Shown: one piece after another, positions 1 through 64,000 of the stretch
Layout of the letters: each line of letters starts with the position of its first letter
Numbering within the stretch: position 1 is the first letter of the stretch
Assembly (NCBI GenBank): GCA_964517765.1
Contig: CAZFEN010000005.1
Span: 5,430 to 69,429, forward strand
From: an uncultured Actinomycetota bacterium
GTDB lineage: Bacteria; Actinomycetota; Humimicrobiia; Humimicrobiales; Humimicrobiaceae
Reading direction: 5' to 3'
DNA: 64,000 bases
Notes under the pieces: model-generated
Database searches by the model: none
What the model was told of the DNA's origin: nothing
Seen by the model: only the letters and a program-made list of their open reading frames with translations
Program-made: the position numbers and the translations under genes

Positions 1-1490
1 AAGTCTTTATATAATGATTTATAAATCGCGTATAACTTCTTATATTTTTCGACATTTTCGGCTGCAGGATTATTTTCTTTATCTTCACTTAATATTTTTT
101 CAATACCTTCTTTTATGCTGGCATATATCCCGCATCCTGCGCCTGCGATGATAGCAGCTCCGAAAGCAGCACCTTCTTCAATATTTAAAGTAACTACTTT
201 TGAATTAAAAACATCTGCTATAATCTGTCTCCAGGTATCGCTTTTTGCGCCGCCGCCAAATAGGATTATCTTATCCGAATCAATATTGAGATCTCTCATC
301 AAAGTGAGGCAATCAAGCTGGCTGAATGCTACTCCTTCCATAATCGATCTTACAAAGTGATCCGGACCGTGCAGGTAAGAAATACCAAAAAATACGCCTC
401 TTGCATCCGGATCCGTATATGGTGTTCTCTCACCTGATAGATACGGTAAAAATATAAGTCCATCAGATCCTGCCGGAACTTGTTCTGCCTGTTTATCCAG
501 TAAATTATATCCTTTTATATCAGGAAAATTTTTTATTATTTTTCCGGATGGACCAAACTCATCAAAATACCATCTGAGTGATCCGGCAGCAGAAAGCGTT
601 ACTCCCGTGAGGTGCCACTTACCGGGAACTGCGTGACAAAAGGAATGAACCCTGCCCTGAGGGTCATATAAGGGTTTATCCATATGTGCAAATACTACAC
701 CCGAAGTTCCTATTGAATCTGAAATAAGCCCACTTTTTATAATACCGCTGCCAACTGCTCCGGCAGCATTATCACTGCCGCCTCCTACTATAGGTGTACC
801 TTCAATTAGACCTGTAAGGTTGGAAGCTTCTTCACTTACTTTTGAAGTTATTATATCGGATTCAAATACTTCCGGAAGCAGGGACTTTTCTATATTCAGT
901 CCGTTTAAAATTTCATTTGACCAATTTCTGGAAGGTATATTCATAAGAATTGTACCGGAAGCATCCGAAACTTCAGTTGCATACGTGTTTGATAACCTGT
1001 ATCTTATATAGTCCTTCGGGAGAAGTATTTTTGATACTTTTTTATAATTTTCAGGTTCATTTTCTTTTAACCATAGTATTTTAGGTGCAGTAAATCCGGG
1101 AAGAGCCCTATTATATGATAGTTTTATAAAACCATCATAGCCAAATATTTTATATATAGTTTCGCATTGTTTGAAAGTTCTTTGGTCACACCAGAGTATA
1201 GCGGGTCTGATTACATTTCCATTTTTATCTAAAAAAATACTTCCGTGCATCTGTCCCGATAGACCAATACCGGCAATATTTTTTGGAGAAACATTGGATT
1301 TTTTTATAACATCTTTTATAGTATTTATTGAAGCAATCCACCAGTCATTTGGAATCTGCTCAGCCCAGCCAGGTTTTGGAGTTATTAGTTTATAATCACT
1401 TGTACTTGAAGCTATTAGTTTACTGTTTTCATCTATTAACACAGCTCTGGTTGAACTTGTTCCTATATCGATGCCTAAAAGATATCTCAT
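1..1490 (-). CDS. xylB: Xylulokinase (FGGY carbohydrate kinase), 3'-truncated at window edge; N-terminus at 1490
   Basis: Reverse-strand translation from 1490 gives MRYLLGIDIGTSSTRAVLIDENSKLIASSTSDYKL... with FGGY motifs (GIDIGTSS, later GGGA/GAAFGAA region). Open frame runs off the window start, so it is absent from the ORF track. Confidence 0.8.
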   Translation of the reverse strand, partial: MRYLLGIDIGTSSTRAVLIDENSKLIASSTSDYKLITPKPGWAEQIPNDWWIASINTIKDVIKKSNVSPKNIAGIGLSGQMHGSIFLDKNGNVIRPAILWCDQRTFKQCETIYKIFGYDGFIKLSYNRALPGFTAPKILWLKENEPENYKKVSKILLPKDYIRYRLSNTYATEVSDASGTILMNIPSRNWSNEILNGLNIEKSLLPEVFESDIITSKVSEEASNLTGLIEGTPIVGGGSDNAAGAVGSGIIKSGLISDSIGTSGVVFAHMDKPLYDPQGRVHSFCHAVPGKWHLTGVTLSAAGSLRWYFDEFGPSGKIIKNFPDIKGYNLLDKQAEQVPAGSDGLIFLPYLSGERTPYTDPDARGVFFGISYLHGPDHFVRSIMEGVAFSQLDCLTLMRDLNIDSDKIILFGGGAKSDTWRQIIADVFNSKVVTLNIEEGAAFGAAIIAGAGCGIYASIKEGIEKILSEDKENNPAAENVEKYKKLYAIYKSLYKD

Positions 1491-1516
1491 AATTTTTGAT
1501 ATACCTACTCTTTATA

Positions 1517-2626
1517 TTATTTCATTCTTTTTGCTAATATTAATTCGATATCACCCCGGTGATTTTCCGGATCATAGTATGCTTCCATTATTTCTTCGTT
1601 GGGTAAATTATTGATTCTTTCATTCATAATGTTCATTACCATAGAATTTATTTCAATAGCTTTCTGGACAGGCATTCTTTCCGGATTGATATCCATGCCA
1701 AAATATTCATTGTACCCTGACATTTTTAATGAAAAAAGCGAAGCTTCAGCCTGCTGCCATTCAATAACTCCAACATTTAAATCCTGGTCATAATTACCCA
1801 TAGGCTGGCTGTTCCAGTGAGTATGGAATAGTCTGCTGTCTCTTGTAATTCTGCTGAAAGCATAAGGAGCATCTTCAAATCCCATTCTGATATGTCCTAT
1901 CTCAGGCTGCATTCCCAATAACTTATAACCTTTGTCGATAAGATCCCTATTAATTTTGGATTTTAATCTTGATTCAATATCCCGGCAAGCCAGTAGTCCA
2001 TCAACGGTTGTCCTATAAACATTGTTTGGAGCAGGTTCATATGGTTTTGGTTCTATGGCTACCGGTACTCCCGGTACTTCATCCATAGCATAAGCTACTG
2101 CGTCTTCAAATCTATCCCACATATCATAATAATTCGTACCCAGAGAGTAAAGATATCCATCAGATCCCGGCCATATACCGGCATGGTGCAAACCATTGTT
2201 TTTTACAAACTTCAAACAATTTATCAGAGTTTCTATTGCTTTGTCTCTATATTTATCAATAGGATTTGATAATGAACCAAATTCATATTCTTTAGGATAA
2301 AATATTGAAGGATAACAGGAAAGCAACTTAATTCCGGTCTCCTGTTCGAGTTTTTTATAAAGGTGATAATTATCTTCATTTGCTTCTGCAGGGTAATGAG
2401 CCTCTATGGCTTTAATTCCGTATTTTGCCATTTCTTTTGCCATTTCCAATCTCTGTGGAATATCTTTATTAAGTACAAATGCTTCATGAAATCTTCCACC
2501 GCCCGGCGTAAAATACCATATACCTATAGAGATTTTAGGATCAAGGTCATATGTGTTTAGATGTTTTATTAGTTCTTCTTTAGATCTTCTTTTTTCCTGA
2601 TAACGAGTGTTTATAATGTTTTCCAT
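1517..2626 (-). CDS. xylA: Xylose isomerase-family TIM-barrel protein (divergent, 369 aa)
   Basis: IEPKPYEP matches the XylA FEPKP(K/N)EP motif. EIGHIRMGFED and NSQPMGNYDQDL are positional analogues of the EANHATLAGH and DANTGD..WDTDQF metal-site motifs. Sits between xylB and xylFGH. Confidence 0.65.
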   Translation of the reverse strand: MENIINTRYQEKRRSKEELIKHLNTYDLDPKISIGIWYFTPGGGRFHEAFVLNKDIPQRLEMAKEMAKYGIKAIEAHYPAEANEDNYHLYKKLEQETGIKLLSCYPSIFYPKEYEFGSLSNPIDKYRDKAIETLINCLKFVKNNGLHHAGIWPGSDGYLYSLGTNYYDMWDRFEDAVAYAMDEVPGVPVAIEPKPYEPAPNNVYRTTVDGLLACRDIESRLKSKINRDLIDKGYKLLGMQPEIGHIRMGFEDAPYAFSRITRDSRLFHTHWNSQPMGNYDQDLNVGVIEWQQAEASLFSLKMSGYNEYFGMDINPERMPVQKAIEINSMVMNIMNERINNLPNEEIMEAYYDPENHRGDIELILAKRMK

Positions 2627-2739
2627 TGGACCTTTCTATTGTTAGAATTATGTTATAAAATTGATTATAAATATACTTTTCTTATAAGGATTATTTTTAA
2701 CCACAATGGTTTTTATAGATTATAGTATGAGAAATAAAA

Positions 2740-2810
2740 TGGTTAGTCAAGTAAATTATATAAATATGTTAAATAAATGCCTTGACTAACCAGCATTTTA
2801 CTTTTATAAT
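2740..2810. promoter_or_regulatory. Divergent promoter region. 12-bp perfect inverted repeat TGGTTAGTCAAG (2740-2751) / CTTGACTAACCA (2781-2792), each arm carrying a TTGACT -35. Plus-strand TTGACT(2782-2787)-17-TATAAT(2805-2810); minus-strand TTGACT-17-TACTAT
   Basis: Read directly from the sequence. Consensus sigma70-like hexamers with 17-nt spacers; the arms are exact reverse complements. Confidence 0.5.
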
Positions 2811-3036
2811 AACTCAAATCAGTAACTATTATAAATCAGTAACTATAATAAAATTATTATAAAATTATTATATTATAAAATCCATATAAAAATTAATCTC
2901 AAGCAATAAATTAGCAAGTAGTTCAAATATCTTAAATCCTGGGGATAAATCGATAATGAAGGAAACAGTATTTTACATACTTTTAAAAATATTCCAAATA
3001 AATTTCAATATCAATATTAATATATGTAAAAATAAA

Positions 3037-3139
3037 GGGAGGAGATGTCTATGAAAAAAAGGGGTTTGCCTATCTAATATTAAACAAATCCCGGATTATA
3101 TTTTATCAAAAAAAGTTTATTTAAAAGGAGATGAAAAAG
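3037..3139 (+). promoter_or_regulatory. Conserved 5' leader, copy A of two: SD GGGAGGAG, 8-codon uORF ATGAAAAAAAGGGGTTTGCCTATCTAA (3051-3077), core TTAAACAAATCCCGGATTA (3080-3098), TTTATCAAAAAA, then SD AAAAGGAG
   Basis: About 75% identical to 8548-8668, which lies upstream of the second SBP gene. Alignment done by eye. Confidence 0.45.
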
Positions 3140-4225
3140 GTGAAAAAAATATTATTGTTTGTTCTAGTTATAGCTTTGATGACTTCAATGCTATTAATTG
3201 GAATTTCTTGTAAAGAAAAAGCAGCTGAGAAGGGAGAGCTTATTGGTGTGACTATGCCTACAAAATCCCTGCAGCGTTGGAATCAAGATGGTGATAACAT
3301 GAAGAAGCAGCTTGAAGCAAAGGGTTATACAGTAGACCTTCAGTATGCTGAAAATGATGTAAATGCCCAGCTCAGCCAGCTCGAAAATCAGATCACAATG
3401 GGTTGTAAAGTTCTGGTAATTGCTTCCATAGATGGTTCTGCTCTCTCAGAAGTGCTAAAGAAAGCCGTAGATGCAGGAATACAGTCCATTGCTTATGACA
3501 GACTTATCATGGAAACGCCTGATGTTGATTATTACACTTCATTCGATAACTTTAAGGTAGGCGCATTACAGGGAACATATATTGAAGAAGCTCTTGGTCT
3601 GGCAGATGGAGCTGGTCCGTTTAACATCGAACTTTTTGCAGGTTCTCCCGATGATAATAATGCTACATTATTCAATAATGGAGCAATGAGTATCATACAG
3701 CAATACATTGACAGCGGACAGCTGGTAGTAGTAAGTGGTCAGACTGATTTTCTGACAATAGCTACACCTGCATGGAAATCTGAAACCGCTCAGGCAAGAA
3801 TGGATAACCTTATCACAGCAAACTATGCAGGCGATACAAAGCTTGATGTTGTTCTTTGTCCGAATGACAGTACTGCAATAGGTGTTATAGCAGCACTTGA
3901 TAACGTTGGTTACGGAAGCGCAGATAAACCATATCCAGTAATAACCGGACAGGACTGTGACATAGCAAACGTACTTGCAATGATTGATGGTAAGCAATCG
4001 ATGTCAGTGTTTAAAGACACGCGTACGCTGGCTGCACAGGCAGTAGATATGGTAGATGCTATTATGAAGGGCGAGGAAGTCCCGGTAAACGATACAAGCA
4101 CATATGACAACGGTGTTAAGATAGTTCCTTCATTCCTGTGCGTGCCCGTATTTGCAAATGCAGATAATTACAAAGAGATTCTGATTGATAGCGGATATTA
4201 TACAGAAGATCAGCTTACGAAGTAA
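3140..4225 (+). CDS. xylF: D-xylose ABC transporter substrate-binding lipoprotein (ChvE/XylF family)
   Basis: Lipobox LLIGISC. Periplasmic sugar-binding fold similar to XylF/ChvE. The ORF-track ATG at 3131 abuts the SD AAGGAG with no spacer, so GTG 3140 (9-nt spacer, MKKILLF...) is the more plausible start. Confidence 0.85.
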   Translation: MKKILLFVLVIALMTSMLLIGISCKEKAAEKGELIGVTMPTKSLQRWNQDGDNMKKQLEAKGYTVDLQYAENDVNAQLSQLENQITMGCKVLVIASIDGSALSEVLKKAVDAGIQSIAYDRLIMETPDVDYYTSFDNFKVGALQGTYIEEALGLADGAGPFNIELFAGSPDDNNATLFNNGAMSIIQQYIDSGQLVVVSGQTDFLTIATPAWKSETAQARMDNLITANYAGDTKLDVVLCPNDSTAIGVIAALDNVGYGSADKPYPVITGQDCDIANVLAMIDGKQSMSVFKDTRTLAAQAVDMVDAIMKGEEVPVNDTSTYDNGVKIVPSFLCVPVFANADNYKEILIDSGYYTEDQLTK

Positions 4226-4262
4226 TTAATGGACAAAAAAGAGTAAGCTATTTCTTGTAAAG

Positions 4263-4303
4263 ACTGCAGGTCGAATATTTAAAAAGAGTATTCGACCTGC
4301 AGT
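4263..4303 (+). terminator. Intercistronic stem-loop: perfect 15-bp inverted repeat ACTGCAGGTCGAATA / TATTCGACCTGCAGT with 11-nt loop, between xylF and xylG
   Basis: Seen in sequence; followed by TTTAAAAAAA rather than a long T-run, so it is more likely an mRNA-stabilising or partial terminator than a full one. Confidence 0.5.
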
Positions 4304-4335
4304 TTAAAAAAACAATAAACAGGAGATCTTATTAA

Positions 4336-5877
4336 ATGCAATCAACGATTCTTGAGATGAAAAATATAACAAAGATTTTCCCTGGCGTTAAAGCGCTGGA
4401 TAATGTGAACATGGATGTAGTTGAAGGGGAAATCCATGCTCTTGTAGGTGAAAACGGTGCAGGAAAATCTACGCTCATGAATGTTCTTTCCGGAATACAT
4501 CCTTACGGTACTTATACAGGGAATATTATATATTACGGCAAGGAGTGTCATTTTAAAACTATAAGAGACAGCGAGCATGTTGGAATTGTTATTATTCATC
4601 AGGAATTGGAAATGGTGCCGTATCTATCTATTGCTGAAAATATATTTCTGGGCAATGAACGGGCAAAGAATAAAATAATAGATTGGGATAGAACTCATTA
4701 TGAGGCAAACCAGCTTTTAAAACGTGTGGGGCTGAATGAAGATACGCAGAAACCAGTAAAGGATATTGGTGTCGGAAAGCAGCAGCTCGTTGAAATAGCA
4801 AAGGTACTTTCGAAAAAAGTCAAATTATTAATACTTGATGAACCAACTGCAGCGCTGACTGATGAAGAATCCGAAAAACTTCTAAAACTATTACTTCAGT
4901 TCAAAGCAGAAGGCATAACATCAATAATGATTTCACATAAGATACATGAAGTCTCCAAAATTGCAGACCGGATAACTATCTTACGCGATGGGGGCACTAT
5001 AGAAACCCTAACAAAAGATATAGATGATATTGGAGAGGACAGGATAATAAAAGGAATGGTTGGCCGTCCGTTGACAGATAGATTCCCTAAACGTGTATCA
5101 AATATAGGAGAGGTAACTTTAGAGGTTAAAAACTGGAATGTCTATGATCCTATGGTCGAAGGCAGGCAGGTAATAAAAAATGCAAGCATAAATGTTCGTA
5201 AAGGTGAAGTTGTTGGTATTGCCGGTCTGATGGGTGCCGGGAGGACTGAATTTGTAATGAGTATTTTTGGAAAGGCATATGGCAGAAATATCTCCGGTCA
5301 AATAGTTTTAAACGGAAAAGAAATAAATCTTAAAAATATAAGAGCAGCTATAGATAACGGGATTGCATATTGTACGGAGGATAGAAAATCTGCGGGACTG
5401 GTGCTGATCAGTGACATAAAAACAAACCTGACACTTGCCGGACTTAAAAAAATCAGTAAAAAAACAGTTATTGATCAAAACAAAGAAATAAGAATGGCAG
5501 AAGAATATGTTAAGAAACTTAAAATTAAAACTTCTGGTTTAATGCAAAAAGCCGCTAATCTATCCGGTGGAAATCAGCAAAAACTTATACTTTCAAAATG
5601 GACATTTGTTGAACCTGAAATTCTGATACTGGACGAACCAACAAGAGGAATTGATGTTGGCGCAAAATATGAAATATACTTAATTATAAATGAACTGGTT
5701 TCTGAAGGTAAATCAGTGATTTTCATTTCTTCGGAGCTTCCTGAAATTATTGGTATGAGTGACCGTGTATTTGTCATGAATATGGGTCGCATAGTCGGCG
5801 AGCTTGAAGACAATGAAGCTACCCAGGAATCAATAATGAAATGTATAATGAAGAGTCAGAGTAAGGGAGTGCAATAA
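4336..5877 (+). CDS. xylG: Sugar ABC transporter ATP-binding protein with duplicated ATPase domains
   Basis: Two Walker A/signature sets (GENGAGKST; LSGGNQQK), 513 aa, MglA/XylG/RbsA architecture. Confidence 0.9.
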
Positions 5878-5878
5878 T

Positions 5879-7060
5879 ATGGCAAAATCTAAAATTGGCG
5901 ATCTTTTTAAAAATAATATACGTCAGTATGCTATGATTATAGCACTTCTGGCAATTATTATTCTGTTCCAGATATTAACAAAAGGCATACTTCTATATCC
6001 GCAGAATGTAGCCAATCTCATACTGCAGAATGGTTATGTAATAATACTTGCCATCGGCATGATGTTATGTATACTTACGGGCGGAAATATTGACCTTTCG
6101 GTCGGTTCAATAGTTGCTTTTACCGGTGCAATAGCAGGATCATTAATAATCGGGATGAAAATGGATGTATGGCTGGCTGTATTAATTACCATTGTTGCCG
6201 GTTTTATTATTGGCGCATGGCAGGGATACTGGATTGCATATATCAGGGTACCCCCATTTATTGCCACACTTGCAGGCATGCTTATATTCAGAGGACTTAC
6301 AAACGCCATACTAAGGGGTCTTACCCTTGCTCCGTTTCCGGATAGCTACCTTGTTTTAACTGCTGGTTTTGTAAATGATATATTTAATTTTCCTGATTTA
6401 AAACTCAATATTACGTCCCTTGTGGCGGGTGTAATAATTATAATTGCTTATATTTTCTTTTCAATTAAAGGTCGTATAAATAAGAGGAAGTATAATTTTG
6501 AAGTTACTTCACTACCTTTATTTATACTTCAGGTTCTTATAATCTCTTCCGTTATTATGGTATTTTTCTACTGGCTGGCCCGTTACAAAGGTATGCCGAC
6601 TGTCCTGGTTCTAATTGGTATACTTATTATTGCATATACATTCGTAACACAGAATACGGTATTTGGAAGATATATATATGCAATGGGTGGGAACCAAACA
6701 GCAGCACGTCTTTCGGGTATCGATACTAAAAAAGTCTTATTTTGGGTGTATTTGAATATGGGCGTACTGGCTACAATAACAGGTATTGTATTTTCCGCAC
6801 GTCTTAATGCTGCTTCCCCGGTTGCAGGACAAAATATGGAACTGGACGCCATTGGTGCATGTTTTATAGGCGGCGCCTCTGCTTCAGGAGGAGTGGGTAC
6901 TATTATTGGAGCTTTGGTAGGTGCCCTGGTTATGGGTGTATTAAACAATGGAATGTCTATAATCGGAGTGGGTATTGAATGGCAGGCGGTCATTAAAGGA
7001 ATGGTATTACTCGCAGCAGTTGGATTTGATGTGTTCTCAAAATCCAGGTCCAGAGCTTAA
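5879..7060 (+). CDS. xylH: Sugar ABC transporter permease (XylH/RbsC/AraH family)
   Basis: Polytopic membrane protein; family-typical GGxxDLSVGS motif. Starts 2 nt after the xylG stop. Confidence 0.9.
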   Translation: MAKSKIGDLFKNNIRQYAMIIALLAIIILFQILTKGILLYPQNVANLILQNGYVIILAIGMMLCILTGGNIDLSVGSIVAFTGAIAGSLIIGMKMDVWLAVLITIVAGFIIGAWQGYWIAYIRVPPFIATLAGMLIFRGLTNAILRGLTLAPFPDSYLVLTAGFVNDIFNFPDLKLNITSLVAGVIIIIAYIFFSIKGRINKRKYNFEVTSLPLFILQVLIISSVIMVFFYWLARYKGMPTVLVLIGILIIAYTFVTQNTVFGRYIYAMGGNQTAARLSGIDTKKVLFWVYLNMGVLATITGIVFSARLNAASPVAGQNMELDAIGACFIGGASASGGVGTIIGALVGALVMGVLNNGMSIIGVGIEWQAVIKGMVLLAAVGFDVFSKSRSRA

Positions 7061-7205
7061 TTTTATACAGGTAAAAATTGCTAGGATCTCTTATATCTTT
7101 TATCAGAAAAAAATAGATTTTTAACCTTGAAATTACGTGTTTTCTCTAAAGGCCTGGTTTTTTAAATATATATGATTAAATAGACAAATAAGTTATGTAA
7201 TTGGC

Positions 7206-7234
7206 TTGACTAAACGATTTTTTAATCTTATAAT
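7206..7234 (+). promoter_or_regulatory. Consensus sigma70-like promoter TTGACT-17-TATAAT upstream of the ROK regulator gene
   Basis: TTGACT 7206-7211, TATAAT 7229-7234. The -35 context CTTGACTAAAC closely matches the CTTGACTAACC arm of the xylA/xylF palindrome. Confidence 0.5.
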
Positions 7235-7302
7235 GAAAATTCAAGTTAATTAGTATAAAAAAATAATTTACTCGAACAAAACTTTTTAAAAACTTCTATC
7301 TT

Positions 7303-8517
7303 ATGATTTCTATAAAGAAACAACAAACTCTTAAACAGGCAAACAGGAAAGCAATATTAAATGTTCTTCGCAATTCCGGAGAAATATCGGTAGCTGATCT
7401 TTCCAAGAAGGTCAATTTAAGCAAGCAGACACTGATGAAAATAATGAATTATTATACCAGAAATGGAATGGTTATTATTACAGGGAAGGGAAATTCTACA
7501 GAAGAGGGTGGTAAGAAACCCAATATTTATAAGTTCAATACAGACGGTGGTTACGCAATTGGCATGGCTATATCGGCAAATAAATTATTTTCTATAATTA
7601 CTGATTTGAAAAGTAAAATTCTGGATGAAATTTCAGTAGTTCTGGAAGCTGATGAAGAGTTTGACAGTATTCTACAGAAAATAATTGATTCATATAATTA
7701 TCTTACAAAAAATCCGGAAATTAAAAAAGAGAGAATTATCGGTCTGGCAATTGGGGCCTACGGTATAACTGATTTCACTCAAGGGAAAGTTATTTTTTCA
7801 CCACATTTTCCATCATGGGGTAAAGATTTAATGCTGAAAGAAAAAATAATGGAACGAATACCAGAGAATATTCCGGTAATGGTTGATAATCATTCAAGGT
7901 TCCAGGTTTTTGCTGAAAAAATTTTAGGTCTGGCTAAAGATAAAAACAATGTTGTTGCCTTACAGGCAGGAAAAGGGCTGGTAGCAGGAGTGATAATAGA
8001 AAATGAAATCAAAAGGGGTAATCATTTTTTAATTGGGGAAATAGGGCACATGATAATAGATCACGAAGGAAGAGAAATATGTTCTTGTGGAGGTAAGGGC
8101 TGTTTTGAAGCAATGGTGTCAACCCGTAGAATATTAAGAATGGCTAAAGAAAAGTATAAAGAATATCCTGATTCCATAATTTTTAATAATAATGGTCCTG
8201 ATGGCATAGATATCTATGATGTATTTGATGCATCAAATAAAGGGGATACACTTGCACTGTATCTTATGAATGACATAATTAACTGGTTTGGAATTGGGAT
8301 ATCTAATATTATTCTTATGTATGATCCGCAGGTTATGATTATTCAGGGCATCTTTACAAAAGCAGGGAAATATTTTATTGAAAATTTAAGAAAAAAGATT
8401 AATAAAATTTCCTTATTTTCCATAAAAAGAGAAACTGAAATTAAATATTCCGAGCTTGAGGATAAAGCAGGTGTGCTGGGAGCAGCATCTTTTGTTCTTT
8501 CCAGATATTTTGAATAG
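7303..8517 (+). CDS. xylR: ROK-family transcriptional regulator (XylR-like repressor)
   Basis: N-terminal wHTH (ISVADLSKKVNLSKQTLMKIMN) plus a ROK sugar-kinase-like domain with the zinc motif CSCGGKGCFEAM. Confidence 0.8.
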   Translation: MISIKKQQTLKQANRKAILNVLRNSGEISVADLSKKVNLSKQTLMKIMNYYTRNGMVIITGKGNSTEEGGKKPNIYKFNTDGGYAIGMAISANKLFSIITDLKSKILDEISVVLEADEEFDSILQKIIDSYNYLTKNPEIKKERIIGLAIGAYGITDFTQGKVIFSPHFPSWGKDLMLKEKIMERIPENIPVMVDNHSRFQVFAEKILGLAKDKNNVVALQAGKGLVAGVIIENEIKRGNHFLIGEIGHMIIDHEGREICSCGGKGCFEAMVSTRRILRMAKEKYKEYPDSIIFNNNGPDGIDIYDVFDASNKGDTLALYLMNDIINWFGIGISNIILMYDPQVMIIQGIFTKAGKYFIENLRKKINKISLFSIKRETEIKYSELEDKAGVLGAASFVLSRYFE

Positions 8518-8547
8518 ATTTCAAATTTAATATAAATTATCAAAAGA

Positions 8548-8668
8548 GAAGGGGGGTACTTATGAAAAAACATGGGATTTGCCTAAAGCCCTTTACAGGC
8601 TTAATCTTAAACAAATCCCGGATTAATTTTTATCAAAAAAGAAATTTTGTTAAAAGGAGATGAGACAA
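8548..8668 (+). promoter_or_regulatory. Conserved 5' leader, copy B: ATGAAAAAACATGGGATTTGCCTA..., core TTAAACAAATCCCGGATTA (8607-8625), TTTATCAAAAAA, SD AAAAGGAG. The uORF 8562-8663 (33 codons) ends in a TGA overlapping the SBP start region
   Basis: Paralogous to 3037-3139. Confidence 0.45.
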
Positions 8669-10015
8669 TTGAAAAAAATATTAATTCTTACTTTGATTGC
8701 AGCTTTCATGATTTCAATGTTGTTTCTTGGAACTTCCTGCAAAGAAGAAGAAGCAGCAGCTGAAGAAGAAGTTGTAGCCGAAGAAGAAGAAGTTGCAGAA
8801 GAAGAAGAAGTAGTAGTAGCCGAGCCAGTTACTGTTACCTGGTGGCACATACAGACTGAAACAACCCAGGCAGCTTTATGGCAGGATTACGCTGACATGT
8901 ATATGGCTGAGAATCCAAATGTTACTGTTGAGGTTACAGTTTTGGAGAACGAAAACTTCAAGGCCAAACTGACTACAACTATGCAGACCGGCGAAGTACC
9001 TGATATTTTCCAGAGCTGGGGTGGTGGAACAATGAATGATCAGGCCGAAGCTGGATTACTGAAAGACATTACAGCATTTCTTGATGCAGATGGATGGCGT
9101 GATACATTCTCACCAGGTGCTCTGGGTGTTTATGCCTATAACGGAGTAAACTACGGTGTACCAAGAGATATGGGAATGGTTGGCTTCTGGTATAATACGG
9201 AAATATTTGCTGATGCAGGAATTGATAGTCCACCTGCCACCTGGACGGAGCTTCTTGAAGATGTCCAGACATTAAAAGATGCAGGTATTACTCCAATTTC
9301 TGTTGGCGCTGGAGATAAATGGCCAGCTGCTTTCTGGTGGGAATATCTTTGCGTACGTATTGGCGGCCAGGCAGCTTTTCTCGCAGCTGAATCAAGAGAA
9401 GGTTCCTTCACCGATGCTCCATTTGTAGAAGCAGGAGAAAAGATTCTTGAACTGGTTGATATGGATGCTTTCCAGGACGGTTTTCTTGCTTCAACATGGG
9501 GTGATGAAGCTACCCTTATGGGTAATAGCGAAGCAGCCATGGACCTTATGGGACAATGGGCCCCCGGTTCATTCAGAGAAAACAGCGCTGATGGCACGGG
9601 ACTGGATGGTAAAATAGGATGGTTCCCATTCCCGATGGTTGAAGGTGGAGCAGGCGGCGCAAGTGATGGATTAGGCGGAGGCAATGGATTCGTAGTTGGT
9701 AAAGACGCCCCTGATGAAGCTGTAGATTTTCTGAAATTTATAAGCAGTGTGGAGTGCCAGACGGCACAGGCTGAAATAGGTATGTCCGTACCTGTTGTAA
9801 CAGGTGCTGAAGTTGGACTGACTGATCCGACACTTCTGATGGTTCAACAGGGTGCAGCAGCTGCTGAATATTTCCAGCTGTACTATGATCAGTACCTTCC
9901 ACCGGCAATGGGTTCTGTAGTAAATGATGCTGTTCAGGCAATTTTTGGAGGTGCAATGACACCATTAGAAGCTGCTCAGATGGTTGAAGACTCGGCTGCA
10001 GTAGAATTGCAGTAA
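8669..10015 (+). CDS. Carbohydrate ABC transporter substrate-binding lipoprotein (extracellular solute-binding protein family 1)
   Basis: Lipobox LFLGTSC followed by an acidic E/A/V-rich linker, then a family-1 SBP fold (aromatic-rich WW/WGGG). TTG 8669 has a better SD spacing than ATG 8660. GC is clearly higher than in flanking genes. Confidence 0.85.
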   Translation: MKKILILTLIAAFMISMLFLGTSCKEEEAAAEEEVVAEEEEVAEEEEVVVAEPVTVTWWHIQTETTQAALWQDYADMYMAENPNVTVEVTVLENENFKAKLTTTMQTGEVPDIFQSWGGGTMNDQAEAGLLKDITAFLDADGWRDTFSPGALGVYAYNGVNYGVPRDMGMVGFWYNTEIFADAGIDSPPATWTELLEDVQTLKDAGITPISVGAGDKWPAAFWWEYLCVRIGGQAAFLAAESREGSFTDAPFVEAGEKILELVDMDAFQDGFLASTWGDEATLMGNSEAAMDLMGQWAPGSFRENSADGTGLDGKIGWFPFPMVEGGAGGASDGLGGGNGFVVGKDAPDEAVDFLKFISSVECQTAQAEIGMSVPVVTGAEVGLTDPTLLMVQQGAAAAEYFQLYYDQYLPPAMGSVVNDAVQAIFGGAMTPLEAAQMVEDSAAVELQ

Positions 10016-10039
10016 TAAATTTCTGAGTCTATATTTGAA

Positions 10040-10070
10040 AATGGGATTGGGCTTAATGCCCAATCCCATT
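10040..10070 (+). terminator. Intercistronic stem-loop AATGGGATTGGGC-ttaat-GCCCAATCCCATT directly after the SBP gene
   Basis: Perfect 13-bp stem seen in sequence; followed by an A-rich, not T-rich, tract. Confidence 0.5.
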
Positions 10071-10129
10071 AAATAAAAAAATATTAATAATTTTAATAAA
10101 AGATAGTATTATGTGTAAGGAGGCTCAAA

Positions 10130-11038
10130 ATAGAATCAACAAAGAGAATAAAACCCGGTGGTTTTAGTGTTGATAGAATAAAAATTTTTTTATTTTTAAT
10201 TCCAGCTGCTACACTTATACTTGTTTTCCTGGTTATTCCGATATTCCAATCTGGCTATTACAGTTTTTTTAACTGGAACGGAATGGGACCTGCAGAAGAT
10301 TTTATAGGAATGGCAAATTTTAAAACCTTATTTACCGATAAAATCTTTCTTAAGGCTGTAGCTAATAGTTTTATTATTGTTGCGCTATCATTATTCATAC
10401 AGCTCCCAATGGGCTTATTTCTGGCTATTTTGTTTGGACGCGGATTAAGGGGCCGTGCTTTTTTTAGAACGATCTTTTTCCTACCATATGTTTTCTCAGA
10501 AGCTATAGTTGCTGTTATGTGGCGGATTCTTTACAATCCAGAACCAAGCAGAGGTTTTATAAATGCAGTTTTTCAGGCATTTGGGTGGGAAACCCAGGCA
10601 TGGTTGGGAAACACAGACCTTGTTCTTTTTTCAATATTTATTGTGCTTACGTGGAAATATATTGGATTTCATATGCTTTTATATATAACAGGTCTGCAAA
10701 ACATCCCGAAAGATGTTGAAGAAGCAGCTTTGATCGATGGTGTAAACAAACGGCAGATGTTAACATATATAACCTTACCATTATTAAGCGGCACGATAAG
10801 AACATCGGTATATTTATCAGTTCTTGGTTCACTGCAGGTATATGCAATAGTATGGATTATGACCAAGGGTGGTCCGGTTAATGCAAGCGAGATTCTATCA
10901 ACATACATGTACCGCTTTAGTTTTGTGCGGTTCCAACTTGGTTACGGTGCAGCTGTGGCAATAATAATGTTAATTATTGCACTTATTTTTTCTATAACAT
11001 ACATGAGTTTTGTGCGCAGAACAGAACATATAGTATAG
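10130..11038 (+). CDS. Carbohydrate ABC transporter permease (MalF/UgpA-like, CUT1) with anomalous start
   Basis: TM protein with an EAA-like loop. The open frame extends upstream of the ORF-track ATG (10283) to 10093 and encodes a typical permease N-terminus (...KRIKPGGFSVDRIKIFLFLIPAATLILVFLVIPIFQSGYYSFFNWNG). No ATG/GTG/TTG in frame. A strong SD AAGGAGG (10117-10123) is followed by in-frame ATA at 10130. ATG 10111 is in the -1 frame. Confidence 0.7.
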   Translation: MESTKRIKPGGFSVDRIKIFLFLIPAATLILVFLVIPIFQSGYYSFFNWNGMGPAEDFIGMANFKTLFTDKIFLKAVANSFIIVALSLFIQLPMGLFLAILFGRGLRGRAFFRTIFFLPYVFSEAIVAVMWRILYNPEPSRGFINAVFQAFGWETQAWLGNTDLVLFSIFIVLTWKYIGFHMLLYITGLQNIPKDVEEAALIDGVNKRQMLTYITLPLLSGTIRTSVYLSVLGSLQVYAIVWIMTKGGPVNASEILSTYMYRFSFVRFQLGYGAAVAIIMLIIALIFSITYMSFVRRTEHIV

Positions 11039-11051
11039 AAAGGATTGATTT

Positions 11052-11909
11052 ATGTCATATGACGGTACAAAAAAAAGTACAAATTTTAAAAATATAATTC
11101 TGGTAACATTAAAATATGTTGTTCTCATATCGGCTCTACTTTTTATTATTGTTCCGATAATAATTATTATATTTGGCGGATTAAAAACACGTGGTGAATT
11201 TTATACTATTCCTTATATTCCCCCCATACCGCCTAGATGGGGAAATATTGCGAGTATTTTAAATATGCCGGTTTTCTGGTATATGTTGCGTAATAGTGTG
11301 GTGGTAACAGTCACAGGCACGGTCATAGTAATAGTCGTTGCTTCAATGTCAGCTTTTGTATTTGCCCGTATGAATTTTAAAAGGAAGGGCGCTTTATTTC
11401 AATTTTTTACTCTCGGTCTAATGTTTCCGGCTACCGTGGCTATTTTACCGATTTTCCTTATAATAAGACAGCTAGGTTTACAAAATAATCTGATAGGGGT
11501 AATACTTGTCCTGGCGACATTCCAGGTTTCTATGTCAACCGTAATCCTTCGCAATTTTTTTATGGAAGTTCCTTCAGAACTTCATGATGCCGCACTCATA
11601 GATGGGTGCAATACAATAGGATTTTTCAGGAGAATACTGCTCCCACTGGCAAAGCCATCACTGGCTGCAGTGGCGTCTTTATCTGTGGTTAATATATGGA
11701 ATGATTTGCTGGTAGCACTGGTTCTGCTAGATTCAGAAAAGTTATGGACATTGCAGCTTGGAACAATGCAATTTCAGGGTCAGTATGGGCAGGATTTATC
11801 TCTGGTGTCGGCGTTTCTTATTTTAGCAGCTGTACCTGCCGTAATATTTTACATATTTGCCCAGCGTCATATTGTTTCAGGATTAACCGCAGGTTCAATA
11901 AAAGGTTAA
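11052..11909 (+). CDS. Carbohydrate ABC transporter permease (MalG/UgpE-like, CUT1)
   Basis: 6-TM permease with an EAA motif region (SELHDAALIDGCN). Confidence 0.85.
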   Translation: MSYDGTKKSTNFKNIILVTLKYVVLISALLFIIVPIIIIIFGGLKTRGEFYTIPYIPPIPPRWGNIASILNMPVFWYMLRNSVVVTVTGTVIVIVVASMSAFVFARMNFKRKGALFQFFTLGLMFPATVAILPIFLIIRQLGLQNNLIGVILVLATFQVSMSTVILRNFFMEVPSELHDAALIDGCNTIGFFRRILLPLAKPSLAAVASLSVVNIWNDLLVALVLLDSEKLWTLQLGTMQFQGQYGQDLSLVSAFLILAAVPAVIFYIFAQRHIVSGLTAGSIKG

Positions 11910-12131
11910 TTATATAGAAATATCATTAAATATAAGGTTATTCACAAGTTATTCAAATTTTAAGAAAATCCATAAAATATTGAATCCTATATTCCTGATA
12001 ATAATTATTTTTTTATATAAAATTTACATGAAAGGAATCATAAGATAGATAAAAATAATGATAAACAAAAAAAAGATTATCCTGAGAAGAATCATATAGT
12101 AGATAAAAAAGTAAAGAATCTTTTATCACTC

Positions 12132-14417
12132 ATGACTCTGGATGAAAAAATTGCTCAGCTTGGTAGTCTCTGGGTGTATGAAATATTAGATAATAAAGAT
12201 TTTTCCAGTAAAAAGGCAGATACTCTATTTAAATATGGTATTGGACAGATAACCCGTCTGGCCGGTGCAAGTAATTTTAGTCCGGACGAATCCGCCAGAA
12301 CAGCTAACCGTATACAAAAATACCTGATTACGCATACCCGTCTTGGAATTCCGGCTATCATCCATGAAGAATCCTGCAGCGGATATATGGCAAAAGGAGC
12401 AACCTGCTTTCCTCAGATTATAGGAGCGGCCAGTACATGGGAACCTGAACTGATAGAGTCAATGGGGAGTGTAATAAAGGACCAGATGAGATCAGTGGGC
12501 GCCCATCAGGCTCTTGCCCCCGTGCTGGATATTACACGTGATGCAAGATGGGGAAGGGTTGAAGAGACTTTTGGGGAAGATCCCTATCTTGTTTCGAGAA
12601 TGGGAGTATCTTATATAAAAGGGATCCAGGGCCGGAACTGGACGAAAGGTATAATGGCAACCGGCAAACACTTTGCAGGACACGGTGTTCCGGAGGGAGG
12701 TATGAACTGCGCGCCACCGCATATACTGCCGAGAGAATTGCGCGAAGTATTCCTTGCGCCTTTTGAAGCAGCCGTCAAAGAAGCAGGTATTGCCTCCATA
12801 ATGCCTGCTTATCATGAACTGGATGGTATTCCCTGTCACAGCTCAAAAAAAATGTTGGGAGAAATATTGAGAGATGAGTTAGGCTTTGAAGGACTGTTAG
12901 TATCCGATTATTATGGGATAAATATGCTGTATGATTACCATCATATTGCAAAGGATAAGATCGATGCAGCAAAGTTGGCACTCGAATCAGGTATTGATAT
13001 AGAATTTCCGAGTACCGATTATTATGGAAAAACATTGAAAGCTGCAGCTAAAAAGGGTTTTATCAAGGAATCATTAATTGATATATCTGTCATGAGGGTG
13101 CTTAAAATGAAATTTTTACTTGGACTGTTTGAGAATCCTTATGTAGATGAGAAAAAGGCCGCCAGTATATTTGATACGACAGAACAGAGAGCACTTGCCC
13201 GTGAAATAGCACAAAAATCGATTATACTATTAAAAAACCAGGGTGATTTACTTCCTGTAAAAAAAGATGTCAAGTCGATTGCTGTAATTGGACCGAGTGC
13301 AAATACCGCAAGAAATATTATTGGTGATTATGCATATCCATGCCATATGGAAGCATTAGTCGAGATGAGAAAGAGTGCGGTAATTTTTAATACACCTATA
13401 CCTGAAAAGATAGAATTGGTTGACAGCTTTGTTCCAATCTCCAGTATACTGGAAGGGATAAAAAATAGAGTCAGCGGCAAAACTATTGTCCGCTATGCAA
13501 AAGGTTGTGATATTAGAAGCAATTCCAGGGATGGTTTTGCCGAAGCTATTGAAGCTGCAAAAAAATCGGAAGTGGCAGTTGTGGCTGTAGGAGATAAATC
13601 CGGTCTTGTTGAGGATTGTACGAGCGGGGAAACCAGAGACAGGGCTGATCTTGATCTGCCGGGGATACAGGAGGAACTCGTAAAAGTCCTTTATGAAACC
13701 GGCACACCCATAATTATCGTATTAATAAATGGAAGGCCATTATCCATAAATTGGATTGCCGGGAAAATACCAGCAATAATAGAAGCATGGTTGCCCGGCG
13801 AAGAAGGAGCCAATGCGGTTACCGATGTATTATTCGGGGATTATAACCCGGGGGGCAAACTGCCTATATCTTTTCCGAGATCGGTGGGGCAGGTTCCTGT
13901 ATATTACAATCACAAACCATCCGGTGGACGTTCTTACCGGAAAGGTGATTATGTAGAGATGAGCAGCAAACCACTGTTTCCATTTGGTCATGGTCTAAGC
14001 TATACCAGTTTTGAATATAGCCATATGATTATAACGCCGGAAAACGTATCCATAGACGGTCAGGTTGAAATAAGTATTGATATAAAGAATGCCGGGTCCT
14101 ATGCGGGAGATGAGGTTATGCAGCTGTATGTAAACGATGTGCAGTCTGAGATAACAAGACCTGTAAAGGAACTAAAGGGTTTTAAGAGAATTACCCTGAA
14201 ACCTGGTCAGAAAAAGACTATTACATTTGTTTTATCAATAACGCAATTAGGTTTCTATAACAAGGACATGAAGTATGTTGTAGAACCAGGAACTATAAAA
14301 GTTATGCTTGGGAATTCTTCAGAGAATATCGTTTCAACAGGAGAATTTGAAATAACCGGTGCAGTAACAGAAATAAGCGATAAGAAGAAATATTTCACAT
14401 CAGTAAGAGTTAAATGA
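12132..14417 (+). CDS. Glycoside hydrolase family 3 beta-glucosidase/beta-xylosidase (BglX-like)
   Basis: GH3 N-terminal (KHFAGHG, catalytic region GFEGLLVSDYYG) and C-terminal domains plus an FnIII-like tail; 761 aa. Confidence 0.9.
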   Translation: MTLDEKIAQLGSLWVYEILDNKDFSSKKADTLFKYGIGQITRLAGASNFSPDESARTANRIQKYLITHTRLGIPAIIHEESCSGYMAKGATCFPQIIGAASTWEPELIESMGSVIKDQMRSVGAHQALAPVLDITRDARWGRVEETFGEDPYLVSRMGVSYIKGIQGRNWTKGIMATGKHFAGHGVPEGGMNCAPPHILPRELREVFLAPFEAAVKEAGIASIMPAYHELDGIPCHSSKKMLGEILRDELGFEGLLVSDYYGINMLYDYHHIAKDKIDAAKLALESGIDIEFPSTDYYGKTLKAAAKKGFIKESLIDISVMRVLKMKFLLGLFENPYVDEKKAASIFDTTEQRALAREIAQKSIILLKNQGDLLPVKKDVKSIAVIGPSANTARNIIGDYAYPCHMEALVEMRKSAVIFNTPIPEKIELVDSFVPISSILEGIKNRVSGKTIVRYAKGCDIRSNSRDGFAEAIEAAKKSEVAVVAVGDKSGLVEDCTSGETRDRADLDLPGIQEELVKVLYETGTPIIIVLINGRPLSINWIAGKIPAIIEAWLPGEEGANAVTDVLFGDYNPGGKLPISFPRSVGQVPVYYNHKPSGGRSYRKGDYVEMSSKPLFPFGHGLSYTSFEYSHMIITPENVSIDGQVEISIDIKNAGSYAGDEVMQLYVNDVQSEITRPVKELKGFKRITLKPGQKKTITFVLSITQLGFYNKDMKYVVEPGTIKVMLGNSSENIVSTGEFEITGAVTEISDKKKYFTSVRVK

Positions 14418-14469
14418 CGAGTGAAAGCTAAAGTGGTAGCTAATATTATTGAGGAATAAAGGAATTAAA

Positions 14470-15486
14470 ATGAAAGCAGCTATATTAAAAAAGCCGAAAG
14501 AAATAATCATAAAAGATATTCCCGAACCAGAATACGGTGATAATGAGATCTTGATAAATATAAAGGAGGTAGGTCTTTGTGGAAGTGATGTGCATTACTA
14601 TAACACTGGTAGAATTGGGGATTTTATAGTAGAAAAACCCATAATTTTAGGACATGAAAGTTCCGGGATTATTGCAGAAGTTGGGAAAAATGTAAAAGGT
14701 CTAAAAGTAGGAGATAGAGTAACAATTGAGCCGGGAGTTCCCTGCTACAGTTGCAACTACTGCAAAAAGGGGGATTATAATTTATGTCCAAATATAAGAT
14801 TTATGGCCACCCCTCCTTATGACGGGGCATTTGTGGAATATGTGGCTTATGATCCCAATTTTGTTTATAAATTACCTAGTAATGTTTCCTTTACCTCGGG
14901 GGCTCTTATAGAACCACTTTCAGTTGGGTACAGTGCTTCAAAAAGAGCAAAAATTGGCCCAGGAGATAAGGTACTTATTTTAGGTTCAGGGCCTATCGCA
15001 ATTTCAATCCTGGAGATAACCAAAACATTTGGAGCTTCCAGAATTTATATTACCGATATTAATGACTTCAGGTTGGAGATAGCCAAAAAACATGGAGCAT
15101 ATAAAACAATAAATATTAGAAAACAGGATATATTTAAGGAACTTGAAGATATTAAAATAGACTCGGTTATTGAAGCTTCAGGGGTAGAAAGCTCTATTAT
15201 AAATTCTATAAAGTTGGTAAAGCCAGAAGGGACAGTAGTCTGGGTAGGAATGGGAAAAGATGATATTGAAATTCCGTATTCTAAACTTACTTCCAAAGAT
15301 CTAACCGTAGAAGGTATCTTTAGATATAGGAATACCTATCCTTCGATAATCAGTCTGCTTGAAGAGAAAAAGGTTAATATTGAAGATATTGCCACTCATT
15401 ATTTTAAACTTGATGAAATTGATAAAGCTTTTAATGTGGCTAATAATCCTAATGCTGACAAAATGAAAATTATAATTAGGATTTAA
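14470..15486 (+). CDS. Zn-dependent medium-chain dehydrogenase (sorbitol/xylitol/L-iditol dehydrogenase-like)
   Basis: GHESSGIIAEVG zinc-ADH motif, structural-zinc Cys cluster (CYSCNYCKKGDYNLC) and GSGPIA Rossmann. Met at 14470 follows an AGGAA SD and is preferred over 14449. Confidence 0.8.
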   Translation: MKAAILKKPKEIIIKDIPEPEYGDNEILINIKEVGLCGSDVHYYNTGRIGDFIVEKPIILGHESSGIIAEVGKNVKGLKVGDRVTIEPGVPCYSCNYCKKGDYNLCPNIRFMATPPYDGAFVEYVAYDPNFVYKLPSNVSFTSGALIEPLSVGYSASKRAKIGPGDKVLILGSGPIAISILEITKTFGASRIYITDINDFRLEIAKKHGAYKTINIRKQDIFKELEDIKIDSVIEASGVESSIINSIKLVKPEGTVVWVGMGKDDIEIPYSKLTSKDLTVEGIFRYRNTYPSIISLLEEKKVNIEDIATHYFKLDEIDKAFNVANNPNADKMKIIIRI

Positions 15487-15536
15487 AAAATTTTTATTAT
15501 AATGATAGAAAAAAATTCATTTTAATAAATACGAGT

Positions 15537-15977
15537 ATGGCATTTCTCTATGAAGTAATAATTTGTTTTGTATTCATGACTATTTTTTATGTTATAAGAA
15601 GGGTAAATTCCCTGGGTGCTGCACCAGGATTTATTGAAGGATTATACACGGTTATTAGATTTGGTTTAATTGTCGGGGCTTTGTTTGGATTTATATTTGC
15701 TGTCATTTTAGGGATGCTGTACAGACCTTTCAGAAGTATTGTTTTTTTTAGAGAAGAAGATAATTTTTTGGCTGCTTTAAATGCAGCTGTGGTGAGAATT
15801 AATTATAAATTTAGCAAACAGGATAATAACTTTTATATTTTCAGGGAAAAGAAAAACAAACTTGCCGATATCCAGGTCAGGATAGATGATAGTAAAGCAA
15901 CAATTTACGGGCATTTTAGTAAGGTTAAAAATTTGAATAGATACCTCCCGGGACAGTCTCCATTAAATCTAAAATAA
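15537..15977 (+). CDS. Hypothetical membrane protein (2 predicted TM helices plus a soluble tail)
   Basis: ORF only; no recognisable motif. Confidence 0.35.
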   Translation: MAFLYEVIICFVFMTIFYVIRRVNSLGAAPGFIEGLYTVIRFGLIVGALFGFIFAVILGMLYRPFRSIVFFREEDNFLAALNAAVVRINYKFSKQDNNFYIFREKKNKLADIQVRIDDSKATIYGHFSKVKNLNRYLPGQSPLNLK

Positions 15978-16154
15978 TCCTAAAACATCTTATTTTTATT
16001 ATAAGATGTTTTCGATAACAGAGATTTTTAATATTTAATTATGTTTTCAGAAAATATTTAGTATAATCATAAAAATAATAAATTTACCTGATTAATATAT
16101 CTTTCTAATTTATGCGTATTTTATAAAAAACTACAAGGAAATAAGGAGTAAATT

Positions 16155-18026
16155 ATGAATGAAGATTTGAAAATAATAAAAGAAAGATGTGACAGTAAAA
16201 ATTATGAAAAAATAGTCGAAATAAAAAATGACTATGTTTTTAAATTTGTTGCAAAATTCATAAAACTTCTAAATCCCGGATCAGTATTTGTCTGTGAAGA
16301 TTCTCTGAGTGATTTCGATTACATAAGAGAAAAAACCATAAGAGATGGTGAGGAAAAGAAGCTCTCGACAGGAGGGCATACGGTTCATTTTGACAGCTAT
16401 TACGATCAGGGAAGAGACAAAGAGCATACAAGACTTCTGGTCCCAAAGGGATTTTACCTGGATCCAAATCTGGATACAATGGACAAGGAAACAGGGATCA
16501 AAGAAATCCTGGGTATTCTGGAAAATATAATGCGGGGAAAAGAATTATATATACTTTTTTTCTCTCTGGGACCGGTTAATTCCAATTTCTCTATTCCTGC
16601 CATTCAATTAACTGATTCAAGCTATGTTGCACATTCAGAAATCATACTTTACAGATCAGGATATCAGGAATTCAAAAGATTAGGGAACTATAAAGATTTT
16701 TTTCAATTCGTACATTCGGCCGGAGAAATCAAAGATGGTGTAAGTATAAATATCGATAAAAGAAGAATATACATGGATACGGAAGAAGACATCGTATATT
16801 CTGTAAATACTCAATATGGAGGAAATACTATCGGACACAAGAAGCTTGCAATGCGTCTCGGAATAAATAAAGCCTCAAAGGAAAATTGGCTGACGGAACA
16901 TATGTTTATTTCCGGAATACATGGACCCGGAGGTAGAGTGACATACTTTACCGGTGCTTTTCCATCAATGTGCGGGAAGACCTCAACAGCGATGATATCA
17001 GGTGAAACAATAGTCGGGGATGATATCGTTTATATTAAAAATATAAATAATAAGGTATATGCGGTCAATGTGGAAATAGGTATTTTTGGGATAATAGAAG
17101 ACATTAATCATGTGGACGATCCTTCCATATGGAAAGTTCTAAACGAACCAAACGAAATCATATTTTCAAATATACTGGTAACCGAAGATGGAACTGCTTA
17201 CTGGGTAGGAAAGCCGGGAAAGGTACCTGAAAAAGGAATAAACCATTCCGGGCAGTGGTATCAGGGTAAGAAGGATACCGAAGGAAATTTGATTCCGCCT
17301 TCTCATAAGAATGCAAGATTTACCGTAAATCTTAAAAATCTGGATAATCTTGATGTAAATTATGATAATCCTGAGGGTGTCGAGATAAAAGGGGTAATAT
17401 ACGGCGGAAGAGATTCGGATACGCTGGCTCCACTGCTCGAGGCATACAACTGGAATCATGGAATAATAAGTATGGGTGCTTCTCTTGAATCAGAAACAAC
17501 TGCAGCTACTCTTGGTAAAACGGGTGTGAGAACCTTCAATCCCATGTCTAATCTTGATTTTCTTTCGATTCCGGTAGGAAAGTATATAGATATCAACCTG
17601 AAGTTCGGCCAGTCACTGAAGAATCCACCCAAAATATTCAGCGTTAATTATTTTCTTATGGACAGCGAAGGTAATTATCTAAATGAAAGGGCTGACAAAA
17701 GGGTATGGCTGAAGTGGATGGAACTTCGTATTCATGAAGAAGTGAAAGCAATCGATATCGGTACGGGTTTTATTCCACTGTATGATGACCTTAAAGTGTT
17801 ATTTAAGGATGTTCTGGGAAAGAACTACAGCCAGGAGGAATACATAAAACAATTTACTTTAAGGATTCCTGAAAATATTTCGAAAATAGATAGGATCTTA
17901 AAAATTTATACCGGCCTGGGTTCTGGAGTTCCTGATATATTGTTCAGGATTCTGAAGGAACAGAAAATTAGACTCGAGATTTTGAAAAATAAAAAGGGAG
18001 AATACCTTTCTCCGCTATCATTTTAA
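16155..18026 (+). CDS. pckG: Phosphoenolpyruvate carboxykinase (GTP)
   Basis: FPSMCGKTSTAM matches the kinase-1a motif FPSACGKTN. YGGNTIGHKK and the overall 623-aa length match GTP-PEPCK. Confidence 0.9.
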   Translation: MNEDLKIIKERCDSKNYEKIVEIKNDYVFKFVAKFIKLLNPGSVFVCEDSLSDFDYIREKTIRDGEEKKLSTGGHTVHFDSYYDQGRDKEHTRLLVPKGFYLDPNLDTMDKETGIKEILGILENIMRGKELYILFFSLGPVNSNFSIPAIQLTDSSYVAHSEIILYRSGYQEFKRLGNYKDFFQFVHSAGEIKDGVSINIDKRRIYMDTEEDIVYSVNTQYGGNTIGHKKLAMRLGINKASKENWLTEHMFISGIHGPGGRVTYFTGAFPSMCGKTSTAMISGETIVGDDIVYIKNINNKVYAVNVEIGIFGIIEDINHVDDPSIWKVLNEPNEIIFSNILVTEDGTAYWVGKPGKVPEKGINHSGQWYQGKKDTEGNLIPPSHKNARFTVNLKNLDNLDVNYDNPEGVEIKGVIYGGRDSDTLAPLLEAYNWNHGIISMGASLESETTAATLGKTGVRTFNPMSNLDFLSIPVGKYIDINLKFGQSLKNPPKIFSVNYFLMDSEGNYLNERADKRVWLKWMELRIHEEVKAIDIGTGFIPLYDDLKVLFKDVLGKNYSQEEYIKQFTLRIPENISKIDRILKIYTGLGSGVPDILFRILKEQKIRLEILKNKKGEYLSPLSF

Positions 18027-18036
18027 CTGCTTTTTA

Positions 18037-19341
18037 TCAGTGATCGAGCTTATACATTATGAGACCACTTGAAGGTTTTGGATAAAAGTAAGTAGATTTT
18101 TCAGGTAATATATATCCTGACATGCAAATCTTTTCCAGTTCTTTTGCTGTAATCACATTTATAAGAACTCCTACATCAAAACTTTTACTATCAATATTCT
18201 CTATTAAATTATCTATGGAATGGGTATAATTGATTTTTTCGATTTGAAAAGAACCGCTGATTTTATCAATTAAGAATTCCCTGAGTATATTTACATCCGT
18301 GTTTAAATAAATTTCATTGGCTGATCCCGGATGAATGGTGCTGGCTTCAAAGGACTTTTTCAGTCTAATAAAATATAACTTTTTATTTTCACCATAAACA
18401 AAAAAGCTCTTAAAACCCCTGGATTTAGATTTTAAAAGTTTTTTCGTGAGATAGGAAGTAGATTTCAGAGTATCTGTCTCAATATCGAAAGTACCGGTAA
18501 GGCTCTCCATTATTTTTTCAATTCCCGGGTAACTTTTAAATTTAATATTTCTATGAGTAGGGAATATGATAAGATCGCTCTGGCTGCTTTCAACATATAA
18601 TGTCAATATAAAATCTTCGGGACCGGTTACAGATGGATTTCGCTCTCTTTTATTATCTGTTTTATTATATTTTTCTTTGTAAGCCAGAGATGTTTCATAA
18701 CGGTGGTGTCCATCCGCTATTATTAGTTTCCTGTCTCTCATGATCATTATAATGTTATTTATTTTATCTCTATCGGTAATTTTCCATACCTTGAATCTTA
18801 GAGTGGAATCATATCCTGCAGGTGTATCTATAATTGGATTTTTCTGTAAAGTCTCTTCCAGAATATCCGATATTTTACTTCTGTTGTCATTATAAAGCGT
18901 ATATACCGGCCCAAAGTTTGTTCTGCAGCCTGCCAGCAGCCTTAGCCTGTCCTCTTTGATTTTAGAGTAGGTCTGTTCATGAGGTATGACCTGAAGCCGG
19001 GAGTAGGGCTCTAATTTCGTTAAGCCAATAAAACCAGTAATTTTCTTAAGTTTGTTATTTAAATAGTAACTTTCTTCGATTACATAAAAACATCTATCAT
19101 TATCGAATTTCAGGATTTTTTTATTCATCCACTCATTTAATGTTTTTTTTGCTCCGGTGTATTTATCATCGTCGTTTCCTTTTGGAAGTATTAGATTAAC
19201 AATGTTATTGGGATGGGTACCCAGAAGTTTTTCCCTGAGAGATTCAGAAATCACATCATAGGGGGGTGAGATTACTCCGGAGATTTTTCCGATTTTATCT
19301 TTATTATAAATAAGTCCGTTGAAAGGTAAGATATCTACCAT
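18037..19341 (-). CDS. DUF1015 family protein
   Basis: N-terminus MVDILPFNGLIYN...VISPPYDVIS matches the conserved DUF1015 signature; 434 aa. Confidence 0.75.
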   Translation of the reverse strand: MVDILPFNGLIYNKDKIGKISGVISPPYDVISESLREKLLGTHPNNIVNLILPKGNDDDKYTGAKKTLNEWMNKKILKFDNDRCFYVIEESYYLNNKLKKITGFIGLTKLEPYSRLQVIPHEQTYSKIKEDRLRLLAGCRTNFGPVYTLYNDNRSKISDILEETLQKNPIIDTPAGYDSTLRFKVWKITDRDKINNIIMIMRDRKLIIADGHHRYETSLAYKEKYNKTDNKRERNPSVTGPEDFILTLYVESSQSDLIIFPTHRNIKFKSYPGIEKIMESLTGTFDIETDTLKSTSYLTKKLLKSKSRGFKSFFVYGENKKLYFIRLKKSFEASTIHPGSANEIYLNTDVNILREFLIDKISGSFQIEKINYTHSIDNLIENIDSKSFDVGVLINVITAKELEKICMSGYILPEKSTYFYPKPSSGLIMYKLDH

Positions 19342-19459
19342 TTATAAAAGTTCCTTTATGGTATCTGTTTTAAACACTGTTTAAATTAATATAAAATTGA
19401 TTTGAGATTATAGCAATATCAATTTTAATTATCAAATAAAATATTTCATCTGTGACAAA

Positions 19460-19490
19460 TTGACATTGAATTCAGTTGAGGTAATATAAT
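19460..19490 (+). promoter_or_regulatory. Promoter-like TTGACA (19460-19465) with TATAAT at 19485-19490 (19-nt spacer), upstream of hypB
   Basis: Seen in sequence; spacing is slightly long. Confidence 0.35.
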
Positions 19491-19546
19491 GTAGATTTTT
19501 GTTTAATTTTTTAGGAATTTAATTATAGAAAACCTGGCATCTAAAT

Positions 19547-20206
19547 ATGAAAATCGAAGTTATCGAAAATGTATTGAAATATAATAAGGACCAGGCTGAC
19601 AAAAACAGGAAGTTATTTAAAGATAGTATGCTGCTTGTTTTGAACCTGCTTTCATCTCCCGGATCCGGGAAGACCTCGCTTATACTCGAGACCTTAAAAA
19701 GACTCAAAGGAAAGAAAAATATAGGAGTAATAGAGGGGGATATATCTTCTACTTATGATGCTGAAAAGATCGGAAAACTTACGGATAACGTTATACAAAT
19801 AAATACCGGGGGTTCCTGTCATTTAAATGCTTCTATGATAGAGAAGGCCGTAAGTAAATTGAAAATTAAAAGCCTTGATTTACTGATCATAGAAAATGTA
19901 GGTAATTTAATCTGCCCATCGGGATTCGATCTGGGGGAGGATTATAAGATTGTGATGTCATCTGTAAGCGAAGGAGATGATAAACCGGTAAAATATCCAC
20001 CGGTATTTATCAAGAGTAATCTGGTTATATTGAACAAGATAGATTTGCTTGAAGTAAGTGATTTTGATCAAAACTTTTTCGAAAATAAAGTAAAAGAACT
20101 GAATCCTATGTCCGATATAATAAAATTATCATGCAAGACTGGTTACGGTATGGAAAAATGGATAGAATGGGTGCTTGACCACTGTAAGATATGTAATAAT
20201 TTATAA
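19547..20206 (+). CDS. hypB: Hydrogenase nickel-incorporation GTPase HypB
   Basis: P-loop SSPGSGKTSL, HypB-specific GGSCHLNA (GGxCHLDA) and NKIDL; 219 aa. Confidence 0.85.
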   Translation: MKIEVIENVLKYNKDQADKNRKLFKDSMLLVLNLLSSPGSGKTSLILETLKRLKGKKNIGVIEGDISSTYDAEKIGKLTDNVIQINTGGSCHLNASMIEKAVSKLKIKSLDLLIIENVGNLICPSGFDLGEDYKIVMSSVSEGDDKPVKYPPVFIKSNLVILNKIDLLEVSDFDQNFFENKVKELNPMSDIIKLSCKTGYGMEKWIEWVLDHCKICNNL

Positions 20207-20379
20207 GAATATCAAATATTTGGAATTGTTAAATGCCATATCATAAATGACAGATTTATAAGAAACCTCTTCGGGTTTTATTGACATTGGTAGATGTAAA
20301 TGGTATTTTATTTCGTGTTACAAACCTTTTACAAATATACTACGTAAATAGCTTCACAACAATAAAGGAAGGAGAATTT

Positions 20380-21411
20380 ATGCTATATAAAGTCATGGAT
20401 AAAAGCGTATATCAGGATTTTATAAAAGCTCTTATTTCCAATTATGAATTTGTAGGTCCCGTAAGAAAAGATAAGTCGGTACATGATTTTGTTCCGATCA
20501 AAGATATTTCGGAACTGGATACTAATTATACGAAGACAACCATTCCTCCGGCAAAAAAATTATTATTTTTTCCGGCAGAGAAGCTGGTTAATTATGAAAT
20601 CGGAAAAACAATTGATATAAAACCTGTAGTGGAGAGCAGAGAAAAGATCCTCTTTGGAATAAATGCCTGGGATATAAATGGAATGAATTTTTTAGATGAG
20701 TTGTTTACTACGGATTTTATCGATGAGAACTATATTTCAAAAAGAAAAAACCTTATAGTGATCGGAATGGATAGTCAACCGACTGAAACAAATTTTTCTC
20801 CCAGTATGGGTGCGGATTATGCAAAGAGCGGTTTTGATATATATCTTACTGAGCTTAATGATAAATATTTTTTAAGGATCGATACCGCGAGAGGAAATGA
20901 GATTATACAGAAATATGCTAAAGTCAGCGATGCCACGGCCGATGATTTTAAAGAGTATAATAAGTATCTGGACGATTATCGTATGAAATTTAAACTTAAT
21001 GTTGATATTAAAAATTTTTACGACAATTTCGAATTGATTTACAATGATGAGGAATTCTGGAAGAAAGTTGCAAAAGACTGCTACAGCTGCGGATCATGCA
21101 ACCTTGTCTGTCCCACCTGTTTTTGCTTCAATGTAAAAGATGATATGGAACTTAATTTGAAAGAGGGAAATAAAATCAGAGAGTGGGATTCATGCATGAT
21201 ACCGGAATATGGACTGGTGGCAGGCGGCCATAATTTCAGGCCCAATAAAGAAAACAGGCTAAAGCAGAGATACAGATGCAAACTTAAAACTTTTGTCGAT
21301 AAGTTTGGTAAATATTCATGTGTCGGCTGTGGAAGGTGCATAGAAACATGTCTGGCCAAAATTAATATTGCAGAAGATATAAATTCGGTAAAGAGAGAGG
21401 TGAGCGTATAA
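20380..21411 (+). CDS. hydB: [NiFe] hydrogenase group 3b beta subunit (4Fe-4S protein, sulfhydrogenase HydB-like)
   Basis: Cys clusters CYSCGSCNLVCPTCFC and CVGCGRCIETC. The Met at 20380 follows the SD AAGGAAGGAG. Gene order beta-gamma-delta-alpha matches Pyrococcus furiosus hydBGDA. Confidence 0.75.
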   Translation: MLYKVMDKSVYQDFIKALISNYEFVGPVRKDKSVHDFVPIKDISELDTNYTKTTIPPAKKLLFFPAEKLVNYEIGKTIDIKPVVESREKILFGINAWDINGMNFLDELFTTDFIDENYISKRKNLIVIGMDSQPTETNFSPSMGADYAKSGFDIYLTELNDKYFLRIDTARGNEIIQKYAKVSDATADDFKEYNKYLDDYRMKFKLNVDIKNFYDNFELIYNDEEFWKKVAKDCYSCGSCNLVCPTCFCFNVKDDMELNLKEGNKIREWDSCMIPEYGLVAGGHNFRPNKENRLKQRYRCKLKTFVDKFGKYSCVGCGRCIETCLAKINIAEDINSVKREVSV

Positions 21412-22269
21412 ATGGTTTTGAAAGCAAAAGAAGAAAATAAAAATTCCATATATGTTCCCGATATTGCCCGAATAAGCCGTATAGAAAAAGTAAGTCCCAC
21501 CGAAAAATTATTTAATATTGCTTTTGAGGATGAAGAAAAACAAAATAATTTTAAATTCCTACCCGGTCAATTTATAGAGCTCACCATATTCGGATTAGGG
21601 GAGGCGCCTTTCTGTCTAGCATCAAACCCAAATAACAGAGAATTTTTTGAGCTCTGTGTAAGAAATGCCGGTAATGTCTCCGGTGCCCTTCACAGAATGG
21701 AAGAAGGTTCTAAGATCGGTATCAGAGGTCCTTTCGGAAGAGGATATTTCCCATTTGAAAAGATGAGAAATCATAATGTCCTTTTGATTGCCGGAGGTCT
21801 GGGATTGGTACCGTTAATGTCGCTAATAAAATATATAATGCAATACAGGGAATATTATAAAGAAATAATGATAATATACGGTGCAGTTAATCCTGATAGT
21901 ATTTTATTTAAAAATGATATTGGGTACTGGAGTAACCGCAGTGATATCTCAATCTGTATTTCTGTGGATAATCCTGATGATAAATGGACCGGAGAAATCG
22001 GAGTATGTACCAAGCTCATACCAAGAGTGAATTTTCCACCCGAAGACACTTATGTCGTGGTTTGCGGGCCTCCTGTCATGTATAAGTACGTGATTATGGA
22101 ATTGGAAAAGAAAAACTTTAAACCCGAAAATATTTACCTTTCGCTGGAGAGGAGAATGGAATGCGGAGTTGGAAAATGCAACCACTGTCATATTGGCAAT
22201 AAACTGGTATGCGTTGATGGTCCTGTATTCAGTCTATGGGAAATAATGAATTTGAAGGAGGCAATATAA
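21412..22269 (+). CDS. hydG: [NiFe] hydrogenase group 3b gamma subunit (FAD/NAD(P)-binding, 2Fe-2S; PyrK-like)
   Basis: Ferredoxin-NADP-reductase-like fold; C-terminal CGVGKCNHCHIGNKLVC 2Fe-2S motif. Start overlaps the hydB stop (TAAATG). Confidence 0.75.
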   Translation: MVLKAKEENKNSIYVPDIARISRIEKVSPTEKLFNIAFEDEEKQNNFKFLPGQFIELTIFGLGEAPFCLASNPNNREFFELCVRNAGNVSGALHRMEEGSKIGIRGPFGRGYFPFEKMRNHNVLLIAGGLGLVPLMSLIKYIMQYREYYKEIMIIYGAVNPDSILFKNDIGYWSNRSDISICISVDNPDDKWTGEIGVCTKLIPRVNFPPEDTYVVVCGPPVMYKYVIMELEKKNFKPENIYLSLERRMECGVGKCNHCHIGNKLVCVDGPVFSLWEIMNLKEAI

Positions 22270-23048
22270 TGAGTAAGCCAAAAGTAGGAGTATTCGGATT
22301 TACCGGATGCGGCGGATGCCAACTGGAAATATTAAATCTTGAAGACCAATTACTGGATCTTGTAAATGCAGTTGAAATTGTCCATTTTACGGAAGCCATT
22401 ACCGAGCACAGCGATAATTATGAAATCGCCCTTGTGGAAGGTTCCATATCCACCGAGCATGGTGTTGAAAGAATAAAAAAAATAGGCGATATTGCAAAGA
22501 TAATAGTGGCAGTTGGAGCATGCGCGGTATCGGGCGGATTGAATTGTCTAAAAAATTTATATGGTCTTGAAAGAGCCAAAGAGTTGGTATATGGGGATAA
22601 GAAGGATTGGATAGATTCCATTGAGGTAAAACCCATTGACCAGTATGTGAAAGTCGACTATTATGCGAGGGGCTGTCCTCCTAACAGGTTCGAGATAGTG
22701 AATATAATAAAATCCCTTATTGTGGGTAAAAAACCTGAGATACCTGACTATCCGGTCTGCGTCGAATGCAAAAGAAATGGTAATACATGCGTATATGAAC
22801 TGGGAATAACCTGTATGGGTCCCATCACAAGAGCGGGCTGTAATTCCAGATGTCCCAATAGTGTTTCAGGTTGCGAAGCCTGCAGGGGAATAATAGATGA
22901 TCCGAATGTAAATGCCCAGAAAGATCTGCTCGCAAAATATGGACTCACGGTTGAGGATATAATGGAGGGATTCAACCTTTATAATGCCTGCAAAGGAAAA
23001 ACTATAGAGAAAGATAAAAATAATAATATTTCCGGAGGTTTATCATAA
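22269..23048 (+). CDS. hydD: [NiFe] hydrogenase small (delta) subunit
   Basis: N-terminal GCGGCQLE proximal-cluster motif with further Cys ligands. The Met at 22269 is preferred over the ORF-track start because of the SD AAGGAGG. Confidence 0.85.
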   Translation: MSKPKVGVFGFTGCGGCQLEILNLEDQLLDLVNAVEIVHFTEAITEHSDNYEIALVEGSISTEHGVERIKKIGDIAKIIVAVGACAVSGGLNCLKNLYGLERAKELVYGDKKDWIDSIEVKPIDQYVKVDYYARGCPPNRFEIVNIIKSLIVGKKPEIPDYPVCVECKRNGNTCVYELGITCMGPITRAGCNSRCPNSVSGCEACRGIIDDPNVNAQKDLLAKYGLTVEDIMEGFNLYNACKGKTIEKDKNNNISGGLS

Positions 23049-24349
23049 TGGCCAAGAATTTAAATGTGAAGATCTCACCGGTATCAAGAGTAGAGGGTCA
23101 CGGTGATTTGATAATAAATATAAAAGATAAAAAGGTGGAGCAGTTGACATTTAGAATACCGGAATCGCCCAGATTTTTTGAAGCAATGATGGTCGGGCGG
23201 AAGTATGACGAACCATCTCATATTGCTTCAAGGATTTGCGGGATTTGTTCGGTTGCTCATACCTGTGCATCGATTAAAGCTACCGAGAAAGCATTGGGTA
23301 TAATCCCATCCCCGCAAACCATAAGCTTGAGAAAACTTGTATATCACCATGAAAATGTCCAGAGCAATGTGCTGCATGTTTATTTTCTGGCTGCCCCTGA
23401 TTTTTTTGGTGTCGGCAGTGTGATCCCGCTGGTAGAAACACATCCCGAAGTAGTAAATATTGCTCTGAGAACAAAAAAGATGGCAAATGACATGATCAGA
23501 ATAATTGGAGGCAGAGCTGTCCATCCGATAAGGATAGTAGTCGGTGGGTTTACCAAGCTGCCCACGGAAGAAGAAATGGTGCAGATGAAAGAGATGCTCC
23601 AGGGAAGTTATCCGGATTTTGAAGAAACTCTTGGTGTGCTAAAGACTCTGAATATTCCTGATTTCGAAAGAGAAACAGAATATATTTCTATAAACGATCC
23701 GGTTGATTATGCACTTTATAACGGCAATATAAAATCATCAGATGGCTGGGAGATCGATGACCAGAACTATCTGGATAAAATAAATGAAAAAATAGTCCAG
23801 CACTCGACTTCAAAACATTGCTGGGCAAGCAGGGATGCATTCATGGTCGGTGCTCTTGCCAGATTTAACAACAATCACGATAAGCTTACGGATAATGCCA
23901 AAAGATATGCCGAAGAACTTGGGCTTAAAGCGCCCTGTTATAATCCATTTATGAACAATATCGCACAATTTGTCGAGATTATTCATAGTGTCGACGACAG
24001 TATAAGGTTAATAGATGAAATCCTGGAAGAGGGTATCGATAAAGATAAAGCTATGGTAGATATCATTCCAAGAGCAGGCCGTGGTGTGGGAGTAGTAGAA
24101 GCTCCGAGGGGTTTGCTTATTCATGATTATACTTATAACGACAGGGGCAGAGTGGAAAAAGCTAATATGATAATCCCTACGGGAATGAATTATGCAAATA
24201 TAGAGAAAGATATGGATGCAATGGTTCCGACTGTAATCGATAAAAGCGAGGATGAAATCAGACTGGCCTGCGAGATGCTGATAAGAGCTTATGACCCATG
24301 TATATCCTGTTCGACACATTTTCTGAATGTCAAATTAATAAATAAATAG
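23048..24349 (+). CDS. hydA: [NiFe] hydrogenase large (alpha) subunit
   Basis: N-terminal RVEGHG and RICGICSVAH (L1); C-terminal DPCISCSTH (L2, Ni-Fe ligands). Confidence 0.9.
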   Translation: MAKNLNVKISPVSRVEGHGDLIINIKDKKVEQLTFRIPESPRFFEAMMVGRKYDEPSHIASRICGICSVAHTCASIKATEKALGIIPSPQTISLRKLVYHHENVQSNVLHVYFLAAPDFFGVGSVIPLVETHPEVVNIALRTKKMANDMIRIIGGRAVHPIRIVVGGFTKLPTEEEMVQMKEMLQGSYPDFEETLGVLKTLNIPDFERETEYISINDPVDYALYNGNIKSSDGWEIDDQNYLDKINEKIVQHSTSKHCWASRDAFMVGALARFNNNHDKLTDNAKRYAEELGLKAPCYNPFMNNIAQFVEIIHSVDDSIRLIDEILEEGIDKDKAMVDIIPRAGRGVGVVEAPRGLLIHDYTYNDRGRVEKANMIIPTGMNYANIEKDMDAMVPTVIDKSEDEIRLACEMLIRAYDPCISCSTHFLNVKLINK

Positions 24350-24378
24350 AATCTATTGCTTTTAAATTACTGATTATC

Positions 24379-24882
24379 ATGATTTCTTCCGGTAAAAAAA
24401 TCTCAAAAGAAAAGGGTTATGGTTGGACAAATATTAGAATCGTTGGTTTTGGAAATAAGTTCAGATCTGATGATGGAATAGGTATCAGAGTGATAAAAGA
24501 ACTGGAAAAATTGGAATTTTTTAAGGATATAGAGATTATTGACGGGGGAACATCAGGGATCGATCTTGTTTTTTGGGCAAAAAACTGCGAAAAAATAATA
24601 ATAATAGATGCCGTAGATACCGGAGAGAAAATCGGAGACGTTGTAAATATAAAGGTTGACGATATCGAAGAATTTGTAAGGAAGGATTATAGGAGCCTTT
24701 CTCTCCATGATCTTAATCTTGCGGATGTTTTAAAACTTATAAAAGCATTAAAAATAAATACCAGTATATCAATAATAGGCATTAAACCAAAGAGTATAGA
24801 TTTTGGCGATAAGCTGTCACCTGAGGTAGAAAGAAAAATTCCTGCGATAATATCGGAAATTAAAAAAGAGACTCATAAATAA
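24379..24882 (+). CDS. Hydrogenase maturation endopeptidase (HycI/HyaD family)
   Basis: RIVGFGNKFRSDDGIGIRV...IIDGGT matches the GxGN...DDGxG...DGG protease signature. Start codon uncertain (no good SD at 24379). Confidence 0.7.
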   Translation: MISSGKKISKEKGYGWTNIRIVGFGNKFRSDDGIGIRVIKELEKLEFFKDIEIIDGGTSGIDLVFWAKNCEKIIIIDAVDTGEKIGDVVNIKVDDIEEFVRKDYRSLSLHDLNLADVLKLIKALKINTSISIIGIKPKSIDFGDKLSPEVERKIPAIISEIKKETHK

Positions 24883-24931
24883 TCCGATATTAAATTTTAA
24901 AAAATCCTTTTTAAAAATCATCATATTTATA

Positions 24932-24960
24932 TTGTAACAATTGACGCATACAATTATAAT
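24932..24960 (+). promoter_or_regulatory. Promoter-like TTGTAA-17-TATAAT upstream of small ORF 25000
   Basis: Seen in sequence; the downstream SD AAGGAGG is 7 nt before the ATG. Confidence 0.4.
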
Positions 24961-24999
24961 AAGAATAAAAAATCAAGTAGTTTTTTAAGGAGGATCATT

Positions 25000-25263
25000 A
25001 TGTTTAAAGAAATAGAAGATTTGAGAGGGACCTGTGAAAATATAATCAAAAAATCCGAAAGTATAAGAAATCTGGCAAAAGACATGGTAAATCTTATAAA
25101 TGAAATAAAAACCGGAGTAAAGCAGGAAGATGCTGTAGAAATGACACTTGCGGTAAGAAAAGAACTGGCAAATATATTTATCTTAAACTCCAATATTGAA
25201 GATAATTTTAAAATACTTCAGAAAATATTCAAATCTATAAAGAATCTAAATAAAATACAGTAA
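25000..25263 (+). CDS. Small hypothetical protein (87 aa, predicted helical/coiled-coil; single Cys)
   Basis: ORF with strong SD and its own promoter, embedded between hydrogenase maturation genes. Not HypA (no CxxC pairs). Confidence 0.4.
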   Translation: MFKEIEDLRGTCENIIKKSESIRNLAKDMVNLINEIKTGVKQEDAVEMTLAVRKELANIFILNSNIEDNFKILQKIFKSIKNLNKIQ

Positions 25264-25338
25264 GAACTTATCTTTTATTTTTATTGAATTACTATTTTTT
25301 ATGGAAGCGTTAATATAACCAGCAATATTATTTGAAAT

Positions 25339-26424
25339 CTAGCATATCCTTGGAAGCTGTTCGCAATATTGAAGGTCAAGTGTTCTTATGGTGCCAAGTC
25401 TTGTGATTAAAAAGATATTGCCTTTATCATTTTTTTTACCGATCATACTCTTTTCATATTTTTCAGTTACTTCTCCTATGATCCGGCTGTCTTTTCCATA
25501 TTTATTCTTTTTCATAGCATCAAGCACTCTATCGGCATCATTTTTATCTGAAAAAACAATCATCTTTCCTTCATTGGCGATATAGAGGGGATCCAATCCG
25601 AGAAACTGACAGATTCCCCATACTTCTTTTTTGATTGGAATTTCATTCTCGTATATTTTGATACTATACCCGGATGCTCCGGACATTTCGAATAGTATCG
25701 ATGCCAGTCCTCCTCTGGTAACATCTCTCAGTGCATGGATTTTTTTGGATACTAAAAGTATATCTCTGACAAGTGAGGAAAGGGGGGCGCAGTCGCTTTT
25801 AATGCTGCTTTTGAAGTTGAATTCTTTTCTGCTGCTGAGAATAGCTATCCCATGTTCGGCAATTCCTCCGTTAATCAAAATTTTATCTCCTGCTTCGATT
25901 CTGCGGGGGAAAAGGTCAATACTATTATTGATGATTCCTATACCTGATGTATTTATGAAGATTTTATCTGCACTTCCTTTTCCCACTACCTTGGTATCAC
26001 CGGTAACTATTCTTAAATCATTATCATTTACTGTATTTTTTATTGAAGAAAGTATCTTTTTAAAATCCGAAACCGGAAAACCTTCTTCGAGGATGAAAGA
26101 GAGACTCAGAGCAATGGGAATACATCCGGTGGTCACAAGATCATTTATGGTACCGCATATGCTTAATTTACCAATATCACCACCCGGAAAGAATATAGGA
26201 TCCACCACAAAGCTATCGGTAGTATAGGCGATCTTTTTACCACTGAAGTTAATGACCGCACTATCTTCAAGCTTATTTAAGATTTCATTTCCGAAATATC
26301 CGAGAAGAAGGTTGCTTATGAGTTCCCCGGTTTTGATTCCACCATCACCATGTGAAAGCTGGATTATTTTATCATCGAATCTTTTATCTATCTTTTTATT
26401 CTGGCTGTTTTTTTCTGCTCTCAT
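25339..26424 (-). CDS. hypE: Hydrogenase maturation protein HypE
   Basis: AIR-synthase-related fold; N-terminal SHGDGG; 361 aa. Confidence 0.9.
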   Translation of the reverse strand: MRAEKNSQNKKIDKRFDDKIIQLSHGDGGIKTGELISNLLLGYFGNEILNKLEDSAVINFSGKKIAYTTDSFVVDPIFFPGGDIGKLSICGTINDLVTTGCIPIALSLSFILEEGFPVSDFKKILSSIKNTVNDNDLRIVTGDTKVVGKGSADKIFINTSGIGIINNSIDLFPRRIEAGDKILINGGIAEHGIAILSSRKEFNFKSSIKSDCAPLSSLVRDILLVSKKIHALRDVTRGGLASILFEMSGASGYSIKIYENEIPIKKEVWGICQFLGLDPLYIANEGKMIVFSDKNDADRVLDAMKKNKYGKDSRIIGEVTEKYEKSMIGKKNDKGNIFLITRLGTIRTLDLQYCEQLPRIC

Positions 26425-26438
26425 ATGAATTTTAAATG

Positions 26439-27521
26439 TCAGACTTTGATATTTTTATATTTTCTTTCATATTTATAATAGGCTGCACACGACCCCTCGC
26501 TTGATACCATACATGGCCCTACGGGGCTTTCAGGTCTACAGGTTTTTGAGAATAACCTGCATTCAAAAGGTTTCTTTATCCCCTTAAGGACATTTCCGCA
26601 CTCGCAGCCTGCTGGTTCTGCGGATTTGATTTTTTTTACAGGGAACTGGGTTCTGGCATCGAATCTCAAAAATTTCTCCTTTAATTTTAAACCGCTTCCT
26701 GAAATATTCCCCAGTCCTCTCCATATCGAATCGGATTTATCGAATATTTCATAAATAAATTTTACTGCTGCAGGATTTCCTTTTTTTTTAACGACTCTTT
26801 TGTATTGAATTTCGATTTCGGAAGTTTCTTTTTTTATCTGTTTCAGTATCATTACTATGGACTGAAGTATATCTTCCGGTTCAAAACCGCTTATTACACA
26901 GGGTATTCCATATTTACTGGCTAAAAATCCGTAGGGTTCACTCCCAATAATAGCGGAGACATGTCCCGGGCACAGAAAAGCATTTATTTTTATTTCTTTG
27001 TCGTTAGCCAATAGTTCAAGTGCTTCGGGTATAAGTTTATGAGTATTGAAAATATAAAAATTGCTGATTTTTTCAAGATATGCTCTTTTTACGATTATCG
27101 ACGTAAGCGGAATGGTGGTCTCGAATCCGATTGCCAAAAATATCACTTTTCTGTCAGGATTTTTTCTGGCAAAATCAAGGGCATCTGCCGGTGAATAACA
27201 TATATTTATATCTCTGCCTTCTGCTCTATTTAAATAAAGGCTGGACTCTGTTCCCGGCACTCTCAGCATATCTCCAAAAGTAAACAGGGAGATTTCATAC
27301 TGTTTCGTGATTTCCAGTATCCAGTCTATATCCACGGCAGGGGTGACACAGACAGGGCATCCGGGTCCGCTTATAAGATTTATGGTTTCAGGGATAAGCT
27401 GCCTTAATCCATATCTTGATATGGTCATGGTGTGGGTCCCGCAGACTTCCATTATATTTATCCTGTGAACGGGTTTATTACTCGTTAAGGATAAAGTAAG
27501 TTCCTTAATGCTGCTGTTCAT
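26439..27521 (-). CDS. hypD: Hydrogenase maturation protein HypD
   Basis: IMEVCGTHT and GPGCPVCV motifs. ATG 27521 (MNSSIKEL...) follows the SD GGAAGGA. The longer ORF to 27560 would overlap hypC by 55 nt. Confidence 0.8.
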   Translation of the reverse strand: MNSSIKELTLSLTSNKPVHRINIMEVCGTHTMTISRYGLRQLIPETINLISGPGCPVCVTPAVDIDWILEITKQYEISLFTFGDMLRVPGTESSLYLNRAEGRDINICYSPADALDFARKNPDRKVIFLAIGFETTIPLTSIIVKRAYLEKISNFYIFNTHKLIPEALELLANDKEIKINAFLCPGHVSAIIGSEPYGFLASKYGIPCVISGFEPEDILQSIVMILKQIKKETSEIEIQYKRVVKKKGNPAAVKFIYEIFDKSDSIWRGLGNISGSGLKLKEKFLRFDARTQFPVKKIKSAEPAGCECGNVLKGIKKPFECRLFSKTCRPESPVGPCMVSSEGSCAAYYKYERKYKNIKV

Positions 27522-27729
27522 CCAGGTATTCCTTCCAATAATTTTGTATGGATACTGCATCTTCTTTCTCTATGATCTGTATTGCAAATCCGGCATGGAC
27601 TATGACAAAATCTCCGATTCTGACCGCAGGAACCAGAGCGATATCGATTTCTTTTTTTACCCCAAGGGTTTCTACTACGGCTGTTTTTTTATTTATTTTA
27701 ATTATCTTTGCTGGTATTGCCAGGCACAT
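27505..27729 (-). CDS. hypC: Hydrogenase maturation chaperone HypC
   Basis: Canonical MCLAIP N-terminus; 74 aa. Confidence 0.85.
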   Translation of the reverse strand: MCLAIPAKIIKINKKTAVVETLGVKKEIDIALVPAVRIGDFVIVHAGFAIQIIEKEDAVSIQNYWKEYLDEQQH

Positions 27730-27732
27730 GAC

Positions 27733-30096
27733 TTACCTCTTTTTCTTTGAAGGTAAAATTTTCAAGGCCGATATATAGATTTGTCCAAGAGAAATACCCC
27801 CATCATTTACAGAAACATTGAAATTTGAGTATACCTCAAAACCATCTTTCCTTAATATATCAAAACATCTTTTCAGGAGGAAGTTGTTTTGAAAAACTCC
27901 ACCACTCAAACCAACCCTGTAAATTCCGCTTTTTTTTCTTATAATATTACTGATTTCAAGCACAGCCGATGCCAGTGTATTATGAAATCTGGTAGATATT
28001 TTATCTTTTGGTATTTTTTTTTGCAAATCTTCGAATATCTGTGAAAAAATATGATGATCGTCTATTAAATATCTTCCATTTCTATAATCGATTTTTAAAG
28101 GATATTTTTCCTTAACTTTATAGTCAGTTATCATTTCAAGGTGTACTGCCGCCTCGCCTTCGAAACTTGATACATGGGTGCAATCAAGAACGGAACTCAC
28201 GGCATCGAATAATCTCCCCATACTGGTAGTTATCGGGCTGTTAAATCCGGTTTCCATCTGTTTTTCGATAACTTCAATTTCGAAATTTGATATTATTTTC
28301 TTATAAAAAGGTAGATTATCATATAAAAACCGGTAAAATTTGTTTTTACTGTACCCGTTAATCTTCCACAGATGATACAGATAGGAAACAGCCATCCGGT
28401 AAGGTTTTTTTATGGATATTTCTCCTCCGGGAAGAATCTTTTCTTTTAAATGACCCACTCTTATAAAATTTAAATCCCGGTTTACCTTAAATATTTCGCT
28501 TCCCCAGATCTTTCCATCATCACCATAACCGGTCCCATCCCAGGCAAAACCAATTAAATTTTCATTTATATCATTTTCGGCCATTACACTGGCAATGTGC
28601 GCCTTATGATGCTGAACTTCGATCCGGGTTTCTATATTTTTCAGTTTTGCAGCAAACTTTGTAGAAGCATAGGCAGGATGTTTATCATAAGCTATCGCAT
28701 CTATTTTCTTGATATTAAAAAGTTTCCGATAATGGTTGAATGTAGAGTCGTAAAATTCGAGAGACCGGGTATCATCAAGATCCCCGATATGCTGGCTTAA
28801 GATAGCATAATTCTTGACCAGGAGGCAGAAGGTATTTTTCTCATGGGCGCCTGCTGCAAAAACGACCTGCCTTCCGATATCTTTTTTAAGTTTTACCGGA
28901 TATGGAGAATATCCTCTGGCTCTTCTTATTATCATCTCTCTATCGTCAAATATTTTTATGACCGAATCATCGAACCTGCAGTAAACATCCCGGTCATGCA
29001 TCAAAAAATAATCACAGATGTCTTTCAATTTCTCAAATGCCTCCGCGTTTTCAGCTGCTATAGGTTCTTCGGATATATTTCCGCTGGTCATAATAAGGGG
29101 TATGTCTATATGGTCGAAAATCAAATGATGCAGCGGAGTATAGGGGAGCATTACTCCTTCATACCGGTTGTATAACGAGACATAGTGAGATACCGGATAA
29201 TTTCTGGTATTTTTTTCAAGGAGGACAATAGGGGCTCTGGGAGAGATGAGGCTCTCTATTTCTTTTTCATTTAGCCTGTAATATTTTTTTATATACTCGA
29301 TATCTTTGACCATTATTGCAAATGGTTTTACAGGCCTTTTCTTTCTTTTCCTGAGTTCCATGACAGTATTATTCGATAGGGCACTGCAGGCAATCTGAAA
29401 TCCTCCAAGACCTTTCAAAGCAATAATTTTCCCCTGGCGCAGCAGTTCCGAAGAGGCGGATAGAATGTCTCGGGAATTTATTTCACTCCCTTTTCTATCA
29501 ATGAGAAGTAATTTTGGGCCGCATTTTTTACAGGCGTTTGGTTGTGCGTGAAATCTCCTGTTTGCGGGATCATTATATTCCGCGGAGCAATCTTTACACA
29601 TCTGAAACTTATGCATGGTGGTATTAGGCCGATCGTAAGGCATTTCCTTTATTATGGTAAACCTGGGCCCGCAATTGGTACAGTTAGTAAAGGGATAATC
29701 GTGCCGGCGAGTGTCATCATTATTTCTTATATCATCAACACAGAGACTGCATGTGGCAATATCCGGAGATACCAGCTGGAACCCTTCTTCGGTCTTCAGG
29801 CTTTTTCCTATTTCAAAATTCTTTAATTTCCGGAAAGGGGATTTTTCTGTCTTTATGCTTTCGATGATTGCAGCAGCAGGTTTATGCAATCTGATATTCG
29901 AAGAGAATTTTTCGGCTGTATCTTTATCCGGAACATTGATTAAGACGGTAACGCCTTCTGTGGTATTGGTTACAGTTCCATTCAAATTATGTTGCTGCGC
30001 CAGCCTGTATATAAAAGGTCTGAAGCCCACTCCCTGGACGATGCCGGATATATTTATAGTAAAAGTCTTTAAATTGTTATGTTTACTGCCTGACAT
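27733..30096 (-). CDS. hypF: Carbamoyltransferase HypF
   Basis: Acylphosphatase domain (GIVQGVGFRPF), two Zn-finger pairs (CSLC...CTNCGPR; CKDC...CKKCGP), YrdC and Kae1-like domains; 787 aa. Confidence 0.9.
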   Translation of the reverse strand: MSGSKHNNLKTFTINISGIVQGVGFRPFIYRLAQQHNLNGTVTNTTEGVTVLINVPDKDTAEKFSSNIRLHKPAAAIIESIKTEKSPFRKLKNFEIGKSLKTEEGFQLVSPDIATCSLCVDDIRNNDDTRRHDYPFTNCTNCGPRFTIIKEMPYDRPNTTMHKFQMCKDCSAEYNDPANRRFHAQPNACKKCGPKLLLIDRKGSEINSRDILSASSELLRQGKIIALKGLGGFQIACSALSNNTVMELRKRKKRPVKPFAIMVKDIEYIKKYYRLNEKEIESLISPRAPIVLLEKNTRNYPVSHYVSLYNRYEGVMLPYTPLHHLIFDHIDIPLIMTSGNISEEPIAAENAEAFEKLKDICDYFLMHDRDVYCRFDDSVIKIFDDREMIIRRARGYSPYPVKLKKDIGRQVVFAAGAHEKNTFCLLVKNYAILSQHIGDLDDTRSLEFYDSTFNHYRKLFNIKKIDAIAYDKHPAYASTKFAAKLKNIETRIEVQHHKAHIASVMAENDINENLIGFAWDGTGYGDDGKIWGSEIFKVNRDLNFIRVGHLKEKILPGGEISIKKPYRMAVSYLYHLWKINGYSKNKFYRFLYDNLPFYKKIISNFEIEVIEKQMETGFNSPITTSMGRLFDAVSSVLDCTHVSSFEGEAAVHLEMITDYKVKEKYPLKIDYRNGRYLIDDHHIFSQIFEDLQKKIPKDKISTRFHNTLASAVLEISNIIRKKSGIYRVGLSGGVFQNNFLLKRCFDILRKDGFEVYSNFNVSVNDGGISLGQIYISALKILPSKKKR

Positions 30097-30271
30097 ATTT
30101 TAAATCGTTGATATTTTAACAGTAATATTAAAGTAAAGCCAATTGAACTGAAAGTTTGGTTTTAAGTCCCGTTAGAAGATATAATATGATAAAAGACTGA
30201 ATTAAATCCTGGATACTTAGTTATAAAAATTATTTGGAAAAGATTGTAAATATTAATATTTCTTAACTTAT

Positions 30272-31201
30272 TTGTTAAAAAAAATAATAAAATTAGGCCG
30301 TTTTCAGTTTGCGCTTCCGGTATTTATGGTTTTTTCCTGCGGATCATTATTAGCGATGCTTTCGAGTGATGGATTTTTTAATGTATCCAGGTTTATATTC
30401 GGATACCTTATCTTCTTTTCTGCACAGCTTTCAGTCCAGTATAGCAATGAATATTTTGATTTTGATGCCGACAGATTGACCATCCCGACTTTTTTTTCGG
30501 GTGGAAGTAAAGTTCTAAGAAATAATTACAGTCTAAAGATTTTTTCAAAGTGGATATCGATTTTTTTGGCTATAGTCTCAATAATACTTTCCGTCTTATT
30601 TGTTTCAGTTTTTAAAGTATCTATCAGGATAATTATCTTAGCTGTATTTGCGAATCTGCTGGGCTGGTTCTATACTGCGCCGCCATTAAGATTTTCATAT
30701 AGAGGATTAGGTGAGATAACAATTATGTTGATCATAGGGATAATGTTGCCCATAGCCGGATTTGTTACTCTCAGAGATACTCTGGATAAAGAAATTATTA
30801 TAATTCTAATACCACTATTATTGTGCACCGCTATGCTTTCTATTGCGGTTGAAATTCCTGACTACAAAGCTGACAGGATTTCCGGGAAGAATAATCTTGT
30901 TTCGGTATATGGCAGAAAGACAGGGTATTTAATGTTAACAGTCTTTTCTTCGGCAGCTTTTGTATACTTTATAATTATAGCCGTGTTGAATATGATATAT
31001 GGATTTTATAGATATGATATAAATTTTATACTGCTCGGATTGGTTTCAATACCTTCCCTCGTGACTTCGTTTTATGGAAGTATGGTCAATCCCTCTGAAA
31101 GAAGAAAAATAACATTATTTATAAATGTGATTATTTTTTCTTTGTTTTTCATATTGCTTATTTTCAATATTCATTTAATTATTCTGGTTTTATCAGTGTA
31201 A
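30272..31201 (+). CDS. UbiA-family prenyltransferase
   Basis: About 9 TM helices. Asp-rich motifs NEYFDFDADR and DYKADR, as in UbiA/MenA. TTG start per ORF track; start uncertain. Confidence 0.7.
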   Translation: MLKKIIKLGRFQFALPVFMVFSCGSLLAMLSSDGFFNVSRFIFGYLIFFSAQLSVQYSNEYFDFDADRLTIPTFFSGGSKVLRNNYSLKIFSKWISIFLAIVSIILSVLFVSVFKVSIRIIILAVFANLLGWFYTAPPLRFSYRGLGEITIMLIIGIMLPIAGFVTLRDTLDKEIIIILIPLLLCTAMLSIAVEIPDYKADRISGKNNLVSVYGRKTGYLMLTVFSSAAFVYFIIIAVLNMIYGFYRYDINFILLGLVSIPSLVTSFYGSMVNPSERRKITLFINVIIFSLFFILLIFNIHLIILVLSV

Positions 31202-31301
31202 AAATCTTTTTTAAAAGATTTTTCATATAAATAATCAATTTAAATATTTTATGAATTCATTATAATCTTATTTATAATATTATTTTAAAAAGAAGGTTAA
31301 A

Positions 31302-31628
31302 ATGAGTTTTTACGAAATCGCAAAAGCTGACGATATACCAGAGGGAACAATGAAGGCCGTATCGGTTCAGGACAAAGAATTAATTGTAGTAAATTATGAA
31401 GGCAATTTTTATGCCATAAACAGAAGATGCACGCATATGAGCGGTGATCTATTAAAAGGAAAGCTTGAGGGAAAAATAGTTACATGCCCGAGACATGGTT
31501 CCAGGTTTGATGTCACAACGGGAAAAAGCATTTCAGGACCCAGAATAGGTTTTCTTAAGCTAAAGACAAAAGACGAACCAAACTATCAGGTAAAAGTCGA
31601 AAATGGCAGCATCAAAATAGATATTTGA
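31302..31628 (+). CDS. Rieske [2Fe-2S] domain protein (small ferredoxin-like)
   Basis: CTHMSGDL ... CPRHGSRF (CxH-CxxH); 108 aa. Confidence 0.75.
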   Translation: MSFYEIAKADDIPEGTMKAVSVQDKELIVVNYEGNFYAINRRCTHMSGDLLKGKLEGKIVTCPRHGSRFDVTTGKSISGPRIGFLKLKTKDEPNYQVKVENGSIKIDI

Positions 31629-31764
31629 CATAAAGTCTTTTATAAAGAAACGATCCATGGACGGATCTGAATGATATATTGAGTTTCTATAACGATACTC
31701 CCGAACCAAAGGAATTTTACAGGATCGAAAACACAAAACACCGCTTCGAAAGCTGCAGCTATTT

Positions 31765-32447
31765 TCAGGATAACCCCGGGAAATTGATAGATTGGCTGAA
31801 TAGGTGGATGTAATTTTCTTTTTTTATTGTTGGTACAAATGCTGAAAAACTTTCAAATTTATCCCATTCATCTATACTGACGTCTATAATCGGGGCAGTA
31901 TAGCATTTATACGAAAATATAGGAATTCCGGTGGGTATGGTATTCTGGGTCCTGAAAATAGCCTGATCAAGGACCTGGTTTTTCTTTTCTTCGACATTGA
32001 CGCTAATAACATTGTCTCCTTCGGGCTCTATATCATACCGGACTGTAAATGTTATTGTATTTGAGTTTGTTATTATATTACCGGCACTATCTATAAGCTG
32101 AGCCATAATTTCATATTCACCCGAACTGCCTGGATTCCAGTTATATTCGTAAGGGGGAGAAGTAAATGATTTTATTTCATTATCATTTACCAGGACTTTT
32201 ATGATATAGTCTGTACTCTCTACTTCCGGTGCCCTGATCTCTATATAGGGACAGCTTCACTTTCATTGATAAAATCAAAAGCTTTATCATTTGTAGGAGA
32301 AGATATAAAAAGCGTGTATTCTACCTCTTCTACGGTTTCTTCTTCTGCCCTGAAAAGAAAGTTAATGGCATGCAGCTTATAATCGAGAAAAATATTATCA
32401 CTGCTGTTATAAGGATTAGCCAAACAGGATATAGGGGATTTTGTCCA
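31765..32447 (-). pseudogene. Frameshifted remnant of a secreted/Ig-like-domain protein
   Basis: Two minus-strand ORFs (32241-32423 and 31765-32106) lie in different frames. The lower frame stays open upstream to 32256 and overlaps the upper frame's stop at 32241. No canonical ATG for the upstream part. Confidence 0.35.
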
Positions 32448-32477
32448 TTATAGGCTTATGTCTTTTGTGGATCTTTT

Positions 32478-34559
32478 TCATTCCTTCTGCTTGTTCCTTT
32501 CTTCGGTTATTTTCTGAGCCAGCATTGGCGGAACTTCTTCGTAATGTGAAAATTTTTGAGTGAAGCGCCCTCTTCCCTGGGTAAGAGAAGTCAAATCAAT
32601 AGTATAATTAAAAGTCTCAGATTGGGGTAAAGAAGCCTTGATCAGTTGCTTTTTATTTTCAATCGGGTTTATCGAGATAATTTTTCCTCTCTTTGAATTT
32701 ATATCGCCGATTATATCTCCCATATATTTCTCAGGCACAGTGATTTCAAGTTCATTGATGGGCTCCAGAATAACGGGAGAAGCTTCCTGCATGCCCTTTT
32801 TAAATGCCATGGATGCCGCAATTTTAAAGGCCATCTCGGAAGAATCGACAGTATGATACGATCCGTCATATAAATCTACACTTACATCTACTACGGGAGA
32901 TTCTGCAAGAACACCTTTCAGAAGTGCCTCCCTGATACCTTTTTCCACGCCAGGTATATATCCTTTTGGTATCGCACCGCCAAAAATACTGTTCTTAAAC
33001 TCAAAACCTCCGCCACCTGGCAGCGGTTTGATCTCGATTAAAACATGTCCGTATTGCCCTCTGCCACCGGATTGTTTTTTATATTTGTATTCCGCTTTAG
33101 CATCTTTTCTTATCGTCTCCTTATATGCAACCAGAGGTGTCAATATATCAATATCGATATCAAATTTCTCTTTTAGCTTCTCTTTAACCATGGAAATATG
33201 AAGTTCTCCCATGCCCCAGATCATGTTCTGATGCACTTCTAGGTTTAGCTCCTGTTTTATTGTCGGATCTTCCTGAATCAATTTGGAAAGTCCGTTACTT
33301 ATTTTTTCTTCATCGCCTTTGCTCCTGGGTATGACAGCTCTGGGCAGTGTGGGAGAATAATATTCCGTTTCAGGTATTTTCAACGGTTGATCCTGACCGG
33401 AGATAGTGTCATCATTTAAAATGTCCATAATCTTTGAAACGGCCACAATTTCTCCGCAGGAAGCTTCGCCTGTATCAATTTGATTTTTACCCTGGAGTTT
33501 GAACAAATTGGAGAATTTATAAGTTTTTCCGGAACTTGAAACATAATAACTTTCATTGATCCTGATGGTTCCCGAAAAAATTCTGAATATCGATAACTTG
33601 CCTATATAAGGATCTGCCATTGTTTTAAAAACATATGCCAGTACCGGCTTATCAGGTGTGGGTTTAATTTCTATTTCTGATTTATTATTCAAATCCTGCG
33701 CCTTTACGGGCGATACATCAAGTGCGGAAGGAAGTAGAGAATTTATATAGTCCATTAATATATCTATGCCAAAATTTTTTCCGGAGGAAATTGCAAATAC
33801 CGGAATAACCTTACCTTCCATTACGGCTTTTTTGAGGTTTTCGTTTATTACGGTTTCATCGATTTTTTCACCTTCCAGATATTTGTTAAGCAGTCCGTCA
33901 TCTGTTTCCACGATGGTTTCGATAAGTTCATTATGGTGACGTTCGATCTGATTCTTAATGCTTTCATCTATTGGAATCTTATTACCGGTAAAAATCTTAT
34001 CTTTATATTCATATGCCTGATTTTGAAGTATATCGGCGACTTTTGAAAAATTTTCACCGCTGTTCAGCGGAACGGTTACAGGTACAAGTTTTAGCCTGTA
34101 TTCATTTTTTATATCTTCAATGACTTTAGAATAATCTATATTTTCAAGGTCCAATTTATTTAATACGAGAAATGCAGGTTTGGGATTTTTGCCAAGTAAT
34201 TCCATTACCAACTCGGTTGGAGCCTGCACTCCTGATTTTACATCAATAACCAGAAGTGCACTGTCTATTACTTTGATTGCGGCCTGTGTTTGTCCTATGA
34301 AATCCATATATCCCGGACAGTCTATAAGGTTTATATTAAAATCTTTCCATTTATAATTAAGTATACTTGAATTTATGCTGAAACCTTTTCTGGTTTCCAG
34401 CGGGCTAAAATCCGAAGTCGTATTTTTTGCTTCTATGGTTCCAAGCCTATCGATTGATTTAGAATTGAATAAAATGCATTCTGTAAGCGTGGTTTTCCCG
34501 GTCCCATTTCCAGAGATAAGTCCGATAACTTTATTATTAGAGCAACTTTTACCATTCAT
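32478..34559 (-). CDS. Elongation factor G-like GTPase (EF-G paralogue, divergent G domain)
   Basis: G1 GNGTGKTT, G3 DCPGYMDF, G4 NKLD, followed by EF-G domains II-V. ATG 34559 (MNGKS...) is preceded by the SD GGAGGG. The ORF-track TTG 34610 is less likely. Confidence 0.8.
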   Translation of the reverse strand: MNGKSCSNNKVIGLISGNGTGKTTLTECILFNSKSIDRLGTIEAKNTTSDFSPLETRKGFSINSSILNYKWKDFNINLIDCPGYMDFIGQTQAAIKVIDSALLVIDVKSGVQAPTELVMELLGKNPKPAFLVLNKLDLENIDYSKVIEDIKNEYRLKLVPVTVPLNSGENFSKVADILQNQAYEYKDKIFTGNKIPIDESIKNQIERHHNELIETIVETDDGLLNKYLEGEKIDETVINENLKKAVMEGKVIPVFAISSGKNFGIDILMDYINSLLPSALDVSPVKAQDLNNKSEIEIKPTPDKPVLAYVFKTMADPYIGKLSIFRIFSGTIRINESYYVSSSGKTYKFSNLFKLQGKNQIDTGEASCGEIVAVSKIMDILNDDTISGQDQPLKIPETEYYSPTLPRAVIPRSKGDEEKISNGLSKLIQEDPTIKQELNLEVHQNMIWGMGELHISMVKEKLKEKFDIDIDILTPLVAYKETIRKDAKAEYKYKKQSGGRGQYGHVLIEIKPLPGGGGFEFKNSIFGGAIPKGYIPGVEKGIREALLKGVLAESPVVDVSVDLYDGSYHTVDSSEMAFKIAASMAFKKGMQEASPVILEPINELEITVPEKYMGDIIGDINSKRGKIISINPIENKKQLIKASLPQSETFNYTIDLTSLTQGRGRFTQKFSHYEEVPPMLAQKITEERNKQKE

Positions 34560-34817
34560 TAGCACCCTCCGCAAAAGTGTAAGATTTTTTAGATAGTACT
34601 TAAGCCGCAATTAGGCAATAGAAGAAATATACCATAAAAATATTTTTGTGTAAAAACAATATTGGCATGCCTGCAGGGTCCGAAATTGACCATGGCCCAT
34701 GATTATATTTTTGCAATTGGTTATATGATATAATTTAAAGTTGTTTATTTTTAATGTGGAAAAATGTAAAATATTTTATTTTAGAAATGATTAAAATCAA
34801 GCAGTCAGGAGGTTAGT

Positions 34818-35387
34818 ATGCTACCAGGTGTAATTGCTGCAATAGCAGTGATATTTGGAATAGTGATACTGTTAGTTGTGATCGTGATAGGGGTGTATAA
34901 TTCCATAGTATCACTGAGAAATAAAGTAGATAACTCGTGGCATCAAATCGATGTGCAGTTACGTAAAAGATATGATCTGATACCAAATCTGGTCGAAACC
35001 GTTAAGGGGTATGCAAAACATGAAAGGGAAACCCTGGAAAAAGTAATAAGCGCCAGGAAAATGGGAATTGATGCTAAAACGGTAAAAGATCAGGCTAAAG
35101 CCGAAAATATGATAACCGGGACCTTGAAGTCATTATTTGCATTGTCTGAAAATTACCCCAATCTTAAAGCTGACCAGCATTTTTCAAGATTAATGGAACA
35201 GTTGAATGGTATTGAAAGCAATATTGCATATGCCAGACAGTTTTATAATGATATGGTCATGAAGCTTAATACCAGAATACAGACTTTTCCGGGAAATATG
35301 TTCGCCCGAATGTTTAATTTCACTACCCGTGATTATTTTGAAATAGAAGAAGCCACAGCCAGAGAGCCGGTCAGGGTCCAGTTCTAG
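34818..35387 (+). CDS. lemA: LemA family protein
   Basis: N-terminal TM then the conserved LemA region (YNSIVSLRNKVDNSWHQIDVQLRKRYDLIPNLVE). Confidence 0.85.
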   Translation: MLPGVIAAIAVIFGIVILLVVIVIGVYNSIVSLRNKVDNSWHQIDVQLRKRYDLIPNLVETVKGYAKHERETLEKVISARKMGIDAKTVKDQAKAENMITGTLKSLFALSENYPNLKADQHFSRLMEQLNGIESNIAYARQFYNDMVMKLNTRIQTFPGNMFARMFNFTTRDYFEIEEATAREPVRVQF

Positions 35388-35420
35388 AAAAATAGTTTAG
35401 AAAAAGGTGTGATTTAAGTA

Positions 35421-36362
35421 ATGTATGAACAAATTGCCAGCAACAGGGCAAAAACTGTATTTATAATAATAGGATTTGTTGTTTTTATAGCCGCTGTAGG
35501 ATTTGCAGTGGGTTATTATGTCGACTATCGTTATGGTATAAATAGGAGTAATTCCATACTATTTATGGTATTCGCTTTAATACTGGCCACCATTATGAGT
35601 TTTTCCAGTTATTATTACAGCGATAAAATAGTACTTGGTCTCACACGGGCAAGACTTATATCCAGAGAGGAAGATCCAAGAATATACTATATGGTAGAGG
35701 GACTAACAATAGCAGCAGGGTTGCCCATGCCTAAGATTTATGCAATAGAGGATGAAGGAATGAACGCATTTGCCACCGGTCGAAATCCTCAGAACAGTGC
35801 AATAGTCTTTACCCGCGGTCTGCTTAATAATTTAAATGATGAGGAACTTAAAGGAGTAATATCTCACGAGCTTTCTCATATAAAGAATTACGACATACTG
35901 CTGGGAACAATAGTGGTCATTCTGGTGGGAATGGTGACTATAATAAGTAATATTATATTACGCAGCTTTATTTTCGGAGGCAGGGGAAGGAGATCCAGTA
36001 AAAGTTCAGGTGGAAATCTAATAACCGTTATATTTCTTGTAGTGGGGATAGCGCTTTTGATATTATCACCGATAATTGCTACTCTGATAAGATTGGCAAT
36101 AAGCAGAAACAGAGAATTTTTAGCTGATTCGACCGGTGCCCTGGTTTCAAGGTATCCGGCAGGACTGGCGAGTGCACTGAGAAAAATAAGCAGTCACAGT
36201 GCTGTTAAAACAGCAAATAGTGCGACTGCACATCTTTTTATAGCTAATCCGATTGCAGGAAAATCAAAGGCATTCTTTAGTAATCTATTCAGCACTCATC
36301 CTCCTACTGAGGAAAGGATCAAAAGGCTGGAAAGCATGTCTTTGGGAGTGGGTGTAAAATAA
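35421..36362 (+). CDS. htpX: M48-family zinc metalloprotease (HtpX-like)
   Basis: [10 protein letters not shown] (HExxH) within a TM protein; LemA-M48 pairing is common. Confidence 0.8.
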
Positions 36363-36381
36363 CCGGAGGTGTTTTAATAAT

Positions 36382-37263
36382 ATGGAAAAAGGAACATTAA
36401 AAGTAAAGTCGGGGCTTGCCCAGATGCTTAAGGGCGGAGTGATAATGGATGTAACCTCTGTGGAACAGGCAAAAATTGCAGAGGAAGCAGGAGCAGTATC
36501 GGTAATGGCGCTCGAAAGGATACCGGCGGATATAAGAGCAACCGGCGGCGTAGCAAGGATGACCGATCCTGAAATAATATTAAAGATCATGGATGCCGTT
36601 TCCATTCCTGTAATGGCAAAAGCAAGAATAGGACATTTTGCGGAGGCACAGATCCTGGAGTCTATTGGCGTAGATTATATAGATGAGAGTGAAGTACTGA
36701 CTCCGGCAGATGAGAAGTATCATATAAACAAGTGGAACTTTAAGATTCCATTTGTATGCGGTGCCACGAATCTGGGAGAAGCCTTAAGAAGAATAGGTGA
36801 AGGTGCCGCGATGATAAGGACAAAAGGGGAAGCCGGTACAGGGGACGTCATAGAAGCAGTAAAACATATGAGGTGTATAAAAGACGAGATTGTAAAAGTT
36901 GCTTCACTGCCCAGGGAGGAGCTTATGACGATATCAAAAGAAATGGGTGCTCCTTACGATCTTGTGATATATGTCCATGAGAACAAGAATTTACCGGTGG
37001 TGAATTTTTCTGCCGGTGGAATATCAACTCCTGCCGATGCCGCAATGATTATGCAGCTTGGTGCGGACGGTATTTTCGTAGGTTCGGGGATTTTTAAATC
37101 AGAAAATCCTTCAAAGATGGCTCAGGCTATTGTCGAAGCTACTACTCATTATAATAATCCCGAAGTTCTTGCAAGAGTTTCGAGGGGACTGGGAAATCCG
37201 ATGAGAGGGACTGCCGTATTGACACTTTCGAAAGAGGAAGTAATCTCGAATAGAGGATGGTAA
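36382..37263 (+). CDS. pdxS: Pyridoxal 5'-phosphate synthase lyase subunit PdxS
   Basis: [15 protein letters not shown]-terminus; 293 aa. Confidence 0.9.
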
Positions 37264-37269
37264 AAAGAA

Positions 37270-37866
37270 GTGGGTATCATAGCAGGCGTTCTTTCCCTCC
37301 AGGGAGCTTTTAAAGAACATATAAATAAATTGAGAGAGTGCGGGGTATCCGCGGTGGAAGTAAGGTTTCCCGAACAGCTTGAAAAAATCGATGGACTTAT
37401 TATTCCGGGTGGTGAGAGTACCACCATAAATAAATTGCTTGAAATATATAAATTTAAAGATAACCTTGATAAGTTCAACAGTAAACATAAACCCATATTT
37501 GGTACCTGTGCAGGTTTGATTCTGCTGGCAAAAAACATCGAAGGGGAAGATAAGGGTCTGGATTATATAGATATCAAGGTACGGAGAAATGCATACGGAC
37601 GTCAGGCAGATAGTTTTGAGGAACTGCTTGATATAAGTCTTGATAGAAGTGAGAACGGCGGCAAATTCAAATCCGTTTTTATAAGAGCACCAAAAATTAT
37701 AAGCGCAGGCAAAGAAGTTGCGATTTTAGCAAGATATAATGAGGATATGGTACTGGCAAGAGAAAATAATGTCATGGTTTGTACTTTTCATCCCGAGCTA
37801 ACGGATGATCTCAGGATACATAAATATTTTATAAATATGATTAAAAATTATAAAGGAGAGAATTGA
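37270..37866 (+). CDS. pdxT: Pyridoxal 5'-phosphate synthase glutaminase subunit PdxT
   Basis: GVLSLQGAFKEH and the GTCAG catalytic Cys region; GTG start. Confidence 0.9.
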   Translation: MGIIAGVLSLQGAFKEHINKLRECGVSAVEVRFPEQLEKIDGLIIPGGESTTINKLLEIYKFKDNLDKFNSKHKPIFGTCAGLILLAKNIEGEDKGLDYIDIKVRRNAYGRQADSFEELLDISLDRSENGGKFKSVFIRAPKIISAGKEVAILARYNEDMVLARENNVMVCTFHPELTDDLRIHKYFINMIKNYKGEN

Positions 37867-38615
37867 TGTCCGGTCATTCAAAGTGGCATTCAATCAAACA
37901 TAAAAAAGCTAAGGAAGATGCAAAGAGGGGCAATATGTTCGGTAAACTTAGCAGAAATATAATTGTGGCGGTAAAAGAAGGAGGAGGAAGCGATCCCAGA
38001 GACAATATAGCTCTTGCCAATGCAATTGCAAAAGCCAAAGAATATAATATGCCCCAGAGCAACATAGAGAGGGCGGTTAAAAAAGGAACCGGTGAAATAG
38101 AGGGAGGAAATTTCGAGAGCATTCTTTACGAAGGTTATGGTCCCGGTGGGATAGCTATAATAGTAGAAGTGATGACAGAGAACAGAAATAGAACCGCTTC
38201 GGATGTAAGAAACATTTTAAGCAGATATAATGGAACCCTGGGTGAGAGTGGAAGTGTGAGCTGGCAATTCGAAAGAAAAGGTATGATTATAGTGGAGCGA
38301 AGTGAAGTCAAAAATGAGGAAGAATTTATGCTCGGTATGATTGATAGTGGTGCTGAAGATATAGATGAAGATGATGATGTATATGAAATTAAAACTCCTC
38401 CTGTTGAATTTATAAAAGTAAGGGAAGCTCTCGAAAAAAATAAGATAAATATAAAATCCAGTGAACTGGGGCTTATACCCAAATCAGCTATTAAATTGTC
38501 TAAAGAAGAAAGCGTCAAAGTACTGAAACTGCTCAACGCACTTGATGAACACGATGATGTCCAGAATGTAACCTCTAATCTTGAGATCTCGGATGAGATA
38601 TTAAGCGAAGTATAA
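37866..38615 (+). CDS. yebC: YebC/PmpR-family DNA-binding transcriptional regulator
   Basis: MSGHSKWHSIKHKK canonical N-terminus. ATG 37866 overlaps the pdxT stop. Confidence 0.9.
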   Translation: MSGHSKWHSIKHKKAKEDAKRGNMFGKLSRNIIVAVKEGGGSDPRDNIALANAIAKAKEYNMPQSNIERAVKKGTGEIEGGNFESILYEGYGPGGIAIIVEVMTENRNRTASDVRNILSRYNGTLGESGSVSWQFERKGMIIVERSEVKNEEEFMLGMIDSGAEDIDEDDDVYEIKTPPVEFIKVREALEKNKINIKSSELGLIPKSAIKLSKEESVKVLKLLNALDEHDDVQNVTSNLEISDEILSEV

Positions 38616-38625
38616 ATATTTAAAA

Positions 38626-39150
38626 ATGACGGATGATAGAATAAGAATATTAGGAATAGACCCGGGATTGGAAACTACAGGAATAAGTATACTGGACATA
38701 AGAAAAGGAGATTATTACCCTGTATATTCTGATTGTATCATCACAAAAAAGACCAGACCCGTCTGTGAAAGATTAGAAGATATCTACACAACAATCAATC
38801 AATTAATCAAGAAGTACTCCCCTGATTGTCTGGCAATAGAAGAAATTTTTTTTAATATGAATGTCAAATCGGCTATGGATGTTAGCCAGGCAAGGGGGGT
38901 CTCTATTCTTGCAGGAAGTATCAACAATCTGGAGATATACGAGTATACCCCACTTGAGGTAAAGCAGGCCATTGTTGGTTATGGTAAAGCAACAAAGAAG
39001 CAGATAAAATATATGTTAAAGATTATTTTAAAAATTGAAGATAATTTCTTTCCTAAAAAAGATGATGCATGGGACGCAATGGCTATATCGGTATGTCATG
39101 CAAACAATAAAAAGTTTCAAGATAAGGTTAAAATTATTAAAAATTATTGA
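38626..39150 (+). CDS. ruvC: Crossover junction endodeoxyribonuclease RuvC
   Basis: ILGIDPGLETTG N-terminus; 174 aa. Confidence 0.9.
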   Translation: MTDDRIRILGIDPGLETTGISILDIRKGDYYPVYSDCIITKKTRPVCERLEDIYTTINQLIKKYSPDCLAIEEIFFNMNVKSAMDVSQARGVSILAGSINNLEIYEYTPLEVKQAIVGYGKATKKQIKYMLKIILKIEDNFFPKKDDAWDAMAISVCHANNKKFQDKVKIIKNY

Positions 39151-39158
39151 CAGGTTAT

Positions 39159-39749
39159 ATGATTGCAAAGATATTCGGTAAGATAATAAAAAAATCTCCG
39201 TCGAGCATTCTGGTATTGACCGGAGGAATAGGATTCGAGATATTAATTTCAAGCAGAACTTTCGAAAAGATACCGGAAGCAGGTTCGGAAGTGGAACTTG
39301 ATATATATACTCATGTAAGAGAAGATGAATTAAAGCTGGTAGGTTTCCTTGACCTCTCGGATAAGAATTTTTTTCTAAAGCTTATAAGCGTTTCCGGTAT
39401 ATCGATTAAAATAGCATTGAGTGCCCTGTCTATATACAGCGGAGAGGAACTTGGAAGAATAATCTCAACGAGAGAAGTCGATCTTTTGAGAAGAATTCCG
39501 GGAATTGGCCTAAAACTTGCCGAGAGGATGATCGTGGAACTAAAAGATAAGCTTGAAGATATAAAGATGGCTGGAGCCATTCGTTCAGGTATGGAAGAAA
39601 ATGAAAAAATATATGAAGTGAAACAGGCTCTCAAGACCCTGGGGTATAATTCCAGAGAGATAGGAAAGGCTATATCAAGGTTAAGTGTTGATATCATAGA
39701 AAAAGAAAAAATAGAAGTTATACTTAAGATGGCTCTTAAGGAAATTTAA
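39159..39749 (+). CDS. ruvA: Holliday junction branch migration protein RuvA
   Basis: MIAKIFGKI..., HhH motifs, C-terminal domain III. Confidence 0.85.
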
Positions 39750-39771
39750 AAATAATGATCAGGTAAGCAAA

Positions 39772-40824
39772 ATGACCGAGAAAAATGAAGAAAATAACGA
39801 TATAAATCCCAAACATATAAAAGTTGATATCGAGCTGGACAAAAGTCTTCGCCCCAGATCCATATCGGAATTTATAGGTCAGGAAAAAATAGTAGAAAAT
39901 CTTCTGATATTTATTAAATCTGCCAGAAAGAGGAAAGAGCCACTGGACCATGTTATTTTATCCGGTCCGCCGGGTCTTGGTAAAACATGTCTGGGAGAAA
40001 TAATTGCAAATGAGCTGGGAGTCGGTTTCAGGATCACTTCCGGTCCGGCTATTGAAAGAGCAGGAGATCTGGCCGCGATCCTTACCAATCTTGAGAAATT
40101 CGATGTTCTATTTGTTGATGAAATACACAGATTGAACAGGAGTGTGGAGGAGATTTTATATCCGGTCATGGAAGACTATAAGCTGGATATAATAATAGGA
40201 AAGGGTCCCTCGGCGAAATCTATTAGAATAGATATTGCACCTTTTACGATTATTGGTGCGACAACAAGAATAGGACTCGTGGCTTCACCTTTAAGGGATA
40301 GATTTGGAGTAAATATTAGATTGGACTATTACGATAAGAAAAATGTCATCAAAATTATTAAAAGATCCGCAGCCATACTTGGCATAGAAGTAACCGATGA
40401 GGGTGCCGAAGTCATTGCCGGAAGGAGCAGAGGAACACCGAGAATTGCAAACAGATTACTTCGCAGAGTCAGAGATTATGCGCTTATGTCCAATGACAGT
40501 GTGGTGGACAAAGAGATTGCCGAAAAGGCACTGGGCAGACTTGATATAGATAAACTGGGCCTGGATGTAGTGGATAAAAAAATTTTACATACACTGGTTC
40601 TAAAATTCGATGGCGGACCAGTAGGAGTAGGAACAATAGCGGCTTCAATAGGTGAAGAAGTAGATACCGTCGAAGATGTTTACGAACCATATCTTTTACA
40701 GCTTGGATTTGTGAAAAGGACCTCAAAGGGCAGGGTTGCAACCGGTCTGGCTTTTAAGTATATGGGAGTAAAAAAAGAAACCAATCCAGGACTTTTTGAT
40801 AAATTACCCGAAAATGAAGATTGA
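39772..40824 (+). CDS. ruvB: Holliday junction DNA helicase RuvB
   Basis: [13 protein letters not shown] and Walker A GPPGLGKT. Confidence 0.9.
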
Positions 40825-41830
40825 ATTATTCGATTACGAACTTCCCCGGAAATTTATAGCTCAAAAACCTCTCCCCCGAAGAGATGAATCAAAGCTTCTG
40901 ATACTGGAAAGAAAAACAGGCAATATAAAACATGATATTTTTTATAATATCCCCGACTATTTTAATAAAGGAGATGTCCTGGCAGTTAATGAAAGTAAGG
41001 TCATACGCTGCAGGATCATGGGGGAAAAAGAAGGAACCGGTGCAAATATTGAATGCTTTGTCCTGAACAGGATCAAAGATAATCAGTATATAGTACTGAT
41101 AAAGCCTTCCAAAAGGGTTCAACCTTCGGATAAAATCATAATAAGCAGCAAATATTTTTTTACTGTAAAGACAAAATTGGACTACGGCCGGGCAATAGTA
41201 GAATTCAATAATCCTGTTGGTCCTATTTTTAAACAATGCGGCAGGATACCGCTTCCTCCTTATATAAAAAGCGATAATATAGACGAATCACGTTATCAGA
41301 CCATATATGCCGGAAGAGAAGGTTCTTCTGCCGCTCCTACCGCAGGCCTTCATTTTTCGGATAAATTGATTAAGAGATTAAAAAACAGGGGTATCACAAT
41401 AGCAAAACTTGGCCTTGATATAGGATTGGACACGTTCAGACCAATAACGACAGATGAGATAGAAGAACATAAAATGCACAGCGAGCATTATTATATCAAT
41501 GAGACAGAAGCGCGAAAGATCAGACATGCAAAGGAGAAAGGGAAAAGGACCATTGCGGTAGGTACCACTTCGGTCAGAGTTCTGGAAACCCTGATGACGA
41601 GATACGGCAAGATAACAGGAGACAGTGGAACGACCGATATTTTTATATATCCCGGTTATGAATTTAAAGCAGCAGATTGGATGATCACCAATTTTCACCT
41701 TCCCCGATCAACTCTTCTGGTAATGGTATCCGCATTCGCAGGAAGAGAGAACATTTTGAATGCATACGAAAATGCAAAGCAAAATAGTTATAGATTTTAT
41801 AGTTTTGGGGACTGCATGTTAATAAAATGA
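40814..41830 (+). CDS. queA: S-adenosylmethionine:tRNA ribosyltransferase-isomerase QueA
   Basis: [20 protein letters not shown] canonical N-terminus; overlaps the ruvB end by 11 nt. Confidence 0.9.
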
Positions 41831-42009
41831 GATTCTTTGATTTTCTAAAGGGGATTTTTTATTGGTCTATAATATTTTTCAAAACTGTTATAATGTAATG
41901 TTTGAAAAATTTAAAATATAGAGGTCACCTAAATTGAATAAATAAACGCAAGCATCTGGAGGAGAAAATATGGATCTAAAAAAATATCGATACAAACCGG
42001 AGGTAAAAC

Positions 42010-42534
42010 TTGGCTAATACAATAATGTGGACCCTGATAATCTTTGTTGCAAGAATTATCGATGTAAGTCTTGGTACCATAAGGGTAAATATGATAATAA
42101 GAAGAAAGAAAACCATTGCTGCTATGATAGGTTTTGTCGAGGTTACCATATTTATATCAATAATCGTAAGATTAATCAAAAATATCGACAATATTTACGG
42201 GATACTTGCTTATGGAGCTGGCTTTGCGGTGGGGACAGTTATAGGTATCTTGATATCCGAAAAATTATCACGCGATTTAGTAAGCACGAATATTATTTCC
42301 AGAAAATATAATGTGGAAATAAAAGAATTACTTTTAAAAGAGGATTTTGGATTTACCTGTTATAAAGGTGCCGGCAGACAGGGTGAGGTGGAGATCATTA
42401 ATGTGGTTTGCGGTCATGTCAGTCTTCAAAGATTGAACAAATTAATACACAATCGGGATCCGGGTGCTTTTGTAGTCAGTTATATGCTTGACAGAATACG
42501 AGGAGGATTTATCAGGGGATTAAAGAAGAAATAA
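42010..42534 (+). CDS. DUF2179/YitT-like small membrane protein
   Basis: N-terminal TM region with DVSLGTIRV, C-terminal DUF2179-like domain. TTG start 5 nt after the SD GGAGGT. Confidence 0.55.
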   Translation: MANTIMWTLIIFVARIIDVSLGTIRVNMIIRRKKTIAAMIGFVEVTIFISIIVRLIKNIDNIYGILAYGAGFAVGTVIGILISEKLSRDLVSTNIISRKYNVEIKELLLKEDFGFTCYKGAGRQGEVEIINVVCGHVSLQRLNKLIHNRDPGAFVVSYMLDRIRGGFIRGLKKK

Positions 42535-42709
42535 CAGCAATTAAGACTGTACAAATCCAAACTTTTATTTTTTTTTAACGTTTAATACAATGTAAAAAAT
42601 GAACATAAAAAATATTTTGTGAATTCTAGTTTACAAATGAAATGAAAGTATTAAGATAATGAAAAAGTTAGAATAAGATATTGATTTTAAAAAAGGGGTG
42701 CATTAAAAG

Positions 42710-44680
42710 ATGAAAGGAGATTCCTCAAATTGCGAACCTCCTCAAAAGAGTATCAATTCAAATTCATATAAGAAAACCATAGGGCCGATATCGAATCTGG
42801 AGGAGCATCTGAAGCCTGACTGGTGGAAAAATATTTTTAACTCAACTTACTTAAAAACCGATGGCGACGTCGTAGACGATAAACAAATCACCAGAAAAGA
42901 AGTAGATTTATTTATAAAAATTCTAAATTTATCCCCTGAAGACGGGATACTGGATTTGTGCTGCGGGCAGGGCAGGCATTGTATAGAGCTCGCAAACAGG
43001 GGTTTTAAACATGTCGAAGGACTTGATCGTTCGCATTACCTGATCCAGAGGGCAAAAAAGGAAAGCATGATGATAAAGTTCAGGGAAGGTGATGCAAGAA
43101 AGCTGCCTTATGCTCCGGATACATTTGATGCAGTGATGATTCTGGGAAATAGTTTTGGTTATTTCGAAACTTCCAAAGAAGATATGATGGTACTTAAAGA
43201 GGTCCTGAGGGTACTAAAACCCTGGGGGAGATTTTTAATTGATTTATCCGACGGAGAATATTTAAAGGAAAATATGAAATCGAGATCATGGGAGTGGATA
43301 GATAAAAAGTTTTTTGTATGTCGTGAACGGTCACTTTCTTTTGATAAAACCCGTTTGATTTCAAGAGAGATAATAAATGATGTCGATAACGGAGTCGTGA
43401 CGGATCAATTTTATGCCGAGAGGCTCTATACACAGGAAGAAATAATTGAATTTTTAAAACAAGCAGGTTTCAGCAATATTACGTCAAATGGAACGTTAAC
43501 ACCTGATTCAAAAAGAAATCAGGATCTGGGTATGACCGAAAGAAGAATCATCATATCTGCTATTGCCAAGAAGGAATGGTCTCCGGTAAAGGTAAAAAAA
43601 TCCCATTTAAAAAATGTTGCCGTTTTACTGGGTGACCCGAATAGAATAGATATTTTAAAGCCATTATATATGTTTGATGATGATGACCTGTATACTATCG
43701 ATCAATTAAAAGATTCCCTGAGAGATATCGAAAAAAATAATAACTATAAATTCCATTATCTTGATAACCACGAAACCATGATAAAGGACCTTATCAAAAC
43801 GCAGGAAAAGGGCAGGATTGATTTCGCATTCAATCTTTGTGACGAGGGTTATTACAATGATGCAAGAAAGGAGCTTCATGTACCTGCCTTACTGGACATT
43901 CTGGGAATTCCATATACCGGGTCCGAACCACAATGTCTTGCCCATTGTTATGATAAATCACTGGTGAGAGGTATTGCCGAAGAAATGGGGATTCCTACCC
44001 CGCAGGCTTTCTTTATAAAATCCGGGGATGCTTCATTCGAGGTACCCTTTGATTTCCCTATGTTTGTCAAGCCCAATTTCGGTGATTCAAGTTTTGGTAT
44101 AACCCAGAGGAATGTGGTTTATAGTATCGAAAAGACTTTAAATGTGATTTCTGAGATCCGTGACAAACTTGGATATGACAAACCGATTCTAATCGAGGAA
44201 TTTCTTTCAGGTAAAGATCTGAGCGTGGGGATAATCGGTAACTTTCCTGATTCTTATACCGTTCTTCCGATAATCGAAGAAGATTACTCGGAACTGCCCG
44301 CTGATCTTCCCAGGATCTGTGGTTATGAAGCAAAATGGCTTCAGGATTCACCTTACTGGAAGATTAAGTCCATACCTGCGGAATTACCGGCAGAAACCGA
44401 AAGAATTATTATAGGTTGTTCGCTGAGATTATTCGAAAGACTTGGATGCAGGGATTATGCACGTCTTGACTGGAGGTTGACCTCTAAAGGGAAACCAAAA
44501 CTATTGGAAGTAAATCCAAATCCGGGATGGTGCTGGGATGGTCATCTGGCTAAAATGTCAAAGATAAAGGATATACCATATAGCAGGATGCTGCTGATGA
44601 TTTTAAAAGAAGCCGAGAAAAGGTTCAAATCTCTGGAAAAAACTGACTTATCGAATTCAATAAAATCAATAGTAAAATAA
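42710..44680 (+). CDS. Fusion protein: N-terminal class I SAM-dependent methyltransferase plus C-terminal ATP-grasp (D-Ala-D-Ala ligase-like) domain
   Basis: Motif I ILDLCCGQGRH and post-I EGLDRS. C-terminal half has Ddl-like elements (LGIPYTGSEP, FPMFVKPNFGDSSFGI, ILIEEFLSGKDLSVGIIGN, LLEVNPNPGW); 656 aa. Confidence 0.7.
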   Translation: MKGDSSNCEPPQKSINSNSYKKTIGPISNLEEHLKPDWWKNIFNSTYLKTDGDVVDDKQITRKEVDLFIKILNLSPEDGILDLCCGQGRHCIELANRGFKHVEGLDRSHYLIQRAKKESMMIKFREGDARKLPYAPDTFDAVMILGNSFGYFETSKEDMMVLKEVLRVLKPWGRFLIDLSDGEYLKENMKSRSWEWIDKKFFVCRERSLSFDKTRLISREIINDVDNGVVTDQFYAERLYTQEEIIEFLKQAGFSNITSNGTLTPDSKRNQDLGMTERRIIISAIAKKEWSPVKVKKSHLKNVAVLLGDPNRIDILKPLYMFDDDDLYTIDQLKDSLRDIEKNNNYKFHYLDNHETMIKDLIKTQEKGRIDFAFNLCDEGYYNDARKELHVPALLDILGIPYTGSEPQCLAHCYDKSLVRGIAEEMGIPTPQAFFIKSGDASFEVPFDFPMFVKPNFGDSSFGITQRNVVYSIEKTLNVISEIRDKLGYDKPILIEEFLSGKDLSVGIIGNFPDSYTVLPIIEEDYSELPADLPRICGYEAKWLQDSPYWKIKSIPAELPAETERIIIGCSLRLFERLGCRDYARLDWRLTSKGKPKLLEVNPNPGWCWDGHLAKMSKIKDIPYSRMLLMILKEAEKRFKSLEKTDLSNSIKSIVK

Positions 44681-44896
44681 ATAGAAGCGTTATATCCTGC
44701 TCTTGGTATCGTAAATAAACCGCTGCTAAATCTCTCGAGATTACTTTTTTAAAGGAAATTCTGATACTACTAAATTTCGAAAATACAATATATCATATAG
44801 CATATCAAAAGAATTTTATGGTAATATCCAAAAAAAATCATGTTTACCATAAGAATATATAAAGGAAGAAAAAATTTTTAAAAAAGGAGAAGTGGG

Positions 44897-45613
44897 GTGG
44901 AAAAACAAGAAATAAATAAAATTTGTCAGTTATGCAAAAAACACAAGAAAAAAAGTGAATTACTTCCTCTTGAATTGATAGATCCTGAATTATTTGATTT
45001 CATTAAAGAGAAATATCCAGAATGCTCGGATCAAGGTTATATATGCAGAAATGATCTTAGTAATATAAGGCTTAAATATGTTGAAGAAGTTTTAAGGAAG
45101 GAAAAAGGTGAGCTTTCGGTTCTTGAAAAAGGGGTATTCGACAGTCTGAAGGAACAGGAAACAATTGCCAGGAATATAAACACAGAGTTTGAAGAACAAT
45201 CAACACTGGGGCAGAAATTATCAGATAAAATTGCAGCATTTGGTGGAAGCTGGAAGTTTATAATGATTTTTTTTGGGATTATCGTTGTCTGGATGATTAT
45301 AAATTCAGTAAGTCTTGCCGGGAAAAATTTCGACCCTTATCCTTTTATACTCCTGAATCTTGTACTTTCCTGTCTGGCTGCAGTACAGGCTCCTGTAATA
45401 CTTATGAGCCAGAACAGGCAGGAAGCCAAAGACAGATTGAGATCCAGGAACGATTATATCGTAAATCTGAAGGCTGAACTTGAGATAAGAAGTTTGAATG
45501 AAAAGATGGAGAATTTACTGGTTTATCAGTGGCAAAGGTTAATGGAAATACAAAAAATACAGACTGATATAATGAATGAGCTATCCGAAAAAAGCAGACG
45601 AAGAAATCCCTAG
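44897..45613 (+). CDS. DUF1003 family membrane protein with N-terminal Cys-rich (zinc-ribbon-like) region
   Basis: FGGSWKFI...LSCLAAVQAPVILMSQNRQEAKD matches the DUF1003 signature. N-terminal CQLCKK...CSDQGYICRND. GTG start after the SD AAGGAG. Confidence 0.65.
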   Translation: MEKQEINKICQLCKKHKKKSELLPLELIDPELFDFIKEKYPECSDQGYICRNDLSNIRLKYVEEVLRKEKGELSVLEKGVFDSLKEQETIARNINTEFEEQSTLGQKLSDKIAAFGGSWKFIMIFFGIIVVWMIINSVSLAGKNFDPYPFILLNLVLSCLAAVQAPVILMSQNRQEAKDRLRSRNDYIVNLKAELEIRSLNEKMENLLVYQWQRLMEIQKIQTDIMNELSEKSRRRNP

Positions 45614-45647
45614 AATGAGATAGTAAAAATAATATTTTAAGTGTTAA

Positions 45648-46790
<1,143 letters not shown>

Positions 46791-46870
46791 ATATATATTT
46801 GCAAAATTTTAAAAAAAGTTAATAATAGTAATATTTGATTTTAAAAAAGGTTATTCTAAAAGGAGTGATT

Positions 46871-47305
46871 ATGAAGTTATCAAAGAAGATTATTAGTATA
46901 TTAATTATCAGCATACTGGTAATAGCAATAGGTTCTTTATCTGTTGCATGTCTTCCGACAACAACAACCGGAGAGGGAACAACAACCGGAGACACGACAG
47001 CTGAAGGAACCGAAACTCAGCCAGTGACCGGATGGAAAGCAATATTTGCAAACTATGGGACATGGATCTGGTTGGCAATTTTAGTGGTAGCATTTTACTT
47101 TTTACTGATAAGGCCGCAAAGAGTAAGATCCAAAAAAGCCCAGGAAATGATGGCCAGCCTGCAGAGAGGCGATGAAGTCACCACTATAGGAGGATTTCAT
47201 GGAAGGATCAAGGATATAAGAGATGATGCAATTATAATTACCATTGCAAGTGGTGTTGACGTAAAGATAAGTAAAAGCGCTGTTACGAAAAAATCAGTTC
47301 AGTAA
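46871..47305 (+). CDS. yajC: Preprotein translocase subunit YajC (with extended Thr/Gly-rich N-terminal region)
   Basis: LLIRPQRVRSKKAQEMMASLQRGDEVTTIGGFHGRI matches the YajC core. Met 46871 follows the SD AAAAGGAG. Confidence 0.8.
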   Translation: MKLSKKIISILIISILVIAIGSLSVACLPTTTTGEGTTTGDTTAEGTETQPVTGWKAIFANYGTWIWLAILVVAFYFLLIRPQRVRSKKAQEMMASLQRGDEVTTIGGFHGRIKDIRDDAIIITIASGVDVKISKSAVTKKSVQ

Positions 47306-47310
47306 TAAGT

Positions 47311-48924
47311 ATGAGAAATAAGAAAGTTCATATAACTATTATTATTATCTTTATAATAATAGTCGGTATAAGTTTTTATTACATATTTACCAATCCCATA
47401 AATCTGGGTCTCGACCTGAAAGGCGGAACCCAGATAATTTTAAAGCCCATAGAAAGAGAAGGGGAAGAGGTAACTCCTGAAAAGCTAAATCGTACTATGG
47501 ACATTATAAGGGACAGGATAGATATGCTTGGAGTTTCAGAACCTCTGATTACAAAAGACCTCTCAAATAATATTGTAGTTCAGCTTCCCGGAGTAAAAGA
47601 CCCTGATACCGCAAAAGAAATAATAGGTAAAACTGCACAGCTTGAATTCAGGCTGGTTATTGGAACATTTATTTACAAGAAAGATGATGCCTGGAATATA
47701 GTAGGATTGGATTATAAAAAAGGAGAATTACTAATTGACCCCAATGCTGAAAAAACAATTTTAATTGACGATATAAATAAATTTTTCCAGAGAGAATCCG
47801 TACTAACTGTGGGTAATTTGATAAATGATCCTGAAACCAATGAAATGGTTCTTGTTGAGCCGCAAAGTCAAGCTGATTCAGAAGAAAATAAGGAAGATGA
47901 AAATACTGATTCCACAGAGTTGGATCTTGTCACCAAAGAAATTATAGGGGTAGTAAGATATGATCCTGAGACCATGCAAATACTTCTGGAAAAAGATGGA
48001 AAAGAAGTAGGAGAAATACTGATTGATGCTAGGAATGGCGCCGCAACTCTGGTTGGACCTGTACTAATAAAAGGTGATAAGCTTGCAAAGGCTCTTGCAG
48101 GTTATGACAATTATGGAGATATAAAAGTTGCTTTAAGTTTTAAGGATGAAGCGGTTGAAAAATTTAGTGAAATTACAACAGAAAATATTGGAAAAAAACT
48201 TGCAATAGTTCTGGATGATAAAATTGAAAATGCACCTTATCTAAAAGTTCCCATCACTGATGGATCTGCGGAAATTACCGGTATTGATAGCCTGGAGGAA
48301 GCAAAAAATATCGAGCTTGTTCTCCAGACAGGAGCATTTCCCATAAGTTTACATGAAGAAGAATACAGTACCGTAGGTCCAACTCTTGGGATGGATTCTT
48401 TAAACAGGGGCCTGTATGCGGGAATAATTGGTTTTGTTCTAATTATTATATTTATGTTCTCTTTTTACAGGGGTCTTGGATTATACTCAACTCTGGGTCT
48501 TATAATTTATGTTATATTATTCTGGGGTGTAATCTCGGCAATAGGTGCTACTCTGACGCTTCCAGGAATAGCGGGACTCATATTGACCATAGGTATGGCA
48601 GTGGATGCCAATGTCATAATTTTTGCCAGAATAAGAGAAGAAGCGCTTAAAAATAAATCCACAAGAGTTGCAATAGGATATGGTTTTAAAAATGCGCTGA
48701 GAACTATTGTCGATTCCAATGTAACCACTTTAATTACCGCATTAGCCTTATATAGATTTGGTACAGGTCCGATAAGGGGCTTTGCTGTTACATTGAGCCT
48801 CGGGGTGGTTATAAGTATGGTAATAAGTCTCTTGTTCACAAGATCTTTCATGTTTCTTATGTCAGGATTTCCAAGATTCGCGACACCGGGATTTTTAGGA
48901 ATTAAAAGAGAAAGCAGCGAATAG
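47311..48924 (+). CDS. secD: Protein translocase subunit SecD
   Basis: LGLDLKGGTQIIL N-terminal signature, large periplasmic domain, C-terminal 6 TM. Confidence 0.9.
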   Translation: MRNKKVHITIIIIFIIIVGISFYYIFTNPINLGLDLKGGTQIILKPIEREGEEVTPEKLNRTMDIIRDRIDMLGVSEPLITKDLSNNIVVQLPGVKDPDTAKEIIGKTAQLEFRLVIGTFIYKKDDAWNIVGLDYKKGELLIDPNAEKTILIDDINKFFQRESVLTVGNLINDPETNEMVLVEPQSQADSEENKEDENTDSTELDLVTKEIIGVVRYDPETMQILLEKDGKEVGEILIDARNGAATLVGPVLIKGDKLAKALAGYDNYGDIKVALSFKDEAVEKFSEITTENIGKKLAIVLDDKIENAPYLKVPITDGSAEITGIDSLEEAKNIELVLQTGAFPISLHEEEYSTVGPTLGMDSLNRGLYAGIIGFVLIIIFMFSFYRGLGLYSTLGLIIYVILFWGVISAIGATLTLPGIAGLILTIGMAVDANVIIFARIREEALKNKSTRVAIGYGFKNALRTIVDSNVTTLITALALYRFGTGPIRGFAVTLSLGVVISMVISLLFTRSFMFLMSGFPRFATPGFLGIKRESSE

Positions 48925-49829
48925 TGTTTAAGTTTAGAAATTTTTATTTTGATTTCGTAGGTAAAAGAAAAATATGGTTCATAATTTCCCTTGTTGTAAT
49001 ACTTGCAGGTCTTGCTGGTTTTCTTATCAGAGGATCAAGTTTAAATCTGGGCATTGATTTTCTCGGCGGATCGCTTATCGATGTTGAATTTTCAAGAGAT
49101 ACAAATACTTCCGAGATCCGAAGTGTGATCAGCGAAGTCGGACTGGAAAACGCGATAATACAACAAGCTGGATTCCAGCCGGGCGAATCAAACAGATTTA
49201 TTATTAGGACCACACCCATAGATTCGGAAACCAAAGAAGGGATGATTGATTTACTGGATGAAGAAATAGGTCTGGAAGGATCACCACTTCAGGATAGGAC
49301 GGTGGATGCCGGATTCAGTAAACAGATAACAAAATATGCCCTGATAGCCATTGGCATAAGCATAATCGGAATCTTGATCTATGTATGGATAAGATTCGAG
49401 TTCAGATTAGGAGCTACGGCAATTCTGGCTCTGATTCACGATGTGCTTGTAACCGTCGGAATATATGCCATTTTAAATCGTGAGATAAATACTTCGACAA
49501 TAGCTGCCATACTTACCATTATCGGATATTCAATAAACGATACCATCGTCGTATTCGATAGAATAAGAGAGAATACCCCTCTAAGCAGCAAATTGGGTTA
49601 CGGTAAAATCGTAAATGATTCCATAAATACTACTTTGACCAGATCATTAAATACCGCCCTTACCACATTGATTCCAATTCTTTTACTCCTTATTCTGGGA
49701 ACCAGTGCATTAAGAGATTTTGCAATGGCACTTGCAATAGGAATAATAGCAGGGACATATTCTTCCATATGTATTGCCAGTCCTATTCTTGTAGTATGGA
49801 ACAATAGGTTTCCAAGATATAAGAAATAA
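48924..49829 (+). CDS. secF: Protein translocase subunit SecF
   Basis: LNLGIDFLGGS signature and 6 TM; overlaps the secD stop. Confidence 0.9.
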   Translation: MFKFRNFYFDFVGKRKIWFIISLVVILAGLAGFLIRGSSLNLGIDFLGGSLIDVEFSRDTNTSEIRSVISEVGLENAIIQQAGFQPGESNRFIIRTTPIDSETKEGMIDLLDEEIGLEGSPLQDRTVDAGFSKQITKYALIAIGISIIGILIYVWIRFEFRLGATAILALIHDVLVTVGIYAILNREINTSTIAAILTIIGYSINDTIVVFDRIRENTPLSSKLGYGKIVNDSINTTLTRSLNTALTTLIPILLLLILGTSALRDFAMALAIGIIAGTYSSICIASPILVVWNNRFPRYKK

Positions 49830-49831
49830 CA

Positions 49832-51562
49832 ATGACAAATTTTCCTGCCAGATGGCAGCGCAGAAAGACCGGAAAAGCAAATAAAAAACTATCAAATAAA
49901 CTTAGCTGCAGCCAGTTCCTCATAGATATTCTTGCCAGAAGAAATATATTAAACGAATTAGAAATAATGTCTTTCCTGAACCCAACTCTTAAAAGTCTGC
50001 ATGACTGTATGATGCTTCCGGGAATCGAAAAGGGCATTAAAAGAATAAAGGAAGCAATCGCAAATAATGAAAATATTTTAATTTTTGGGGATTATGATGC
50101 AGACGGGATAATAAGTTCTGTGATCTTATATAAATTTTTAAAGGAACTGGGACTGAACACCGAAGTTTATATTCCCGATAGGTTCAATGAAGGCTATGAT
50201 CTAAATCTTGATTTCTTTAAAAAGATATTTTCTCAGGGCAAATATAATCTGATGATATGTGTGGATTGCGGTACAAATAGTCTGGAAGTTCAGAAATTCA
50301 TTCGTGGGAAAAGCGGGTTGGATGTAATAGTCTGCGATCATCACATTCAGTCCGTTGATTTAGACGTAAGACAGGAAAATTACATTATAATAAATCCCAG
50401 AATCAAAGGTTCAAACTATCCTTTTAAACATTTAAGCGGTGCAGGTGTTACCTTTAAATTTATTATAGGTATCTTGAGAGAGCTGGAAGACGCCCGCAAG
50501 AAAAAATTCAGCAGAGACTATCTGACAACTCTGCTTGATCTGGTTGCAATATCAACTATTGCTGATCTTATGCCGCTTGTTGATGAAAACAGGATAATGG
50601 TCAAGAAAGGATTGGAAGTAATTAAGAAAACAATAAATCCGGGACTTAAAAAGATGATCAATGCTGTTGTAAAGGATAAAAAGTGCATAGATGAATATGA
50701 TATAGGATATATTATAGCTCCGAGACTTAATGCAGCCGGCAGGATTAAAAATGCCAGAAGCAGTTTCGATTTATTGACTGCCGAGGGAGAGGTCCTTGAT
50801 GAATTACTGAATGATTTAAACTCATTTAATGAAGAAAGGCAGAATATTCAAAAAAATATATTCGACGAAATAATCAAGAGTAATGATTTCGATGAGATCA
50901 TAAAGGAAAAGAGAATATTTATAGAAAAATCAAAAGAATGGAACGAAGGGGTGCTCGGAATAGTAGCTTCGGATATCGTAAAAAAATTCAATATTCCTGC
51001 CATCCTGTTTAAGGAATCGGAAGGTAAACTCAAAGGTTCCGGAAGAAGTACGGATAAATTTGATTTATACGGAAACCTGGTTTCCTGCAGCAGTTTATTC
51101 GATAATTTCGGGGGTCACAGAACAGCGTGCGGTATAAGCATGGATATTTTAAGCTTCCAAACCTTTTATAATAATATGGTAGAAATTGCACAAAAAAAAA
51201 TTGATACCCGCGATATTGAAAAGAAGTTTTTCTATGACCTTGAACTGGATTTCAAGGATATAAATGACAAATTCTTAAAAGAAATCGATTTACTTAAACC
51301 CTATGGAATAAGCAATCCTCAACCTGGTTTCGTGACCGGAGATTGTGAGATAGTGAGTTTTTACTATTTAACGGAAGAAAAACATGTAAGGTTAAAACTC
51401 AAGCATGCCGGAACGATAATAGATGCTATAATGTTCAAAATAGACAAAAATATCAAAGAGAAGATAAAAACAGGAAAAAAGATCAATATTTTATATAAAG
51501 TAGAAGAGAATATATGGGATTATCGTAAAGCGATACAGCTGGTTATCCAGGACTTATTTTAG
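49832..51562 (+). CDS. recJ: Single-stranded-DNA-specific exonuclease RecJ
   Basis: DHH motifs (IFGDYDADGI, VIVCDHH), DHHA1 region (GGHRTACGIS), C-terminal OB-like domain. Confidence 0.85.
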   Translation: MTNFPARWQRRKTGKANKKLSNKLSCSQFLIDILARRNILNELEIMSFLNPTLKSLHDCMMLPGIEKGIKRIKEAIANNENILIFGDYDADGIISSVILYKFLKELGLNTEVYIPDRFNEGYDLNLDFFKKIFSQGKYNLMICVDCGTNSLEVQKFIRGKSGLDVIVCDHHIQSVDLDVRQENYIIINPRIKGSNYPFKHLSGAGVTFKFIIGILRELEDARKKKFSRDYLTTLLDLVAISTIADLMPLVDENRIMVKKGLEVIKKTINPGLKKMINAVVKDKKCIDEYDIGYIIAPRLNAAGRIKNARSSFDLLTAEGEVLDELLNDLNSFNEERQNIQKNIFDEIIKSNDFDEIIKEKRIFIEKSKEWNEGVLGIVASDIVKKFNIPAILFKESEGKLKGSGRSTDKFDLYGNLVSCSSLFDNFGGHRTACGISMDILSFQTFYNNMVEIAQKKIDTRDIEKKFFYDLELDFKDINDKFLKEIDLLKPYGISNPQPGFVTGDCEIVSFYYLTEEKHVRLKLKHAGTIIDAIMFKIDKNIKEKIKTGKKINILYKVEENIWDYRKAIQLVIQDLF

Positions 51563-51617
51563 AGAAGTTGAAAATGTTCTATAATAATATTGATTTTTTA
51601 TTAAAGAGTAAAGAAAG

Positions 51618-53828
51618 ATGAACCTGGAACTGAACAAAAAAACAAAAAAAATAAACACGGATCTTATATACAATAAGCTAATAAAAAAAATAAAATCATA
51701 TAATCCGGGTGTAGATGAGCAGCTGGTCCAAAAAGCTTACCAGACTTCGAAAAAATACCATCAAAATCAATACAGAAAATCAGGGGGACCATTTATTGTC
51801 CACCCTCTGGAGGTGGCAGGAATTCTGGCAGGCCTTGAACTGGATCAGGTATCTATAATATCGGCTATTTTGCATGATGTAATAGAGGATACGGACTATA
51901 GCCTGGAAGCAGCTAAAAAAGATTTCGGACCAAAAATTGCCAATATTATAGACGGCGTCACGAAATTGGATAAAATAGTTTTTACCAGTAAAGAGCAGCA
52001 GCAGGTAAACAATATAAGAAAAATGATAATCGCAATGTCGGAAGATGTGAGAATAATACTGGTAAAACTTGGTGACAGGCTTCATAATATGCGGACCTTA
52101 TTTCCGCTGGATGAAGAAAAAAGACGTATTATTTCTACTGAAACTCTCGAGGTTTATGCACCTATTGCACACAGACTGGGGATTTATCAGATAAAATCGG
52201 AATTGGAAGATTTAAGTTTCAAATACCTTTATCCCAAAGAGTACGAGAAAATAAAAAATATGATTGACGAGAAACTTGAAGAAAGGAAATCGTTAATTGA
52301 TGAAGCAGTAAAAATAATAAGCAAGAAATTAAAAGAAGTAAAAATTTCCGCTGATATTAGCGGCAGGATTAAAACTTATTACAGTGTTTATAATAAAATC
52401 ATCAAACAAAACAGAAAATTTGAAGATATTTATGACATAATTGCAATAAGGATAATAGTAAATGATATAAAAAGCTGTTATGCAGTCCTTGGAATAATAC
52501 ATTCTTTATGGAAGCCCGTACCGGGAAGGTTCAGGGATTTCATAGCCAATCCCAAATTCAATATGTATCAATCTCTCCATACAACGGTTATCGGGGTAAA
52601 AGGCAAACCTGTTGAAATACAGATAAGAACATATGAAATGCATAAATTTGCAGAGTATGGTATTGCGGCACATTATAAATATAAAGAAGGCGGTTTTAAA
52701 AAACTCAGCGAATTCGATAAAAGAGTGGCATGGATAAGGCAGATACTCGACTGGCAGAAAGAGCTAAAGGATCCGCAGGAATATATGGAATCATTGAAGC
52801 TGGACCTGTTCGAGGAAGAAGTATTTGTATTTACTCCAAAAGGAAAAGTTTTAAATCTGCCCAGAGGAGCCACTACTATTGATTTTGCCTATCAAATACA
52901 TACCGATGTGGGGCATAACATAATAGGTTCAAAAATAAACGGAATCATGGCTCCTATAGAGACCGTTCTGGAAAATGGCGATATTGTTGAAATAATAGTA
53001 TCCAAAACCCATAAAGGTCCAAGCAGAGATTGGCTTAATGTAGTTAAAACATCAAGTGCGCGCAACAAGATAAAGCAATGGTTCAGTAAAGAGCAGAGAC
53101 AGGAAACATATAACATCGGCAGGGACATAATGTTAAAAGTCTTGAGGAAAAACGGCCTTTCTTTTAAAAGTGTACCCGCAGAAGTATTTGATGAAGTGAC
53201 AAAGGATATGAATTTAGGAAAAACAGAAGCTCTTTTCAGGAATATCGGATCCCACAAAATATCCGCCCACCAGGTCTTTACAAAAATAATAAAGAAATTA
53301 AGCCAGCAAGAACCTGAAAAAGAGTTGACCATTGAAGATATACACAGAAAAGAAGTCGAAAAGAAAGAAAGCAGTGGTATTAAGGTAAAAGGCATGGATG
53401 ATGTACTGGTGACTATTGCAAGGTGCTGCAATCCGGTTCCGGGAGATAGTATAGTGGGTTATATCACAAGAGGTAAAGGAATATCCGTTCACAGGATCGA
53501 TTGCACCAACGTAAATGCTTCGATGAGTTCCGAAAAACAAAGATTTATAGATGTTTACTGGGACAAAAAAGCTCCCTATAAATTTAATACTGAAATACAG
53601 ATAGATGCTCTTGACAGGACAAAACTGCTAAGGGATATTACAAATATAATAAGCGAATATGATCTGAATATAGTATGGGCAAATTCTTTGAGAACGGATA
53701 AAAGCGGTCATATTAAATTCAGGTTTTTGATAGAGATTAGCAATAAATATATTCTAAAAGATGTCATTAACAATATAAAACAAATAGACTCGGTTTATGA
53801 TGCTTACAGAATATTACCCAGAAAGTAG
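51618..53828 (+). CDS. rel: Bifunctional (p)ppGpp synthetase/hydrolase Rel/SpoT
   Basis: HD domain (HDVIEDT), synthetase domain, TGS and ACT domains; 736 aa. Confidence 0.9.
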   Translation: MNLELNKKTKKINTDLIYNKLIKKIKSYNPGVDEQLVQKAYQTSKKYHQNQYRKSGGPFIVHPLEVAGILAGLELDQVSIISAILHDVIEDTDYSLEAAKKDFGPKIANIIDGVTKLDKIVFTSKEQQQVNNIRKMIIAMSEDVRIILVKLGDRLHNMRTLFPLDEEKRRIISTETLEVYAPIAHRLGIYQIKSELEDLSFKYLYPKEYEKIKNMIDEKLEERKSLIDEAVKIISKKLKEVKISADISGRIKTYYSVYNKIIKQNRKFEDIYDIIAIRIIVNDIKSCYAVLGIIHSLWKPVPGRFRDFIANPKFNMYQSLHTTVIGVKGKPVEIQIRTYEMHKFAEYGIAAHYKYKEGGFKKLSEFDKRVAWIRQILDWQKELKDPQEYMESLKLDLFEEEVFVFTPKGKVLNLPRGATTIDFAYQIHTDVGHNIIGSKINGIMAPIETVLENGDIVEIIVSKTHKGPSRDWLNVVKTSSARNKIKQWFSKEQRQETYNIGRDIMLKVLRKNGLSFKSVPAEVFDEVTKDMNLGKTEALFRNIGSHKISAHQVFTKIIKKLSQQEPEKELTIEDIHRKEVEKKESSGIKVKGMDDVLVTIARCCNPVPGDSIVGYITRGKGISVHRIDCTNVNASMSSEKQRFIDVYWDKKAPYKFNTEIQIDALDRTKLLRDITNIISEYDLNIVWANSLRTDKSGHIKFRFLIEISNKYILKDVINNIKQIDSVYDAYRILPRK

Positions 53829-53834
53829 ACCGTA

Positions 53835-54500
53835 TTGAATATAAAAAGATTAGAATTAGGATTCTTTAAAGTCAATTGTTATATATTGTCTATGGAAAAT
53901 GTGAATATAATAATAGACCCGGGTGCCGATTTTAATATCATTAAAAGAAGTATTGAAGAGAACTGTATAAAACCAGACTTCATATTAAATACACACGGGC
54001 ACTATGATCATATAGGTGCTGTTGAAGATATAACCTCAAATTATAAAATTCCGTTTTATATTCATGAATTTGAGGAACCGATCATCACTGATCCGGATAA
54101 GAATATTTCTTCATTTTTCGGAAAAAATGAATTATCATTAAAAACTTATGATTTAATAAAAAATACTGATTATAATTTTTTTACCGATCTCGGTATTGAT
54201 ATCATAAATGTTCCGGGCCATACTCCCGGTAGTATAATAATTAAAACAGGTAATTTTCTTTTTACCGGTGATTTGCTTTTTAAAGGCACTATCGGACGTA
54301 CCGATTTGCCGGGAGGAAATTTGAAGGAAATAAAAAGATCACTGGTAAGAATAAAGAAGATGGATGAGAAATCAATTATATATCCGGGTCATGGTGAGGT
54401 CACCAGTCTCGAATATGAGTTGAAATCAAATTATTATTTAGGGGATCATTTTTTAACAGAAGACAGTCAGAAAGAAACAGGTGATTTATTTTGGATATAA
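53835..54500 (+). CDS. MBL-fold metallo-hydrolase (glyoxalase II/YqgX-like)
   Basis: HGHYDH (HxHxDH) plus downstream His/Asp ligands (PGHTPGS, GDLLFKG); 221 aa. Confidence 0.8.
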   Translation: MNIKRLELGFFKVNCYILSMENVNIIIDPGADFNIIKRSIEENCIKPDFILNTHGHYDHIGAVEDITSNYKIPFYIHEFEEPIITDPDKNISSFFGKNELSLKTYDLIKNTDYNFFTDLGIDIINVPGHTPGSIIIKTGNFLFTGDLLFKGTIGRTDLPGGNLKEIKRSLVRIKKMDEKSIIYPGHGEVTSLEYELKSNYYLGDHFLTEDSQKETGDLFWI

Positions 54501-55762
54501 GTTCTCCGAGGGGTACGATAGATATTTATGGTGAAGATATAGATTATAGAAATTATATTATAAATACCGCACGAGAAATTTTCAAAATATTCAGTTTTGC
54601 GGAGATAATAACTCCTGCATTTGAATATACTCAGGTTTTCAGCAGAAGTATAGGTGAAAACACCGATATAGTGCAAAAGCAAATGTATACCTTTACTGAC
54701 AAGAAAGGAAGGTCGTTGACTCTTCGGCCGGAAGGCACAGCTTCAATCGTAAGGGCTATTTTAGAAAATAAAATGTACTCCGAAAAACTGCCGCTCAAGC
54801 TTTTCTATATCGGTAATATGTTCAGATATGAAAAGCCCCAAAAAGGAAGGATGAGGGAGTTCTGGCAACTTGGAATAGAATCAATAGGCTCTGATAATCC
54901 GATTATAGATGCCGAAACTATCTGGATCCTGAATTTATTTTTTGAAAAACTTGGATTCAAAAAGTTGATACTCAAAATAAATAACATCGGTTGCGGTGAG
55001 TGCCGTAAGAAATTTCTGGAAGAATTTAAAAAATATTTGAAACCTGAAATCGAAAAGCTATGTAGTGATTGCCGCAAAAGATTTAAAGAGAATCCTTTAA
55101 GGATTTTTGATTGCAAAAAAACAAACTGCAGAGAAGTATTGACAGGATCACCGAATATATACAATTACTTATGTTCCGAATGTAAGAAAAAATTCGAAGA
55201 AATTTTAATATGTTTAAAAAGCCTTGATATAAAGTATAAGATCGATAAAAGCCTGGTAAGGGGTTTCGATTATTACACAGGGACAATATTTGAGATAATA
55301 TCGGAAAATCTGGAGAGTGCGCAGAATGCTCTGGGAGGCGGAGGAAGATATGATAACCTTATAAGTGAACTGGGTGGTCCGGATATTCCGGCTACAGGAT
55401 TTGCTGTCGGAATTGACAGGACGATCATACTCATGAAGCAGTTAAATATCGACCTTAAGAAATCCGATAGAAAATCCAGAGTCTATATTATTGCAATGGA
55501 CAGAAATTCTCAGATTTATTCTACTCGTATCCTGAAATATCTCAGGGAAAAAGAAGTAGTCTGTGATATAAACTTTAATATCAGGAATTTGAAAAAAGAG
55601 ATAAAGTGGGCAAGAGATAATAATTATAATTTCATTATTATAGTTGGCGAAGATGAAATCAAAACCGGAAATCTTACAATTAAAGATATTAATAAATTCA
55701 AACAATATAAAGTTGACTGGAAAAACAAAAAAGAAAAAATCATAGAAATCATAGGAGCGTAA
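54491..55762 (+). CDS. hisS: Histidine--tRNA ligase
   Basis: Class II motifs (ITPAFEYTQVF; LRPEGTASIVRA; GGGRYD) and an anticodon-binding domain. TTG start overlaps the stop of the upstream gene. Confidence 0.9.
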   Translation: MDISSPRGTIDIYGEDIDYRNYIINTAREIFKIFSFAEIITPAFEYTQVFSRSIGENTDIVQKQMYTFTDKKGRSLTLRPEGTASIVRAILENKMYSEKLPLKLFYIGNMFRYEKPQKGRMREFWQLGIESIGSDNPIIDAETIWILNLFFEKLGFKKLILKINNIGCGECRKKFLEEFKKYLKPEIEKLCSDCRKRFKENPLRIFDCKKTNCREVLTGSPNIYNYLCSECKKKFEEILICLKSLDIKYKIDKSLVRGFDYYTGTIFEIISENLESAQNALGGGGRYDNLISELGGPDIPATGFAVGIDRTIILMKQLNIDLKKSDRKSRVYIIAMDRNSQIYSTRILKYLREKEVVCDINFNIRNLKKEIKWARDNNYNFIIIVGEDEIKTGNLTIKDINKFKQYKVDWKNKKEKIIEIIGA

Positions 55763-55766
55763 AGTC

Positions 55767-57563
55767 ATGGCTGATTCTGTTTTTAAGACCGCGATGAGGA
55801 CTAATTTATGCGGAGAGATAAATAAAAATTTTAAAGACAAAGAAGTCACCCTGGCGGGCTGGGCCAATAAAAGGAGAGATCATGGTAAGTTGATTTTTTT
55901 GGATCTAAGAGATTTCTCCGGTATCGTCCAGCTGATTTTTAGTCCTGATGAATACAAGAATTCTTATGATATAGCCAGAGATATACGTAGTGAATATGTT
56001 ATCAGGGTAAGCGGAAAGGTCAGGATGAGGTCGAAAGAAACTATTAACCCTTCCATTCCAACAGGTGAAATAGAAATTGTGGTAAAAAACATTAAAATAC
56101 TGAGCATTTCAAAAACACCTCCTTTTATGCTTGAAGATAGAAATAAAGTCGATGAGAACACAAGACTGAAATACAGATATATCGATTTAAGAACTCCGGA
56201 AATGCAAAGAAATATAAGGTTAAGGCATGCCCTAACCGTAGCAGCAAGGAAATATTTTAATTCCAAAGGTTTTATCGAAATAGAGACACCCATAATGGCA
56301 AAGAGCACTCCGGAGGGCGCCAGGGATTTTCTTGTACCTTCGAGAATGAATCCGGGTAAATTTTATGCTCTTCCGCAATCGCCGCAGCTTTTTAAACAGA
56401 TTTTAATGTTCTCGGGATTCGACAGATGTTATCAGATTGCAAGATGTTTCAGGGACGAAGACCTTAGAGCGGACAGACAGCCGGAATTTACGCAAATAGA
56501 TCTCGAAATGACTTTTGTGGAAATGGAAGACGTAATGAATATAATAGAAAATTTGTTTTCTAACATTTTTAAAGAAGTACTGGGTAAGAAAATTGAGTTG
56601 CCATTAAAAAGAATCAAATGGAAAGATAGTATGGAAAGTTATGGTACCGATAAACCTGATTTAAGATTCGGTCTCATTATAAAAGATATATCGGATTTAT
56701 TTAGAAAAAGTGAAATCAGGATTTTCAAGGATACTTTAAAAAACAAAGGATGTGTAAAATGTATTGTTGTTGGCAATTCGTCTTTTTTTACCAGAAAAGA
56801 ACTGGATGACCTTGTAGATATGGCAAAGAAATGCGGTGCAGGTGGACTTGTATGGATAAAAATCGATGAAAAAATGAATTTTCAATCTCCGATCTCTAAA
56901 CTTTTGTCAGATGCAGAAAAAGAAGCTTTGATTAAAACCCTGAGTCTTAAAGAAAATAACCTGCTGCTTATAGTTGCAGATGAATTTTTGACTGTATGCC
57001 AGACTCTTGGAACTATTAGAAAGATTCTTGCAGCCAGGCTGGAATTGATAGATGAAAATGAGTTCAATTTTGTATGGGTGTATGATTTTCCTTTATTTGA
57101 ATGGGATAAAAACGAAAAAAAGATATCACCAATGCACCATCCTTTTACAAAACCTGATGAAAACACTATAAATTTACTGGACAGTGAACCTCTTAAGGTT
57201 AAATCCAAAGCTTACGATATAATATTGAACGGAATAGAGTTAGGAGGCGGTTCGATAAGGATAAACGATGTCAATTTACAAAAAAAGATATTTAAAATAC
57301 TGAGTATAGATGAAAAAAGAATCAGAGAAAATTTCGGATTTCTTACCAGAGCAATGGAGTACGGTACCCCTCCGCACGGCGGTATAGCACTGGGAATGGA
57401 TCGATTAATAATGCTGATTGGGAAACTGGACAGCATAAGAGATGTGATAGCTTTTCCAAAAACACAATCCGCAGTATGTATGCTTACCGGTTCGCCTTCA
57501 AATGTAACGGAAGAACAATTAAAAGAAGTCTCAATTAAAATAATTGAAGAGGAAAGTAAATAA
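55767..57563 (+). CDS. aspS: Aspartate--tRNA ligase
   Basis: N-terminal OB fold, class II core (QSPQLFKQ, FRDEDLRADRQPEFTQID), GAD insertion, C-terminal GLGMDRL. Confidence 0.9.
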   Translation: MADSVFKTAMRTNLCGEINKNFKDKEVTLAGWANKRRDHGKLIFLDLRDFSGIVQLIFSPDEYKNSYDIARDIRSEYVIRVSGKVRMRSKETINPSIPTGEIEIVVKNIKILSISKTPPFMLEDRNKVDENTRLKYRYIDLRTPEMQRNIRLRHALTVAARKYFNSKGFIEIETPIMAKSTPEGARDFLVPSRMNPGKFYALPQSPQLFKQILMFSGFDRCYQIARCFRDEDLRADRQPEFTQIDLEMTFVEMEDVMNIIENLFSNIFKEVLGKKIELPLKRIKWKDSMESYGTDKPDLRFGLIIKDISDLFRKSEIRIFKDTLKNKGCVKCIVVGNSSFFTRKELDDLVDMAKKCGAGGLVWIKIDEKMNFQSPISKLLSDAEKEALIKTLSLKENNLLLIVADEFLTVCQTLGTIRKILAARLELIDENEFNFVWVYDFPLFEWDKNEKKISPMHHPFTKPDENTINLLDSEPLKVKSKAYDIILNGIELGGGSIRINDVNLQKKIFKILSIDEKRIRENFGFLTRAMEYGTPPHGGIALGMDRLIMLIGKLDSIRDVIAFPKTQSAVCMLTGSPSNVTEEQLKEVSIKIIEEESK

Positions 57564-57938
57564 TCATTTTAAGCAGTCTATTATTAAATGTTTTATTAAC
57601 AGGAAAACCTGCTTTTAATTTTTACCGGTAGTGAATTCGCTGGCTGCTGGCTGAAATTTGGTAAAATCCGGCTTTATTGAATAAACTATTCAATTATGAT
57701 AACATCACTATCGGGTACTCTATTTATATCGTAATTAAAGTTAAATTTTTGTGCCAACAAAGTTACATTGGAAGCTTAAACTCTGACTGTAGCATAAATG
57801 CCCATATTTCATTAGTGGGACTTATAAAGCAGACAGGAGAGCATCCACCTGCTGAGAGCAGGGCGCAAAAAACTTCCTCTAGTTACGACTAAATTGAGTA
57901 TCCATTTTATTATCGAAAATCAATCTATAATTAATTAT
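57564..57938 (+). promoter_or_regulatory. Long (~375 nt) 5' leader upstream of alaS with several stem-loops (e.g. TTTTACC...GGTAAAA 57627-57673; CCTGCT-gag-AGCAGG 57848-57862). Candidate regulatory RNA, possibly T-box-like
   Basis: Unusually long non-coding gap before a tRNA-synthetase gene. Helices seen by eye. No confident T-box consensus could be verified. Confidence 0.3.
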
Positions 57939-60641
57939 ATGGACATAAGAAAAGTATTTCTGGATTATTTTAAAAAACACGATCACCTGATACTTCCCTC
58001 ATCAGGTCTTATACCGCAGGATGACCCAAGTGTACTTTTGACAACTGCTGGAATGCAGCAATTCAGGCCGTATTATCTGGGAATTAAAAAACCTCCGGCA
58101 AAGAGAATTGCTACGGTACAAAAATGTTTCAGAACAAGTGATATCGATGAGGTAGGTTATACTGATAAGCATCTTACATTTTTTGAGATGCTGGGGAATT
58201 TTTCATTCGGGGATTATTTTAAAAAAGAAGCGATAGAATATGCCCTGGACTTCCTTGTAAATACTCTTAAAATTTCCATAAAAAATTTAACTGTGGCAGT
58301 ATTTGAAGGAGACGATTATATACCGGCGGACCTGGAATCCATAGAATACTGGAAAGAAAACGGAATAAGCCCTGCTAAAATATATAAGTTTGGTAAGGAA
58401 GAAAATTTCTGGGGTCCTGCAGGGGAAACAGGTCCCTGTGGTCCCTGCTCCGAAATATATTATGATTTTGGGAAAGAACGTGGATGCGGTAAAAAAGATT
58501 GCAATCCTAATTGTGACTGCGGCAGATTTCTTGAAATATGGAACCTGGTTTTTACACAGTATAATTTCAATGGAGAAAAGTATGATGAATTACCTCAAAA
58601 GAATATAGATACCGGTATGGGTCTTGAGCGGATAATGGCGGTTCTTAAAGGGATACCTTCGGTATTTAAGACATCTTTATTTGAAAAGATAATAAAAGAA
58701 ATAGAAAAAATATCAGGAAAAGAAAATTATTTTAACCGGAGCGAAAATTATGATGCAGCATTTAATAAGAGTGCAAAGATAATAGCAGATCACACAAGAG
58801 CTATTTATTTTTTGATTTCCGATGGAGTGACACCTTCCAATATGGGGAGAGGTTACATTTTAAGAAGAATAGTCAGGAGAGCAATAAGATTTGGCAGATC
58901 AATAGGAATCGAAAATTATTTTTTAAATGATATTGGGCAACTGGTAATAAGAGAATATTCAAAAACATATCCCGAACTACTTAGAAAGAAAGATTTTGCA
59001 TTTAAATTGGTAAGGGATGAAGAAAAGAGATTTACGGAAACGTTAAAGGACGGAAGTAAGGTTCTTGCCGGTAAAATCAGTAATATCAAAAAGAATAAAG
59101 AAAAATATCTTGATCCGGAGGATGCTTTCAGACTTTATGACACGTATGGTTTTCCTGTCGAGTTGACTGTTGAAATATTGGATGAAAATGACTTAAAGCT
59201 GGATATAGAAAAGTTTTATTATTATTTGAAGAAACACACCGATAAATCAAGGGAAAGAGTCTCCTTCGATAAAAAAATAGATAAAAATCTGGAATTGTAT
59301 AACAGGATAAATAAAAATATTGATGTAACATTTGTCGGGTATCAAAAGAATGTATTGAAGACAACAATTGAGAATATCATAAAAGTCGGTGATTCAGGTA
59401 AAAGAGAACTGGTATCCGGATTATCCGAAGGAGAAAAGGGTGAATTGATTCTAAGGGAAACTCCGTTTTACGGTGAAAAAGGCGGTCAGATAGGAGATAG
59501 GGGTATCATTAAAAAAGGAGATAACCTATTTATGGTCGAAGACAGCAAGATCCCGGTTGAAGGCATTTATACTCATAAAGGGCTTTTAAAGAAAGGCCAA
59601 CTAAAAGCAGGTGATGAGATAAATGCCGAAGTCGACCATATTTATAGAAAAAATATAAGCAGAAACCATACCGCGACTCATCTTCTTCACTGGGCTCTGA
59701 GGAATGTATTTGGCAGTGAAGTAAAGCAAGCCGGTTCTTTTGTGGGGGAGGACAGATTCAGATTTGATTATTCTATTTATAACGCACCGGCTAAAGAAAA
59801 TCTTAAAAAAGTAGAAAGAATGGTGAATGAGAAAATTCAGGCCAATGATACGGTTCGCTGCTTTGAGACCACAAGAGAATTTGCGGAGGAAATAGGGGCA
59901 ATGTCTTTATTCGGTGAGAAATATGGTAAATTCGTGAGAGTGGTAGAGATAAATAATTACAGCAGGGAATTGTGCGGCGGTGTCCATGTTACGAGAACGG
60001 GGGATATAGGCATATTTAAAATTACCTCAGAAACCAGCATTGGAGCCAACTTAAGAAGAATAGAAGCAGTAACCGGTATGTATGCATATAATTATCTGGA
60101 AGAAAAGGAAGATATATTACGTAAGGTTTCTACGAGCCTTGAAGTGGAAGATAATAAGGTGCCGGATACAGTGAAAGATGTTAAAAATAATTTAGAGAAA
60201 AAAGAAGAAGAACTCCTGACGCTGAAGGTTAAAATTGCAAAAAAAGAAATTATGGATAAATCCGGTTACGATTCTTCGACAGCGGGATTAAAAATAATTG
60301 ACTTTGATTTTTCGAAATATGAAGTAACATCTGGCATGGAAATCAATAAAATGGGTATAGTAGGCGATGAGATTAAGGATTATTTCAAAGGAATAAATAC
60401 TTTTATTGTTTTTGGAAATATCTTAAATAATAAGCCTGTTATGATCCTGCAGGCAACAGGAGATCTGGTGAAAAAAGGTATAGATTGCGGTAAAATTGCC
60501 GTAGAAGTCAGCCGAAAATTAAAAGGCGGAGGCGGAGGCAAACCCGGATTTGCCCGGATAGGTGGTTCGGATGCCCGTTCTCTGGACAGTGCGATAGATA
60601 TTGTAAAGTCCAGGGTGTTGGACATCTTAAGAAAAGAATAA
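57939..60641 (+). CDS. alaS: Alanine--tRNA ligase
   Basis: MDIRKVFLDYF...TTAGMQQF N-terminus, class II core, editing domain HxxxH (HTATHLLH), C-terminal DHHA1-like. The ORF-track TTG 57894 is an alternative start. Confidence 0.9.
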   Translation: MDIRKVFLDYFKKHDHLILPSSGLIPQDDPSVLLTTAGMQQFRPYYLGIKKPPAKRIATVQKCFRTSDIDEVGYTDKHLTFFEMLGNFSFGDYFKKEAIEYALDFLVNTLKISIKNLTVAVFEGDDYIPADLESIEYWKENGISPAKIYKFGKEENFWGPAGETGPCGPCSEIYYDFGKERGCGKKDCNPNCDCGRFLEIWNLVFTQYNFNGEKYDELPQKNIDTGMGLERIMAVLKGIPSVFKTSLFEKIIKEIEKISGKENYFNRSENYDAAFNKSAKIIADHTRAIYFLISDGVTPSNMGRGYILRRIVRRAIRFGRSIGIENYFLNDIGQLVIREYSKTYPELLRKKDFAFKLVRDEEKRFTETLKDGSKVLAGKISNIKKNKEKYLDPEDAFRLYDTYGFPVELTVEILDENDLKLDIEKFYYYLKKHTDKSRERVSFDKKIDKNLELYNRINKNIDVTFVGYQKNVLKTTIENIIKVGDSGKRELVSGLSEGEKGELILRETPFYGEKGGQIGDRGIIKKGDNLFMVEDSKIPVEGIYTHKGLLKKGQLKAGDEINAEVDHIYRKNISRNHTATHLLHWALRNVFGSEVKQAGSFVGEDRFRFDYSIYNAPAKENLKKVERMVNEKIQANDTVRCFETTREFAEEIGAMSLFGEKYGKFVRVVEINNYSRELCGGVHVTRTGDIGIFKITSETSIGANLRRIEAVTGMYAYNYLEEKEDILRKVSTSLEVEDNKVPDTVKDVKNNLEKKEEELLTLKVKIAKKEIMDKSGYDSSTAGLKIIDFDFSKYEVTSGMEINKMGIVGDEIKDYFKGINTFIVFGNILNNKPVMILQATGDLVKKGIDCGKIAVEVSRKLKGGGGGKPGFARIGGSDARSLDSAIDIVKSRVLDILRKE

Positions 60642-61054
60642 TGAAAATTCTGGGATTAGATATAGGAGATAAAAGAATAGGAATTGCGATTTCGGATGAA
60701 CTTGAGATAATATCTACACCATTCGAAGTAATCGAAAATGATGAAAAAGTAGATGATAAAATCAGGGAAATCATAAATAAACATAATATAAAAAAAGTAG
60801 TTGTGGGAATACCTTACACCCTTAAGGGATCAGTGGGTGATCAGGCAAGAAAGACCATTGATTTTATAGATAGTACGTTTAAAAATATGAATGTAGAAGT
60901 TGAATATATGGATGAGAGGTATACTACAAAAATCCCATTAAAGCTTTTCGGTAAATATTCCAAAAAGAAGGTGCTCGATAAGTTTTCAGCGAGTATAATT
61001 CTGGAGGATTATTTAAGAAGAAAAAAAGGAAAAATTAAAAATGCCAAAAAATAA
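60641..61054 (+). CDS. ruvX: Putative pre-16S rRNA nuclease / Holliday junction resolvase-like YqgF
   Basis: MKILGLDIGDKRIGIAISD canonical N-terminus. Confidence 0.85.
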   Translation: MKILGLDIGDKRIGIAISDELEIISTPFEVIENDEKVDDKIREIINKHNIKKVVVGIPYTLKGSVGDQARKTIDFIDSTFKNMNVEVEYMDERYTTKIPLKLFGKYSKKKVLDKFSASIILEDYLRRKKGKIKNAKK

Positions 61055-62060
61055 ATTTAAAACTGTTTTTGATCTTATAATTCCGCTTATGGTATTATCT
61101 ATACTTTTCTTTTATCTGACTTCATGCAGTATTTTTAATGAAGAGAACGAAAATACTGTTCCCCCCGGTACCGGGATAGAATTTGAAATAACGGAGGGAA
61201 TGACCCTGAGCAGGGTAGCCGAGCTTTTAGAAGAAAAAGGGATAATAGATAGTGCGTTCATTTTTAGATTGTTTGTGGAACAAAGAGGCAAAGATGGAAG
61301 TTTGATACCGGGTATATATACACTCAAAGCAGGTTCGGAACATGAAGAAATCCTGGCCATAATAACAGCGGTTCCAACAGTGGTGACCTATAAATTTACG
61401 ATTCCTGAAGGTTTTACCGTAAAAGAAATCATAGAAAGAGTAGTCCGGGATGTGCCTTTTATTGAACAGGAAGATATGGAACAGGCTGCAAGTATAATTA
61501 ATTATGATTATGATTATTTAAAGGATGCAGAAAGTCTCGAAGGATTTCTGTTCCCGAAGACATATGATATTACGATAGATTATTCTGCCGGAAATATCAT
61601 TGAAATGATGCTTGCACAGTATCAGTTCGAAACCGGTAGTCTCGATTATTCACTGGCAGATAATAAAGGTCTCAGTCACTATGACATACTGAAGATCGCA
61701 TCAATGATAGAAAGAGAAGCTTATATAGCCGAAGAAAGAGCATTGATTTCAGCAGTAATACATAACAGGTTAGATATTGAAATGAGTCTGGGTGTAGACG
61801 CTACCTTAAGTTACTATTTAGATAAAGGGGAGGAAGAGCTAACCGAGAGTGATTTACAGAATGACACGGAGTATAATACCAGACTATATGCCGGATTACC
61901 GCCAACTCCTATATGTAATCCAGGTCTGGCCTGTATTGAAGCAGCTTTAAATCCTGAGCCAGACGTAGAATATTTATATTTCAAGATTACCGATACAGAG
62001 AATCACAGGCATTCATTTTTTAATACTTACCAGGAATTCCTGGATGCAAAAGTTAAATAG
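61041..62060 (+). CDS. mltG: Endolytic murein transglycosylase MltG (YceG-like)
   Basis: N-terminal TM, YceG-like domain (LIPGIYTLKAG; GLPPTPICNPG). Confidence 0.85.
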   Translation: MPKNKFKTVFDLIIPLMVLSILFFYLTSCSIFNEENENTVPPGTGIEFEITEGMTLSRVAELLEEKGIIDSAFIFRLFVEQRGKDGSLIPGIYTLKAGSEHEEILAIITAVPTVVTYKFTIPEGFTVKEIIERVVRDVPFIEQEDMEQAASIINYDYDYLKDAESLEGFLFPKTYDITIDYSAGNIIEMMLAQYQFETGSLDYSLADNKGLSHYDILKIASMIEREAYIAEERALISAVIHNRLDIEMSLGVDATLSYYLDKGEEELTESDLQNDTEYNTRLYAGLPPTPICNPGLACIEAALNPEPDVEYLYFKITDTENHRHSFFNTYQEFLDAKVK

Positions 62061-62676
62061 CAATACAGCAATAAAAGATTTAATAGAAGAAAAGAAATTA
62101 TTGCGCAGGTTACAGAAGAAAGCGGAACTGGAAAAAATACCAATAATTGATATAACTGCGGGAAGATTTCTTGAAATGGTCTGTTTTTTTATCCAACCAA
62201 AAAGTATCCTGGAGATCGGGTGCGGAACGGGTTTTTCATCTTATTTTCTTATAAAAAATCTGAAGGGGGGTTCCTACACTGGAATAGATTTAAATAGAGA
62301 AAGAATCAAGGAAGCAAAAAAATTCATTGTGAATGAATTTGGGGAGAAAGAAATCCGGTTTCTTACGGGTAATGCATTAAATATAATACCCGGTCTTAAA
62401 GGAAAGTTTGATCTTGTATTTATAGATGCTGCAAAATATGAGTATCCTCTCTACTTAAAAGCTGTTGAAAGTAAGTTAAAAACAGGAGCAATGATAATTG
62501 CGGATAATATATTTTATAGCGGCAAGATTTTTAAAAAAGAAATAAACAGGCATGACTTAAAAAGTGTAAAAGGGATAAAGGAATATATTGATCATACAAG
62601 TAATTCCAAAAGATTCAACAGTCATTTTATCGACATTGGTGACGGTATATCTATAACGGAATTTTCTAAAAAATAA
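62044..62676 (+). CDS. trmR: Class I SAM-dependent O-methyltransferase, family 3 (YrrM/TrmR-like tRNA 5-hydroxyuridine methyltransferase)
   Basis: ILEIGCGTGFSSYFL motif I and FDLVFIDAAK; gene position after mltG as in B. subtilis yrrL-yrrM. Confidence 0.7.
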   Translation: MQKLNSNTAIKDLIEEKKLLRRLQKKAELEKIPIIDITAGRFLEMVCFFIQPKSILEIGCGTGFSSYFLIKNLKGGSYTGIDLNRERIKEAKKFIVNEFGEKEIRFLTGNALNIIPGLKGKFDLVFIDAAKYEYPLYLKAVESKLKTGAMIIADNIFYSGKIFKKEINRHDLKSVKGIKEYIDHTSNSKRFNSHFIDIGDGISITEFSKK

Positions 62677-62687
62677 ATTGTAAAATC

Positions 62688-63926
62688 ATGATAAAAAATA
62701 AAAAAATACCCGAACTTCTTGTACCGGCAAATAATCTGAATATTTTGAAATACGCAGTAAGCTACGGTGCGGATGCTGTATATGTTGGAGGAAAAGAATT
62801 TAATTTAAGGAGCATCAGGGGAAATTTTACACTTCCGGAACTTGAAGAAGGGGTGGAGTACACGCATAAAAATGGTGTGAAGATCTATTTTACCCTTAAT
62901 TCAGTAGTCTATGAAATGGAACTTCCCCGGTTAAAGAGATATGTTAAAAAATTAAGAGATATAGACATAGATGCGATTATAGTATCCGATCTTGGAGTCA
63001 TGGAATTAATAAAAGAATTTATTCCGGCGATGAAAATACATATAAGCACACAGTCAAATATAAACAATCACCTTGCAGTAAATTTTTTAGCAAGACTTGG
63101 AGCAAGCAGGGTAAATCTTGCAAGAGAAATAAGCTTTCACGATTTAAAAATTATTATGGAGAAAACGAATATTGAAATCGAGATATTTGTACACGGTGCT
63201 TTATGTATTTCTTATTCAGGAAGATGTATGTTGAGTAAATATATGACCGGCCGTGAAGCAAATAAAGGAGAGTGCACACACAGCTGCAGGTGGAAATATT
63301 ATTTGATGGAAGAAGAAAGAGCAAATCTATTTTTTCCGGTTGAGCAGGATAAAAAAGGAACTTATATATATAATTCGAGGGACCTTTGCCTGCTCGAAAA
63401 ATTAAAATTACTGGTAGATGCGGGTGTGTATACATTGAAAATAGAGGGAAGGATGAAAACGGAAAATTATGTGGGTCTTACGACATGGGTTTACAGAAAG
63501 GCACTCGATTACATCAAGAATGATAAATTTACCACTGATAAAGTATCCTACCTGACCGGTGAGCTGGATAAATGTACTCATCGTAATTTTACTCAAGGAT
63601 TTATGTTTTTAAAAGATAAAAGCGAACTTGAGAATAATGAAAATGTAGGTTATATAACAAAATACAGATTTATCGGAGTTTACCATGATTTCAATTCCGT
63701 GCATAACGGACCTATCATAAATGTGAAGAACCAGTTCAGAGTCGGAGAAGTCGTGGATATTTTACAGCCCCACAAGAATCCTGAAAAGTTTAAAATTGGA
63801 AAATTGATATCGGTTGCGGATGAAACAAAACTAAAATATGCAAATCCAAACGATCGGGTCATCTTGTGCGGTCTTGGTAAAGTAAGCCCATTTTCAATTT
63901 TCAGAATTAAAAGCATCGGGATTTAG
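62688..63926 (+). CDS. trhP: Peptidase U32 family protein (YrrO/TrhP-like tRNA hydroxylation protein)
   Basis: ELLVPANNL...GADAVYVGG N-terminus and the U32 signature region (E..G.LCIS.SGRC). 412 aa, as for YrrO. Confidence 0.8.
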   Translation: MIKNKKIPELLVPANNLNILKYAVSYGADAVYVGGKEFNLRSIRGNFTLPELEEGVEYTHKNGVKIYFTLNSVVYEMELPRLKRYVKKLRDIDIDAIIVSDLGVMELIKEFIPAMKIHISTQSNINNHLAVNFLARLGASRVNLAREISFHDLKIIMEKTNIEIEIFVHGALCISYSGRCMLSKYMTGREANKGECTHSCRWKYYLMEEERANLFFPVEQDKKGTYIYNSRDLCLLEKLKLLVDAGVYTLKIEGRMKTENYVGLTTWVYRKALDYIKNDKFTTDKVSYLTGELDKCTHRNFTQGFMFLKDKSELENNENVGYITKYRFIGVYHDFNSVHNGPIINVKNQFRVGEVVDILQPHKNPEKFKIGKLISVADETKLKYANPNDRVILCGLGKVSPFSIFRIKSIGI

Positions 63927-64000
63927 AACATATGGAGCTAAAATATAATAAAAGTTATAAAAGTTTAAGAAGTTGAAAATATAAAAGTTTTTTAGTATTA

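Follow-up and report, generated by a model that had tools for sequence, protein, structure and literature searches.

Two genes for ABC-transporter binding proteins (SBPs) of different families, Peripla_BP_4 (SBP1) and SBP_bac_1 (SBP2), are preceded by look-alike leaders in the window, that is, the whole 64,000-nt stretch of DNA from an uncultured actinomycete that was analyzed here, and a ROK-family regulator gene (rok) lies between them. The question raised by this locus is what the leader does. The earlier note on this DNA listed three options, a shared operator, for example for the ROK regulator, a leader-peptide attenuator and a small cis-RNA element, of which the last turned out to be the best reading.

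The resemblance of the two leaders is genuine: the stretches 2989-3225 and 8505-8754 are homologous, with the homology spanning the AT-rich upstream DNA, the leader and the signal peptide, and all features noticed in the initial reading were found where they had been placed. The similarity, originally put at about 100 nt, is longer, with BLAST aligning 3075-3225 to 8602-8754 at 78% identity over 153 nt (E 1e-32); a second segment pairs 2989-3072 with 8505-8585 (70%), and a further one, 2754-2892, matches the rok promoter and the start of rok (7178-7320; 67% over 143 nt, E 4e-7). The shared unit takes in about 85 nt that code for the signal peptide of the two non-homologous SBPs. The identical core is a 19-mer, TTAAACAAATCCCGGATTA, with exactly two occurrences in the window, at 3080-3098 and at 8607-8625, compared with a chance expectation of 0.08 even with three mismatches allowed. 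Both copies contain the blocks TTTATCAAAAAA and TTAAAAGGAGATGA and the GTG and TTG starts (3140 and 8669, respectively), as well as short upstream ORFs (uORFs) of the lengths reported before, 8 codons (3051-3077) and 33 codons (8562-8663). A leader profile detected no further copy in the 64 kb window. Among relatives, the motif is found before SBP genes.

The first copy and its surroundings comprise the following features.

2741-2810, plus strand: promoter TTGACT (2782-2787), 17 nt, TATAAT (2805-2810), with inverted-repeat arms GGTTAGTCAAG (2741-2751) and CTTGACTAACC (2781-2791), about 230 nt upstream of the leader
2754-2892, plus strand: remnant of the rok promoter and the first rok codons (compare 7178-7320), with the ATG decayed to ATA
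2989-3036, plus strand: AT-rich segment homologous to the rok 3' end and the DNA past the rok stop (8505-8547)
3037-3044, plus strand: upstream SD-like box GGGAGGAG, a putative decoy ribosome-binding site; the box position is occupied in 23 of 23 aligned copies
3051-3077, plus strand: mini-ORF MKKRGLPI*, coding for a non-conserved peptide and reaching into the 5' strand of the helix
3061-3092, plus strand: hairpin P1, GGGGTTTG (3061-3068) pairing with CAAATCCC (3085-3092), the inner helix P2 being deleted, as it is in L106
3100-3114, plus strand: conserved A/U block ATTTTATCAAAAAAA, 6-7 nt past the helix
3123-3142, plus strand: start region of the Peripla_BP_4 SBP gene, which extends to 4225, with the real ribosome-binding site AAAAGGAGATGA at 3123-3134 and the GTG at 3140-3142; the JGI gene call also begins at GTG 3140
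3140-3225, plus strand: shared lipoprotein signal peptide with a lipobox (MKKILLFVLVIALMTSMLLIGISC...), inside the duplicated cassette
4261-4305, plus strand: 20-bp hairpin of about -30 kcal/mol, without a U-tract, right after the SBP1 stop and ahead of the ATPase gene

The second copy lies between rok and the SBP_bac_1 SBP gene.

7206-7234, plus strand: rok promoter TTGACT, 17 nt, TATAAT, the only strong promoter upstream of this copy
7303-8517, plus strand: ROK-family regulator gene, without a visible SD before its ATG; the leader begins 31 nt past its stop
8548-8556, plus strand: upstream SD-like box GAAGGGGGG
8562-8663, plus strand: 33-codon uORF, the TGA stop of which overlaps an in-frame ATG (ATGA, 8660-8663)
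8574-8619, plus strand: hairpin P1, GGGATTTGCCTAA (8574-8586) pairing with TTAAACAAATCCC (8607-8619), enclosing the small helix P2 (AGCC/GGCT)
8626-8640, plus strand: conserved A/U block ATTTTTATCAAAAAA
8652-8671, plus strand: start region of the SBP_bac_1 SBP gene, which extends to 10015, with the real ribosome-binding site AAAAGGAGATGA at 8652-8663 and the TTG at 8669-8671
8669-8754, plus strand: shared lipoprotein signal peptide with a lipobox (MKKILILTLIAAFMISMLFLGTSC...)
10040-10070, plus strand: 13-bp G+C-rich hairpin of about -25 kcal/mol, without a U-tract, right after the SBP2 stop and ahead of the permease genes

The alignment consists of 23 leader copies from uncultured AT-rich Actinomycetota, probably Ca. 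Humimicrobiia. These leaders precede SBPs of three Pfam families, Peripla_BP_4, SBP_bac_1 and Peripla_BP_6, and therefore, a sugar-specific role is unlikely. The leader blocks are nearly invariant across the 23 copies, compared with 37-46% identity, which is near saturation, at the 4-fold sites of the flanking rok genes; as judged from the aligned sequences, the leader is under purifying selection. The elements follow each other in a conserved order, from an SD-like box (AAGGAGGTG) through an A-run, a helix of 13-14 bp and the block ATTTTATCAAAA to the real SD and the GTG or TTG start. The SD-like box is purine-rich in all 23 copies, with the sequence AAGGAGGTG in most of them, and invariably sits 85-110 nt ahead of the GTG or TTG start, its complementarity to the 3' end of 16S rRNA being predicted. 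The A-run (4-8 A in 8 nt) is located immediately 5' of the helix in all copies. A start codon is present 3-6 nt past the box in 13 of the 19 first copies, and the other six have none at a normal distance; the real genes of the organism use GGAGG followed by 5-9 nt and ATG. The length of the uORF ranges from 1 to 33 codons, and the frame, the stop position and the peptide vary between copies, so that ribosome binding, rather than the product, seems to be the trait that is kept. This variation bears out the original guess that conservation acts at the level of the nucleic acid.

In a conserved helix, P1, the sequence AAATCCC makes up the 3' strand, and the partner of this strand is located 20-40 nt upstream. 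For the 13 pairs of P1, 93.5% of the alignment cells are paired, compared with 11-52% when the partner strand is slid. The helix consensus is GAGATTTGTCTAAG/CTTAAACAAATCTC, and the window reads GGGATTTG/CAAATCCC, which is a compensatory change. Three P1 pairs show compensatory double changes, with G-C replacing A-U in the window lineage and UCUU/AAGG being read in L131a, and 15 cells in the alignment of P1 are G-U. The covariation analysis of homologous leaders, which had been suggested along with the initial observation, came out in favor of the helix, with none of 500 shuffles reaching the covariation score of P1. The amount of covariation is modest, and one or two events may account for the change from A-U to G-C; with confidence that is moderate because most positions are conserved in sequence, P1 can be considered a structured cis-RNA helix that is backed by covariation. 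Conservation is stronger in the 3' arm than in the 5' arm, and 14 of the 23 copies keep a C.A mismatch; therefore, constraint acts on the sequence, not on pairing alone. The energy of the plus-strand hairpin falls within a tight range (mean -12.6, sd 2.3 kcal/mol). The window leaders taken alone fold no better than shuffled sequences, with z values of 0.09 and -0.48 for 131-151 nt and -0.18 and -0.19 for shorter stretches.

The promoters point to a location of the leader inside a longer transcript. The arrangement TTGACT-17-TATAAT, the only strong promoter that is conserved, is found, with its inverted repeat, upstream of rok in 12 of 12 related loci and 220-360 nt upstream of the leader of the first SBP gene in three of three loci, including L131 and L133. 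The stretch from the rok stop to the SBP start contains no conserved promoter, and a -35-like TTGAAT, located at the rok stop, is decayed to TTCCAA in copy 1. A plus-strand internal promoter, TTAAAC-17/18-TATCAA, was considered and discarded, given that it matches 7 of 12 positions and its -10 element is devoid of the last T. The promoter at 2782-2810 probably drives the SBP1 operon. The region upstream of SBP1 is a copy of the rok cassette from which rok has been deleted. A similar rok remnant was spotted by eye 3' of the SBP1 promoter of L131. The long, conserved inverted repeat around the promoters (2741-2810 and about 7165-7234) is a better candidate for the ROK operator than the palindrome in the leader. 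At the other end, inside the operons, 16 of the 18 leader-bearing SBP genes are followed by a hairpin that has no U-tract and an energy between -22 and -33 kcal/mol, and the stem sequence differs between loci.

From the observed conservation, pairing, gene context and promoter positions, we infer transcription through the element, processing and stabilization: the leader would be an internal mRNA maturation or stabilizer element of the STAB-SD or cggR-gapA type, a function to which we give about an even chance (probability of roughly 0.5). Promoter and operator, rok, leader and lipoprotein signal peptide would make up a portable expression cassette in which the leader is embedded in a longer transcript, after rok in copy 2 and after the decayed rok remnant in copy 1. 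The strong SD-like box, which encodes nothing conserved, would capture a ribosome, the A-rich stretch would stay single-stranded, the primary transcript would be cut or trimmed from the 5' side, and the decoy-bound ribosome and/or the hairpin would halt 5'-to-3' decay, with the strong hairpin past the SBP gene halting decay in the 3'-to-5' direction. The outcome would be an SBP cistron that persists as a stable, heavily translated mRNA segment, with the regulator, which has no SD, and the permease, with its apparent ATA or ATT start, made at a low level. The block ATTTTATCAAAA and its fixed distance of 6 nt from the helix are left unaccounted for by this model.

The STAB-SD 5' mRNA stabilizer of cry3A was reportedly described by Agaisse and Lereclus in 1996. 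In Bacillus thuringiensis cry3A, the SD-like box is located about 125 nt upstream of the start and blocks RNase J1, and the promoter lies at -558 (PMC4113751). It resembles the leader in that both have an SD-like box that matches the 3' end of 16S rRNA with full complementarity, lies about 85-125 nt upstream of the real start and does not serve the downstream gene, both are remote from the promoter, which is at -558 in cry3A and, for the leader, 220-360 nt or one entire gene away, and the role proposed for both is that of a held 30S subunit that blocks a 5'-exonuclease. The leader differs in that its box usually has a start codon and a mini-ORF behind it and is coupled to an A/U block and a conserved hairpin, in that a conserved signal peptide is joined to it, and in that it comes from an uncultured lineage of Actinomycetota. 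A second parallel is the maturation of cggR-gapA, which is said to have been reported by Meinken et al. in 2003. In cggR-gapA and glnRA of Bacillus subtilis, the operon begins with the regulator gene, the transcript is cleaved within an unstructured, AU-rich region, a 5'-end stem-loop shields the stabilized downstream product from RNase J1, and, in cggR, a purine-rich SD-like stretch is located about 19 nt upstream of the cleavage site (bioRxiv 10.1101/2023.03.12.532304). Likewise, in the order rok, leader, SBP, a regulator gene stands ahead of a gene that is probably highly expressed, with no conserved promoter in between, and an AU-rich stretch, predicted to be unstructured, is followed by a stem-loop; the cggR site, however, is within the regulator ORF, whereas the element described here is in the intercistronic or leader region. 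As a combination of a conserved 5' region and a lipoprotein signal peptide before unrelated mature parts, spread by recombination, the arrangement has counterparts in the Mycoplasma vlp/vsp systems and the upstream homology boxes of Borrelia, which serve antigenic or phase variation. In contrast, the cargo here consists of ABC-transporter binding proteins, and a regulator gene belongs to the cassette. The mechanism that appears likely for the leader would be well precedented and unsurprising in kind.

Several other explanations have to be weighed against the stabilizer. Binding of the neighboring ROK repressor, or of another transcription factor, to the leader blocks as DNA, as a roadblock or at a second operator, is decidedly improbable. 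The rok gene adjoins or is near the leader in every sampled locus, a link that is partly a sampling effect because every locus was reached through one of the two genes, rok or that of the SBP, the ROK recognition helix hardly differs between these loci, including two paralogs of one MAG, and the A/T-rich arms of the leader helix (reverse complement TTAGACAAAT; TTAAACAAAT) resemble the inverted-repeat arms of the promoters (TTAGTCAAG), with the closest likeness to the distal arm at the rok promoter of the window (ATAGACAAAT); the conservation of the 3' arm past the demands of pairing would also fit a DNA site. However, ROK-family operators are palindromes of about 23 bp (PMC3553997, PMC4288165), for which the leader arms, 8-24 nt apart and reversed in orientation relative to those of the promoters, are unfit (PMC3553997), and the palindrome AATCC-C-GGATT (AATCCCGGATT), raised before as a possible operator, is confined to the window lineage, with relatives reading ATCTCGGATAC, ATCTCCAGTAT, ATCTCTGCTAC and so on in its place. 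The G-U-type, wobble changes preserve the plus-strand helix but would be mismatches in a DNA palindrome, an SD-like box with a start codon would make no sense for a DNA site, a proper, well-conserved operator-like repeat is already present at the promoters, and the same leader precedes SBPs for different substrates; most likely, the leader is not the DNA-binding site of the repressor. A switch in which translation of the mini-ORF remodels the hairpin and, in some copies, a helix over the start codon, and thereby adjusts SBP translation, or read-through from rok, to the translational status, is unlikely. Such a switch would account for the SD-like box and start codon that precede the helix, for the uORF often ending in or crossing the 5' strand of P1 (several copies have their stop at the TAA within GTCTAAG), for the overlap of the uORF stop with an in-frame ATG in copy 2 and for a helix, 8620-8637 with 8669-8687, that would cover the TTG start. 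The helix between the segment past the hairpin and the start codon is good in copy 2, L130, L131b and L127 but significant in just 4-6 of 18 copies, and was discarded as a general feature. The 3' arm (AUCUC), read directly, can pair with GAGAU of the real SD; this anti-SD pairing was discarded because it is broken in the window (AUCCC), where P1 is rescued by the compensatory change, and P1 itself does not sequester the real SD. The high variability of the uORF and the six first copies without a normally spaced start codon also count against the switch. Attenuators and uORF leaders of the trp/his, ermC and ampC types similarly carry, in the 5' leader, a hairpin preceded by a short ORF that has an SD of its own but, in the present case, there is no conserved peptide, no regulatory codons and no terminator/antiterminator pair. 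The attenuator suggested at the outset is disfavored for these reasons, with no terminator-like hairpin and U-tract on the plus strand in or after the leader and a lone scan site, 8473-8488, inside rok, upstream of copy 2.

Recognition in trans, whereby an RNA-binding protein or sRNA that co-regulates all SBP genes, for example in a carbon-source hierarchy, would bind the 3' arm, the internal loop and the A/U block, is quite unlikely. It would explain the conservation beyond pairing needs, including the C.A mismatch and the block ATTTTATCAAAA, and the sharing of the element by SBPs of differing specificity in one genome, but the sequence examined revealed neither a candidate regulator nor a complementary sRNA, and the loops contain no GGA-type or other known protein-binding motif that is conserved. 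The minus strand might instead encode a tiny cis-antisense RNA or an antisense terminator, ATTTTATCA being an extended -10 (TGATAAAAT) with the helix 6 nt on and then a U-run, the complement of the A-run, which we consider very doubtful. The sequence TGATAAAAT is present in 14 of 23 copies, always 6 nt away from the base of the helix, 6-8 U in 8 nt follow the minus-strand hairpin in 18 of 23, the conserved C.A mismatch becomes G.U on this strand, and a scan flags a minus-strand promoter-like site at 8653-8626. The energies speak for the plus strand: those of the minus-strand hairpin are spread widely (sd 5.3) and collapse in divergent copies, at -3.4 versus -14.6 kcal/mol in L131a, -4.1 versus -14.3 in L167, -6.1 versus -14.5 in L132 and -3.9 versus -11.8 in L141 for minus and plus, respectively. 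Copy 2 of the window, L131a, L167, L126a/b and L135 have a disrupted -10, A/T-rich hexamers are expected to be frequent at 35% G+C, and the conserved SD-like box would be left unexplained. As a test of strand, the counts of G-U versus A-C (15 versus 10, or 15 versus 24 with the mismatch column included) are not decisive; strand-wise hairpin energies are more informative. Finally, the similarity could be the trace of a recent duplication or gene conversion of the promoter-rok-signal-peptide cassette, with a functionless leader carried along. This is extremely unlikely because, notwithstanding the large duplicated unit with its rok remnant, the fresh tandem duplication of the leader in L126 and the fusion of the same signal peptide to unrelated SBPs, the blocks remain near-invariant between orthologous loci with diverged 4-fold sites, compensatory and wobble changes maintain the helix, and the P2-less form is common to the window and L106, with differences of two substitutions and one 3-nt insertion.

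If the leader is a stabilizer, it may solve a common problem, namely how to obtain much binding protein and little regulator and permease from one promoter, by means of a reusable RNA module that would be copied, together with the regulator gene and the signal peptide, before newly recruited binding-protein genes in uncultured, deep-branching actinomycetes. The analysis yields a clean candidate cis-RNA motif outside Rfam and, distinct from it, a well-defined candidate for the ROK operator from which the regulon can be predicted, as well as a natural 'expression cassette' that can be tested or borrowed for heterologous expression. A more far-reaching possibility, which we also regard as unlikely, is that the leader is the recognition element of an undescribed lineage-wide post-transcriptional regulon, in which cassette recombination would supply each binding-protein gene of these Ca. 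Humimicrobiia-like bacteria with the same RNA module and one trans factor, either an RNA-binding protein or a minus-strand cis-antisense RNA, would read it. If so, the cell would control its capacity to take up many substrates globally, at the level of the mRNA.

No family of Rfam 15 matches the leaders, the best matches having E above 1.7 and lying far under the gathering scores, and the sole match in the window at the Rfam gathering score is 6S RNA. A scan of viral contigs with a gapped leader pattern gave 15 matches, all due to chance. Among the matches listed for the 17-mer AAACAAATCCCGGATTA in metagenome contigs, only L106 is a true leader and the rest are chance matches; in L080 and L082, the 17-mer sits in an unrelated terminator-like hairpin. 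The profile search with the shared signal peptide produced only eight short fragments, two of which were examined. One of these, P0005, leads to L140, which has just an upstream SD-like box, and the other, P0006, leads to L141, a distant copy of the leader with a different arm sequence and the same architecture.

The two look-alike regions upstream of the substrate-binding protein (SBP) genes, to which the earlier note drew attention, are similar beyond chance: in a search of the window, the 19-mer TTAAACAAATCCCGGATTA occurs only at 3080-3098 and 8607-8625, against a chance expectation of 0.08 matches with 3 mismatches permitted. Every flanking block named there is found in both copies and the short upstream ORFs indeed comprise 8 and 33 codons, but the similarity is longer than the proposed ~100 nt. 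It covers 2989-3225 and 8505-8754, that is, the last codons of rok (the ROK-family regulator gene), the DNA after its stop codon, the leader and ~85 nt of the sequence encoding the signal peptide; the mature parts of SBP1 (Peripla_BP_4) and SBP2 (SBP_bac_1) are not homologous. Further upstream of SBP1, 2754-2892 matches 7178-7320, with the rok promoter and a remnant of the rok start in which the ATG is now ATA. Because both pieces are collinear with the rok locus, the region upstream of SBP1 is best read from the sequence as a copy of the complete rok cassette, from which the rok gene itself later disappeared. A direct repeat, two copies of AAATCAGTAACTAT (2817-2850), lies just 3' of the SBP1 promoter, followed by two copies of ATAAAATTATTAT.

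The leader, of which 23 copies were aligned (alignment A6), consists of the following blocks, from the 5' to the 3' end.

Block 1: SD-like box rich in purines, mostly AAGGAGGTG
Block 2: A-rich run
Block 3: GAGATTTGTCTAAG, 5' strand of the helix
Block 4: variable segment, 8-24 nt
Block 5: CTTAAACAAATCTC, 3' strand of the helix
Block 6: six variable bases
Block 7: ATTTTATCAAAA
Block 8: A/T spacer, variable
Block 9: TTAAAAGGAGATGA
Block 10: start codon GTG or TTG, then AAAAAAATA

The near-palindrome AATCC-C-GGATT, previously taken for the core of the element, is not conserved, with ATCTCGGATAC, ATCTCCAGTAT, ATCTCTGCTAC, ATCTCAGCTAC and others in relatives. In the flanking rok genes, only 37-46% of the 4-fold sites are identical whereas the leader blocks are almost invariant and are therefore under purifying selection.

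The window ROK protein is encoded on JGI metagenome contigs, and its relatives at 72-88% identity are found on 14 MAG contigs of 32-37% G+C, all labeled Actinomycetota bar one Bacteroidales; an SBP2 homologue with the same signal peptide carries the NCBI name Candidatus Hydromicrobium (class Ca. Humimicrobiia). According to a leader profile search, the leader is located 3' of rok in all these loci except the closest relative, L125, in which a deletion directly after the rok stop region (5449-5800) took the leader together with SBP2, the permease genes and the 5' portion of the GH3 gene. In two related loci, L131 and L133, a second leader copy precedes another SBP upstream of rok, the same arrangement as in the window. 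Further copies are present on contigs with SBP2 homologues (two on L164, one each on L165 and L167), and the copy of locus L141 is strongly diverged.

Blocks GAGATTTGTCTAAG and CTTAAACAAATCTC are complementary and a helix between them is predicted by RNAalifold, so that the former 'core' comprises the 3' strand of the helix and the six bases that follow it. Across the 23 sequences, 93.5% of the helix cells are paired, compared with 11-52% for slid positions of the 3' strand, both sides have changed in three pairs, and the observed covariation score is matched by none of 500 shuffles; between the window (GGGATTTG/CAAATCCC) and its relatives (GAGATTTG/CAAATCTC), A-U is exchanged for G-C. When folded, every copy forms the helix, mostly enclosing a small variable inner hairpin that is absent in copy 1 and its orthologue L106. 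Covariation lends the predicted helix moderate rather than overwhelming support because most positions are conserved in sequence, the double change may have happened once or twice, 14 of the 23 copies retain a C.A mismatch, and conservation is higher in the 3' arm than in the 5' arm. The balance of G-U against A-C leaves the strand undecided; the predicted hairpin energies, in contrast, identify it as plus, with a narrow distribution on this strand (mean -12.6, sd 2.3 kcal/mol) and loss of the minus-strand hairpin in the divergent copies L131a, L132, L167, L133b and L141. In copy 2, a helix 8620-8637/8669-8687 could cover the TTG start codon and the 33-codon upstream ORF ends in ATGA (8660-8663), overlapping an in-frame ATG; this might be a coupling device, present in only some of the copies.

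The upstream SD-like box is present in all copies and fits the canonical anti-SD better than the real SD does, the extended form of the latter, AAAGGAGATGA, being one base off AAAGGAGGTGA. Of the first 19 copies, 13 have a start codon 3-6 nt after the box, and the remainder have the next one at 13-24 nt. The resulting mini-ORFs comprise 1 to 33 codons, stop before, within or beyond the helix, and in the window copies differ in frame from those of the relatives; sites of this type (GGAGG, 5-9 nt, ATG) also serve the genes of this organism. By this comparison, it is the ribosome-binding site, not the peptide, that selection appears to keep. In locus L126, the leader is tandemly duplicated (4193-4546): for the second copy, the role of upstream SD and mini-ORF falls to the SD and initial codons of the first, which suggests that the decoy ribosome-binding site arose by such a duplication.

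The genes behind the leader encode Peripla_BP_4 proteins of three or more groups that are only 27-37% identical to one another, SBP_bac_1 proteins of two groups and one Peripla_BP_6 protein, and all these SBPs open with a near-identical lipoprotein signal peptide, MKKILIL..FMVSMLFIGTSCK. In the ~250 kb examined, 17 of 17 homologues of these SBPs have the leader; a third lipoprotein of the window (61041) is without it. In an orthologous operon of Atribacterota, the mature SBP is 76% identical, the signal peptide is different and there is no hairpin leader (L162 9730-9930 and 15545-15745; L163). The leader is absent also from a Chloroflexi-like high-G+C homologue and hence tracks the lineage and the signal peptide, not the mature protein. 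The Atribacterota operon has SD-like boxes of its own, AAAGGAGGGATG ~110 nt and AAAGGTGGTGA ~65 nt before the starts. Anaerolineae/Chloroflexota homologues of SBP2 (P0035-P0128) share a lineage-typical lipoprotein signal peptide, MSRKxxTLLSLxLIASFALAAC..., and therefore lineage-specific signal-peptide 'cassettes' may be a wider phenomenon.

A near-consensus promoter, TTGACT-17-TATAAT, is found upstream of rok in 12 of 12 loci; in the window (2782-2810), L131 and L133, it also precedes the leader of the first SBP by 220-360 nt. From the rok stop to the SBP start, no promoter is conserved across loci. In the SBP1 upstream copy, TTCCAA has replaced the -35-like TTGAAT of the rok stop, a decay that argues against a promoter directly before the leader. 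The promoter module is conserved over ~75 bp (window 2741-2810 and ~7165-7234; upstream of rok in L125-L136; L131 2112; L133 3629) and contains an inverted repeat, TTAGTTAGTCAAG-N29-CTTGACTAACTAA, that overlaps the -35; in L125, L126 and the window, the rok promoter has ATAGACAAAT as its distal arm instead. The ends of this repeat, TTAGTT...AACTAA, presumably recall the Bacillus xyl operator. The repeat is the better candidate for a shared ROK operator because the binding sites of ROK regulators are palindromes in promoter regions (PMC3553997), and the module is probably the real ROK operator plus promoter of the regulon.

We give a probability of about 0.5 to the leader being an internal RNA element that separates the SBP cistron from the remaining transcript: it would be transcribed inside a longer mRNA and processed, and would stabilise the SBP segment. 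Such an element would work most like a STAB-SD or an operon-maturation leader. At the STAB-SD of cry3A, an SD-like box ~125 nt before the start, a 30S subunit is retained and RNase J1 blocked; the true promoter is at -558 (PMC4113751). In B. subtilis, transcripts of the regulator-first operons cggR-gapA and glnRA are cleaved within an unstructured, AU-rich stretch, and a stem-loop at the new 5' end protects the downstream product from RNase J1; ~19 nt 5' of the cggR cleavage site, there is an SD-like stretch rich in purines (bioRxiv 10.1101/2023.03.12.532304). All three parts of these precedents, SD-like box, A-run and hairpin, occur in the leader in the same order; with either the gathering scores or E up to 10 as the limit, Rfam 15 yields no match. 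The interest is moderate and lies mainly in the portable cassette architecture and in having a clean candidate for an RNA motif of an uncultured class.

The defining features of the ROK operator and of the leader-peptide attenuator initially suggested are not found in the leader. A ribosome-dependent switch in a broader sense is unlikely, given the irregular upstream ORFs and the lack of conserved alternative pairings. That the leader is the target of a trans-acting regulator has a similarly low probability. That the element acts as a DNA operator is improbable: the resemblance of the leader arms to the promoter inverted repeat and the over-conserved 3' arm speak for it, but the arm spacing is variable, the changes are of the wobble type, an SD-like box is present and the promoters already have a proper operator-like repeat. 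Reading the minus strand as an extended -10 (TGATAAAAT), a hairpin and a U-run is tidy in 14-18 of the 23 copies and accounts for the ATTTTATC block and its fixed spacing, yet it breaks down in the divergent copies and in window copy 2, making it a decidedly poor prospect. Pure hitch-hiking of the leader with the duplicated cassette is the least probable explanation, in view of the near-invariant blocks next to the drifting rok 4-fold sites.

Other features of the operons, too, point to graded expression. Unlike the SBP leaders with their double SD, rok has no recognisable SD before its ATG (window 7235-7305). Directly 3' of 16 of the 18 leader-bearing SBP genes, within the operon, there are strong hairpins (-22 to -33 kcal/mol) that lack a U-tract, in the window at the following positions.

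4261-4305: post-SBP hairpin
10040-10070: post-SBP hairpin

The stem sequences vary between loci, and the hairpins probably stabilise the SBP segment of the mRNA from its 3' side. In the first permease gene downstream of SBP2, translation apparently starts at ATA or ATT, 4-7 nt after an SD: in the window (10118-10132), ATA at 10130 follows AAGGAGG by 6 nt, and ATT or ATA is found likewise in L130, L134, L136 and L137; the mechanical ORF call (ATG 10283) would drop the first transmembrane segment. Elsewhere in the window, 57714-57903 encodes a 6S RNA (Rfam RF00013, 69 bits).

Follow-up and report, generated by a model that had tools for sequence, protein, structure and literature searches.

The locus analysed here raises the question of what an enzyme that joins a methyltransferase to an ATP-grasp ligase in one polypeptide might do, and whether its position between queA and tgt has any bearing on that function. 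Within the window (the whole stretch of DNA analysed, 64,000 nucleotides from an uncultured Actinomycetota bacterium) a preliminary description based on the letters alone had placed three genes between queA and tgt, and this holds: a DUF5698/DUF2179 protein, the 656-aa fusion and a DUF1003 protein, all on the plus strand, the last with a Cys-rich N-terminal module whose four cysteines are conserved (Table 1). No riboswitch or other RNA element was detected in the intergenic regions at E ≤ 1, promoter and terminator matches were no more frequent than background, and neither a polyamine gene nor CorA occurs within the window's own 64 kb. A recent horizontal insertion was considered and rejected, the composition not being anomalous and the arrangement being common to relatives, as was a defence system, for which the sole PADLOC match reflects generic methyltransferase similarity to mad2.

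Table 1. Features of the queA-tgt interval in positions of the window (feature, coordinates, strand, support).
queA, left edge of the variable interval, context only	40796..41830	+	Pfam Queuosine_synth, E 4e-122
DUF5698 + DUF2179 (UPF0316-type) membrane protein, 174 aa	42010..42534	+	Pfam
Methyltransferase–ATP-grasp fusion, 656 aa, core of the finding	42710..44680	+	N-terminal SAM-dependent methyltransferase, C-terminal Ddl-fold ligase
Methyltransferase module, residues ~25-290	42782..43579	+	
Ddl-fold ATP-grasp ligase module, residues ~300-640	43607..44629	+	
DUF1003 membrane protein, 238 aa, N-terminal four-Cys (CxxC...Cx6C) module	44897..45613	+	Pfam, E 9e-40
tgt, right edge of the variable interval, context only	45672..46790	+	Pfam TGT, E 3e-148

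Domain and fold searches agree with both domain assignments made earlier, the ATP-grasp half being complete and Ddl-like. A class I SAM methyltransferase makes up the N-terminal half, which matches Pfam Methyltransf_25, Methyltransf_11 and Methyltransf_31 and has a Rossmann-like core of seven strands that contains SAM motifs I-III. Motif I (LDLCCGQGRH, residues 81-90), D106 and D128 are invariant, an N-terminal lid (W38, W39, Y47, K49, T50 and D51) is conserved, and a further motif reads GNSFGYF (146-152); the domain looks catalytically intact. A four-strand beta cap (192-238) inserted after strand 5 places it in the beta-cap class, together with NmbA, CypM, CcbJ, DesVI and GSMT. The closest characterised relative is NmbA, with 31% identity over 204 residues, and the C-methyltransferase PsmD is also among the matches. 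The characterised beta-cap relatives mostly methylate free amino groups, NmbA, CypM and GSMT acting on alpha-amines, and from these nearest relatives the methyl acceptor would be expected to be a nitrogen. NmbA itself is the bacillithiol N-methyltransferase (PDB 9RI2; PMC12719100). We do not regard the methyltransferase half as an NmbA orthologue: its identity lies under the 35% floor of the NmbA similarity network, NmbA homologs outside the NmbA cluster probably methylate other acceptors, and the fusion has archaeal and eukaryotic hosts as well, groups where the search for a bacillithiol pathway found none (PMC12719100). Compared with NmbA the fusion protein has, in addition, the conserved N-terminal lid and the fused ligase, and its neighbourhoods contain no Bsh-like gene set.

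The C-terminal half has the complete three-domain Ddl ATP-grasp fold. Its ATP, Mg and catalytic residues, given here beside those of E. coli DdlB, on whose sequence the literature numbering fits, are intact: K416 (K97 in DdlB), K454 (K144), S460 (S150), E496 (E180), K542 (K215), R585 (R255), D587 (D257), E600 (E270) and N602 (N272). Together with G606 (G276) they are invariant in an alignment of 20 sequences, and this half likewise looks catalytically intact. Since the residues for ATP, Mg2+ and the transition state are all present, the ligase should make an acyl-phosphate and couple a carboxylate to a nucleophile. Among the D-Ala-binding residues of DdlB, however, only S150 (S460) is kept; H63, Y216, S281 and L282 are replaced by C377, W543, G611 and H612, and E15, the ligand of D-Ala1, has no equivalent. 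As the residues that specify D-Ala are replaced, the fusion is not a D-Ala-D-Ala ligase, even though some sources label it 'D-alanine-D-alanine ligase'. Identity to Ddl and VanA (EC 6.3.2.4; Pfam Dala_Dala_lig_C) is 20-26%, and the scores stay below the curated cut-offs, with 121.6 bits for the top NCBIfam Ddl model, where 243 are required, and 117.5 for TIGR01205, where 245.65 are required. What distinguishes the fusion from Ddl, apart from the methyltransferase and its presence in archaea and eukaryotes, is a new set of invariant acidic and aromatic residues (D309, D314, D323, D325, D326, D331, D378, E379, W543, Y549, W607, W609, D610 and H612). The family signature is GDP..PD..KP...FDxDD, NLCDEG, GYEAKW and NPNPGWCWDGH.

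The fusion had been described as something other than a textbook enzyme. That is correct in so far as we found no characterised member and no specific name in any source, no paper on the family and no solved full-length structure; it is not unusual in occurrence. Database searches gave more than 5,600 matches to the family, which at least 585 species genomes encode, so that of the two properties named as refuting its novelty, being widespread applies and being characterised does not. Identity is about 65% between phyla, also between bacteria and archaea. The archaeal hosts include Asgard, methanogen, Halobacteria and Nitrososphaerales genomes, the eukaryotic homologs are from the choanoflagellate Monosiga and from zoosporic or chytrid fungi, and a cultured Thermotoga is among the bacteria. 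Host lineages are from sediment and subsurface or are thermophilic or halophilic, and most are anaerobes. It is a large and very strongly conserved family without a characterised member found. The full-length fusion was absent from 72,556 plasmids, 50,697 phage records and IMG/VR, and carriage by mobile elements was accordingly rejected. A full-length identity of about 65% that extends to the surfaces is unusual for an accessory enzyme of small-molecule metabolism and would also fit a macromolecular substrate.

Does the position between queA and tgt tell us anything? DUF5698/DUF2179 and the fusion lie there in all clade relatives with visible flanks, so the insertion is not special to this genome, and as none of the 80 other lineages has queA and tgt close to the fusion, the suggested tRNA or queuosine link finds no support. 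The position is specific to the lineage of the window (a Ca. Hydromicrobium-like Actinomycetota clade). In close relatives the interval contains unrelated variable genes; it is a plastic spot, and the placement of the fusion is an old lineage-specific arrangement. The DUF1003 gene, present in the window, L001, L003 and L171 and absent from L002, L005, L007, L162 and all other lineages, is probably an incidental variable neighbour outside the system. DUF5698/DUF2179 always precedes the fusion in the window's clade and adjoins it in six independent lineages (this clade and five others). Joint transfer of the two as a cassette was rejected, the DUF5698/DUF2179 copies of other phyla having only 29-36% identity to that of the window while the fusions have 63-67%. 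The proposal that both DUF proteins form an export or sensing module thus finds no support for DUF1003, which is limited to about half of the clade loci, and is weakly favoured for DUF5698/DUF2179, which may work in loose association with the fusion, perhaps by transporting a substrate or product.

A census of neighbours in 81 independent lineages revealed no obligate partner gene; the fusion would be a stand-alone, self-contained enzyme. Besides DUF5698/DUF2179 the neighbours that recur, by enrichments uncorrected for the many families open to testing, are CorA and MFS transporters, joined in three bacterial phyla by the homospermidine genes speY and speB. In L079 a SpeB-family gene is followed by SpeY (DHS-like) and, after a gap of 13 nt, by the fusion; in L075 the order is SpeY, a DksA-like gene, fusion; L008 carries a pyruvoyl arginine decarboxylase, SpeY and a SpeB-family gene, followed further on by the fusion, CorA and an MFS transporter. 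SpeY, SpeB and an arginine decarboxylase together make up the homospermidine pathway (PMC13625781). This polyamine context is seen in 3 bacterial lineages of about 81, and five further divergent or split contexts contained nothing polyamine-related. Canonical CorA adjoins the fusion at 11 loci in 6-7 lineages, including the cultured Thermotoga; an MFS transporter is a neighbour in 4-5 lineages, and TrkA_C in 2. A gene combining an NTP-transferase and a CDP-alcohol-phosphatidyltransferase is found nearby in L149, L008 and L108, and a GT4 glycosyltransferase, a member of the family to which BshA belongs, in five lineages, directly upstream in L008. An apparent association with trmD (7 loci) was discarded on finding that it reduces to a single planctomycete syntenic block.

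That the two halves are functionally coupled is indicated by L082, a true split operon in which a methyltransferase gene and a Ddl-like gene overlap by 4 nt in the order of the fusion, and by fusions still present at 35% identity. Divergent subfamilies (L094, L177, L178 and L179) and stand-alone Ddl-like genes (L083-L089) have contexts without a functional clue; a small ORF upstream of the Ddl-like genes L086-L089, considered as a substrate or carrier, encodes a signal-peptide protein of one organism that bears no similarity to the fusion. A structure prediction from 20 near-identical sequences was poor (pLDDT 63) and was replaced by one from an 80-sequence alignment, with a pLDDT of 92.8 and a pTM of 0.65 that leaves the inter-domain geometry uncertain.

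We propose that the fusion catalyses two steps, the ligation of a carboxylate with a cationic amine, which may be a polyamine, and the N-methylation of a free amine, an explanation that we consider about evenly balanced between right and wrong. The ligase half would activate an amino-acid-like carboxylate as acyl-phosphate and pass it to the amine, for which the invariant acidic and aromatic residues may form the pocket, and the methyltransferase would act on a free amine of the ligation product or of a precursor to give an N-methylated amide conjugate. The neighbourhoods in other phyla suggest that the amine may be homospermidine, agmatine or a relative, and the product would then have its place in the homeostasis of polyamines or cations. 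From the preliminary description we thereby retain, as the best reading, the general notion of a methylated small molecule with an amide linkage, without its cell-wall and tRNA variants. In its most specific form, an undescribed N-methylated aminoacyl or acyl conjugate of a polyamine or cationic amine would serve in stress and cation homeostasis and be encoded by one horizontally mobile gene with about 65% identity across domains; this we put forward as a tentative possibility.

The proposed reaction is of the same kind as that of glutathionylspermidine and trypanothione synthetases, bifunctional enzymes in which a carboxylate is coupled with an amine of a polyamine by ATP-dependent ligation through an acyl-phosphate. 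These belong to another sequence family and have an amidase as partner domain, whereas the fusion has a methyltransferase and no GSP_synth or CHAP Pfam match. In its ATP-grasp domain GshF resembles Ddl more closely than GshB. This bifunctional glutathione synthetase (GshF, also GshAB) is likewise a single polypeptide for two consecutive small-molecule steps with a C-terminal ATP-grasp domain, a precedent for the fusion of a Ddl-type ATP-grasp into a small-molecule pathway (PMC7278568). Its N-terminal partner, however, is a gamma-glutamylcysteine ligase, while the fusion has no GshA-type Pfam match, and GshF structures are absent among the sequence matches listed for the fusion. Carnosine synthase, an ATP-grasp enzyme, and carnosine N-methyltransferase, which yield anserine, follow the same logic of ligation and subsequent N-methylation to give a small cytoplasmic solute (PMC3660329), although here two separate, animal-specific enzymes of unrelated subfamilies are involved and the methyl group is placed on an imidazole nitrogen.

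Several other substrate pairs have to be weighed. The carnosine to anserine precedent, and analogously the dipeptide NAGGN, would also fit an enzyme that ligates two ordinary amino acids, like an L- or D-amino-acid ligase, and N-methylates the free alpha-amine to give an osmolyte or buffer without any polyamine. The Ddl fold normally joins two amino acids, the alpha-amine preference of NmbA, CypM and GSMT, the sediment, subsurface, thermophilic and halophilic hosts and the MFS, CorA and TrkA_C neighbours are all compatible with it, and so is the NTP-transferase/CDP-alcohol-phosphatidyltransferase gene of three loci. But the Ddl residues for the second carboxylate, S281 and L282, have given way to G611 and H612 amid W607, W609 and D610, unlike a carboxylate site, an osmoregulated operon context was not found, and the speY/speB contexts point to amines without a carboxylate, which makes such a dipeptide synthase rather unlikely in our estimation. 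We judge it unlikely, too, that the fusion modifies proteins or peptides, its ligase half attaching an amino acid to some conserved protein as RimK, TTL and LysX do, or coupling a carboxylate of a protein with an amine, and its methyltransferase half then methylating that protein, perhaps a component of translation, at a lysine or at the N-terminus. The fusion does not combine a closest match to RimK or LysX with an adjacent substrate or carrier-protein gene, and no conserved small ORF partner was seen, the systematic search covering ORFs of 70 aa and above; a RiPP tailoring pair of a graspetide ATP-grasp and a CypM-like N-methyltransferase would be expected beside a precursor peptide and to be variable and clade-restricted, whereas the conservation of the fusion across phyla is extreme.

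The kinship with NmbA suggests yet another product, a low-molecular-weight thiol made by attaching cysteine to an amine scaffold and N-methylating the Cys amine, which would serve anaerobes devoid of glutathione, bacillithiol and mycothiol. Most host lineages are indeed anaerobes, and we know of no dedicated thiol of this kind for them; glutathione is made by a Ddl-type ATP-grasp in GshF, and the GT4 gene, mentioned above, would be in keeping with such a pathway. However, given the low identity to NmbA and the other acceptors probably used by its non-clustering homologs, the lack of a recurrent deacetylase or other Bsh-like gene among the neighbours, and a ligase half without a pointer to cysteine, we regard a thiol as very unlikely. 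The database name, the matches to Pfam and NCBIfam Ddl models and the position in the window would speak for a variant cell-wall ligase forming D-Ala-D-Ala or D-Ala-D-X, or for a tRNA- or queuosine-related enzyme. Against this stand Ddl scores at half of the curated cut-offs, a variable interval in close relatives with no queA/tgt context in other lineages, and the occurrence of the family in archaea and eukaryotes, which to our knowledge make no murein. The loss of the D-Ala-binding residues contradicts the cell-wall role, mur and ftsQ families are not among the recurrent neighbours, and we find neither role credible to any appreciable degree.

Among proteins without an assigned function the fusion ranks with the better conserved, and at least several hundred species have it. 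The chemistry of its halves, ATP-dependent amide formation and SAM-dependent methylation, is clear, and the question is therefore essentially one of the substrate pair, for which the speY/speB, CorA and MFS contexts provide a concrete shortlist; a single gene without an obligate partner should be easy to express and assay. Once the product is identified, thousands of annotations that mislead by the name 'D-alanine-D-alanine ligase' would be put right, and microbes of the subsurface and anaerobes could prove to share a new osmolyte, thiol or derivative of a polyamine. If the polyamine or cationic amine conjugate is the true product, such a metabolite would be widespread in anaerobic bacteria, in Asgard and other archaea and in early-branching opisthokonts.

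The fusion belongs to a protein family that is huge, extremely conserved and uncharacterised. The preliminary description had identified the polypeptide correctly: Pfam places Methyltransf_25/31/11 at residues ~78-195 and Dala_Dala_lig_C at residues 445-631 of the 656 aa, and NCBIfam D-alanine--D-alanine ligase (Ddl) models cover residues ~343-636 with scores at half the curated cut-offs. The protein joins an intact Ddl-fold ligase of predicted altered specificity to an intact methyltransferase (MT) of the beta-cap class, that of the bacillithiol N-methyltransferase NmbA. No solved structure covers the full length, and literature searches directed at the MT-ATP-grasp architecture yielded no paper on it.

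The architecture is common, not rare. The full-length protein has more than 5,600 database matches, and scanning one genome per species gave at least 585 confirmed fusion loci. In the best 120 of the more than 5,600 matches both the methyltransferase and the Dala_Dala_lig_C domain are present, at 64-90% identity and, in all but one, with query coverage of at least 94%. Among the matches listed, the closest relatives (82-92% identity) are MAGs of Actinomycetota, Ca. Hydromicrobium americanum being one of them, and the window was therefore assigned to the low-GC Hydromicrobium lineage. The remaining matches listed, at 61-68% identity, come from Planctomycetota, Atribacterota, Thermotogota, Sumerlaeota, Desulfobacterota, Chlamydiae and Patescibacteria and, among archaea, from Asgard archaea, methanogens, Halobacteria and Nitrososphaerales. 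Cultured Thermotoga strains carry the gene as a 'methyltransferase domain-containing protein' (orthologue WP_008192315.1). When all of 1.84 billion cluster representatives were searched exhaustively, 627 of them matched at E<=1e-30, with full-length fusions down to 35% identity. Insert-rich versions, annotated only as 'hypothetical' or 'ATP-grasp domain-containing', occur in Monosiga brevicollis, Gonapodya, Paraphysoderma, Blastocladiella and Polyrhizophydium. The gene of a further homolog, P0144 (648 aa; L179:2731-4733), spans 2,003 nt without straight-through translation and probably contains introns, which would add one more eukaryotic carrier; we take its assembly, GCA_000442015.1, to be Rozella. 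No full-length copy of the fusion was found among catalogued plasmids, phages or viral contigs.

In a 20-sequence alignment across phyla, in which the linker too is conserved, column identity averages 76%. The nearest neighbour of a sequence mostly belongs to its own phylum. Identity across phyla levels off near 65%, and bacteria and archaea do not separate (archaea-archaea 66%, bacteria-bacteria 65%, archaea-bacteria 64%), a pattern that we read as pointing to transfer between domains together with very strong purifying selection.

The two halves also occur separately. At one locus (L082) two genes that overlap by 4 nt encode an MT (300 aa) and a Ddl-like protein (348 aa) in the order of the fusion, which speaks for functional coupling of the halves; Ddl-like relatives without an adjacent MT exist as well. 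P0154 from Ca. Lokiarchaeia (1210 aa) has a ligase half only (residues 862-1203, 55% identity to the window protein) together with a long leucine-rich-repeat region and no methyltransferase. An archaeal contig encodes two tandem stand-alone Ddl-like paralogs of 361 and 383 aa (L084:8001-10536, also L085), which are 41-42% identical to the window protein; this contig looks Asgard-like because an Arf/Ras-type small GTPase and ribosomal protein S26e are also present on it.

In the window, the three ORFs between queA and tgt lie exactly where they had been placed, within the order ruvCAB-queA ... tgt-yajC-secDF-recJ-relA.

Features of the queA-tgt interval in the window and of the SET-domain operon
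Locus	Feature	Coordinates	Strand	Basis or position
Window	queA	40796-41830	+	left flank of three ORFs
Window	DUF5698 + DUF2179 protein, 174 aa	42010-42534	+	ORF/Pfam
Window	MT/ATP-grasp fusion, 656 aa	42710-44680	+	ORF/Pfam
Window	DUF1003 protein, 238 aa	44897-45613	+	ORF/Pfam
Window	tgt	45672-46790	+	right flank of three ORFs
L095	288-aa tandem SET-domain protein, divergent MT/ATP-grasp paralog, canonical paralog (gene order)	6138-10770		

The block does not differ from its flanks in GC content. Its intergenic gaps measure 175-216 nt, an Rfam search of it gave no match, and promoter and terminator matches within it were not above background. Further downstream, the yajC-like ORF (46835-47305, with an uncertain TTG start) carries a long N-terminal extension, whose low-complexity stretch, TTTGEGTTTGDTTAEGTETQ, is rich in Thr, Gly and Glu and follows a membrane anchor.

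The idea of a three-gene insertion is for the most part not borne out, as relatives in the clade share the same flanks: queA matches upstream in 7/10 loci and tgt downstream in 9/10, the contig ending where a flank is missing. The DUF5698/DUF2179 gene precedes the fusion in every clade locus with a visible flank except L149, an 81%-identical member in a different genomic context. The relatives' interval also holds variable genes, namely PAS-HD-GYP proteins, a radical-SAM/SPASM gene, heliorhodopsin and DUF6512, and the queA-tgt interval is therefore a plastic spot. In the closest relative, L001, the radical-SAM/SPASM gene (6823-7914, + strand) separates the DUF5698/DUF2179 gene from the fusion. 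In both L001 and L002 the fusion is followed, after 10 nt, by a second DUF5698/DUF2179 paralog of 178 aa on the - strand. The heliorhodopsin gene of another close relative (L003:6256-7068, - strand; Pfam E 1.5e-93) lies next to a PAS-HD-GYP protein and is unexpected in an apparent sediment or groundwater Actinomycetota lineage.

For the neighbour census, 155 loci pooled from genome and metagenome scans were grouped by the identity of their fusion proteins (80%) into 81 lineages, and neighbours were counted per lineage. No obligate partner emerged among the 81. The proposed module of two DUF membrane proteins finds little support. DUF1003, whose four N-terminal cysteines are kept among its homologs, is confined to the window, L001, L003 and L171, but DUF5698/DUF2179 shows a weak recurrent association, adjoining the fusion in six lineages. 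Outside the clade, a first sample held 4 such loci against 0.2-0.6 expected (uncorrected for multiple testing), and an independent second sample added 4 loci representing 2 lineages.

A canonical YGMNF-type CorA recurs near the fusion in 6-7 lineages (11 loci), Thermotoga included; it adjoins the fusion on Thermotogota, Atribacterota and Clostridia-type contigs (L008, L044, L090, L108, L121, L159 and L165). Across phyla these copies share 51-77% identity with that of L008, one weak match at 25% excepted. Such identity seems high for CorA, and the gene may be transferred or kept as a unit with the fusion. MFS transporters recur in 4-5 of the 81 lineages and GT4 glycosyltransferases in 5. Two lineages have a gene trio adjoining the fusion in common (L008:5082-7857 and L108:45-2233), consisting of a RimK-like ATP-grasp (273 aa), a CDP-alcohol phosphatidyltransferase (229 aa) and a GT4 glycosyltransferase (410-430 aa), then CorA and MFS; the trio may represent a pathway for a head group or a solute. 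The MT/ATP-grasp gene of L149 is preceded, at a distance of 503 nt, by a gene for a 462-aa fusion of NTP-transferase and CDP-alcohol phosphatidyltransferase, whose architecture resembles that of di-myo-inositol-phosphate synthase.

The most informative neighbour is a deoxyhypusine-synthase (DHS) homolog, found near the fusion in 4 of the 81 lineages. In Spirochaetales (L079) an arginase-family gene and a DHS-like gene precede the fusion, the latter by a 13-nt gap; in Desulfobacteraceae (L075) the order is DHS-like, DksA-like, fusion. The Clostridia locus L008 has, all on one strand, genes for a pyruvoyl arginine decarboxylase, a DHS-like and an arginase-family protein, MarC, MFS and an unannotated 124-aa ORF, followed by the RimK-like ATP-grasp, CDP-alcohol phosphatidyltransferase, GT4, fusion, CorA and MFS genes. 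The bacterial DHS homolog is SpeY, which together with a SpeB-type ureohydrolase and arginine decarboxylase leads to homospermidine via bis(guanidino)homospermidine (PMC13625781). Neither a polyamine gene nor CorA was found in the window.

We propose that the ligase half would couple a carboxylate to a cationic amine through an amide bond and that the MT half would N-methylate a free amine. The physiological area is most likely polyamine or cation homeostasis, the polyamine link being drawn from three bacterial lineages only, with neighbour statistics uncorrected for multiple testing. Synthesis of an N-methylated dipeptide osmolyte is an unlikely alternative to this area, and synthesis of an N-methyl-cysteine thiol a highly improbable one. 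We also consider it quite unlikely that the enzyme modifies proteins, a reading favoured by the extreme conservation of the family and by an operon, seen in one lineage (L095, also L096), in which a tandem SET-domain gene and two fusion paralogs have overlapping stop and start codons. The divergent paralog has a degenerate SAM motif I (LDAACATGS), and the canonical one is 44% identical to the window protein. WXG100 and FtsK/SpoIIIE genes adjoin the operon, and its contig has a GC content of 62%.

A role as a true Ddl or in queuosine metabolism is effectively excluded, and the suggested tRNA link is without support, queA or tgt occurring near the fusion in 0/80 lineages outside the clade. The value of the finding lies in the family and not in the window locus: a single-gene enzyme, present in three domains of life, with a short and testable list of substrates.
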